Origin: an uncultured ANME-1 euryarchaeote
Lineage (GTDB): Archaea; Halobacteriota; Syntropharchaeia; Alkanophagales; Methanospirareceae
DNA: 43,166 nucleotides
Assembly (NCBI GenBank): GCA_965195275.1
Contig: CBDAFQ010000159.1
Location: 1 to 43,166, forward strand
Direction: 5' to 3'
A model generated the notes under the pieces. It was not told where the DNA came from. It saw only the letters and a list, made by a program, of their open reading frames with translations, and made no database searches. The position numbers were made by a program, and so were the translations under genes. Within the stretch, counting starts at the first letter, position 1. Each line of letters opens with the position of its first letter. This document shows positions 1 to 43,166 of the stretch, piece after piece.

Positions 1-603
1 ACGAAATATACAAAAAGGGGCGAAGAGATGTATAGGCAGATGGCGGTAAAGATAGGCGAAGTGGCTAAATATGTAAAAGGCGGCATGGCCGTCTTCTTCC
101 CCTCATACGCGCTTCTCAAAAGCGTTGCTACATACTTGCCAGACGCAGTAATGGGTAGGGTAATGGTAGAGCGGAGAGAGATGGGAAAGGAAGAGAAAAA
201 TAGGTTATATGAAACGCTGAGGGATGATACAGATGGTATATTGCTTGCCGTGCAGGGTGGCTCGTTTTCCGAAGGCATGGATTACGAATCCAATACGCTA
301 AAGGCGATTATCGTGGTTGGATTGCCGTTAAGCCCGCCAACGCTAGAGGTAAAGATGATAGAGGGCTATTATGTGCGCAAATACGGGGCGGAAACCGGTA
401 GGAACTACGGCTATCTCTACCCTGCGATTACAAAGGTGCTGCAAGCGGCTGGTAGAGGCATAAGAAGTGAGCAAGATCGTTGCATCATCGTTCTTATGGA
501 TTACCGATTTGCACAATATCCGTATAAAAAATGCCTACCCTCTGATTTCGATGTGACATATACCGGTAGATCAGAAGAGTATTGCAAAACGTTCTTCCGA
601 TGA
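1..603 (+). CDS. XPD/Rad3 (DinG-family) SF2 DNA helicase, C-terminal fragment; 5' end lies outside the window
   Basis: Frame is open from nt 1. Contains GGSFSEGMDY and the motif VI-like QAAGRGIRSEQDRCIIVLMDYRF typical of XPD-family helicase C-terminal domains. Confidence 0.7.
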   Translation, partial: TKYTKRGEEMYRQMAVKIGEVAKYVKGGMAVFFPSYALLKSVATYLPDAVMGRVMVERREMGKEEKNRLYETLRDDTDGILLAVQGGSFSEGMDYESNTLKAIIVVGLPLSPPTLEVKMIEGYYVRKYGAETGRNYGYLYPAITKVLQAAGRGIRSEQDRCIIVLMDYRFAQYPYKKCLPSDFDVTYTGRSEEYCKTFFR

Positions 604-613
604 GATGCCACAA

Positions 614-976
614 CTACTCATCAAGACCTTCGAGTTCGTCACCGAATTCCTCTTCTACTTCCTTCGCCAGGTCATCGCCGGCGCCCACAGCCAGTGCAGC
701 ATCTAATAGCTCTTTTACATAATTCCACTTCTCAAGTGCTCTTCCTTGGTCATCGGGGAAAGTATAAGTCTTTCTCGCCCATTGGCTATCTATTATCTCT
801 TCACCCTCCATTTTTTGCACCCAGTGAGTCTCTACAGAGATAAATTTACCATAGTCTCCCTCTTTGATGAAACCTCTCAATACTTGCCTTGGTGTCCCAT
901 CCTCATTTTTCAAAATCACTCTATATCCAACATCCTTTAATATCTTTATACTTGGTTTTGGTCTTACTTCGCTCAT
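614..976 (-). CDS. hypothetical small protein with strongly acidic C-terminal tail
   Basis: 120-aa ORF with coding-like composition, ending in EVEEEFGDELEGLDE. No family recognised. Confidence 0.45.
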   Translation of the reverse strand: MSEVRPKPSIKILKDVGYRVILKNEDGTPRQVLRGFIKEGDYGKFISVETHWVQKMEGEEIIDSQWARKTYTFPDDQGRALEKWNYVKELLDAALAVGAGDDLAKEVEEEFGDELEGLDE

Positions 977-1108
977 GGTTCTTCTTTCACCTATACCCTC
1001 ATAATTTATATACTCTTTATTTTTGTATATTTAAAGTCTATTAAGTAAAATTTCTGGTGAAGTTTTCTTTTTAATTGTATATAAAGTATAACCTCTACCT
1101 ACCTATTC

Positions 1109-1167
1109 AAGACGCAGATTTACACGGACTTAAGTTCTTCTGCGTTAATCTGCGTTAATCTGTGTCA
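1109..1167. repeat. short palindromic MITE-like intergenic repeat, copy 1
   Basis: AAGACGCAGATTTACACGGA ... TGCGTTAATCTGCGTTAATCTGTGTC. The left 20-mer is identical to 31760-31779. The right arm matches 31828-31853 at 24/26 positions. The arms are imperfect inverted repeats built from CAGATTTAC-like sub-repeats. Confidence 0.7.
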
Positions 1168-1203
1168 ATAATTACTTTTAGTTGGATATTATGCGTTCTT
1201 GGT

Positions 1204-1236
1204 GTACTAAACGATTTCGTTAGTACTTTATATTAG
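1204..1236 (+). promoter_or_regulatory. 9-bp-stem palindrome abutting a TATA-like box upstream of the surface-protein gene pair
   Basis: GTACTAAACGATTTCGTTAGTAC (1204-1226, one bulged A) is followed directly by TTTATATT, about 30 nt before the ATG at 1265. Confidence 0.35.
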
Positions 1237-1264
1237 AAGGCATATATAGTACAGTGTGTGAGCT

Positions 1265-2332
1265 ATGAAAAAGGAAGCGATAGGAACAAGGGGTATTTTT
1301 GTTATTCTCGTTTTAGCCTTGGCGCTCACATTTACTGTTTTCATAGCTAGCGGTAGTGCTGAGGTAACCGAGCTGAATGTGAACCCCAAAGTAGTTATAC
1401 CGGGCGATAATGTATCGTTATCCGGTAGGGCCGCGCCAAATGAGACAGTATGGATAACCTCGTCATTTGTTATTTCTTTACCTGTTTCAGATGGTAAATA
1501 TTCTGCGGAATTCGAGGACATTCTCTTCCCTCCGGGCGAGAAAAAGTTCTCAGTAACCGCAGAGAATGTAGTAGATATTCGAATATCATTAGGTCCTTTA
1601 TTCTTTTTCCCTGAGGTTGAGTATCCTCGTGACGGACCTCGAGAAGCAACCAACGGCATCGCAACTATCGCCATTTCAGTTCCGATTACTATGGGGAGTT
1701 TTACGGTTAATATTGATGGCGAATACGATGTCAATGCATATGGAAATGCTGCAGAAGATGCCGAATTTGTAAACTTGAGCATTGATATGTCTATCAAAGT
1801 AATAGCAGATACTAATGGCGAGTTTAAACTGGATGTAAACACTGGCGGAATACCTCTCGGCGAATTCGTGATCACTGTAGGAGCAATAAATAAGACGGTC
1901 GAGGTAGTTTCTACAAAGCCCGTATTCGATACCGGCTCGCCAGAATATCCATATCCCAGTATGTGTGGAACACATAACGGAACATTAACGCCAAATCATA
2001 CAATTACGGTATCAAAACTCTATACATATTCCTGCCCGGGTACATGCGGGCACACGGAACGAGTAACAATCCGGAACGATAAGGGCGTTATTGTAGAAGC
2101 AAATTGGACAGGCTATCGTGGCGATTGGCGTAATATAACCTTTGATGCTGTTACGCTCATAGCAGGGGAGACTTACAACTACAGCATTTGCACCGGCTCT
2201 TATCCTCAAATCATTCATGAACGTACGGCAAATGTGACTGGAGGGACAATCACATGCTCACAATTCACCGATGCAAATGGAAATGTCTATATTGATTGGA
2301 TTCCGGCCATTATATTATTGAATATGCCATAA
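1265..2332 (+). CDS. secreted/cell-surface protein, paralog A (shared N-terminal domain plus Cys-containing C-terminal domain)
   Basis: N-terminal signal/TM segment (GIFVILVLALALTFTVFIASGSA). About 200 aa are clearly homologous to the next ORF (VTELNVNPKVV...SSFVISLPVSDGKYSAEF vs VTDLNVNPSVV...SSFVISLPVSEGKYSEEF). Confidence 0.75.
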   Translation: MKKEAIGTRGIFVILVLALALTFTVFIASGSAEVTELNVNPKVVIPGDNVSLSGRAAPNETVWITSSFVISLPVSDGKYSAEFEDILFPPGEKKFSVTAENVVDIRISLGPLFFFPEVEYPRDGPREATNGIATIAISVPITMGSFTVNIDGEYDVNAYGNAAEDAEFVNLSIDMSIKVIADTNGEFKLDVNTGGIPLGEFVITVGAINKTVEVVSTKPVFDTGSPEYPYPSMCGTHNGTLTPNHTITVSKLYTYSCPGTCGHTERVTIRNDKGVIVEANWTGYRGDWRNITFDAVTLIAGETYNYSICTGSYPQIIHERTANVTGGTITCSQFTDANGNVYIDWIPAIILLNMP

Positions 2333-2349
2333 TGCGAAATTGATTCTAA

Positions 2350-3372
2350 GTGTTTGAGATGAACATGAAACATATTAATGTGGTGCCGTGCATAGGTCTA
2401 TTGTTACTCTGTGCGTTCATAGTTTCAGTAACAAATGCAGGTGCAAGCGTAACGGACCTGAATGTGAACCCCTCTGTTGTTGTGCAGGGAGAGACACTAT
2501 CAATATCAGGGAAGGCAACACCAAACGAGGCGGTATGGCTGAAATCGTCATTCGTGATTTCTTTACCCGTTTCAGAAGGTAAATATTCAGAAGAATTCAA
2601 AGACATTCGCTTCCCGACGGGAAAGAAGACATTTTCGGTAAGAGCGAAGAACATAAATGATATTCGCGTTTCGTTAGGTCCGCTATTTTTTATGACAATT
2701 GAATACCCCATAGGTGGGCCCCAAAAAGCAACGAATGGTATTGCTACACTTTCTATTTCTCTGCCCTTTTCTGGGATTGATGTCACGGGCAAAAAGAATG
2801 TAAATGTATATGGAGCAGCATTAGATGACGCAACTTCTGTAATTCTGACAACTGACATGTCGATTAAAGTACCCGCAGATAAAAATGGTGATTTTATACT
2901 TGACCTTGATACCGAGGGAGTCCCACTCGGTGAATTCTCGATTGCCGCAGGGGGAAAAGAAAAGACTGTTCAAATTGTCCGTACTAAACCCAAATCAACT
3001 CCCACGCCAGGACCGTCACATGATCGTGACGAAGAACCAGTCATCTCGCCTACCCCCACTATAACACCTACTATCGCCCTAACACCTTTATCAAGCCAAA
3101 AGTCTTCGATCGCTCCAACATCTTCGCCCAGTCAAAAGCAGACGCAAACACCAGAGTCTACGCCGGGTCAAAAGCAAACGGTGACACTTGAACCCACGCC
3201 GGGTCAAAAGCAAACACCAAAACCCACGCTAGATCAAAAGCAAAAGCAAACGCCAACAGCAGAACCATCGCCAAGTCCTCCGTCACGCCTAATACCGGGC
3301 TTTGAAGCCTTTTTCGCTATTGCAGGACTCCTTACAGTTGCATATTTAGTGCTAGCATTAAGAAGGAAATGA
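2350..3372 (+). CDS. cell-surface protein, paralog B, with Pro/Thr/Gln-rich linker and PGF-CTERM archaeal sorting signal
   Basis: Has a signal peptide and the shared N-domain. A low-complexity linker carries PGQKQT-type repeats. The C-terminus RLIPGFEAFFAIAGLLTVAYLVLALRRK reads as PGF motif, then TM helix, then basic tail. The start may be an internal Met (2359/2365). Confidence 0.8.
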   Translation: MFEMNMKHINVVPCIGLLLLCAFIVSVTNAGASVTDLNVNPSVVVQGETLSISGKATPNEAVWLKSSFVISLPVSEGKYSEEFKDIRFPTGKKTFSVRAKNINDIRVSLGPLFFMTIEYPIGGPQKATNGIATLSISLPFSGIDVTGKKNVNVYGAALDDATSVILTTDMSIKVPADKNGDFILDLDTEGVPLGEFSIAAGGKEKTVQIVRTKPKSTPTPGPSHDRDEEPVISPTPTITPTIALTPLSSQKSSIAPTSSPSQKQTQTPESTPGQKQTVTLEPTPGQKQTPKPTLDQKQKQTPTAEPSPSPPSRLIPGFEAFFAIAGLLTVAYLVLALRRK

Positions 3373-3387
3373 GATTAAATGATTTTA

Positions 3388-4899
3388 TTACAGCGAGTTC
3401 TTGAATAGCTCTTCGTCCTGCCCATAATTGCGATCCAATCGCAGTGCAAGCTCGGCTTTTGTTAATTCCATGCTCAGATAAGCGGCATGTCCAAGTAAGG
3501 AAATTAGGCCCAATCGCAGGATAGTATCCATCACCTCCTTTGCACTGCTGCCTACTATCCGCTTCCGGGTAGGTATATGTTCGGCATATATCATTGTTCT
3601 GTTTTCTACTGCACAAATACCTATTCTGAAACATCCCTTTGGATCTAGTTTCCACCCCTCAGTCATCATTGTCGGGATATTTAGCTCATCATGAAATCGC
3701 ATGATCTGCTTCCTCCTCTTCTCCTTTAGCACTAAAAGATCAAGTCCAATATCCTTGGGTGCACTTTTACGTGCCTTTGCGAGCATCATCATCTCTGATG
3801 CGACCCGCAGCTCTCTTACACTGCCTCTCGCCTTGTCACTGTATTCGGGAGTGAAGATAATATCAGCATTCAAGTCAGATGCTATACCTGCTAAGGTCGC
3901 GTTTACACCAGTTGAATCCGCGTCCATAAGCTCTGTTACATTTCCAACGCCGAAGAAAAGGGGTGTGCCCTTGTCTTCCGCCCGGAACAGATAATAGTTA
4001 TATATTGATTTAGCAATTCCATATCCTATTGCATTCAACACGGGGTCTGCAATTAGGTGCTTTATGCCCTGTTCCTTAGCCATTTTCATGTTTGCAAATA
4101 GACTTTCAGGCGAGGAATCGGGAATTACAACCGCAGCGATATCATTCTTCGCTATCGCATCACTCACCTTTGGTATATTCTCGCTAGTCAGGCTGAGGAC
4201 CATATCAACGCCGGTCTCTATGCCCGTAAGAATAAGCTCCTCGTCCAGGGTATCAACAGAAATAGGGACGTCGTCCGCGACGGCTAAAACTGCTTTTACT
4301 GCTCGTTTTACCTCGTCTGGTTTAGCTCCGATATGAACGCCAATGTCTATTATGTCCGCGCCGTTTTCCAGGAAGTACTCCATCTTTCTTTCTATCGTAT
4401 CAGCACTGAGCTGTGTTGCATCCACAATTTCCGCGCAGACTTTCATTCTCGCTCCGCCACCTATTTTCACACCTTTTATCGCAAATTCCGGGTTTATATT
4501 GCATTCCAAAGCATCCAGGTGCGTCTTCGCATACTCTTTTCTCTTTACCGCTATAAGTTCATCGGCCGGTATGTGAGGTGATAATTGTATCTTCTCTGCG
4601 AATGGTAAAATATCTCCGAGATCATAGGCATGTCTGGGTCCCAACCGAATTGGCGTACCTATTTCTTTCTCTAAGCCACTAAAATCTGATTTGCAAAGAC
4701 CCGAAACTAAAATCAAATCGGGCTTTTCCGAACGGTAAATCTTTTCTAACGCTCTTTTCAGCGATTGGGGAGTGGAGAAAGCAGCAATGTTTATGTCTTG
4801 TGTAAGGACATCGCACTTCACAGAGGTTACACTTCTTATAGCTTCTGTAACCATACCCGCTGCTTCCTTTCCTGTTGCTAATAATACGCGCATTAGCAC
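3388..4899 (-). CDS. dihydropteroate synthase-related protein (archaeal MJ0107-type, pterin-binding domain; probable methanopterin-pathway role)
   Basis: 503 aa with the pterin-binding-type motif ENGADIIDIGVH in the central domain. Size and architecture fit the roughly 500-aa methanogen DHPS-related family. Confidence 0.6.
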   Translation of the reverse strand: MLMRVLLATGKEAAGMVTEAIRSVTSVKCDVLTQDINIAAFSTPQSLKRALEKIYRSEKPDLILVSGLCKSDFSGLEKEIGTPIRLGPRHAYDLGDILPFAEKIQLSPHIPADELIAVKRKEYAKTHLDALECNINPEFAIKGVKIGGGARMKVCAEIVDATQLSADTIERKMEYFLENGADIIDIGVHIGAKPDEVKRAVKAVLAVADDVPISVDTLDEELILTGIETGVDMVLSLTSENIPKVSDAIAKNDIAAVVIPDSSPESLFANMKMAKEQGIKHLIADPVLNAIGYGIAKSIYNYYLFRAEDKGTPLFFGVGNVTELMDADSTGVNATLAGIASDLNADIIFTPEYSDKARGSVRELRVASEMMMLAKARKSAPKDIGLDLLVLKEKRRKQIMRFHDELNIPTMMTEGWKLDPKGCFRIGICAVENRTMIYAEHIPTRKRIVGSSAKEVMDTILRLGLISLLGHAAYLSMELTKAELALRLDRNYGQDEELFKNSL

Positions 4900-4905
4900 T
4901 TTGTA

Positions 4906-5874
4906 TTATATGGCGTTTTTGCTTTTCTTCTTCACGTTCAGCTTTTCTACGCCTTTTTTCCTTTTGAATTTCTTACTCTCCTTCTTCTCCAGATACAGCT
5001 TTAATAGCCCTGCGTTCAGCAGCCATGTATTCGCCAGATCCATAACGAGCCCGAAGAGAAGCACAAGCGATATATCCACCAATATAGGAATAGGCGCAAA
5101 ATGAGAGGAAAACAAATGAATAGAAGAAGAAACGATGAACATGGCGAATACTGCAGATAGGGTAGTGAAAGTCATAGTTATGCCGGTTTTCATAGCTTTT
5201 CTTATCTTCACATCTAAATCGCCTTTTTTACGGAGCAGATTGGTCGTCAATAGTATGTTAGAGTCCACGGAATAGCCAATGAGCATGAGCAATGCTGCTA
5301 CCGTGCCGAGCGATAATTCCATTCCTATCAGATTCATACAGGCAATTGCGACAACGATGTCAGAGAAAGCGGCGAAGATTACTGCTAATGGTGGGATGAT
5401 CATTCGGAACGCCACGAAGACAACAATAGCCATGAAAATAAAGGCGAATAGAATAGCCTTTAATGCCTGGGTTTGGTATTGTAACCCGAATTGTGCGCTA
5501 ATACTCTCTAATTCGTACGTACCCACCCCATATTCGTTATTGAGCGTTACTATCAGCCGGTCATACTCTAGCGAATCGCTTGTCAGATCGAATTCTATCC
5601 GCTTCTCATTCCCTACGCCTGTTTCACCTACGAGGATGACCGAATAACTGTCAAACTTCGCAGCTAACGCTTCTTTCGTTTCGTCTGTGCTTATCTTCAC
5701 CCACGTACCGCCCGTAAAATCCATGCCTAAGTGGACCGGCGAACCAACGCTCATCTGCGTGTACGCGATCACGACGAAAGCGAGCAGCAAAAGGATAAGG
5801 GGTATCGCGATCAGTTTCTTCGCGGAGTATTTCGTTATATCTATTTTGTCCAAGAAGCTTTCTTTCTCACTCAT
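4906..5874 (-). CDS. secF: protein-export membrane protein SecF
   Basis: N-terminal TM segment, then GMDFTGGTWVKIS, then a C-terminal six-helix hydrophobic block typical of SecF. Carries an unusual Lys-rich tail of about 30 aa. Only 6 nt separate it from the downstream DHPS-like gene. Confidence 0.75.
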   Translation of the reverse strand: MSEKESFLDKIDITKYSAKKLIAIPLILLLLAFVVIAYTQMSVGSPVHLGMDFTGGTWVKISTDETKEALAAKFDSYSVILVGETGVGNEKRIEFDLTSDSLEYDRLIVTLNNEYGVGTYELESISAQFGLQYQTQALKAILFAFIFMAIVVFVAFRMIIPPLAVIFAAFSDIVVAIACMNLIGMELSLGTVAALLMLIGYSVDSNILLTTNLLRKKGDLDVKIRKAMKTGITMTFTTLSAVFAMFIVSSSIHLFSSHFAPIPILVDISLVLLFGLVMDLANTWLLNAGLLKLYLEKKESKKFKRKKGVEKLNVKKKSKNAI

Positions 5875-6011
5875 ACTAGTTTCTCTTTTATTGGCATATC
5901 CATATTGGATAGATAGGTATAAAGATTTATTTATGCTATTGTAACATTAAAGCATAGGAGTTATGTAATCATAATGACTATCATTTTGACCCAAAACGTT
6001 GGTATAGGCTA

Positions 6012-8330
6012 ATGAAGAAGTTTGAGATACATGATGCGAAAGATGATGATTTAAAGCGAATAAGTGAACTTATGGGCCTTTCGCTGAATATAGAAGAGAT
6101 GCGCACGATAAAGCGATATTTCCAGTTGAAGCGCAGGGCGCCAACGGATGTGGAGCTGCAGAGCATTGCACAGGCATGGTCAGAACATTGCTGTTACAAG
6201 AGCTCGAAAAAGATCTTGCAAAAATATATCTTCGGCATTGATGCGCCGCAGAGCATATTAGCGGTAAAAGAAGATGCCGGTGTGGTAGAATTTGATGCGG
6301 AGCATGCTTATGTCTTGGCGTTCGAGAGTCATAACCACCCTTCGGCGATAGAGCCTTACGGCGGTGCGGCAACAGGTATAGGCGGTATCGTCAGGGATGT
6401 GATCTGCATGGGTGCTCAGCCTATTGCATTGATTGACCCCTTATTCTTCGGTCCTCTGGATTATAGCTATGAGAAGCTGCCTGCGGAGGTGAAGCATCCA
6501 AAGTTCCTGTTTGATGGTGTTGTTGCGGGTATAAGCGACTACGGGAATCGGATAGGCATTCCAACGTGTGCGGGGATGGTATATTTTGACGATGGCTACG
6601 TGGGCAATTGCGTAGTGAATGTAGGCTGCGTAGGGATAATGAAGAAGTCCGATTTGAGCAGAAGCATAGCACGTGAAGGCGAGTTGCTTGTTCTGGTCGG
6701 AGGTAAAACCGGGCGAGATGGCATACACGGTGTTACCTTTGCTTCGGTAGAGTTAACAGGGGAGGAGGAATTCAGAAGTGCCGTTCAAGTTGGCGACCCG
6801 ATAACAAAGGAGCCGCTAATGCATGCGATATTAGAATCGAATGATAAGAAGTTGATAAGTGGGATGAAGGATCTCGGTGGCGGCGGGTTATCGTGCGCAG
6901 TGAGCGAGATGTGCCATGCGGGTGGGTGTAGTGCAGAGATACATTTAGATAGGGTGAAGTTAAAGGAAGAAGGGCTAAGCGCATGGGAGATCTGGGTTTC
7001 GGAATCCCAAGAACGGTTTTTAATCGGAACATCAGAAGCGAATGTGGACGAGCTGCTGGCGATATTTAATAAATGGGATGTGGACGCGGTGATTCTAGGA
7101 CAAACATTTAAAAACCTTTCTTCTGAAGTGAATGCGTCACCAAAGAAACTAAAGATTATTTACCGTGGTGAGAATATATTCGAGCTGGATACAGATTTTC
7201 TTGTGTCATGTCCACTTTACGAACGTACGATGGAGATAAAGGCACGTGATGAGGCAGAACCTCTAATGGATGCGCCTGATGACTATAATGTCATTTTAAA
7301 ACAGTTGCTTGCAGCACCTAATATCGCATCGCGCGAAGGTGTTATAAGACAATATGACCATGAAGTGCGAGCGTCTACGGTGATAAAGCCGATGCAGGGG
7401 ATAATAGGGGAAGAGACGCATGGCGATGCAGCGGTGATAAAGCCACTGGAAGAATCCTATATGGGACTCGCTATTACTTCTGACGTAAATCCATCATATT
7501 GTAACATTAATCCGTTCTGGGGTGCTGCGAGTGCGATAGACGAAATATGTAGGAATTTGACTGCGGTTGGTGCAGTGCCACAGTCATTTGCAGATTGCTT
7601 GAATTTCGGTAATCCCGAGAAGCCGGACCGGATGGGGGACTTCTATGAATGCTGTCGTGGTTTAGGTCACATGGCTTCTTCGCTTGGCGTACCGTTTGTG
7701 AGTGGTAATGTGAGCTTATATAATGAGTCCGCAGCTATGAATGAATCTATCCCACCCACACCCGCTATTCTGGGCATAGGGATATGTGAAGATATAAGGG
7801 AATGCGTTACTGTGGATTTAAAGGAAGCGGGGAATTTACTGTTTCTTATTGGCGACACAAAGAAGGAATTGGGTGGCAGTGAGTATTATAATTTGCGGTG
7901 TGTGGAAGGAGGATTAGTGCCGAGGACCGACCCAAAAGTGCTGAAGCGGTCTATGGTTGCGTTATTGGACACGATGAGGGCGGGGTTAGTAGCAAGCTGT
8001 CATGACATTTCGGAAGGTGGGCTCGCAGTTGCAGTATGCGAGATGAGTATGGGCGGAGATAGCGGCGTTTACATTGATATTGGTGCTGTGAATCCCGAAC
8101 TGAGGAGCGATTACAAGTTGTTCTCGGAATCTAACACGAGGTGGGTGGTGGAGGTGCCGAAAGCGGAAGTAGGAAGGTTTGAAGCGTTGATGGCTACACA
8201 TGGCGTTTGTATAATTGAAATAGGGACGGTGACAAAAGATAAGCTGGTCAGTATAAGCGACAATGGCACGGAATTGGTGGATATTTCGATAGATGCTGTG
8301 AGAGCGGCATGGGGGAATCATCTTACGTGA
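6012..8330 (+). CDS. purL: phosphoribosylformylglycinamidine synthase subunit PurL (FGAM synthase II)
   Basis: 772 aa. Contains ESHNHPSAIEPYGGAATGIGGIVRD and duplicated AIR-synthase-like domains characteristic of PurL. Confidence 0.9.
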   Translation: MKKFEIHDAKDDDLKRISELMGLSLNIEEMRTIKRYFQLKRRAPTDVELQSIAQAWSEHCCYKSSKKILQKYIFGIDAPQSILAVKEDAGVVEFDAEHAYVLAFESHNHPSAIEPYGGAATGIGGIVRDVICMGAQPIALIDPLFFGPLDYSYEKLPAEVKHPKFLFDGVVAGISDYGNRIGIPTCAGMVYFDDGYVGNCVVNVGCVGIMKKSDLSRSIAREGELLVLVGGKTGRDGIHGVTFASVELTGEEEFRSAVQVGDPITKEPLMHAILESNDKKLISGMKDLGGGGLSCAVSEMCHAGGCSAEIHLDRVKLKEEGLSAWEIWVSESQERFLIGTSEANVDELLAIFNKWDVDAVILGQTFKNLSSEVNASPKKLKIIYRGENIFELDTDFLVSCPLYERTMEIKARDEAEPLMDAPDDYNVILKQLLAAPNIASREGVIRQYDHEVRASTVIKPMQGIIGEETHGDAAVIKPLEESYMGLAITSDVNPSYCNINPFWGAASAIDEICRNLTAVGAVPQSFADCLNFGNPEKPDRMGDFYECCRGLGHMASSLGVPFVSGNVSLYNESAAMNESIPPTPAILGIGICEDIRECVTVDLKEAGNLLFLIGDTKKELGGSEYYNLRCVEGGLVPRTDPKVLKRSMVALLDTMRAGLVASCHDISEGGLAVAVCEMSMGGDSGVYIDIGAVNPELRSDYKLFSESNTRWVVEVPKAEVGRFEALMATHGVCIIEIGTVTKDKLVSISDNGTELVDISIDAVRAAWGNHLT

Positions 8331-10041
8331 CGTAGCTGTAATCCTCAAAAGGCTTCATCAATGGATGAATGTCCTTATTAGCGATACTTATGTGATATGG
8401 ATGATCGCCAATACCATTGCCATCTGTATCACGCTCTATTTCCTTGATGTAATCAGCCCAATAGTTGCCCATGTAGTTTGTATATGTCTTTTTGTTATAA
8501 ACATAGGTTATTTCGGAAATAGAATTCCAGGTAGAGAGAGAGCTAAGAATGCAAACGTTATCAAAATTGTTTATGAAGTTGTTGAGACAGATAATGTTAT
8601 TAAGTGAATTCCGAACTAAAATACCCCTATTTTCGCAGTTCGATAGGTTGTTCATGGTCAAGAAATTGTTGTTCGAGGAAGTCAAGACTACCCCGTCAGG
8701 GTTGTTCAAGTTTGTGTTCAGAGCTAAAAGGTTGAAGTTGGAAGCGCCCAGGCTGATGCCCCTTTTGTTATTGGTATTTGAATTGTTGATTACGATATTG
8801 TTACACGAAGCAGATAGGGCGATGCCATCGTAGTTGTTTGATGTGCTAACATTCTCTATTCTCGAAAGCATCGAATAGACGAGCAAAACACCAGCGCTAT
8901 TTTTCGTTAGCGTTAAGTCTCTCGCTGTTATATTTAAGGAGTTTACGATACATACAAAGCCCGCATCGTTCGGTATCACACGATTTCGCTGACCCACCCA
9001 ATAATAAACGGATTTTTCATCTACGAGGTTACTCGCATCTATGCTTTGTGTGAAGTGATAAACGTTATCACCAGTAACACCGAAGTTGTAATAATTCCCA
9101 TCCATCCTGTTGTTTTTTAAAGTGCTGTTGCACGAAGCGTCCAGTGAGATACCAACCTCGTTATTTGCACTGGCCGTGTTGTTTATCATGGTATTTTCGT
9201 TTGAATGAATTAAGCTGATACCGATCTCGTTGTTCAAGTTTGCAATGTTATTGATCAAGAAATTGTTATTAGAATAATCCAAGGAATAGCCATCGCGATT
9301 GTTCGAGCGAGCTTTGTTTTGCACTAATAGGTTATCGTGCGCGTAATCTAAGCGGATGCCATATTGGTTGTTCAATGCAACATCATTGTTGTATACTGTA
9401 TTATCATGCGAGTGCCACAAACGAATGCCATTGCGGTAATTTGATTTTACTACGTAGTTATTGGATATTGTGTTAGAATCAGAATAATTCAAGTAGATGC
9501 TATCGCCATAATTATCTGATGCTGTGTTGTTTCTAATCGTGTTTTTTGTCGAATCAGACAAGAAGAAACCATAAGCGTTGCCCACTGCCCTGTTATCTGT
9601 AATAATACAATGATCCGCATGAATATACATTCCTGCGTAAATATACAGTCCCGCTTCATTCTTTCCTATTGCGTTTTTCACCGTCAATCCATTTATGCTC
9701 ACGTAGTCGGCAGTCACATCAAATACATGTGCGTTTGCTTTCTCCGCTACAACAGTTGTATGCGCCGGTCCCTTATCTGATCTAATCGTCAAACGCTTGT
9801 TTACTTTCACGTTTTCGTTATACGTTCCACCCCTCACGACGATCGTGTCACCTGCGCTAGCATTGTCCACAGCCCCTTGAATCTTTGCAAAATCGTCCGG
9901 CACGTGAATTATCGAGTGCGACGACGCGGTATCTAAATTTAATGTGTCATTACCTAGAGTCGCATCAACTGCAACACCACTTGCGATTAGCGCCAAACAA
10001 ATGGAAAGCGCCAATAATTTACAGCCCATTTTATTTCTCAT
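8323..10041 (-). CDS. secreted right-handed parallel beta-helix repeat protein (NosD/PbH1-like)
   Basis: Signal peptide MRNKMGCKLLALSICLALIASGVAVDA. Many Asn-rich repeats of about 22 aa (NNxxxxNxxGIxL). C-terminal DTDGNGIGDHPY motif as in the NosD-type domain. Confidence 0.75.
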   Translation of the reverse strand: MRNKMGCKLLALSICLALIASGVAVDATLGNDTLNLDTASSHSIIHVPDDFAKIQGAVDNASAGDTIVVRGGTYNENVKVNKRLTIRSDKGPAHTTVVAEKANAHVFDVTADYVSINGLTVKNAIGKNEAGLYIYAGMYIHADHCIITDNRAVGNAYGFFLSDSTKNTIRNNTASDNYGDSIYLNYSDSNTISNNYVVKSNYRNGIRLWHSHDNTVYNNDVALNNQYGIRLDYAHDNLLVQNKARSNNRDGYSLDYSNNNFLINNIANLNNEIGISLIHSNENTMINNTASANNEVGISLDASCNSTLKNNRMDGNYYNFGVTGDNVYHFTQSIDASNLVDEKSVYYWVGQRNRVIPNDAGFVCIVNSLNITARDLTLTKNSAGVLLVYSMLSRIENVSTSNNYDGIALSASCNNIVINNSNTNNKRGISLGASNFNLLALNTNLNNPDGVVLTSSNNNFLTMNNLSNCENRGILVRNSLNNIICLNNFINNFDNVCILSSLSTWNSISEITYVYNKKTYTNYMGNYWADYIKEIERDTDGNGIGDHPYHISIANKDIHPLMKPFEDYSYVT

Positions 10042-10062
10042 TTAGTTTGGTATGATCACACT

Positions 10063-11373
10063 TTATATTGTCACGCTATTCGGAGTGCACGGTGTCCCAC
10101 CATCTACAAGGCTCTCTTCCCATCCCCCGATTAGATTTAGTTCAAGCGTTTTACCATTTCCCGATGCACCCCCGGAATTAGGGTAGCTCACCGCGTCAAT
10201 AATGGCCGATGATGCATCTTTCAGTGTTATGGAGTCCCCTATGTTACTTAACCAGAATCCACTTTCAATCACTGTACAATTACACGCTGGATGTTCATTT
10301 AAGAACGTAGTTGCATCTGCAGCGACAATTGCATACCCTCCGGAAGGGATAACCATACTGCCCCGGCCAAGAGTAAATGGATGATACGAGTGGGTAGAGT
10401 ATCCAAAAAGCTTCCAGCCGGTTATGTTTATGTCTTCCGGGCCACCATTAAAAAGCTCAATCCACTCGCGATTTCTGTCTAAGCCGGGTAGATTGTACAT
10501 TATCTCGTTGATTTTTACATGATAGGGTGTCAATGTTGCGTGTACGGGAGAAGTCTCGCCGGCCGATACCTGTACATTTGTTGACCAGCTCTCATAGCCA
10601 TCAAGAGCGAGCGTAATTGTACTACTGCCGGGTGAAATCTCAGTGAAGGTGTATGGTGTTGTTACCGACGGACTATCAAACGAAACATCAGGGGTATCTA
10701 ATTCTATCGTTGCGCCAGACGGCGAAGAGTTTACGAAGATAGCCCCTTTTGTTGGTGGTGGGGTAGGAATAGGAGTCAATATTGCATGTACGGGCGAGGT
10801 CTCGCCAGCCGATACCGGTACATTTGTTGACCAACCCACATAACCATCAAGAGCGAGTTCAAGGGTATGTGCGCCGATGGATAAATTAGCAAACGTGTAT
10901 GGTGTTGTTAGCGACTGGTCAACAAAGCCATCTAAATCTATCGTTGCACCTGATGGTGTAGACGAGACCGATATAGACCCTGTTGTGGGAATCGGAGTCA
11001 ATATTGCATGTACGTGCGAGGTCTCGCCAGCCGATACCTGCACATTTGTTGACCAACCCTCATAACCATCAAGAGTGAGGACAAGTGCATGAGTACCAAT
11101 GAGTAAATTAGCAAACGTGTACGGTGTTGTTACCGACAGCCCAACAAAGCCATCTAAATGTATCGTTGCACCCGATGGCGAAGAAGAGACCGATATAGAC
11201 CCCAGTACGGGAATCCATGTTGTAGTGGGTAGAGCACTGAGTGGTGCAACAAAAACAGCGAACAGCAAAATCAGCACGGCAACCGCAAAAGAACCTCTTT
11301 TTAGTGACGTGATTGCCGCTGAAGAAACGTTCCTTTCACTTGCTTTTTTTTCGTCCCGTTTCTTCTCTTTCAT
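10063..11373 (-). CDS. membrane-anchored protein with three PEGA-like repeats and a C-terminal lamin-tail domain (LTD)
   Basis: N-terminal TM segment. Three repeats of about 74-82 aa (GSISVSS.PSGATI.LDG...TTPYTFANL.IG.H.L.L.LDGY.GWSTNV.VSAGETS.VHAILTPIP). LTD-like INEIMYNLPGLDRNREWIELFNGGPEDINITGWKL. Confidence 0.75.
   Translation of the reverse strand: MKEKKRDEKKASERNVSSAAITSLKRGSFAVAVLILLFAVFVAPLSALPTTTWIPVLGSISVSSSPSGATIHLDGFVGLSVTTPYTFANLLIGTHALVLTLDGYEGWSTNVQVSAGETSHVHAILTPIPTTGSISVSSTPSGATIDLDGFVDQSLTTPYTFANLSIGAHTLELALDGYVGWSTNVPVSAGETSPVHAILTPIPTPPPTKGAIFVNSSPSGATIELDTPDVSFDSPSVTTPYTFTEISPGSSTITLALDGYESWSTNVQVSAGETSPVHATLTPYHVKINEIMYNLPGLDRNREWIELFNGGPEDINITGWKLFGYSTHSYHPFTLGRGSMVIPSGGYAIVAADATTFLNEHPACNCTVIESGFWLSNIGDSITLKDASSAIIDAVSYPNSGGASGNGKTLELNLIGGWEESLVDGGTPCTPNSVTI
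10525..11202. repeat. three tandem coding repeats (about 222-246 nt period) encoding the PEGA modules
   Basis: Near-identical DNA, e.g. ggagtcaatattgcatgtacgggcgaggtctcgccagccgatacc at 10772 vs ggagtcaatattgcatgtacgtgcgaggtctcgccagccgatacc at 10994. Confidence 0.85.
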
Positions 11374-11574
11374 TCATTATCGCCCCCCATTACTGCATCT
11401 ATTAGGTTGATCGGGTATAAAAGCACTTCGATACGTGTGATTATGTCCAATAATCAAATACTGTGTTTCCAAATTGAAGAATCCTAATCTCTGTGTAGGA
11501 TCATGCATCACATATTATACTAAAAAAAAAGCAATATAAAAAGGTTTTCGTAATTACCCCTTTTCGCCCGGTTT

Positions 11575-12369
11575 TTATAGTTCCGATATTCTTTTCTCAA
11601 GATATTTTTTTAAATGGTTGTGAATTTTTCGTATATCATCAGTATCTGGCAGGGCGGTAATGATTTTCTCAATAATCCGCCTTTCTTGAATATAAAGGAA
11701 TGTCCGTGTAAAATTGATGTCGAATATCCAGCCCAGTTGCAGGAGTTTCATATCATTAAATGTTTTCAAATAATGAGAATTTGAAACCCTGTTGTTAAGG
11801 ACATCATCAATAAAGCAAAGAGAATATTCAGGTGTATCGGGAAGTTCAAGTTCCAATGCGGGGTTATGATGCCTATGTCGTTCCCTATAATAATTTGTCA
11901 CAACGTACCATATATCCAATTTGTCCGCATCCCGTATTAATTTTGAATGCAGTTCAGAGATTTCATCAGCATTGTCGGGAACTTTACGTACATTGTGATA
12001 TTCTATGGCGTTATAAACGATGGTTTGTTCCGTTTTTGTTAGTCTGCTTAATATGTTAGTCGCTTTTAAAACCTTCAGCCCAAGAGATGCATGGTTTTCC
12101 GACATTCGATCATCAAAAGTGCCATATGTCTTGATTTGTTCAAAACGACCTATATCGTGAAATAATGCAATGGTCTCCGCCAGACGAAGTGCATTTCTAT
12201 TTAGATTCAGCGCTTTGCCTAACTGAAGAATCTCCTTACAAACACGTAACGTATGTTCTTCTTTAAGTCTGATATTCTGTTGGGTTTTTGGATCTTCCGT
12301 GTAGAAAGATTCTACATAATTCCGAAACCATGAATGGAAAAATGCAGTGTCCACATCATTCTCTATCAT
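11575..12369 (-). CDS. HD-domain metal-dependent phosphohydrolase
   Basis: 264 aa. HD signature ALFHDIGRFEQ with upstream His (EEHTLRV) and downstream D (IRDADKLD). Confidence 0.7.
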   Translation of the reverse strand: MIENDVDTAFFHSWFRNYVESFYTEDPKTQQNIRLKEEHTLRVCKEILQLGKALNLNRNALRLAETIALFHDIGRFEQIKTYGTFDDRMSENHASLGLKVLKATNILSRLTKTEQTIVYNAIEYHNVRKVPDNADEISELHSKLIRDADKLDIWYVVTNYYRERHRHHNPALELELPDTPEYSLCFIDDVLNNRVSNSHYLKTFNDMKLLQLGWIFDINFTRTFLYIQERRIIEKIITALPDTDDIRKIHNHLKKYLEKRISEL

Positions 12370-13025
12370 ATCACGTTTATCCCTCTTCTTGTTTAGCTCT
12401 TTTTGTCTACACTTCTACTTCTAGCTCTGTTTTGTCATTTGGAGTACCTTGAATACAAATGCATGATTAACGCGATATTCTGTAATCATCTTCTAGCCTC
12501 CAATATTTTACTACATAAATATGTCAAGCTTTTAAAAAGATAAGGGTTATTGCGAATCCTGATAAAAACTTGATGCAAAACTAAATCTTCAGTTTCAAAA
12601 CTTTCCGTCCCCTGCACATAAATAAATAATCTGTCCACCACCCTTTATAGTGGGGAAATTCCCCGAGTAGAAACTTTTTGATTAAATAACACATTTCTAC
12701 CATCTTCCATAATCAAGCGGGAACAAACAAAGCAATATTTTCCATGCTCACCGGAGTCTTTTCTCTACATTTTGACGATTGTTTACCATTTCGTATGTTC
12801 ACGATAGCGGACTTCAACACCAAACGCACATTTGGCTCGCTTACCCTCGTAACACCACGCTCCACAATCCTGACCACTATCTTTTGTCTATTCTGAAGGA
12901 TGATTTTACATTTGAGGCATTATCATAGCGATGTATGAGATGAGTAACGAAAGAGTTGCACGGGCTGCCCGCGCTGCCTTCTTCAGCACTGGATTCGCAA
13001 GAGCCTATGAAGCTACTTGCACAGC

Positions 13026-14012
13026 CTAACGTTGCTCATATAGCGCTTGTATCTCGCTTTCGGGTAGCACACCGTTGTATATCGTAAAATCATCGAGCTT
13101 ACCTTTGAAGTAGCGTTCCGAGTCTGTCGAGTAGCCCACGCCGATTGTGAGGGTTGGACTGGGAAGAAGCACCTGTTGCTCCACTGTTCCGATCAGCACC
13201 CCATTGATGTAGAGCTGATTCTCGTCCGTTTGATAATTGTGGGTCATCACGACAAAACCCCATTCACCAACAGGCAAGTAGGACTCGTCTTGCACTCCCA
13301 CCGTCTCGTAGTTCTCCGGTCCGTGTCCCACACCGAAGAACGCCGTGAACTTGTCGCCTAACCAATCCTCGTGGAACTCGGCTCTGAACCGATCACTCTT
13401 TGAGGTCAGTCCTCCGAGACCAAACACGTTACGATGGTTCTCATAGACCTCAGGCTGCGCCCAGAAGGAGACGCTGAACGATTGCAATGCCTCTACCCGT
13501 CCGACGTCGATGTAGCTGTTGCCGTCGAAGTAGTAAGCGCTTTGTGGATTCCCAAAGCGGTCTTCAGTCAATGATGCACCGTAGACAGTACCGTCGTTGC
13601 CATTGCCGCTTTCGTCGTCCGCATTACCATTAAAGGGAAAGTACGCTGTGGATGCAGGCAAAACCTCGATGCCATCCTCAGAGAGAATGAAGGAACCGGA
13701 AGCGAGCACCAACCCCGGCCGATCCATAGGCTGGGTCCAGAAGCAGTAGTAGTAGCGCGTACCAGTCTCCAGGTCCTCAACCACAGTTTCCAGGACCTCC
13801 TCGTTCTGAGTGGGGATCGTGTATTCTGGCCCGTGGATGAGTTCGTACTCTGGATCGCCCACACGGCTCGCCACATCTGATGCATTGCTGGAAACGTAGA
13901 GACGGTACATTTTGAAAGCCTGCCAGTTGCTGTTCATCACCGTGAACTTCGCTGATTCGGGCGAGACTGCCTCCACATCCACCTGCAGGTTGTGGGGCAC
14001 GACTTTGATCAC
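13026..14012 (-). CDS. LamG/concanavalin-A-like lectin domain protein preceded by an FN3-like segment; probably a 5'-truncated, horizontally acquired gene
   Basis: LamG_3-type motifs (FNGNADDESGNGNDGTVYGASLTEDRFGNPQSAYYFDG ... LDDFTIYNGVLPESEIQALYE). Only a GTG start directly after an in-frame stop, and no signal peptide. Sampled lines give about 55-62% GC versus about 30-43% in the flanks. Confidence 0.6.
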   Translation of the reverse strand: MIKVVPHNLQVDVEAVSPESAKFTVMNSNWQAFKMYRLYVSSNASDVASRVGDPEYELIHGPEYTIPTQNEEVLETVVEDLETGTRYYYCFWTQPMDRPGLVLASGSFILSEDGIEVLPASTAYFPFNGNADDESGNGNDGTVYGASLTEDRFGNPQSAYYFDGNSYIDVGRVEALQSFSVSFWAQPEVYENHRNVFGLGGLTSKSDRFRAEFHEDWLGDKFTAFFGVGHGPENYETVGVQDESYLPVGEWGFVVMTHNYQTDENQLYINGVLIGTVEQQVLLPSPTLTIGVGYSTDSERYFKGKLDDFTIYNGVLPESEIQALYEQR

Positions 14013-14077
14013 TAATCAAGTTTTTAAATTTGATTGAGAAAGTTTTGACTCAGAGAAAATTCCAACTATAAAGGTTA

Positions 14078-14254
14078 TCACAGATGAGAAAACACGACTT
14101 TTGTCGCATCTACCCAGTAACGCCCAAAGCCGCCGACAAAGTGTCCTATCTCTACTGCTGATATGTTCTCTGGAAGGGACGCATTTCCGGAGAGAATGGG
14201 AAGCAGTATCAACAGCGCAAGCACTATTAACACAATTATCGTTAAGATTCGCAT
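14078..14254 (-). CDS. small (58 aa) signal-peptide/TM protein, below the ORF-track length cutoff
   Basis: My manual translation is MRILTIIVLIVLALLILLPILSGNASLPENISAVEIGHFVGGFGRYWVDATKVVFSHL. AGGAGAG lies 7 nt upstream of the ATG, with TTTTTATA further upstream. Confidence 0.4.
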   Translation of the reverse strand: MRILTIIVLIVLALLILLPILSGNASLPENISAVEIGHFVGGFGRYWVDATKVVFSHL

Positions 14255-14336
14255 TTTTATGTCTCTCCTCTAAACTAATTTTTATTCTTCATTCTTATTT
14301 TTATTCTCTCCCTATAAAAATGTATCGCTCACTTGC

Positions 14337-15149
14337 TTAATTATGTATTACCTTACCATGAAATGAAACCGCGGAAACAATAAACGCAATTCCGGCAACT
14401 AATACTATCGTCGCTCCCGAAGGTAAGTTAAACTCGTAAGACAGCCATAACCCGCAAATTGTCAAGACTGCAGAAAGGCAAACAGAAATGCACATCATAC
14501 TACTCAAACGATGTGTAAATTGTCTGCCTATTGCAGCCGGTATGGTTAATAGAGCAATAACTAAAATAACACCCGCAACCTTTATCAACACCACCACAGT
14601 CAGTGCAATAAGACATAAAAGGAGAAGGTATAATCGCTCCGTGTGAAGACCAGCCGCAGTTGCATACTCCTCATCGAACGAAATCGCCTGAAATTCACGC
14701 TGAAATAAAAGCACCACCACGATTATAGCGACATCCAAGCATAACATCAAGATTAAATCCGAAGTAGACACCAATAAAATACTCCCGAATAGATAGCCAA
14801 ACAGGTCCGGCGCATATCCCGGTGTCAATCCGATGAGTATAATGCCGAGAGCCATACCCATCGCCCATAAAATGCCTATCGCGGTATCTTCTGGTATTTT
14901 CGTCCTCCGTCCGATAACGCCCATGCTCAGTGCAGATGCGATGCTAAACGGAATAACACCCAAAATAGGGTCCACACCCAGGAAATAGCCCAAGCCAACA
15001 CCTCCAAAGGCAGCATGTGCTATTCCCCCACTGATAAATACAATCCTCTTCACCACAACGTAGACACCGACAATACCACATGCAATACTGGCTAACAACG
15101 CCGCTATAAGCGCGTTTATCATGAATTCATACTCTAAAATTTCTATCAT
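14337..15149 (-). CDS. metal (Zn/Mn/Fe-type, ABC-3 family) ABC transporter permease
   Basis: 270 aa with 8-9 predicted TM helices and a ZnuB/TroC-like sequence. Last gene of the substrate-binding-protein/ATPase/permease operon. Confidence 0.8.
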
Positions 15150-16016
15150 CTATCTATCTTTACTCCGCATGTAATAGAATAAGTATTCTTGCGCATAGCC
15201 CGCGAACTTACCATAATGCCGTCTGGCAAAAGAGCTCAGTTCCGTGTATTCTGAAACCGTAAGCGGCTTCTCCGTACCGTCTTTAGTTCCCGGAATACCA
15301 GCCCCTCTAATTTGATATATCACACGCCTGATCCAAACATCAATAGGAAAAGCCTCTAATTTGTCAAATGCGAATAAAGAAACGCAATCAGCAACTTTTG
15401 GACCCACGCCGGGCAATGAACGCAACTCATCCCTGAGCTTGAGATAATCAGAATTTCTCAGCTCCTCCAGCAGATTCGGATTGTTCTCGACTTGCTTTGC
15501 TATCTCCGATAGATATTGCGCTCGGTATCCCACTTTACACTGCTTAATTTTGTTTACACTTGCCTTTGCGAGCTTTTTCACTTTTGGAAAGGAGAAGAAA
15601 GCTTTGCCATTAACTACAATTTCATCACCAAACTTTTCGGAAAGGTTCCGGAGCATACTTTCGATAACGGCGATACTGGCATTTGTCGCACAGACATAAG
15701 AGATTAGGCAGTCCCAGACGCTCTGTCGGACAATCCTCAACCCGTTGAACTGTTGAATGGCTTTATTTATCGTGGCATCCTTATTTAATATCTGAAGTAT
15801 GTTAGAGAGGTCATCATCAAGACGAAAGTAACTCTTTATAAACTCCTCCTCCACATCTTCGGGATATGCTGTGAAATGCAGTTCGTCACATTCCTGTCTT
15901 ACTTTTAGGATGTTTCCATCTACAATCCCATACCACCAGCCATTTGCTTTTCCCCATCGAAATACCTGACCGCAACTTAACGTGTAATCCAAATTGAAAT
16001 GGCTCTCGAGTTTCAT
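15150..16016 (-). CDS. ogg: OGG1-type 8-oxoguanine DNA glycosylase/AP lyase (HhH-GPD superfamily)
   Basis: N-terminal OGG_N-like LDYTLSCGQVFRW. HhH-GPD motif LPGVGPKVADCVSLFAFDKLEAFPIDVWIRR carries the catalytic Lys and Asp pattern. Confidence 0.75.
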   Translation of the reverse strand: MKLESHFNLDYTLSCGQVFRWGKANGWWYGIVDGNILKVRQECDELHFTAYPEDVEEEFIKSYFRLDDDLSNILQILNKDATINKAIQQFNGLRIVRQSVWDCLISYVCATNASIAVIESMLRNLSEKFGDEIVVNGKAFFSFPKVKKLAKASVNKIKQCKVGYRAQYLSEIAKQVENNPNLLEELRNSDYLKLRDELRSLPGVGPKVADCVSLFAFDKLEAFPIDVWIRRVIYQIRGAGIPGTKDGTEKPLTVSEYTELSSFARRHYGKFAGYAQEYLFYYMRSKDR

Positions 16017-16778
16017 CTACCTATGCTCCTTCAACACTCTATGAGGCACGCCATGCGCTATTATCTCTACGGGACAGTGATAAGTGTCTTCCAGGTCTTC
16101 TGCCGTTAACTCTTTTGAGTCATGATAAAAAAGCCTGCGATTAAGACATGCGATCTTATCCACATAAATGGAAACCGCAGAGATGTCATGCGATACTAAA
16201 ACAATCGCCATTTGCTGCCTTAGTTTCTCAAAGAGTTCATAAAGCTCTGTCTGCATAGGTGAATCAACACTTGCCATTGGCTCGTCCAATAGAAGCATTT
16301 TCGGCTCGGTTACCAGTGCACGCGCGATAAAAACACGCTGCTGTTGCCCGCCTGAAAGTTGCCCTATTTGAGAATCGCGATAATCGTGCATTTCCACGGT
16401 CTCCAGAGCATCATAAGCAAGCTTCTTATCCTCTTCACTATATCTTCTGAACCGTTTCATCTGTCCCACACGTCCCATCAGCACTACATCCAGGACATTT
16501 ATTGGGAAATCACGATCAAAGAGGCTGTACTGGGGCACATAGCCAACGAATTTACGGCCTCTCTCTGGCGTATGTCCAAAAACAGTGATTTCACCACGAC
16601 TAGGCTTCAGTAAGCCAAGAATGACTTTAAGGAGGCATGTTTTTCCGCCGCCATTTGGTCCTATTATACCCAAGAAATCACGATCTTTTATTGATAGGTT
16701 TATCCTCTCTAACGCAGGCATATTGTCAAAATATAACCATACATCTTCCAGTTTTACTATCTCAGTTCTTTCTATCAT
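16017..16778 (-). CDS. metal ABC transporter ATP-binding protein (ZnuC/TroB-like)
   Basis: Walker A GPNGGGKT, signature LSGGQQQR, Walker B LLLLDEP, H-loop SHD. Confidence 0.85.
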   Translation of the reverse strand: MIERTEIVKLEDVWLYFDNMPALERINLSIKDRDFLGIIGPNGGGKTCLLKVILGLLKPSRGEITVFGHTPERGRKFVGYVPQYSLFDRDFPINVLDVVLMGRVGQMKRFRRYSEEDKKLAYDALETVEMHDYRDSQIGQLSGGQQQRVFIARALVTEPKMLLLDEPMASVDSPMQTELYELFEKLRQQMAIVLVSHDISAVSIYVDKIACLNRRLFYHDSKELTAEDLEDTYHCPVEIIAHGVPHRVLKEHR

Positions 16779-16784
16779 TATTAT

Positions 16785-17660
16785 TTATTCCATCTCCAGA
16801 GATAGTGCCTCGACTATGCTTCGCATATTGGCAGTATAATCAAGAGGAAGCGGGTCTATAAAAACGGTTTGCCCGTCAATCTCATGTGCAATCACTTCTG
16901 CATCATCGGTCGCAAATTGCGGCGCCACATAGACATAAGACAGTTTATATTGTCGCGCTTGATCAATGCAATTCTGGATGACTTTAGGTGTTGGCGCTTT
17001 TCCTTTATGCTCAATTGCAATTTGCGTTAGATTATATTCTGATGCAAGATATCCAAATGCTGGATGGTAGCTCATAAAGACACGATTGTTAGTAAACCTG
17101 TCAAGTCGCTCGTGGATGTATGCGTCAATGTCATCGAGTTCTTGCAGATATTTGTCGCGGTTTGTAGTATACTCTACTTCGTGCTCATGATCAATCTCGA
17201 TGAGCCCATCGCAGATATTCTCCACCATAACTTTTGCATTGAGTGGCGAATTCCAAATATGTGGATCTTTTCCCATCTTCGAGATACCTTTAGCGCAATT
17301 AACAACTTGCATATCGGCATTGACCGCCATGATCTTGTCCATCCATGCATTCTCAAATTCCACACCCGAACCAACCTTGAAGTACATCTTCGCCTTGCTT
17401 ACCGCCCTTAACTGACTAGGCGTTGGCTCATATGTATGGGGACTAGCTCCCGGGGGCACCATTACCGTCACAGCCACGTTGTCCGCACCGATCTCTTCTA
17501 CAAAATCCGCTTGTGGAACAATGGTTACTATAACCCCTATCTGTTCGTCTTCCGCTCTCTCACCACCAGGGGCTATGCATGCGATTACGCAGGCAACGGC
17601 TATCAAGCAGCCTATTACGATCCAGCTCCTCTTATCCATCTTTCCGCATTGCCTTTCCAA
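16785..17660 (-). CDS. metal ABC transporter substrate-binding protein (TroA/ZnuA cluster-9 family)
   Basis: N-terminal TM/lipoprotein-like anchor with Cys. GKDPHIWNSP motif and conserved His/Asp ligand positions typical of TroA/ZnuA. Confidence 0.8.
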   Translation of the reverse strand: MERQCGKMDKRSWIVIGCLIAVACVIACIAPGGERAEDEQIGVIVTIVPQADFVEEIGADNVAVTVMVPPGASPHTYEPTPSQLRAVSKAKMYFKVGSGVEFENAWMDKIMAVNADMQVVNCAKGISKMGKDPHIWNSPLNAKVMVENICDGLIEIDHEHEVEYTTNRDKYLQELDDIDAYIHERLDRFTNNRVFMSYHPAFGYLASEYNLTQIAIEHKGKAPTPKVIQNCIDQARQYKLSYVYVAPQFATDDAEVIAHEIDGQTVFIDPLPLDYTANMRSIVEALSLEME

Positions 17661-17802
17661 AAATAATCATAAAAATAAAAAATAATCAATATGATTTAAT
17701 AATATTTGGTTTTATTATTAATAATATTTGCTAGGGTATTTATAGCTGTATTATTAAAACATATTTAGAATAATTTTAGAATAATATAATATATAGAGGA
17801 AA
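17661..17802. promoter_or_regulatory. AT-rich divergent control region between the metal ABC operon and nikR, with phased direct repeats
   Basis: TAATAATATTTG occurs at 17697 and 17719 (22-nt phase). TTAGAATAAT occurs at 17765 and 17776 (11-nt phase). There are several TATA-like boxes. Confidence 0.45.
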
Positions 17803-18186
17803 ATGGCTATCATTAGCATTTCATTAAATGATAAACTGTTAACTGAGATTGATCAGCTTCAGAAAGAACTCGGGTTCTCTGGGCGGTCAGAAGTGATACG
17901 GGCAGGAGCGAGGATGCTCCTTGCTGATAACAAGGATAAGGAAAAACTAGATGGATGGTTGAATTCCGTTCTTTTGCTCATCCACTCCCAGAAGGTGGAA
18001 GATACGGTAACAGCGATAAAACATGAGTTTGAGGATATTATAAGTACGCAGATACATAACCACTTACGGGAGGACAAATGCATCGAAGTATTCATATTAG
18101 AGGGAGACGCAGCTCGAATAAATGACTTGGTCAGGTTATTCCAGACAACCAGAAAAATGGATTATGTCAAGTTGATCGTGGCATAA
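17803..18186 (+). CDS. nikR: nickel-responsive transcriptional regulator NikR (ribbon-helix-helix plus ACT-like Ni-binding domain)
   Basis: RHH N-terminus ([16 protein letters not shown]...[14 protein letters not shown]). The C-domain has the H-x10-H-x-H-x5-C spacing ([21 protein letters not shown]), identical to the high-affinity Ni site H76/H87/H89/C95 of E. coli NikR. Confidence 0.8.
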
Positions 18187-18315
18187 CTTGAACATTGATA
18201 CAAAACTCGCGAGAGCTTCCATCAATTTCCCTTTCTTCTTCGCTTTTGAGTGACCACCCTCTGCCATCATGACATCCACTCTTATTTGCGCATCTAATTC
18301 CCGCTAATCCTCTTA

Positions 18316-19005
18316 CTACACGTGAACATACTCAGTAGGGTCTTCTACACCCGCATCTTTGAAGCCTCTACGCCGATGTTGACATGACTCGCAAATACCA
18401 CAATGCTTCTTCTCACCGAGATAACAGGAATAAGACAATTGTAAAGGTGCTTTTACATCTACCCCTTTCTTTATTATCTCCGGTTTCAGCAAATCCACTA
18501 AAGGCGCTTTTACCGTTGGTGGCTGGCAATAAGAAGCTACCGCTTTCTCCAATACCGCATTATACCTGTCAACAAATTCCTTCTCGTTATCGGGATATGC
18601 CCTTGCCTCTTCGGCATTGAACCCAACGAAGATAGCATCTGCGGAAATAACTTCTGCAAAAGCACTTGCATTTGCTAAAAGGATTATATTCCGGCATGGT
18701 ACCCAAGTAGATGGCGTCTCTTTCTCTTCATCCAAATTCACTTCTTTACCTACCGGAACACTTCTCGCTTTGGCTGTCAACGAGGACCCGCCAAGCTCCT
18801 TCAAAAACGGTAGTTTCGTGAACTTCAACTCATTCGCATTTAAATAGGCTGCTATTTCCGCTACCGCTTCTTTCTCCCGTGCCTCCGCTCTCTGTCCGTA
18901 AGACGCATGGAAGAGGTGCAACTCGTAGCCTTCTTCTGAGGCTATTGTAGCAGTAACTGTGGAGTCTATTCCGCCAGAACATACGCAAACAGCAATTTTG
19001 GTCAT
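18316..19005 (-). CDS. queC: 7-cyano-7-deazaguanine synthase QueC (archaeosine/queuosine precursor pathway)
   Basis: PP-loop CSGGIDSTV and C-terminal Zn-Cys cluster CYLGEKKHCGICESCQHRRRGF. Confidence 0.85.
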   Translation of the reverse strand: MTKIAVCVCSGGIDSTVTATIASEEGYELHLFHASYGQRAEAREKEAVAEIAAYLNANELKFTKLPFLKELGGSSLTAKARSVPVGKEVNLDEEKETPSTWVPCRNIILLANASAFAEVISADAIFVGFNAEEARAYPDNEKEFVDRYNAVLEKAVASYCQPPTVKAPLVDLLKPEIIKKGVDVKAPLQLSYSCYLGEKKHCGICESCQHRRRGFKDAGVEDPTEYVHV

Positions 19006-19154
19006 TTTGGGTGATTTACAATTAGATTATGCTATTAAAAAGGGTACTGCTAGATATACCCGGACACCCCAACACTTCCACTAGAACTATCATCCTTGTA
19101 TGTCGCGAGCGCCCCTTATAGTAATTATGAATACAATCCCATTGTTAGCTATAA

Positions 19155-20399
19155 ATGAATATGATAAAAACACAAATCCCCTACGGCTCGAAGCTGATAG
19201 ACATCGAGATTGAAGGAGAACTATTAGACCCTATCGACAAAAGTGCTGGAAAAAACAAGAGCTATGATGTGATAAAACACGCACTACAAAATCCTATTGG
19301 TACAAAACGGCTACGAGAGATAGTAAATACGCAAAAAGATGCGGCGATTGTAATTGTCGTGGACGACCACACGAGGGACGCACCTACCGAGAAGATGCTT
19401 GATGTTTTAATTGAAGAGATCGGACATACAGACCAGATCACCGTGCTCGTGGCTTGCGGTACACACACCCCACCAACAGAGGAAGATTTAAAAAGAATAC
19501 TTGGTAAACATCTTTCTCGCTTTGATGTGGAGATCCATAATTGCGATGCGCAAGATCTGGTATACGCAGGTACGACAAGTAGAGGGACGCCCGTGAGTTT
19601 AAACAGGACATATGTGGACGCAGATATAAAAATTCTAACAGGCGATATAACTTTGCATTACTATGCCGGATTTGGAGGCGGAAGAAAGAGCATACTCCCT
19701 GGTATATCTTCACGCGAGTCGATAAAAAGGAACCATGCTCTCCTCGTTGATGAACACGCTAAAATAGCTAATACTGAAAATAATCCAGTACATTTAGACA
19801 TGTGTGAAGCAGCGTCATATGCTCCACCTGATTTTGTGCTAAATGCAGTCGCCGACGCATCGAGAAATTTGATAGAAGCTTACGCAGGAGAGTTAAACGC
19901 AGTGTTTCTTAAAGGTGTTGACGTGGCTAAGGACCTGTACCTACGTAAAACCACTAATTTATTTGACGTTCTTTTGGTTAGTGCCGGTGGATTCCCAAAA
20001 GATAGGAACCTGTACCAGGCCACAAAGGCTATTGAAAATTGCTTTCGGGTAATAGTCCCGGGTGGGAAACTGATTTTAGTAGCAGAAAGCCGCGAGGGAA
20101 TAGGTGACCAATATTTTGAAGAGTGGATGAACAAATATGCAAGCTATGAAGAAGTAGAAGAGGCAATAAAAGCGAACTTTGTACTTGGAGGACATAAGGC
20201 ATATTATATAAGAAGAGTAATGAAGTACTTACAACTGTCTCTTGTATCAAATCTCGATAGACAAACGATAAAGAGATGGGGAATAAATGCATATACGTCT
20301 GTATCGGATGCAGTTAAAGAAGAAATAAATATAAACGATAAGATTAAAGTGGGTATAGTCAAAGATGGTAAGGATACTTTAATAGTTCCTGCACTATAA
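19155..20399 (+). CDS. larA: LarA-family nickel-pincer-cofactor-dependent racemase/epimerase (DUF2088)
   Basis: 414 aa. Motif HYYAGFGGGRKSILPG plus a conserved His-containing N-domain (VVDDHTRD, ACGTHTP). Confidence 0.7.
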   Translation: MNMIKTQIPYGSKLIDIEIEGELLDPIDKSAGKNKSYDVIKHALQNPIGTKRLREIVNTQKDAAIVIVVDDHTRDAPTEKMLDVLIEEIGHTDQITVLVACGTHTPPTEEDLKRILGKHLSRFDVEIHNCDAQDLVYAGTTSRGTPVSLNRTYVDADIKILTGDITLHYYAGFGGGRKSILPGISSRESIKRNHALLVDEHAKIANTENNPVHLDMCEAASYAPPDFVLNAVADASRNLIEAYAGELNAVFLKGVDVAKDLYLRKTTNLFDVLLVSAGGFPKDRNLYQATKAIENCFRVIVPGGKLILVAESREGIGDQYFEEWMNKYASYEEVEEAIKANFVLGGHKAYYIRRVMKYLQLSLVSNLDRQTIKRWGINAYTSVSDAVKEEININDKIKVGIVKDGKDTLIVPAL

Positions 20400-20411
20400 G
20401 GAGTAAGTAGC

Positions 20412-20846
20412 ATGGTTAATCTAGCAAAACAGAAGAGGATAGCAGCGGAGGTGATGAAGGTTGGACTAGGGCGAGTATGGATCGACCCAGAAGCAACAGG
20501 GGATGTAGCTGAGGCTATTACGCGGGAAGATATTCGAGGCTTAGTAGAAGAAGGCCTCATAAAAAAGAAGCAGAAGAAAGGTGTTAGTAGAGGTAGAGCA
20601 AGGGAAGTAGCGATTAAAAAAGCTCTTGGACGCAGAAAAGGTCATGGCTCCAGGAAAGGTGCAAAAGGAGCGAGAAGAGGAAAGAAGAAAGTGTGGATAA
20701 CAAAAATACGGGCTTTACGAAGACAATTAAAAGAGCTTCGAGATGAAGGGAAGATAGACAAAACAACGTATCGTAGGTTATATCTTAAAGCTAAAGGAGG
20801 CGAATTCAAAAGTATAGCTCACTTAAATGAATTCATAAAAGTGTAA
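20412..20846 (+). CDS. rpl19e: 50S ribosomal protein L19e
   Basis: [27 protein letters not shown] and a Lys/Arg-rich body. Starts 12 nt after larA. Confidence 0.9.
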
Positions 20847-20902
20847 TGTGTAGAAGTAAAATTATATTAACGAAGTTTAATGTAAAAAAGGAAAGATAAA
20901 AG

Positions 20903-21433
20903 ATGGCAAAAGGTCCAACATATCGGGTTCCGTTTCGAAGGAGGCGGGAGGGTAAAACAGACTATCGGAGAAGATTGAAATTGTTATTTAGTAGAAAGCC
21001 ACGCGTTGTAGTAAGAAAGAGTAATAAGCACATGAGGATGCAATTAGTATTGTTTGATCAAGCAGGCGATAAAACTTTTGTTTCTTCTACATCTTCAGAA
21101 TTAAAGAGATTTGGCTATGAAGGTGGAACAGGTAACATACCTGCAGCCTATCTTACCGGGCTATTATTCGGTAAGAAAGCTAAAGAAGCAGGTTTTGATG
21201 TTGCCATCCTTGATACAGGGCTACAAACACCTAACCATTGTTCTAAAGAATATGCAGCATTAAAAGGAGTTGTTAATTCCGGGATGAAGATACCGCACGA
21301 TCCCGCAGTTTTCCCATCGGATGAACGTGTTAGGGGAGAACATATAGCTAATTTTAAACAAGATACTTCTATTGTAGATAATTTTGAAGTGGTGAAAAAA
21401 GGGATATTAGCTAAGAGTGGAGAGGATATTTAA
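20903..21433 (+). CDS. rpl18: 50S ribosomal protein L18 (uL18)
   Basis: GPTYRVPFRRRREGKTDYRRRLKLL N-terminus typical of archaeal uL18. Confidence 0.9.
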   Translation: MAKGPTYRVPFRRRREGKTDYRRRLKLLFSRKPRVVVRKSNKHMRMQLVLFDQAGDKTFVSSTSSELKRFGYEGGTGNIPAAYLTGLLFGKKAKEAGFDVAILDTGLQTPNHCSKEYAALKGVVNSGMKIPHDPAVFPSDERVRGEHIANFKQDTSIVDNFEVVKKGILAKSGEDI

Positions 21434-21453
21434 AAGGAAAAAGACAAGAGAAG

Positions 21454-22101
21454 ATGAGTAGAGAATCAAAAAAAGGATCTAGAAAGGAGTCCTGGAAAAC
21501 GGAAGAAAAGTGGACACCAGTAACAAGGCTGGGCGTATTAGTGCAAAATGGAGAAATAAGAAGTATAGAAGAAGCTCTCAAATCTAGGTATCCTTTGAAA
21601 GAGTACCAAATTGTTGATGCTCTACTTCCGGATCTTAGTGAAGAGGTCTTAGATATAAATCTTGTACAAAGGATGACTGATTCCGGAAGGCGAGTGAAGT
21701 TTAGAGTTTGCGTAATAGTAGGAGACAAAGAGGGTTATTTGGGTATAGGCTTAGGTAAAGATGCTCTTGTCCGCAGCGGTATTGAGAAAGCGGTAAGAGT
21801 TGCAAAAACTAATATCACTTATATTGAACGTGGATGTGGTTCTTGGGAATGTGACTGTAAAGATAAGCATTCGATTCCATTTAAGGTTATTGGTAAATCA
21901 GGCAGTGTAGAAATAACGTTAAAACCTGCGCCAAAAGGTATCGGTCTCGCGGCTGGCGATGTACCTAAGCGCGTCTCAGAGTTTGCTGGTGTTAACGATA
22001 TATGGGCCAAAACAAGAGGTAAGACAAGAACCACATTTAACCTTGCTATGGCGACATACAACGCTTTGAGGAATACGGCATTAGTTAAAACAATGAATTA
22101 A
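21454..22101 (+). CDS. rps5: 30S ribosomal protein S5 (uS5)
   Basis: [11 protein letters not shown]...[23 protein letters not shown], the uS5 dsRBD plus C-domain pattern. Confidence 0.9.
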
Positions 22102-22118
22102 TTGATGGAGGAATAAAA

Positions 22119-22586
22119 ATGCAAGCAATAGTAAAACTTAGAGGAAAAGTAGGTGTGAGACCAGAGATAAAATATACGTTGAATCTTTTACGGTTACATC
22201 GGGTAAACCACTGTGTAGCAGTTGATGATAACGTGTATTACAAAGGGATGATACAGAAGGTAAAAGATTACGTAGCGTGGGGTGAGATTTCAGAGGATAT
22301 GTTAGAGGTTTTATTGGAAGGAAGAGGCAGGTTAGAAGGGGGAAAGAGATTAACAGAAGAGTACTTGAAGGAGAATACACCTTTTAGCACGATAAAAGAA
22401 CTAGCTCATCTATTGTACGAAGGTAAAGTGAACATGAAAGACTTAAAAGAATACCAAATCAAACCTGTTTTCCGACTTCACCCGCCAAGAAAAGGGCACA
22501 AGGGTATAAAACGGAGCGTTAAACAAGGTGGAGAATTGGGCTATCACGGCGATAAAATAAATGAGTTGCTATATAAAATGCGATGA
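22119..22586 (+). CDS. rpl30: 50S ribosomal protein L30 (uL30)
   Basis: [34 protein letters not shown] Shine-Dalgarno sequence upstream. Confidence 0.9.
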
Positions 22587-22644
22587 GTGATTTTATTTGA
22601 TAATTACCGTTGATTAGGAACTCATAACGGAATCTAATCTTAAA

Positions 22645-23337
22645 ATGATGACTTTGAAGAAAGAGCCTTGGAAAGAATGGAAACATATTACCAAGCTTGA
22701 CCCTGACAAACAAATCACAGAAGCAGCGTTGGAGATTATTGTAGAAAGTGGAACAGATGCTATAATGATTTCTGGCACTCAAAACATTACCGATAAAAAT
22801 GTGTCACAATTGACAACTCTCCTTAAAGACTATAAAATACCGAAAATATTAGAACCTGCAACTCCTGATGCGGTCGTTTACGAAGGTATAGATTATATCT
22901 TCGTGCCTTTAGTGCTTAATTCAATGGATTTGGAGTGGATCATAGGAAAGCATATAGAATGGATAAAAACTCACGAGATAAAATGGGATAGTATTATTCC
23001 TGAAGGGTATATCGTTTTGAACCCAGAATCTGCAGTAGCGAAACTGACTAATTCTGTTACCAACTTAACTACTGAAGAAGTCAAAGCTTACGCAGAATAT
23101 GCAGAGAAGTATCTTCATCTTCCTATCATATATATAGAATATAGTGGGACATATGGAAACTCAAACATCGTAAAGGCATTAAGTGAATCAATAACCGAAG
23201 CATCACTGTTCTACGGTGGTGGAATAGACACAAAGGTAAAGGCTATAGAGATGAAGAGCTATGCGGATGTTATTATAGTAGGAAATGTGGTGTACACAGA
23301 CGAGGAGAATTTTCTTGATACAGTTCCCGTTTTGTGA
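22645..23337 (+). CDS. geranylgeranylglyceryl phosphate synthase (GGGPS, PcrB family)
   Basis: WKHITKLDPDK N-terminal motif, TIM-barrel-like GGGI...IIVGN C-terminal phosphate-binding pattern. Confidence 0.8.
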   Translation: MMTLKKEPWKEWKHITKLDPDKQITEAALEIIVESGTDAIMISGTQNITDKNVSQLTTLLKDYKIPKILEPATPDAVVYEGIDYIFVPLVLNSMDLEWIIGKHIEWIKTHEIKWDSIIPEGYIVLNPESAVAKLTNSVTNLTTEEVKAYAEYAEKYLHLPIIYIEYSGTYGNSNIVKALSESITEASLFYGGGIDTKVKAIEMKSYADVIIVGNVVYTDEENFLDTVPVL

Positions 23338-23396
23338 TTAAGATTACAAAGCCGCGAAGACTTATTTGGAGTGGAAATGGTGGCGTGTGTGTCGTA

Positions 23397-24290
23397 TCAA
23401 AATAAAGCTCCCGTTACGGCTTCTGACTTTATCTTCAGTAGGTAGCCTGCATACAGTGATTTCTTTATCTCACAAATCTCTGATAGTTTCTTATTTCCTA
23501 TCTCTATCTCTTTTATCTTCTCTATATCCTCCACTTCTATCTTTACTCGTAAACCATCCAGTTGTATAACATTAGGCAATTCCTCTCCTGTTTTAGGCAG
23601 GATAGTCTTCTCTATCATATCTTTTATGAACAAAGGAGAAGCAGCTATTGGATCCTCCTCTATATCTAACCTCTTCTCAGCTAAAGCTCTTTCTAACTCC
23701 GAAGCTACATCATATAGTCGATCTATCTCATCTTTATTTCTCATTCTAGCAGTCTTCCGCCCTACACCACCTACATAGTGCTCTAATTCCATGTCCGATG
23801 GACCTCCTACTATTATATAGGGTATGTCAATGCTATTGCATAATTTCACTTTCTCTTCTATGCACTCTTCAAAAGTACCAAAAATAAACACTGCCGCATC
23901 AAATTCATCTATTATCTGCTTCTCTTGTGTTGTCATCTGGGCTATCCTCCTCCCAACGCCCCGGGCCAGCCCCATCATATTAGTAATCGCACCACTTCTA
24001 CGCAGAAATTCTGCTATATCACACATTGGATCGACAGCGTGATGCTTTCCAAGAGAAGGAACAACTATTATTATCTCAGTTCCAGCCAGAGGCAACTCCT
24101 TGTACTTCCCACCGAGTTCCTTTATCTTATTCCTTATTTCTCGCTCATCCTCTTCGGGGAATGCTAAATGCATCATTGTCTCGGTCTGCATAACAGATTC
24201 TTGCAATATAAACCCGCCTAAATCCCCTACTAACTCTTTCAACTCGTAAAACTTATACACTCCCCCTTCAAACATCATTATCTTATACAT
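23397..24290 (-). CDS. mmp7: methanogenesis marker protein 7 (McrC-like, MCR activation complex component)
   Basis: 297 aa. McrC-like core IIIVVPSLGKHHAVDPMCDIAEFLRRSGA. Size and position after the mmp17-like gene fit. The call rests on size, order and motif only. Confidence 0.6.
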   Translation of the reverse strand: MYKIMMFEGGVYKFYELKELVGDLGGFILQESVMQTETMMHLAFPEEDEREIRNKIKELGGKYKELPLAGTEIIIVVPSLGKHHAVDPMCDIAEFLRRSGAITNMMGLARGVGRRIAQMTTQEKQIIDEFDAAVFIFGTFEECIEEKVKLCNSIDIPYIIVGGPSDMELEHYVGGVGRKTARMRNKDEIDRLYDVASELERALAEKRLDIEEDPIAASPLFIKDMIEKTILPKTGEELPNVIQLDGLRVKIEVEDIEKIKEIEIGNKKLSEICEIKKSLYAGYLLKIKSEAVTGALF

Positions 24291-24828
24291 ACTCTCTCAC
24301 CATCTCTCCCACTTTATTCTTCTGTTCTTCACTTATCGGATTTTCTGAAGCTATAATAACAACGGAATTGGTAGAATGCATAGGCGACCGAACTCTTGCA
24401 CCTTCTGGTATTATAGTATCTAAAGCATACAATATTCGTGTTACTAAATCATCTTTCGGATCATAAAGTACCAAATCTAAGAGTTCCTTTATTTCATTAT
24501 CCTCTAATTTTAACAATAGCTCCAATCTACCTACTTGCTCAACTTTTTCTCCGTATTTATCCCAAAATAAGGCAAGTAATTTAGGCGCATATCTCTCTGT
24601 TGTAATCTGTAACTTTTTTCCTTCCCGGAGCGTTATGTCCCATACCGTAACAGGTTTTGACACACGCCCTATCTTAACAGCGATAATAAAAACGAACTCC
24701 TTCGGGTTGCAATGCATATAAACATGGTCTATATTACTTCTTAGCCCGGCATCTCGAAAAGTATCCTGACAGATCTTCGTGTATGATCCATTTGCAAAAT
24801 CACTCACCCCTTCTACTTTTACCTCCAT
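24283..24828 (-). CDS. mmp17: methanogenesis marker protein 17 (tentative)
   Basis: 181 aa. Overlaps the downstream gene by 8 nt. Lies between the mmp3-like and mmp7-like genes, matching the known size and order of this conserved cluster. Confidence 0.5.
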   Translation of the reverse strand: MEVKVEGVSDFANGSYTKICQDTFRDAGLRSNIDHVYMHCNPKEFVFIIAVKIGRVSKPVTVWDITLREGKKLQITTERYAPKLLALFWDKYGEKVEQVGRLELLLKLEDNEIKELLDLVLYDPKDDLVTRILYALDTIIPEGARVRSPMHSTNSVVIIASENPISEEQKNKVGEMVREYV

Positions 24829-24886
24829 CTCAACCTCCTTCTCCCTTATTATCTTTATTTTATAAAGGGAACATAAATTTAGTAAC

Positions 24887-26359
24887 TTATATATCCCTTT
24901 TTTGCTTTTTTATCCTCTGGCCCGAGACGCACCCACTGCCTTGGGTGCCACCTATGGGATTTCCAGGGCTTCCAAATTGGTGCATACATCTTCCAAGAAC
25001 CGCGGCACCCCTCCCAAGTGCATCATCTGCGAATATCACCTCATTGTCCATATTCCTACCATATAGGTCACTCAACTTCTCCAGTATTAACTCTGGCTTC
25101 CTCCCGGTAATACCCGCCCTACCGGTGATTCCTATTTTCGTATCGGGTAATAATATCCCTTCCTCTTTTGCTATCCCCACTAACTCTTCAACGACACATG
25201 CCGCCACCTCGTCTATTACTGCCATAACATAGCCCATGCTCTCTTCACGATGTACATCTGTGCCTATCTCTGCTATCTTAGGCAGGTCTGAAAGGTTATC
25301 TCCAGCATCTACGCCTATCAGCGTGACACCACTTTTTCTCCCCGCATCCACATTTACCGGTGACCCGCCAAAAAGTGTTCCGGACCCAATTTTCTCTATT
25401 CTCAAAAGTTTCATAACATCTTCTGCATAACTTTTCACCACGTCTTTCTTTACTTTTCGCTTTAAGTTACCCTGTGAGCAATCAAGTACAGAAGGATATT
25501 TCTCGCTTACAATATGCGAAATAAAAGCATCGGAGATTGCCCCTGCCAGACCACAGAAACTACCAGTAACTTTTGAATACGGCACTTGGTCATCGGTCAC
25601 ACGACCAGAGAGTGTAGTCCCAAAATCCAATGATAGAACGGGATTTCGATAGTCAACATCGAGCCATTTCGCGGCTTCTTTAAGACCCGCAGTTACAAGC
25701 TCGCCCTCCATCTCATTCGCTACTAAGGACTCGCCCGCAGGTGCTTCGTTACTGGTCACCGCGCCGTTGAAATATGTCTTCTCCATCCGTGAAAACTTCC
25801 TCAGGTCGGGATGGATGTCATTTACTGTCATAGGCGAGATCATCTTCCGCGGTGGGACCCCGGCTGCCATGCAGCCATTAGCCAGAGCTTTTATTACGCC
25901 CTGCATCTCATCTATTGATGAAAACCCCGCTGTTACTCCTGAGGACCGTACCACGAAATGTAAATCAGGAATTGTTATCCCAGCAGCACTTGAACATTCT
26001 TGTAGCGTCTTAGCCACTAACTTTGCGATAGAATCTTCAGAGAGTTCGACCATTGTTATAGTATGACAAAATGCAGAATCATGCGCTAATGCTTCTCGTG
26101 TCATCCTAACAGCTTTATCCAAGATATATGTCTTCCCGCTTTTCAGGTCGGTCGCACTCAATATAGTTTTAGTGGTGCTATTGCCAAGCTCAACACTAGC
26201 CACGATGAAGATAGGCTTTAACGTGAGATCGCCTCTTGAAAGGCGTAATATGAAAAACAAATCACTATAACTAACCTTCTGCGTCTTTAGCAGTTTCGGA
26301 TGATGCTTTTTAAATAGCCCCATTGTCTCATTACTCCTGATAACGCACACTCTAAACAC
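24887..26359 (-). CDS. mmp3: methanogenesis marker protein 3 (UPF0288 family); true start probably downstream of 26359
   Basis: About 430 aa of conserved-looking sequence begins at IVASVELGNSTTKTIL. The first 55-60 aa of the tracked ORF look non-genuine; a GTG within IVAS (around 26203) or the Met at 26323 are alternative starts. Confidence 0.6.
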   Translation of the reverse strand: MFRVCVIRSNETMGLFKKHHPKLLKTQKVSYSDLFFILRLSRGDLTLKPIFIVASVELGNSTTKTILSATDLKSGKTYILDKAVRMTREALAHDSAFCHTITMVELSEDSIAKLVAKTLQECSSAAGITIPDLHFVVRSSGVTAGFSSIDEMQGVIKALANGCMAAGVPPRKMISPMTVNDIHPDLRKFSRMEKTYFNGAVTSNEAPAGESLVANEMEGELVTAGLKEAAKWLDVDYRNPVLSLDFGTTLSGRVTDDQVPYSKVTGSFCGLAGAISDAFISHIVSEKYPSVLDCSQGNLKRKVKKDVVKSYAEDVMKLLRIEKIGSGTLFGGSPVNVDAGRKSGVTLIGVDAGDNLSDLPKIAEIGTDVHREESMGYVMAVIDEVAACVVEELVGIAKEEGILLPDTKIGITGRAGITGRKPELILEKLSDLYGRNMDNEVIFADDALGRGAAVLGRCMHQFGSPGNPIGGTQGSGCVSGQRIKKQKRDI

Positions 26360-26475
26360 GTTATCTCATTTAATCTATTAATTAGTTCCTCTTAAACGTA
26401 TCTTATTATCTTTAGGGGATATATTAAATTAAAAATAGAAAAGCTTTTATAGTACTAACAACTCTAAGCTATTTC

Positions 26476-27492
26476 ATGGAACCAATAATAATGTTGTTTG
26501 CATGGATGCTATTGATAGTTTTTTTAGCGTTGATAGCATGTATGTTCGAGGATTTGGAGTCTGACATAGGATCGCAGAGCAATCCGAATTCGCAAGTGCA
26601 ACTGGCAGCGCAGATAGGACAAGTGAACAGGTTCTTCAACAAAGCGATTTCCGGTGAGGCACCGTCATATGCCTTGTACTGTACCATCGCGGGAGTAGTA
26701 GCCTATGTGCTTTTATTAAAGGATGTAAATCCACTATTGGCGATACCAATAGGGGCACTAGCAGGCGAAGCAATTCACGTGATATTTTCAGTCACAGCAC
26801 ATGTCGGTAGAACGGCGGGACAGAAGCGATTTGAGCAACCGATTTATCTAGACGTCTTATACGGGCATCTGCTGCCCATAGCGACGCATGGATTTATGGC
26901 GACTTTGTGTATTACCGCCATAGCGTACATACAGTGCAATCTAGGGACTCTTTCGGGGATGCCAGCGTTGAACCATCCTTTCGCTCTACCACTGCTCGCA
27001 TTCATATGGGGCATTACAGTCGGAGCAATAGGATCGTCTACCGGAGATATCCATTACGGAGCTGAGAGGGAGTTCCAGGATAGACCTTTCGGAGAGGGCA
27101 AGCGGGTAGTGTACCACGGTAAAATAACGCGATATGCAGGCTGCGGAGTGAGGACACAAAAGGACATAGCGTACTTCTGTGCTAAATACGGAGGACCTAT
27201 TACGGGCTTGACATTTGGCCTCATCATCCTGTTCGAGAGTTGGAGGTCTCTTATAGGAATGATGCTCGGCGGTTATTTACCGCTACAAGAGGCAATGGCT
27301 AGTGACACTCTCTTGGGAACGGTAGCACGTGTCGCGACAGAGTTAATACCGGCCATACCAGCGGCGATAGGGGATTTGACAGCGATAATAGGTATCGTAG
27401 TGGGACTAGCGATAGGAATAGTACTGATAGTGGGAAACGTAGTGATAGTGAAATGGGCCAGAAAGAGATATGGGCCTTTTGTAGGAGAATAG
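26476..27492 (+). CDS. mtrE: tetrahydromethanopterin S-methyltransferase subunit E
   Basis: FEDLESDIGSQSNPNSQVQLAAQ signature near the N-terminus, polytopic membrane protein. About 35 aa longer at the C-terminus than I expect for MtrE. Confidence 0.9.
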   Translation: MEPIIMLFAWMLLIVFLALIACMFEDLESDIGSQSNPNSQVQLAAQIGQVNRFFNKAISGEAPSYALYCTIAGVVAYVLLLKDVNPLLAIPIGALAGEAIHVIFSVTAHVGRTAGQKRFEQPIYLDVLYGHLLPIATHGFMATLCITAIAYIQCNLGTLSGMPALNHPFALPLLAFIWGITVGAIGSSTGDIHYGAEREFQDRPFGEGKRVVYHGKITRYAGCGVRTQKDIAYFCAKYGGPITGLTFGLIILFESWRSLIGMMLGGYLPLQEAMASDTLLGTVARVATELIPAIPAAIGDLTAIIGIVVGLAIGIVLIVGNVVIVKWARKRYGPFVGE

Positions 27493-27496
27493 AAAA

Positions 27497-28192
27497 ATGG
27501 ACCCGATATTACTTATAGTGGTATGTGTGTTAGCAGGAGGCGTGTTAGCAAGTCTGGGCGTCCATCTGTTACCAGTGGGAGGAGCACCAGCGGCAATGGC
27601 TACCGCAACGGGTGTTGCAACGGGAACAGTCATGCTCATGCTCGGAGCAGCGATGTGTGGGTTATTCACAGCGGCATCGGTGGCAACGTATACTAGTAAT
27701 ATATTGCTAGTAGCGCTATCAGGTGCTGTTGGTTCATGGCTAATGATGGGTGTCACCATGCTTTTGGCGAACCTACTGTATGTATTTGGGATCGGCATCG
27801 TTCCTGTCTCAGGCAGAGTAGACGTGGACCCAATAACAAAGCAATCGCAGAAAGAGTACAAGACACCGCAATGTGATGGACATGGAGTACCAAATGTGAG
27901 CTACATCTCTGGTATGATGGGTGCGTTGTTAGGTGGATTCGGAGGTGCACTAATGTACTTCGCACTGCTAGAATACGCTAATTTTGAGCCGACAATGGCT
28001 GGCGTGGCAGCAATGGGTATCTTCGTAGCCAATGCGATTATAGCAGCTTATAACATCGGAGGCACCATCGAGGGATTCCACGATCCGAAGTTCAAGCGAC
28101 TGCCAAAGGCGCTACTCACTTGTGGCATTATCTCGCTATTAAGTGGTGTTCTTGTCTGGGTAGTAGCAAATATGGGAGGACTGATAGGATGA
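27497..28192 (+). CDS. mtrD: tetrahydromethanopterin S-methyltransferase subunit D
   Basis: 231-aa polytopic membrane protein in the canonical position after mtrE. Confidence 0.85.
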   Translation: MDPILLIVVCVLAGGVLASLGVHLLPVGGAPAAMATATGVATGTVMLMLGAAMCGLFTAASVATYTSNILLVALSGAVGSWLMMGVTMLLANLLYVFGIGIVPVSGRVDVDPITKQSQKEYKTPQCDGHGVPNVSYISGMMGALLGGFGGALMYFALLEYANFEPTMAGVAAMGIFVANAIIAAYNIGGTIEGFHDPKFKRLPKALLTCGIISLLSGVLVWVVANMGGLIG

Positions 28193-29040
28193 CCGTAGGT
28201 GGAGGACCAGTAGTAGAAGAAGAGAAGACAGAAGGGTTCACATTCCCACCGGATGTGACACAGTTGGGGATCATTTCAGCGATAATAGCAATAGTAATAG
28301 TGATCATACCGGGATTACCCGCGGTGGTAAAGGCAGTGGGAGTTATATTCGCCTTACTCTGGGGTACGGATTCTGTTCGGAAGACCTCTAAATATGGGTT
28401 GGGTACAGGCGTTCCGTCCATAGGTGTGCTAGCAACAGGTTATGGTGTTCTTGGCGCATTAGTGGGGATTGCTTTCGCGGGGATACTCAATGTGAGCATA
28501 GTGCAGCCCGGGGTGTTAATAGGTGTAATAGCCATGGCTATTGTCGGATTGATCTCAGGTGTGTTATCGAACAATGAGAAGATAATAGGGATGAAGATAC
28601 CGGGCTTAGAACGAGGCATGATGGAGCTGGGAATAGCGGGAACACTCGCAATGTTACTCCAATTTTCTATCGTTGCGGGTTCGCTGAATTTCGATCTGGT
28701 GATAGAGAAAGCAATAAGCAATGGACTTATAGCGGTAATGTTCGTTCTATCGATGATGGCGATGTTCCATCCGTACAACGCATGTTTAGGTCCGGACGAG
28801 AGAAGACCAAGGACGCTTATGGTCTCTATTGAGATCTCAGGGCTGTTGTGCATCATACTGGGGATCTTCGTAGCGGCTACTGCAGGATCGACGTGGGGTG
28901 TAGCGGGTGTAGTAGACGGGATATCGTTGCTTATCTTCGGTCTGATAGTGTGGGTAGTGTTCTTCGTAAAGTTTGTAAAGACAGCGATGCGCGAGGCATA
29001 TTCGACCGTTGGAACGGGGTTAATCAAGACAATAGAGTAA
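28189..29040 (+). CDS. mtrC: tetrahydromethanopterin S-methyltransferase subunit C
   Basis: I place the start at ATG 28189 (MTVGGGPVVEEEK), overlapping the mtrD stop as ATGA, with GGGAGGA upstream. The tracked 28120 start lies inside mtrD. Confidence 0.85.
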   Translation: MTVGGGPVVEEEKTEGFTFPPDVTQLGIISAIIAIVIVIIPGLPAVVKAVGVIFALLWGTDSVRKTSKYGLGTGVPSIGVLATGYGVLGALVGIAFAGILNVSIVQPGVLIGVIAMAIVGLISGVLSNNEKIIGMKIPGLERGMMELGIAGTLAMLLQFSIVAGSLNFDLVIEKAISNGLIAVMFVLSMMAMFHPYNACLGPDERRPRTLMVSIEISGLLCIILGIFVAATAGSTWGVAGVVDGISLLIFGLIVWVVFFVKFVKTAMREAYSTVGTGLIKTIE

Positions 29041-29065
29041 AAGAGGAGGTAAAAAGAGAACAAAC

Positions 29066-29365
29066 ATGTTAGTAATAAATGAAAAGTATGGTGTAGTGCT
29101 GGATCCGGACTCGCTTACTGTAGGTGTGAGCAGACCCGGATTCTACAAAGTGTGCCTATCGCCGATAGAAGAGCAAATAGTGGCCATGGAAGCTTCAGTG
29201 GATGACCTTCTCAATTGTCTTGACCCTCGCGGTGGGTTCGCATTGTCGCAGCCACATAGGGAAGGAGCAATGAGTAAAGCAGGCTTCATAACGATGTTCG
29301 TCTTCGGAGTGCTATTTGGCGTGTTAGCAGTGGCACTAGCATTTTTGAAGTTAGGAGGTGCATGA
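29066..29365 (+). CDS. mtrB: tetrahydromethanopterin S-methyltransferase subunit B
   Basis: 99 aa with a single C-terminal TM helix. Correct position and size. Confidence 0.8.
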   Translation: MLVINEKYGVVLDPDSLTVGVSRPGFYKVCLSPIEEQIVAMEASVDDLLNCLDPRGGFALSQPHREGAMSKAGFITMFVFGVLFGVLAVALAFLKLGGA

Positions 29366-29366
29366 T

Positions 29367-30116
29367 ATGGTAGAGAAGAAAGAAGTTCCGGATGGATGGC
29401 CGCTAGTTACAGGAGACTATGAAGTTGGCGACCCGGAGAGTTGTGTAGCAATATCGTCTACGGGGTCGTATTTCCACATAGAGAAGCTGCCAGGAATTGC
29501 GATTCAGGGACCGGATAAGACAGAGAACATCGGGTTAGAGAAAATGATGACAAACATCGTCTCCAATCCGAACATACGATTCCTCATAATCGCAGGTGCG
29601 GAAGTTCCTGGGCACATAAGCGGTGGTTCGATGATCGCATTGTGGAAAGATGGTGTTGATCCATCTAGCCATAAGATTGTAGGTTCAACAGGGGCGATAC
29701 CATTCATCGAGAATCTTCCAGCAGAAGCGGTCGAGCGATTCAGGGCTCAGGTAGAAATAATTGACATGGTGGGCTCGGAAGATATGGGTGCGCTAATAGC
29801 GAAAGTGAATGAGCTGAAGGGTAGAGACCCAGGAGCTTATCCGGAAGACCCGATGATTGTGAAGGTAGGCGGAGATGAAGTAATGGGGGCAGAGTTGGCT
29901 ATGCCGTTAGCAATGCCGGCATCACCATACATGCAAGTAATAAATAAAGCCGCGACAGATATTTGCTACAAGTCGCAGTTGATTGCAAGGGACCAGAAAT
30001 TATCGTCGGGGCTCGCTGCGAATGCGATTCTGGGTATGTTGGCAGGACTGATAGTAGTAATAGTATTTCTCCTGCCGCTTATATACTGGGCTTTATTATA
30101 TGGAGGTGCTATCTAA
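29367..30116 (+). CDS. mtrA: tetrahydromethanopterin S-methyltransferase subunit A (corrinoid-binding)
   Basis: GWPLVTGDYEVGDPES...VAI..., soluble domain plus C-terminal TM anchor. ATG 29367 lies 8 nt after AGGAGG and is preferred over the tracked GTG at 29358. Confidence 0.9.
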   Translation: MVEKKEVPDGWPLVTGDYEVGDPESCVAISSTGSYFHIEKLPGIAIQGPDKTENIGLEKMMTNIVSNPNIRFLIIAGAEVPGHISGGSMIALWKDGVDPSSHKIVGSTGAIPFIENLPAEAVERFRAQVEIIDMVGSEDMGALIAKVNELKGRDPGAYPEDPMIVKVGGDEVMGAELAMPLAMPASPYMQVINKAATDICYKSQLIARDQKLSSGLAANAILGMLAGLIVVIVFLLPLIYWALLYGGAI

Positions 30117-30326
30117 ATGGCAAAAGTAATACAACAAACACCGGAAACGGCGGTAATAACTGCGAAGATAGAGGACTTGAAACAGTCCATAACACTCATA
30201 GGCAAGGATTCGAGGTACGCTGCCGGACTCTGGGCAGGATTCATAAAAGGGATGGCAATCGGGCTATTTGTGAGTCTGCTTCTCGCCGGACTCAAATATG
30301 CGCCCCTTGTGCCAAGCGTGACATAA
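30117..30326 (+). CDS. mtrF: tetrahydromethanopterin S-methyltransferase subunit F
   Basis: 69 aa with one TM helix. Starts immediately after the mtrA stop. Confidence 0.75.
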   Translation: MAKVIQQTPETAVITAKIEDLKQSITLIGKDSRYAAGLWAGFIKGMAIGLFVSLLLAGLKYAPLVPSVT

Positions 30327-30345
30327 AACAAAGGAGAAAGAAACA

Positions 30346-30699
30346 ATGAGCGAAGAGAAAAAAACAGAGGAAGAGCTGGAAGCGGAGATCGAGAAGGAAG
30401 TAGAAGCCGATGTGCTGATGAAGCTGGAAGAGGAACTGAAAGAGTTAGCAGTTCCTGTTGCAATGACTCCGCCAGAGCACACGAAACTATTGGGTAGATT
30501 AGCAGCGATGGATGAGACGGTGGAATTTGTCACGGGCGAACTAGCGCAGAGACAGGGCGAGAAGATGGGCTTTGCGATTGGCCTTTTGTACGGGCTGATA
30601 GTCGGAATCCTAATATATGTGCTATTCTTGATAGATCCGCAGATAGGAACCTATATAGAAGCGAACATAGATACGATAAAAGCTCTAATGGGTGTGTAA
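30346..30699 (+). CDS. mtrG: tetrahydromethanopterin S-methyltransferase subunit G with N-terminal acidic extension
   Basis: MtrG-like core LGRLAAMDETVEFVTGELAQRQGEKMGFAIGLLYGLIVG plus a TM helix. It is preceded by about 35 aa of Glu/Lys-rich sequence. Confidence 0.8.
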   Translation: MSEEKKTEEELEAEIEKEVEADVLMKLEEELKELAVPVAMTPPEHTKLLGRLAAMDETVEFVTGELAQRQGEKMGFAIGLLYGLIVGILIYVLFLIDPQIGTYIEANIDTIKALMGV

Positions 30700-30723
30700 A
30701 TATGAAAAGGAGGACAGAAAAAG

Positions 30724-31698
30724 ATGTTTGTATTTGATAGGAAGCAGGATATATATGAAATAGGGAAGGTGAAGGTAGGGGGACAGCCGGGAGAGTGCGC
30801 AACTGTTCTTTGTGGTACGATATTCTACGCGAAGCATTATTTAGTTGAGGATGCAGACAAGGGGATATTCGACAAGAAAGCTGCAGAAGACGTGCTAAAT
30901 AAGCAGGATGAGTTTTCTGACTTAACAGGGAATCCCTGCATGATGCAGATATTCTCGGAATCGCCCGAAGCGATGGAGAAAGAGATCGCGTTCTGTACAG
31001 AAGTAAGTGACACGGCTTTCTTGATTGACTCGACAGTGGCGGAGGCGAAGGTAGCAGGGCTCAAGTACGTTGATGAAGTGGGTCTAACAGATAGAGCGGT
31101 GTATAACTCAATAAACATATCGTGCGCACCCGCGGAGCTGGAAGCAATCAAAGATTCCAGCATAGAAGCAGCGATTGTCCTGGCGTTCAATCCAAAAGAT
31201 TCAACGGTAGCCGGGAAGATTGATCTGTTAGAGACAGGAGCAGGCACCTTTGATAAAGGTTTGGTGCAACTCGCACGGGACCTGGGTGTAACGAAACAGA
31301 TGTGTGATCCGGCTACTCTGCCAATAGGCGCAGGGGTTGGGTCGGCAGTTGCATCTGGCTTCGTCGTCAAGTCGAAATTCGGTATTTCTGTAGGATTGGG
31401 TATCCACAATGCACCGTCCGCATGGACATGGCTGAAGACGTTCAGGAAGGAGCATGCGACCAAAGGAGCCGGTGGCTGGGAAGGACTTGGTGCAGATGTG
31501 TTCCATATCTGTGACATAGCCTCAAATATCATCCCGGTAATAGCGGGTATGGATTTCGTGCTTTACGGACCTATAGAGAATGCGCAGACGGTGTTCCCAC
31601 TGGTTGGCATGGCAGATATGATTGTTTCAGAGGCGAACAAGGCAGAACACGAAATCGAGGCGCTGGAACCACATCCAATCACAACAATGGGCGCATAG
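30724..31698 (+). CDS. mtrH: tetrahydromethanopterin S-methyltransferase subunit H
   Basis: MFVFDRKQDIYEIGKVKVGGQPGE N-terminus and a pterin-binding barrel-like body typical of MtrH. Confidence 0.9.
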   Translation: MFVFDRKQDIYEIGKVKVGGQPGECATVLCGTIFYAKHYLVEDADKGIFDKKAAEDVLNKQDEFSDLTGNPCMMQIFSESPEAMEKEIAFCTEVSDTAFLIDSTVAEAKVAGLKYVDEVGLTDRAVYNSINISCAPAELEAIKDSSIEAAIVLAFNPKDSTVAGKIDLLETGAGTFDKGLVQLARDLGVTKQMCDPATLPIGAGVGSAVASGFVVKSKFGISVGLGIHNAPSAWTWLKTFRKEHATKGAGGWEGLGADVFHICDIASNIIPVIAGMDFVLYGPIENAQTVFPLVGMADMIVSEANKAEHEIEALEPHPITTMGA

Positions 31699-31730
31699 GG
31701 GTATTTTTATCCCCTTTTTTGTTTTTTTAT
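31698..31730 (+). terminator. hairpin plus oligo-T tract after mtrH
   Basis: GGGGTATTTTTATCCCC followed by TTTTTTGTTTTTTTATTG. Confidence 0.55.
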
Positions 31731-31759
31731 TGTATATAATGTATAACTTCCTCCTCTTT

Positions 31760-31853
31760 AAGACGCAGATTTACACGGATTTACGCAGATTTATTTTTGT
31801 TTAACCGTGTGTTGATTCTTATCCTCTGTGTTAATCTGCGTAAATCTGTGTCC
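31760..31853. repeat. short palindromic MITE-like intergenic repeat, copy 2 (longer)
   Basis: AAGACGCAGATTTACACGGATTTACGCAGATTTA ... TGTGTTAATCTGCGTAAATCTGTGTC. The arms are mutual inverted repeats and match copy 1 at 1109-1167. Confidence 0.7.
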
Positions 31854-31858
31854 TCAAT

Positions 31859-32083
31859 TTATTTTTTCTTGTTAATAAGTTCAAAAGCATTAGAAAGGCA
31901 TTCGTTCACTTCTTCCATGTGTTCGACCGCTTCCATTATCGCTTCGTAGACATCGGTGCCAATTTCACCAAACCCTTTGGCTTTCTCAGTCCATCGCTTA
32001 AAATCCTTTTCATGCTCTTTGTTATGCTCTATCCAGTACACGAGCAATAAACTCAGTTTCTCCTTCTCATCTTCTGTTTTCAT
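31859..32083 (-). CDS. hypothetical small helical His/Glu/Lys-rich protein
   Basis: 74-aa ORF (…YWIEHNKEHEKDFKRW…). No family recognised. Confidence 0.4.
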   Translation of the reverse strand: MKTEDEKEKLSLLLVYWIEHNKEHEKDFKRWTEKAKGFGEIGTDVYEAIMEAVEHMEEVNECLSNAFELINKKK

Positions 32084-32089
32084 TTTATA

Positions 32090-32569
32090 TTATTCCATTT
32101 CAATGATAGCACCTTGTGGGCGGATTTCTATGCATGCTTTACAGTTCTCAGTATCACCATAAATGCGTCCTAACTCTTTGTGATTTGCTTCCATACTACT
32201 TCCTTCTTTCCCGCACAGTTTATATTTACCCCATGTGCATGTTCAAGATATTCTTTTATCAATTTCTCATACGAATAAGTGCCCATACAAAATAGCATCC
32301 GCTATACCAGTAAGCGTTGCCGTAGGTGTATATTTGCTACCTGCACTCTTTATCAACCCTGCCTTATCCATCGCCACTTGCACTTCCGGTTTCCATTCTC
32401 CTTTATCAGCAACCGTTATTCAGCCTTCCACTATCGCATCATCGAGGGCATAAGCTAATAGCGAAGTAACCGCACCGCCATCCTGACAAGCCTTTCTTAT
32501 CTCCTCGTCTGTACTGGCAACTTCATACACTTCTCTTTCCAAATCGCCAAAATCCCTTTTCTCTTCCAT
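32090..32569 (-). pseudogene. decayed F420-dependent oxidoreductase beta-subunit family gene (FrhB/FdhB/FpoF N-domain-like)
   Basis: Manual translation from ATG 32569 gives MEEKRDFGDLEREVYEVASTDEEIRKACQDGGAVTSLLAYALDDAIVEG. An in-frame TGA (32420-32422) follows, then ITVADKGEWKPEVQVAMDKAGLIKSAGSKYTPTATLTGIADAILYGHLFV and a stop at 32267. A 34-aa ORF in another frame (32090-32194) carries a degraded ferredoxin motif, CKACIEIRPQGAI (Arg where a CxxCxxCxxxCP motif needs Cys). Confidence 0.5.
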
Positions 32570-32741
32570 CTTTTATTCCTTCCTCCTTCTTGGCTCTATC
32601 TTCCTTATTAATACTTTGTTTAATTAATATCTTACTATTTAAACAAATGTGAAACATCTAAGCATTTTACATTCGGAATGTTTGAAAAACAGCGAAAAGT
32701 TTAAATAACCCTAAATTACTAAGTTTATATGGTGATAAAAA

Positions 32742-33002
32742 ATGGCAGAAGGACGTTGTTATGTATGCAACCAAACATTTACAGCAAAGGACAGTGGCAC
32801 CATAGTGGATAATCTAGTGGAACATATAATGGCAGAGCATCATGGTTGGGTCTGGGGTGATGCGATGCAGACGAAAAATACGTTTGATAAATGCCCCGTA
32901 TGTGGTAGTACTTTAGGTAAGATTATCGCCAAGTGTCCCAACTGCGGCGCAGATCTCGTAGAGCAATATGCGAAGAAGGTAGCTGCGGGCTACGTACACT
33001 AA
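32742..33002 (+). CDS. small zinc-binding protein (C2H2-like finger plus Cx2C-x10-Cx2C zinc ribbon)
   Basis: CYVC...HIMAEHH and CPVCGSTLGKIIAKCPNCG. A strong hairpin/T-tract follows the stop. Confidence 0.55.
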   Translation: MAEGRCYVCNQTFTAKDSGTIVDNLVEHIMAEHHGWVWGDAMQTKNTFDKCPVCGSTLGKIIAKCPNCGADLVEQYAKKVAAGYVH

Positions 33003-33028
33003 AGTAGTGATAGTACGTTAAGAGCGGG

Positions 33029-33066
33029 AGAGCTTTCTCAAAAGCTCTTCTTTTTTATTTTTTGTG
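33029..33066 (+). terminator. stem-loop plus T-tract terminator
   Basis: AGAGCTTT-CTCA-AAAGCTCT followed by TCTTTTTTATTTTTTGT. Confidence 0.6.
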
Positions 33067-33125
33067 TTTGAAAAGATTTAAATAAATAAATATAGGTCAT
33101 TGTACTCATCATTAAATAAGTATAA

Positions 33126-33956
33126 ATGTTAGAGCGATTGGACTCAGGATTATATGAATATAGCAGCTTTGAGATAAAGGAGGAGCCTTTTTATTTACCG
33201 CAAGGGCGCGAGGTTGCACTATTTGAAGCAGCATATAAGAATAAACTTCCTATTATGCTAAAGGGGCCGACAGGAAGTGGTAAAACGAGATTAGTTGAGC
33301 ATATGGCCTGGAAGTTAGGTCGGCCGCTCTATACTGTTGCCTGTCATGACGATTTAAGTGGCAATGACTTGATCGGTCGGTATATAATTAAAGGAGACGA
33401 TGTTGAGTGGATTGATGGGCCTCTTCTTATGGCGGTAAAGAATGGCGGAATCGTCTATCTGGACGAAGTAGTAGAAGCGCGAAAAGACACAACTGTCGTC
33501 ATTCATCCATTAACCGATCATAGAAGGTATATGCTAGTAGAGAAATTAGGTAAGATATTCTATGCTCCTGACGACTTTATGCTGGTAATGAGCTATAATC
33601 CCGGTTACCAGAGTGTGCTAAAGGAATTGAAACAGAGCACAAGACAGCGTTTTGTCAGTATCGCACTTGGCTGGCCCGGCGAAGACTTAGAGACAGAAAT
33701 TGTGCAGCAAGAGACGGGTGTTGACGAAGATACAGCAAGAAAGTTGGTAAAAGCGGCGAATAAAATACGTAATCTCATTCATCAGGGACTAGAAGAAGGT
33801 GTTTCGACAAGGGAACTTGTCTATGCGGCTACATTGCTAAACTGTGGTGTGCCAACGCGAGATGCGCTATATTCTACTATGACTGAGCCGTTAACGCACG
33901 ATAGTGACCTCAAGAGGAGCATAGAAGAGATACTTAAGAACTATTTTGAGGTGTGA
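33126..33956 (+). CDS. CbbQ/NirQ/NorQ-type MoxR-class AAA+ ATPase
   Basis: 276 aa. Walker A GPTGSGKT, Walker [47 protein letters not shown] and [13 protein letters not shown] closely resemble what I remember of CbbQ/NorQ proteins. Confidence 0.85.
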
Positions 33957-33968
33957 CTTTTATTTATT

Positions 33969-34286
33969 ATGAAAATCCTACTTTTTGTCTCTTCTTCGTG
34001 TCCGCATTGTCCAGCAGCCGAAGCGATAGTGAACAGAGTGGTGTCAGATTATTCGGGGTATGGATTGTCATTAAACAAGATACGAATGAAAACAAAAGCA
34101 GGGAAGAAACGTTCTTCTATGTATCATGTTAGGGCAATACCAACCACATTGATACTTGATGATAATGGGCATGAACTCAAGAGAATGGTTGGTGTCATGC
34201 GCGAAGATACTTTAAGAGCGTCCATAGAAAAACTGCTTGGGTTGAGAGAATCAGTTTTAAGCAGAATCTTTGGCCGGAAAAAATAG
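33969..34286 (+). CDS. thioredoxin-fold protein (CPHC active site)
   Basis: 105 aa. SSSCPHCP near the N-terminus and a cis-Pro-like AIPTTLIL. Starts 12 nt after the AAA+ gene. Confidence 0.65.
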   Translation: MKILLFVSSSCPHCPAAEAIVNRVVSDYSGYGLSLNKIRMKTKAGKKRSSMYHVRAIPTTLILDDNGHELKRMVGVMREDTLRASIEKLLGLRESVLSRIFGRKK

Positions 34287-34328
34287 ATCTAAAGGTAAAA
34301 GATGAAAAAGCTCATTTGAGTAGATATA

Positions 34329-34553
34329 TTGGCGGAAAAGAACAAACAAATATTCTTTAAGTGGCTAAAACTAAACGTTTTGTGGTTCATAGGTGCTTTT
34401 GTCGTAGCTTTGCTCTTAGTACTACTGTTCCCGGCTACAATGCTGGGATTAAGATTATGGGGTGCCTACACGATAGCAGTTGGACTTTTGAGCTTCAGAA
34501 ATTTTTGGTGTGAGTTTGGTGCGTGGTTTGAGGTTTTGGGGGCGTTGAGGTGA
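34329..34553 (+). CDS. hypothetical small two-TM membrane protein (TTG start)
   Basis: 74-aa ORF with two hydrophobic helices. Non-ATG start and no recognised family. Confidence 0.35.
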   Translation: MAEKNKQIFFKWLKLNVLWFIGAFVVALLLVLLFPATMLGLRLWGAYTIAVGLLSFRNFWCEFGAWFEVLGALR

Positions 34554-34733
34554 GAAACAGAAAGAAAAACGATGCGCCAGTGCAAAAATACGCAGGTTAT
34601 TTGTATAACCTGCACCTATCTAAAAGTTAAGAGGCAAAAAATGAGTGGGGCGGTACAACAAAAGGGCGGTATCTGCGAACTTGGTTTGGATATACTGAAG
34701 TTATATGCCATGCTCACTAGGAGATAATAAAAC

Positions 34734-35357
34734 ATGAATCCCGATGATTTAATAAAGCAAGCTAGAAGAATTATTGCAAATAAACAGTCAGAGCTCGGAA
34801 TGCTCGTTGAAGCTAGGGAATTTCTCAGGGTCTATGCAGGGGAAAAAAGTGTTTTCTTCCAAGCTCTAAAGGAAGTTAGACCTTCTACCAGTCAATACAT
34901 AAGCATTGCAGGGGATGTAGTTGATATCCTAACAGCATTTAGTAGTTATGTGGAAAATGGCCTTCTTGAAGGCATCTCAATTGAGAGGAAGGCTCAGATA
35001 GATGTTGTTTCTGACTTCCTCGGTCAAGCGGATACCTTGCTAAATTCCAATGAAGTACATCCTGCAGCACCGGCTGTTATCATTGGAGCTGCGCTTGAGG
35101 AATTTCTAAGAAATTGGATTGATGAGGGAGTTTTGAGCCTTGGAGGGAAGAAGCCAAGTTTGGATTCTTATGCGAAAGTTTTAAGAGAAGCGGAGTTAAT
35201 TACGAAACAAGATGTCAAGGATATAACATCCTGGGGTGGTCTTCGAAATCATGCTGCACATGGTGAATGGGCTGAAGTAAACGATAAAAATAGAATATCC
35301 CAAATGTTAGGAGGAGTTAACCTTTTTATGCGAAAATATGGTGAGCACGGCATATAA
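34734..35357 (+). CDS. HEPN-like domain protein (Rx4H motif), DUF4145/Abi-like
   Basis: All-helical-looking 207-aa protein with a C-terminal WGGLRNHAAHGEW (R171-x4-H176). Flanked by 180-nt and 213-nt non-coding spacers. The perfect hairpin AACTTGC-TTC-GCAAGTT (35390-35406) follows the stop. Confidence 0.55.
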   Translation: MNPDDLIKQARRIIANKQSELGMLVEAREFLRVYAGEKSVFFQALKEVRPSTSQYISIAGDVVDILTAFSSYVENGLLEGISIERKAQIDVVSDFLGQADTLLNSNEVHPAAPAVIIGAALEEFLRNWIDEGVLSLGGKKPSLDSYAKVLREAELITKQDVKDITSWGGLRNHAAHGEWAEVNDKNRISQMLGGVNLFMRKYGEHGI

Positions 35358-35570
35358 CAAAGAATTTACGGCTTCGTTTCACTACGCCTAACTTGCTTCG
35401 CAAGTTCGTAAATGCCTAATCGTAATTGAAAGCAATCATGAAAGGAGGTTGAAATGAGTGTGCCAAGCAAAATTCATAATATCTTGTTGGTGAAAAATCC
35501 AATATAACCTCAAATGAAGCACAGAATAAATCCATAAAAAGTAGTTTAACGTGTAAAGACTAACAAGAAA

Positions 35571-37154
35571 ATGGTAAGGTATTCTATCAAGAAGACTTAC
35601 GGAACGAGAAAATTAAAGAAATTGCTTAACGTGTATTACGAAGGCGAAGTGCTCGACAATTTAGTTAGCGAATTGTATCCTCTGCTCAATAGCGTAGGCT
35701 ATGAAGCCTTAGAGAGGATCGTAGGTCTTTGTAACCAGATCGCAGGGGATCCTAGTGTACGAACAGCAGTTACTCTACTTGAAGAGAGCCCGGAGCTCGT
35801 TGAGAAATTGCTATTGTATGGCGATACAGATTTAGTCATGAATGTTTATGCTCTTTGCAGTCAAGTAGCCCGGTATGGCGAGGGTACTGCTATCCGGTTG
35901 CTTGAGCAGAGCCCGGAACTAATAGCAAGAGTAGGCTATGACGGTTTAGAGAAGATCGCAGGACTAAGTAGTCAGGTAGCCCAAGCAGACAGTTTCGTCG
36001 CTGCTAAGTTACTTGGGATAAGTCCGGAGCTAATAGATCGAGTAGGCTATGACGGTTTAGAGAAGCTAGCAGCTCTTTGTAGTAGTGTCGCCAAGGATCG
36101 CCGATTTGTTACTGCCCTGCTTGAGATGACCCCGGAACTCATAGATAAAGTAGGTATTGACCTTTTAGAGAAGGTGGCAGAACTGTGTAGTCAAGTCGCG
36201 GGGTATAGTAGTAGAACTGCGGTACGGTTGCTTGGGCAGAGTCCGGAACTAATAGATCGAGTGGGCTATGATGCATTAGCGAAGGTAGTCAGACTTTGTA
36301 GTCAGGTAGCGGAAGAGGATAGTTTTGTGGCTGCCCGGTTGCTTGAGATGAGTTTCGGACTCATTGAAAAAGTCAGTCCTGATTGTTTAGGTAACCTGGC
36401 AGAACTTTGCTGTCTGGTAAACAGGGATGATAGTTTTATCGCGGCTCGGGTGTTTGATGGTAGTCCGGAACTCATTGCGAGATTAAACCGGTATGGCGAT
36501 ACGGAATTAGTTACGAGCGTTTACGGTCTTTGCAGTCAGGTAGCCCGGGATTATAATTGGCGAACTGCGGTCAGGTTGCTTGGGTTAAGTCCCGACATCA
36601 TTGAGCGATTGCTACGGTATGGCGATAAAGAGTTAGTGCTGAATGTTTATGGGCTTTGCAGCCAGGTAGCCCGGTATAGCGTGCGAACCGCAGTTAGTTT
36701 GCTTGAGGTGAGTCCTGACCTCATAGGTAGAGCGAGTTATGATGGTTTAGAGAAGGTAGCATATAAGGCATCAGAAATAGCAAGGGTGAAAGGCGAAGAG
36801 AAAGCAACTTCTTTCGTGCGTGGTGAGTCGTCCGAATATGCTGACTTCTTTGAGGCTATCACAGAAGGTCTTGAACTGAAGAGAGTGAAACCCATTCTGT
36901 TACATTATCTGAATGCGTTGTTGGGCTACCGAATCGAGATTGTGGAAGCCAATGGGGCCACGACAGACGGTGAGCGGATCTTTCTGCCGGTGAGAATAAA
37001 AGAGTTCGAGGAAGAAGATAGGAATTTTATCATGTACAAAGTTATGGCGACACATGAAGAAGCGCATCTGGAATATGGCAGTTTTGATTTCGAGCTGATG
37101 CGGGTTCAGGATGTTGCGAGTAGGATAAAGAGGAAGTATGGTGAGTGCAAATGA
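35571..37154 (+). CDS. repeat-array protein carrying the N-terminal segment of a NorD/CbbO-like protein
   Basis: About ten 38-aa helical repeats (SPELI.RVGYDGLEK.A.LCSQVA....F.AA.LLE.). These are followed by TDGERIFLPVRIKEFEEEDRNFIMYKVMATHEEAHLEYGSF, resembling the N-terminal region of NorD/CbbO. The stop overlaps the next ATG (ATGA). Confidence 0.7.
   Translation: MVRYSIKKTYGTRKLKKLLNVYYEGEVLDNLVSELYPLLNSVGYEALERIVGLCNQIAGDPSVRTAVTLLEESPELVEKLLLYGDTDLVMNVYALCSQVARYGEGTAIRLLEQSPELIARVGYDGLEKIAGLSSQVAQADSFVAAKLLGISPELIDRVGYDGLEKLAALCSSVAKDRRFVTALLEMTPELIDKVGIDLLEKVAELCSQVAGYSSRTAVRLLGQSPELIDRVGYDALAKVVRLCSQVAEEDSFVAARLLEMSFGLIEKVSPDCLGNLAELCCLVNRDDSFIAARVFDGSPELIARLNRYGDTELVTSVYGLCSQVARDYNWRTAVRLLGLSPDIIERLLRYGDKELVLNVYGLCSQVARYSVRTAVSLLEVSPDLIGRASYDGLEKVAYKASEIARVKGEEKATSFVRGESSEYADFFEAITEGLELKRVKPILLHYLNALLGYRIEIVEANGATTDGERIFLPVRIKEFEEEDRNFIMYKVMATHEEAHLEYGSFDFELMRVQDVASRIKRKYGECK
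35682..36800. repeat. tandem 114-nt (38-aa) coding repeats, about 10 units
   Basis: Units are recognisable at DNA level, e.g. gagtaggctatgacggtttagagaag occurs twice (around 35929 and 36043). Confidence 0.8.
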
Positions 37155-38767
37155 AGAATGGAAGTGGCGATAGTGACCTAGAACATTTCTATGCTCTCTT
37201 TCCCGAACCGGAATTAGCGAAGGATCTTATAACATTACTTGAAGATTACAGAATCAATTCACGGCTAAAGGCTGAATATCCCGTTCTTGGCGTACAAATA
37301 GCGCAAATGGACGTTCATACGGTATCTAAAAGACCTTCTCTTAACGAATTAGCTAATGATAAACAGAGGGTGGTAGAGCTTATAGCACAACGGTTAAGTG
37401 CCAGAACGACAAAAGAGCAAGTCCCGGGAAATTTACTGCAAACACTTGAGCAAGCTTTATTAGTATGCCAAACATTATCTTCGTCACATGCGGATATACA
37501 CGAAACTGCAAGGGTGGCCGCGGAATTATATTTCTTGATCGATGACCATTTTCAAGGTCCCTATCACAAAATGGATCCTTTTTCTGCTCCTTTAGATCAA
37601 TCGCAAGTGAATCAAAACATAGGCAATTTCTGTAGAACAGCGCGAAAAATTAGCGAGAATATAGATTGCGAAACAGACAAAAGCCCACCGGGCGATGCTA
37701 AAAAAGCAAATGACTTTGGCGGCGTGCCATCTGAAGATACAATAAGAGAACTGCTAAGAGCATTGTACAAAGAGAAAGGAATCAAACCCAAGGCGGTTGA
37801 GTCACGAATTGATGCGCTTGAGCCGAACAAAGTGCAGGATTATTTAATAGACCTTGAAACATTAATTACGGCTGAAAACGGACTTCAAAGCGAACGAGAT
37901 ACTTATTTATATCCGGAATGGGGTATTGATATTAACGATTATAGGTTAAATTGGTCGCGGATAAGAGAGCGGATTTTGGAGGGTGAGTCAGACGAATTCT
38001 ATCAGGATACAATCCAGAAGTATGCGGGACAGATAAAGATAATCAGGCGGGAATTCCAGATGCTCAGACCAGAAGGTTTAGTAAAATTACGGGGGCAATT
38101 TGATGGCGATGATATTGATCTGGATGCAACGGTTCAATATTTTATTGATAAGCGACTGAGGCTCTCACCATCCGAAAGGAACTATGTACGAACCGAAAAC
38201 AGAACACGCGATATAGCCGTTGCATTTCTCGTTGATATGAGTGGCAGTACGGTGGGCTCAACAATATTGTGTGAAAAGGAAGCTTTGATTTTAATGTCGG
38301 AAGCATTGAAGGAATTAGGCGATGCTTTTGCTATTTACGGGTTCTCGGGGTATGGACGCGATAATGTGGTCTTTTTTTTAATCAAAGATTTTGAGGACTC
38401 TTATGACCTGCGAGTGCAGTGCAAAATATCTACAATGACGAATAAACAGTCTACCAGAATTGCACCTGCTATCAGACATGCCACAACGAAATTAAGAAGA
38501 AGAGAAGAGAGGACAAGGATGCTCATTCTGTTGAGTGACGGTAAGCCGTTAGACCGGGATTATTATGGTAATTACGCGATTGAAGACACGAGAATGGCAT
38601 TGAAGGAGGCGCAACGATATGGGATCAAGTCGTTTTGTATTACTGTTGATCGTGAGGCAGCGGAGTATTTGCCACGAATGTATGCCGATAGCAGATGGGT
38701 TGTGATAGATGATGTCCTGAAACTGCCGGCTAAAATAACGAGAATATATAAGCGGTTTACGACGTGA
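37151..38767 (+). CDS. NorD/CbbO-like protein, C-terminal part with von Willebrand factor A domain (MIDAS)
   Basis: LITLLEDYRINSRLKAEYPVLG (NorD-like LED.R motif). VWA MIDAS AFLVDMSGST, then ILLSDGKP and ITVD. ATG 37151 is preferred over the tracked GTG 37145. Confidence 0.8.
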   Translation: MKNGSGDSDLEHFYALFPEPELAKDLITLLEDYRINSRLKAEYPVLGVQIAQMDVHTVSKRPSLNELANDKQRVVELIAQRLSARTTKEQVPGNLLQTLEQALLVCQTLSSSHADIHETARVAAELYFLIDDHFQGPYHKMDPFSAPLDQSQVNQNIGNFCRTARKISENIDCETDKSPPGDAKKANDFGGVPSEDTIRELLRALYKEKGIKPKAVESRIDALEPNKVQDYLIDLETLITAENGLQSERDTYLYPEWGIDINDYRLNWSRIRERILEGESDEFYQDTIQKYAGQIKIIRREFQMLRPEGLVKLRGQFDGDDIDLDATVQYFIDKRLRLSPSERNYVRTENRTRDIAVAFLVDMSGSTVGSTILCEKEALILMSEALKELGDAFAIYGFSGYGRDNVVFFLIKDFEDSYDLRVQCKISTMTNKQSTRIAPAIRHATTKLRRREERTRMLILLSDGKPLDRDYYGNYAIEDTRMALKEAQRYGIKSFCITVDREAAEYLPRMYADSRWVVIDDVLKLPAKITRIYKRFTT

Positions 38768-38769
38768 TA

Positions 38770-39115
38770 AGGGTTAGGGTTTAGGCACTGTCGAATATTC
38801 CAGCTTGTTGACAAGAAGTTTCATCGCGGATTGCCCTTGCGGCTACCCCATCCATTCGGGGTAATCCTACTTCGGAACACGCAGGGGGTAACGTTTGCGT
38901 GGTAAGCTCGCAGGACAACGTGGAAAACCTAAAAGTCCGGTTTAGATCAACTGCAAGGATAAAAAACACCATGAAGAGCGTAATGCGAACCATTGTAAGA
39001 GTTGTAAATTCGAATAAGCGAAATTGGGATGATACGCGTAGACCAAAATTTGCCCTAACTCGAAAGGGTTATGCAATGCTTGAGCGTCTGCTATTTAACC
39101 ACACGGCGCAGCATC
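38770..39115 (+). ncRNA. candidate structured non-coding RNA of unknown family (strand and ends uncertain)
   Basis: 352-nt spacer between convergent genes with no credible ORF, locally GC- and purine-enriched. Three-way junction at 38828-38867 (GGATT[GCC-CTTGC-GGC][ACCCC-ATCCATTC-GGGGT]AATCC). Hairpins at 38878-38901 and 38929-38945. Possible closing helix 38773-38780 with 39052-39059. Confidence 0.35.
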
Positions 39116-39119
39116 CTCG

Positions 39120-39740
39120 TCACTCGATATTTTTATGCCTTTCCAATTCATTAATAACGACTTTTGCTATTTCATCAGCCAAATGCTTTTCGTATGCCTT
39201 AAGCGAGATAATCCCCCTTGTGCTATCAATCTTATTTATCTTGCTCCGCATCCACAAGCCCTCTTCCGATTCGGCCATGATCATGACAACGGGATCTTCT
39301 TTAGTACGCCATGAGATATTGCCATTTGAGGAATAGAATGAGAAAGCCGTCAAATTTGCAGTGGCGTAAAACGGCATATAAGATACATCCCGCTCGGAAA
39401 GGTCAACTACAAGTACCTGTGCATCGTAGCTATCCGTGAGTTCGTCATCTTGAAGTATTTCCGCACATACACACTCTGCTCCGAGTTCATTAAGCATAGA
39501 AATCAGTGTTTTATTCAGTTCGTTGACTATGCCATCATCACCATTTGCACTTACAATAAAGACATAAAACCCGTCAGTCAAATTAATTGCCGCTTCCCCC
39601 CTCACAAGAGATGCTGTTTTGATGTCTCCAGTTGTTTCTGATCTTGATTCATTAAAATCTAAGCAGACAAAAGCAATAACTACCGATACTAAAACAAAAG
39701 CAAGAATTAATAATGCTGTTCGCTTATTCATTTTGTCCAC
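39120..39740 (-). CDS. hypothetical membrane-anchored exported protein
   Basis: 206 aa with N-terminal TM anchor ALLILAFVLVSVVIAFVCL. Starts 4 nt downstream of the preceding lipoprotein gene. Confidence 0.55.
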   Translation of the reverse strand: MDKMNKRTALLILAFVLVSVVIAFVCLDFNESRSETTGDIKTASLVRGEAAINLTDGFYVFIVSANGDDGIVNELNKTLISMLNELGAECVCAEILQDDELTDSYDAQVLVVDLSERDVSYMPFYATANLTAFSFYSSNGNISWRTKEDPVVMIMAESEEGLWMRSKINKIDSTRGIISLKAYEKHLADEIAKVVINELERHKNIE

Positions 39741-39744
39741 CCCC

Positions 39745-40476
39745 TCACAATTTCTTTATTATCTCTTCTGAGAAGCTTTCATCACATGATCCCTTTGCGC
39801 CCTGTTCGCTAAAGATCACCCTGATAGTCTGTCCTTTGGATATTCCTATTTCATTTGATGGTACTCGTATCACAATAAACTTTTCTGATACGCCAATATA
39901 ATCGGGATCGGTATTAAATTCCTTTTCAAACATGTTAAAAAAGTCAAAGCGGTTTTCTTCTGCATCGTAAGTCTCTAGCCAATACATTACAGAATAGTCA
40001 CCGGATAAGGACGTTTTTATCAATACCGTTAACTTCTTATCAAAACCCGCAAGATTAGTAAAGAATTCCTCGCCACCGGTGCTTTTGTTGTTATCAATAT
40101 CAATATAAATTGTCCCAATCGCACCACCTGGTGCTTTATTCTCCCTATTTCTTTTGAAATAGTCATCTAAGGGGTCAGCCAACTCTATTGAAATATATAA
40201 ATCATCTGGACTACCTATCATTTTAATCGCTTTAACATCATAATGGTATGACTTTATAACCTTCTGCACTCCATTCTCTGTTAATGTTACGTTCTCGAAG
40301 ATGTCTATATCTTCAACATCTTCAGGAATGAAAATAGGAATATTTCGCCATTCTTCTGCTTTACCGTCTATCAGTGCTGTTTCTTTTTCAGTTTGCTCAA
40401 TGCATCCGCACAAAAAGACGAAACTTAGCACAATGATAAATAACAAGCTTAAAATTGTTATATTCTCTTTTGTCAT
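39745..40476 (-). CDS. hypothetical lipoprotein-like exported protein
   Basis: 243 aa with a signal peptide ending in the lipobox-like FLCGC. IDGKAEEW is reminiscent of CBM9/DOMON-like domain starts, but this is weak. Confidence 0.55.
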   Translation of the reverse strand: MTKENITILSLLFIIVLSFVFLCGCIEQTEKETALIDGKAEEWRNIPIFIPEDVEDIDIFENVTLTENGVQKVIKSYHYDVKAIKMIGSPDDLYISIELADPLDDYFKRNRENKAPGGAIGTIYIDIDNNKSTGGEEFFTNLAGFDKKLTVLIKTSLSGDYSVMYWLETYDAEENRFDFFNMFEKEFNTDPDYIGVSEKFIVIRVPSNEIGISKGQTIRVIFSEQGAKGSCDESFSEEIIKKL

Positions 40477-40555
40477 GATAATCGCCCCCCGTCTAAAAAT
40501 TTATGTCTATTACAGTCTCCTCCTTCTCTTTTAATATTTTAAATCCGTTAACAAA

Positions 40556-42609
<2,054 letters not shown>

Positions 42610-42627
42610 TAATTCACGATTTTGCGT

Positions 42628-42816
42628 TTAATTCCAGCCGATACGCTTTAATAATTCGCCTGTCTCTATATCTAATAGCTTACCTGGGCGTTTCTCAGAA
42701 GAATACTTGGTCAGATACTCTTCCACATCTTCTAAACGGTCAAAAGGCCACCTGACCCGAAGCCGGCCACACCTATTTGCCGTTTCCACAACGAACCGCT
42801 TTTCCTCGGTCGCCAT
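42628..42816 (-). CDS. hypothetical small protein
   Basis: 62-aa ORF with no recognised family. Lies between the tRNA and the IS remnant. Confidence 0.3.
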   Translation of the reverse strand: MATEEKRFVVETANRCGRLRVRWPFDRLEDVEEYLTKYSSEKRPGKLLDIETGELLKRIGWN

Positions 42817-42895
42817 TTATATACCCTCATTCAAGCACTTTTTCGCAACTGAATATATAGTTGCTACAATAAAGAATTTCTCTCCTATTTCTTTC

Positions 42896-43166
42896 TCAGT
42901 CAGCATCTCTCAACGTATTCACTAAGGGTTCAACCTTCCACCACCCGGGATAAAGAGGCAGTCCCATAATTGACTTTAATTCGTACTATAGTTGGTATAT
43001 ACTTAAGTCTTCTTCGATTAAGTCAGCTATAGTCGGGGGAAATAGCCAATTTTGGTTGCGGAGTTTTTTTTTATGAACAAATGTACATGATCCTCATTCA
43101 TTGTCATATCAATAATCTCAATATCGAGCTCTTTACAAGTTTCACGAATGATTTCTTCCGCCGCTC
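42896..43166 (-). pseudogene. IS200/IS605-family Y1 transposase (TnpA) remnant, frameshifted; N-terminus beyond the window edge
   Basis: Minus-strand translation from the window edge gives AAEEIIRETCKELDIEIIDMTMNEDHVHLFI, matching the TnpA core around the HuH-region DHVHLL. The frame breaks at an A9 run (plus-strand T9, 43065-43073). Downstream pieces (FPPTIADLIEEDL..., then a stop) are only weakly TnpA-like. Confidence 0.55.

Follow-up and report, generated by a model that had tools for sequence, protein, structure and literature searches.

Described ATPase–Adaptor Chaperones

The described systems closest to the locus presented here belong to the NorQ–NorD/CbbQ–CbbO/CobS–CobT class of ATP-driven remodelling chaperones. 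NorQ–NorD (PDB 9qh4-9qhg; PMC13036017) inserts Fe_B into cytochrome c nitric oxide reductase, CbbQ–CbbO is a Rubisco activase (PDB 5c3c, 6l1q), and CobS–CobT–CobN is the aerobic cobaltochelatase, in which CobN touches CobT close to the MIDAS site through an armadillo-like solenoid (bioRxiv 10.64898/2026.07.21.739949). A MoxR-class ATPase and a vWA protein, accompanied by a third gene, are also found in the MoxR-vWA ternary conflict systems (Kaur et al. 2020, PMC7159879).

Here, we discuss a locus in the window (the whole 43,166-nt stretch of ANME-1 DNA that was analysed), which, with a probability of roughly 60%, encodes an uncharacterised clade of this chaperone class.

Organisation of the Locus and its ATPase

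All six open reading frames (ORFs) of the locus were found in the ORF listing where the initial annotation had placed them. The features are as follows, with the evidence in brackets:

33126..33956, +, CbbQ/NorQ-subfamily MoxR AAA+ ATPase, 276 aa (Pfam, structure-database matches, motifs)
33264-33287, +, Walker A GPTGSGKT of the ATPase (motif search)
33453-33467, +, Walker B VYLDE of the ATPase (motif search)
33969..34286, +, thioredoxin-fold gene with a CPHC motif at 33999-34010, lineage-specific insertion (PF00085, motif search)
34329..34553, +, 74-aa hydrophobic mini-protein with TTG start, accessory in a few close ANME-1 relatives (sequence, locus comparison)
34734..35357, +, 207-aa protein (HEPN207) with a C-terminal HEPN-type domain, lineage-specific insertion (family-level matches)
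35244-35261, +, RNHAAH, residues 171-176 of the 207-aa protein (motif search)
35571..37154, +, ORF1, adaptor part 1, 527 aa: repeat arm, then the beginning of the NorD/CobT-type N-terminal domain (repeats, NorD alignment, homologues)
35691..36785, +, array of ten helical repeats, each 36-42 aa long (mode 37), ORF1 residues 41-405 (repeat analysis, autocorrelation)
[quoted passage not shown]
36963-36989, +, strands around TDGERIFLP, N-terminal domain (model, motif search)
37053-37085, +, helix with HEEAHLEYGSF, N-terminal domain (model, motif search)
37151..37154, +, ATGA start/stop overlap of ORF1 and ORF2, where the adaptor is split, in a variable surface loop ~30 aa past the HEEAH helix (sequence, model)
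37151..38767, +, ORF2, adaptor part 2, 538 aa: remainder of the N-terminal domain, linker, finger, VWA (Pfam, NorD alignment, models, motifs)
37187-37210, +, FYALFPEP, N-terminal domain remainder in ORF2 (motif search)
37238-37255, +, LEDYRI, N-terminal domain remainder in ORF2 (motif search)
~38045-38161, +, pre-VWA "finger" region of ORF2
38234-38248, +, MIDAS DMSGS, VWA domain of ORF2 (motif search)

In 66 related loci, hosted by ANME-1 archaea, Desulfobacteraceae and Syntrophales, the common core consists of the ATPase and the adaptor. The assignment of the ATPase to the NorQ/CbbQ type is borne out by Pfam matches (AAA_5 1.3e-32, CbbQ_C 3e-28) and by its closeness to NorQ (9qhd_A, E 9e-94), equalled by that to CbbQ (5c3c_A, E 6.5e-92; further E 3e-89); as judged by eye from the alignment rather than from a computed identity, most aligned positions are the same as in NorQ/CbbQ. 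The ATPase of the cobaltochelatase differs in this respect, the CobS model matching only with E 6e-4, far below the cut-off. Unlike NorQ, whose P-loop carries the Cys of a redox switch, the family has Ser at this position in 53 of 53 ATPases, that of the window included.

As in NorQ–NorD, ATPase and adaptor genes are neighbours in the family: the ATPase lies immediately 5' of the adaptor in 53 of 68 loci (median gap 12-28 nt), and its spacing to ORF1 is 12-30 nt in most of the 70 fetched loci. In the window, the ATPase stands at the start of the locus and the adaptor genes begin 1.6 kb downstream. Bacterial versions (~33 loci in Syntrophales and Desulfobacteraceae) are 46-53% identical to the window's proteins in the VWA half and 74-80% in the ATPase. 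The trio of genes keeps a stable housekeeping synteny, downstream of mtr in ANME-1 and of serA and purA in Smithella.

Genomic Neighbourhood and Possible Clients

A search of the neighbouring ORFs agreed with the initial annotation that neither a Rubisco nor a NOR client is nearby. A Rubisco gene or RbcL signature is absent from 942 neighbouring ORFs, which sets the locus apart from CbbQ–CbbO; no norCB lies near the window's locus, in contrast to NorQ–NorD; and, in contrast to CobS–CobT–CobN, there is neither a CobN-like subunit near the locus nor a tetrapyrrole-pathway gene adjacent to it. Nor did the related loci reveal any other conserved neighbour, a point against the chaperone reading; the commonest are a nitroreductase (9/70 loci), a cation-efflux transporter (6/70) and a ferritin-like protein (4/70).

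The reported adjacency of mtr and MCR-activation genes held as well: upstream of the ATPase, the window contains the McrC, DUF2113 and DUF2114 genes and mtrE, with the remaining mtr genes recognised from ORF translations. This neighbourhood, together with some ten ANME-1 loci in which the ATPase follows mtrH on the same strand (with a gap down to 93 nt in L039) and the relationship of the adaptor to the cobalt-chelatase adaptor CobT, would fit a dedicated methane-pathway chaperone of ANME-1 that helps, for example, MCR or the corrinoid-containing Mtr complex to assemble or to acquire its cofactors. Such a role is unlikely, however, given that the system also occurs in the ~33 bacterial loci, that an MtrH match is absent from ±10 kb around these, and that adjacency to mtr is limited to one archaeal order and, thus, may be inherited gene order only. 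The Syntrophales and Desulfobacteraceae bacteria carrying the system are not known to possess any Mtr or Mcr.

A Two-Gene Adaptor with a Repeat Arm

The adaptor is laid out like NorD and CobT: the N-terminal domain comes first, then the linker, and a finger segment leads into the VWA/MIDAS domain with its conserved tail. In ORF2, Pfam VWA (4.7e-9) and CobT_C (1e-5) are matched, the best structural match of the VWA fold is NorD (9qh6_G, E 4.9e-19), and residues 252-536 align to NorD 354-643 over 285 residues (E 4.7e-42). The family conserves the MIDAS, the finger region and a C-terminal RIY-x-x-[LF]-T-[TA] tail, which reads RIYKRFTT in ORF2. In ORF1, for which ~50 homologues of 440-590 aa were found, the stretch 407-523 matches positions 35-163 of a NorD of 711 aa (P0159; E 5e-14). 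Pfam CobT is matched (7.4e-5) by the N-terminal domain in 4 of 12 relatives. A structure model of this domain alone reaches pTM 0.82, and the predicted domain has the CobT_N order of helix, three-strand sheet and helical bundle (bioRxiv 10.64898/2026.07.21.739949). The linker is intact within ORF2; a point against the chaperone reading is that the N-terminal domain itself, which would have to bear load, is made of two chains.

Ahead of the N-terminal domain, ORF1 carries the repeat arm. An array had been proposed before and is real; however, its period is 37 instead of 38 aa and its span ~365 instead of 380 aa, given an autocorrelation peak at lag 37 (score 0.38; maximum -0.34 among 500 shuffles). 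At the DNA level, no tandem repeat was found in ORF1. The repeats probably form an armadillo/HEAT-like alpha-solenoid, in line with a weak similarity to ODAD2, an armadillo-repeat protein (E 0.0096), and with the helical last repeat in the AF2 model. The arm distinguishes the adaptor from NorD and CbbO but not this genome from its relatives, for it is present in every family member examined, with lengths up to ~800 aa.

The N-terminal domain further differs from that of canonical NorD in retaining H-x-E-A-H. This motif occurs as HEEAH in 35 of the 35 archaeal sequences in which it was found and is predicted to lie on the helix that directly follows a small beta-sheet; moreover, the homologous CobT N-terminal domain was reported as peptidase M48C-like (bioRxiv 10.64898/2026.07.21.739949). 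The domain could, on this basis, be an active zincin (M48-like) metallopeptidase and the machine an AAA+-coupled processing protease instead of a cofactor-insertion chaperone. We regard this as quite improbable: 20 of 24 bacterial orthologues have Q or L in place of the catalytic Glu (with both His and the following Glu retained), the motif is missing from the canonical NorD relatives, no peptidase family is matched, and a Foldseek search against the PDB gave no fold match for the domain (best E 0.36).

That the VWA partner is divided between two coupled ORFs, another difference from NorD and CbbO, was confirmed by the ATGA overlap and the NorD alignments of both halves; a GGTGA Shine-Dalgarno-like motif, read by eye, ends 6 nt 5' of the ORF2 ATG, and, as read from the sequence, ORF1 and ORF2 are translationally coupled. 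The division is neither unique nor fixed: the adaptor is a single ~1470-aa protein in Syntrophales and is unsplit in three ANME-1 loci, while Desulfobacteraceae and most ANME-1 have it split (fused, 26 bacterial and 3 archaeal loci; split, 5 bacterial and 14 archaeal loci). The split point always falls in the same variable loop, with frames differing among loci; in the model of a natural fusion (P0051, pLDDT 86.8), it maps to loop 147-157, flanked by confidently predicted helices. The existence of close relatives with an unsplit adaptor (70-72% identity for P0051; also L022, L023 and L028) might suggest a frameshift error, pseudogenisation or programmed-frameshift readthrough, the true product being one protein. 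This has very little probability, since ~19 loci spanning 93% to 36% identity retain the split, both halves being intact and full-length, since three junction arrangements exist (ATGA, a TAA-ATG stop-start, and an overlap of 29 nt in a different frame), since a slippery heptamer is absent at GCAAATGA, and since L001 and L016 carry other genes between the two halves, which makes the halves independent genes.

Two further points count against the chaperone reading. In many ANME-1 contigs (L003, L010, L021), no ORF2 was detected within 10 kb of ORF1, and some ORF2 homologues are without the MIDAS segment (P0084), so that the system may be decaying in part of the lineage.

Inserted Genes

Three genes separate ATPase and adaptor in the window. 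The thioredoxin-fold gene with its CPHC motif was confirmed (PF00085, 29.9 bits; cut-off 23.5). The 74-aa ORF has two hydrophobic stretches and no family match; a two-TM protein is plausible from its sequence. The 207-aa ORF alone reaches only E 0.058 to HEPN_RiboL-PSP, but its family (1188 clusters) has R171, N172 and H176 nearly invariant, and among 36 members, 9 match DUF4145, 8 HEPN_RiboL-PSP (best 8.8e-6) and 2 HepT-like, so that the HEPN call is supported at the family level.

In the 70 fetched loci, the thioredoxin and HEPN207 genes recur in L007 only; L001 and L019 are the only loci that share the mini-membrane gene. The absence or variability of the three genes in orthologous loci, named beforehand in the initial annotation as an outcome that would speak against a new system, identifies them as local insertions unrelated to the chaperone mechanism.

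The locus repeatedly collects toxin-antitoxin and restriction cassettes.

With the variability of these genes, the proposal of a MoxR-VWA-HEPN defence module, i.e., a ternary conflict system of ATPase, VWA halves, thioredoxin and membrane protein with the HEPN protein as RNase effector, fails and was rejected as barely credible: a HEPN-type protein does lie inside the locus, and HEPN-MNT toxin-antitoxin pairs and restriction systems occur in or beside it in several ANME-1 relatives, but HEPN207 and thioredoxin recur together in 1/70 loci, the HEPN proteins of other loci are of a different family and paired with an opposite-strand nucleotidyltransferase (typical of self-contained toxin-antitoxin cassettes), PADLOC gave only weak P-loop matches and no system match, and, in contrast to the MoxR-vWA ternary systems (PMC7159879), the third gene encodes part of the adaptor and not VMAP, iSTAND, FtsH or a beta-propeller protein, the conserved VWA tail bears no variable effector domain at its C-terminus, and the genomic context is stable.

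Proposed Mode of Action

For the remodelling chaperone that we favour, a mechanism can be drawn from cryo-EM work on NorQD (PMC13036017) and CobSTN (bioRxiv 10.64898/2026.07.21.739949). By analogy, six ATPase subunits would form a ring served, as in CbbQ–CbbO, by one long VWA adaptor with a MIDAS site (~770 aa in CbbO). The finger of ORF2 would sit in the ring pore, the C-terminal tail would hold the post-sensor-1 loop, and the two-piece N-terminal domain would dock onto the small subdomain of one ATPase subunit. Rotation powered by ATP would then stretch the linker and pry open a client gripped on one side by the MIDAS site and on the other by the N-terminal domain or the repeat arm, allowing metal or cofactor insertion or inhibitor release. 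For force transmission, ORF1 and ORF2 would have to reassemble non-covalently as one domain. The repeat arm would most likely be the client-binding platform, with the CobN solenoid as a possible analogue of this built-in arm, and the client would be encoded elsewhere than near the locus. The novelty is one of architecture—a helical-repeat arm and an adaptor in two genes—within a kind of chaperone that is already known.

ATPase and Divided Adaptor

The locus under study comprises a MoxR-type AAA+ ATPase, an adaptor encoded by two overlapping genes, and three small genes located between them. All ORFs named in the initial annotation exist at the coordinates assigned to them there:

33126–33956 (+), CbbQ/NorQ-type ATPase, 276 aa (AAA_5 1.3e-32, CbbQ_C 3e-28)
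33969–34286 (+), thioredoxin-fold gene with CPHC motif, starting 12 nt downstream of the ATPase
34329–34553 (+), 74-aa hydrophobic ORF without any family match (mini-membrane gene)
34734–35357 (+), 207-aa ORF with RNHAAH motif (HEPN207)
35571–37154 (+), ORF1, repeat array and start of the NorD/CobT N-terminal domain
37151–38767 (+), ORF2, rest of the N-terminal domain, linker and VWA/MIDAS domain

The ATPase belongs to the CbbQ/NorQ subfamily of MoxR AAA+ proteins, as evident from its AAA_5 and CbbQ_C domains (Pfam) and its size (~270 aa), and aligns end to end with NorQ (9qhd_A, E 9e-94) and CbbQ (5c3c_A, E 6.5e-92). Both the Walker A (GPTGSGKT) and the Walker B motif (VYLDE) are intact; against the CobS model TIGR01650, the protein reaches 19 bits at a cut-off of 558. 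NorQ can be inactivated through a C46–C68 disulfide in the P-loop (PMC13036017), which suggested the thioredoxin as a redox partner of the ATPase. This idea was rejected because the P-loop position of the inhibitory cysteine (GPTGSGKT, 33264–33287) is occupied by serine in the window and in all 53 family ATPases; the partner cysteine (TVACHDD) is retained in the clade despite the P-loop serine.

The adaptor is not a single polypeptide in the window; it is one chain in Syntrophales and in three ANME-1 loci. ORF1 and ORF2 overlap by ATGA, with a GGTGA motif ending 6 nt ahead of the ORF2 start codon, and both halves align to NorD, which bears out the proposed division of the VWA partner between two coupled ORFs. 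ORF2 contains VWA (4.7e-9) and CobT_C (1e-5) matches, with the MIDAS motif DMSGS at residues 362–366, and its residues 252–536 align to NorD 354–643 (E 4.7e-42). The VWA fold of the model best matches the NorD VWA domain (E 4.9e-19), followed by the MIDAS domains of Rea1/Midasin. ORF1 has no Pfam, NCBIfam or PADLOC match even at E 10; its residues 407–523 align (E 5e-14) to residues 35–163 of P0159, a NorD-annotated protein of 711 aa, giving an N-terminal domain of the NorD_N/CobT_N type, and the corresponding domains of 4 out of 12 relatives match PF06213 CobT (7.4e-5). Automated annotation in some sources already labels both halves “NorD”.

According to predicted-structure models, the N-terminal domain is shared out between ORF1 and ORF2. 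In P0051, with which a close relative naturally combines both halves in one chain, a short variable linker joins parts sharing 70% identity with the end of ORF1 and 72% with ORF2. The AlphaFold2 (AF2) model of P0051 (mean pLDDT 86.8) places the fission point in a loop (147–157) between confident helices of the N-terminal domain; therefore, the cut lies inside a folded domain and not in the flexible linker, which is wholly contained in ORF2. Modelled alone, the N-terminal domain reaches a pTM of 0.82. The homologies, the motif conservation and this one-domain model are results of the present analysis. Ahead of the VWA core, ORF2 ~299–345 aligns with high posterior probability to the directly preceding segment of JtNorD; judged by position, it is a candidate counterpart of the PdNorD finger (403–448), and the AF2 helices there are of low pLDDT. 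In nearly all members, the VWA domain is followed at the C-terminus by the conserved tail RIY-x-x-[LF]-T-[TA].

Four close ORF2 homologues of ~450 aa (P0084, P0085, P0103 and P0104) carry an internal deletion of ~80 residues (ORF2 333–414) by which the MIDAS is lost. The deletion may stem from ongoing loss of the system in certain ANME-1 populations, or from faulty assembly.

Repeat Arm

Ahead of the NorD-type N-terminal segment, ORF1 contains the repeat array noted in the initial annotation. It spans residues 41–405 and is composed of ten units of 36–42 aa, occurring in 37-aa and 41–42-aa forms with a mean pairwise identity of 47%; the autocorrelation peaks at a lag of 37 (score 0.38, compared with a maximum of −0.34 in 500 shuffles). 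No DNA-level tandem repeats were detected in ORF1 with TRF; the repeats are old and visible at the protein level only. Their sole outside similarity is a weak one to an armadillo-repeat protein (E 0.0096), and the last unit is helical in the AF2 model, which spans only part of the arm. The arm is likely an α-solenoid.

In the one-chain adaptors of Syntrophales (L036–L070; ~1470 aa), ~840 aa precede the H-x-E-A-H motif, and the region ~230–420, unrecognised by the repeat profile, may conceal another domain.

N-Terminal Domain and H-x-E-A-H Motif

The motif H-x-E-A-H-L-E-[YF]-G-[ST] is retained in nearly all family members. It reads HEEAH in all 35 archaeal sequences where it was found, and HQEAH (18), HEEAH (4) or HLEAH (2) in 24 bacterial ones; in P0159 and other relatives annotated as NorD, neither histidine is present there. 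The N-terminal domain of CobT is reported to resemble peptidase M48C and to be built of one helix, a sheet of three strands and eight helices (bioRxiv 10.64898/2026.07.21.739949). In the predicted domain, the elements follow one another as in CobT, and the motif lies on the helix that comes first after the sheet. Since a Foldseek search of the domain model against the PDB gave no match (best E-value 0.36), we infer a zincin ancestry, i.e., an M48-like reading, from the CobT Pfam matches and the preprint's description of CobT. Judged from sequence, a metal-binding or structural role of the motif is favoured over proteolysis because the residue at the position of the catalytic glutamate is not conserved.

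Distribution and Fission History

Protein searches retrieved ~50 ORF1-like proteins of 440–590 aa, many ORF2-like proteins of 527–577 aa, and a few longer single chains; a Methanophagales MAG encodes an ORF1 with 93% identity to that of the window, which assigns the window to ANME-1. Scanning one genome per species yielded 66 loci, comprising ~30 from ANME-1 (Methanophagales), one labelled Syntrophoarchaeum, five from Desulfobacteraceae and ~27 from Syntrophales (Smithella, Syntrophaceae). In 53 of 68 loci, the ATPase gene lies directly upstream of the adaptor, at a median gap of 12–28 nt. Literature searches covering ANME, Smithella and Syntrophus yielded no publication on the family.

The adaptor is a single protein of 1460–1497 aa with at least 12–13 recognisable repeat units in Syntrophales, split with an ATGA overlap in Desulfobacteraceae, and, in ANME-1, split at 14 loci and fused at 3. 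Depending on the lineage, the halves meet at ATGA or TAA-ATG, overlap by 29 nt in another frame, or are fused in frame; the site always lies within one variable stretch after “...KYG”. A rough neighbour-joining tree places the ANME-1 clade beside the Syntrophales clade, with the split Desulfobacteraceae adaptors outside, and L074, a locus from a more distant lineage, has the same split site in a different gene order. From the differing junctions, the tree and L074, it follows that fission and fusion occurred repeatedly; the split cannot be put down to faulty sequencing, nor is it a novelty that has become fixed. A programmed frameshift at the junction was rejected, given the absence of a slippery site and the differences between lineages.

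ANME-1-type copies, 58–77% identical to ORF1, are also present on contigs labelled Desulfobacteria, Bathyarchaeia and Minisyncoccales (L053, L027 and L060, respectively). These labels are probably binning errors, the alternative being recent transfer.

Inserted Genes and Insertion Hot Spot

The thioredoxin-fold protein is recognised by its CPHC (CxxC) motif and PF00085 (29.9 bits, cut-off 23.5); its match to the MJ0307-type model (8.1e-11) is below that model's own cut-off. HEPN207 alone reaches E 0.058 at best to a HEPN model and has no solved-structure match. Its family comprises 1188 clusters at 50% identity with nearly invariant R171, N172 and H176, and 36 sampled relatives include matches to DUF4145 (9), HEPN_RiboL-PSP (8) and HepT-like proteins (2); on this sequence evidence, its putative HEPN identity is accepted at the family level.

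The initial annotation had treated the HEPN, thioredoxin and membrane genes as possible parts of the system, which their distribution across related loci contradicts: the sole other locus with thioredoxin and HEPN207 is L007 (a relative at 87%), where further genes are also inserted, and the mini-membrane gene recurs only in L001 and L019. Insertions of >400 nt between ATPase and ORF1 are confined to the window, L001, L007 and L019, i.e., to one ANME-1 subclade. In ANME-1 genomes, other cargo is found between or after the adaptor halves, namely toxin-antitoxin and restriction systems:

L001 11593–12361, L010 7298–8018, L021 8571–9330, HEPN-nucleotidyltransferase toxin-antitoxin pair (opposite strand in all three)
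L003 (11742–21584), L020, type I restriction system
L010 8141–11017, L021 9419–12256, type IIG-like restriction-modification enzyme

The locus, including the boundary between the adaptor halves, is an insertion hot spot inside an operon, which explains the presence of the HEPN gene without its being a component. The thioredoxin, mini-membrane and HEPN genes are passengers, not parts of the machine.

Several further features were observed. The only other HEPN207 copy (L007 9166–9785) consists of two tblastn pieces overlapping by one base, which suggests a frameshift near the C-terminus. An element of ~130 nt stands in front of different genes in ANME-1 loci. It combines a promoter-like box rich in A/T with the Shine-Dalgarno motif AGGAGGT and a micro-ORF, which has 27 codons in the window and encodes MSG-x-VQQKGGICELG...:

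34565–34727 (+), sole window copy, just upstream of the HEPN gene
L001 7655–7794; L007 7821–7954 and ~8986–9130; L009 109–252; L019 7265–7376, other copies

An Rfam group II intron D1-D4-7 match (window 38844–38978 (+); 47.8 bits, cut-off 34) begins 77 nt after the ORF2 stop, and the 350 nt around it are 79% identical at the same post-ORF2 position in L006. Neither a D5/D6 piece nor an intact reverse-transcriptase ORF was found at this site; the match resembles what is left of an intron, kept by conservation, or a structured RNA put to new use.

Client and Genomic Neighbourhood

MoxR/VWA chaperones insert metals into, or rescue, important enzymes, among them NO reductase, Rubisco and cobalt chelatase. 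A client is known for only a minority of the family.

The 942 ORFs neighbouring the related loci were clustered into families; those in at least 3 of 70 loci were inspected, eight by Pfam and the rest by sequence reading, and singletons were annotated in part. No conserved client in cis emerged, with no family outside the ATPase-adaptor core in more than 9 of 70 loci. The absence of a Rubisco or NO reductase client, noted for the window in the initial annotation, holds for the related loci: the RbcL signature G-x-[DN]-F-x-K-x-D-E is missing from all 942 ORFs, and no haem-copper oxidase, as expected for a norC/norB-type client, is among the inspected families. There is no Rubisco gene among the annotated ORFs of the window, no large recurrent neighbour in the related loci, and no known client in sister lineages either. 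Most often found nearby are a nitroreductase (9 loci, in bacteria and archaea alike), a cation-efflux transporter (6 loci), often divergent from the ATPase gene, and a ferritin-like protein (4 loci), weak hints at metal handling.

A chaperone for the methane pathway of ANME-1 would accord with the position of the ATPase gene after mtrH in ~10 ANME-1 loci; the bacterial carriers, however, have no MtrH match nearby, and we regard this role as improbable.

Two neighbourhoods are recorded here in their own right. In L073 (7175–12012), from a more distant archaeal relative, a thermosome (Cpn60_TCP1) gene begins on the same strand 11 nt after the genes for a CbbQ-type ATPase and a one-chain adaptor of 787 aa. 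The window contains a LarA-type gene (lactate racemase family, nickel-pincer) and a McrC-like/DUF2113/DUF2114 cluster, at 19155–20399 (+) and 23397–26359 (−); this cluster lies just upstream of the mtr operon.

Comparison with Known Systems

NorQD proper, acting in cNOR maturation, is encoded with norC and norB, and the Rubisco activase CbbQO with Rubisco genes, neither of which was found among the neighbours inspected; likewise, the locus lacks the CobS-type ATPase of the cobaltochelatase CobST(N), and no CobN partner appeared among the recurrent neighbours. MoxR-vWA ternary conflict systems are defined by a conserved third component, i.e., VMAP, iSTAND, FtsH or β-propeller (PMC7159879). Here, the sole conserved third gene is the adaptor's own N-terminal piece, and, instead of effector domains fused C-terminally to the vWA, nearly all members have the conserved tail. 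With none of the defining features of these systems present and only weak P-loop matches in PADLOC, the MoxR-vWA-HEPN defence module considered in the initial annotation is not supported.

Proposed Mechanism and Significance

The locus encodes a real, conserved system, which is a new architectural variant of the NorQ-NorD/CobT-class chaperones. By analogy with NorQD (PMC13036017) and CobSTN (bioRxiv 10.64898/2026.07.21.739949), from which assembly, the role of the arm and client handling are extrapolated, the ATPase would form a hexamer, with the putative ORF2 finger in its pore and the ORF2 tail on the post-sensor-1 loop, and the composite ORF1/ORF2 N-terminal domain would dock on one ATPase small subdomain. 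The MIDAS site and the repeat arm would hold a client, which would be remodelled as ATP-driven rotation stretches the linker.

As a more far-reaching and less likely reading, at a probability of roughly 0.3, we consider a distinct, undescribed class of AAA+/VWA metallochaperones, in which a zincin-derived N-terminal domain would still bind metal via H-x-E-A-H and the solenoid arm would bring in a cytoplasmic metalloenzyme that works in anaerobic metabolism and is common to ANME-1, syntrophic Syntrophales and Desulfobacteraceae; the system would have moved once between bacteria and archaea, and the cut inside a folded domain would be tolerated.

A tempting misreading is corrected: the locus is prone to insertions, and its HEPN and thioredoxin genes are passengers there that belong to no new defence system. 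The clade occurs only in archaea that oxidise methane or alkanes and in the syntrophic or sulfate-reducing bacteria that typically neighbour them; it retains a metal-binding-like motif that is lost in canonical NorD, and its built-in repeat arm probably names the client. The natural one-chain and two-chain forms constitute a ready-made experiment on the passage of force from the ATPase ring to the client, and, if the metallochaperone reading is true, the domain-internal cut would be a natural split-protein test of the “twist and stretch” model of NorQD.
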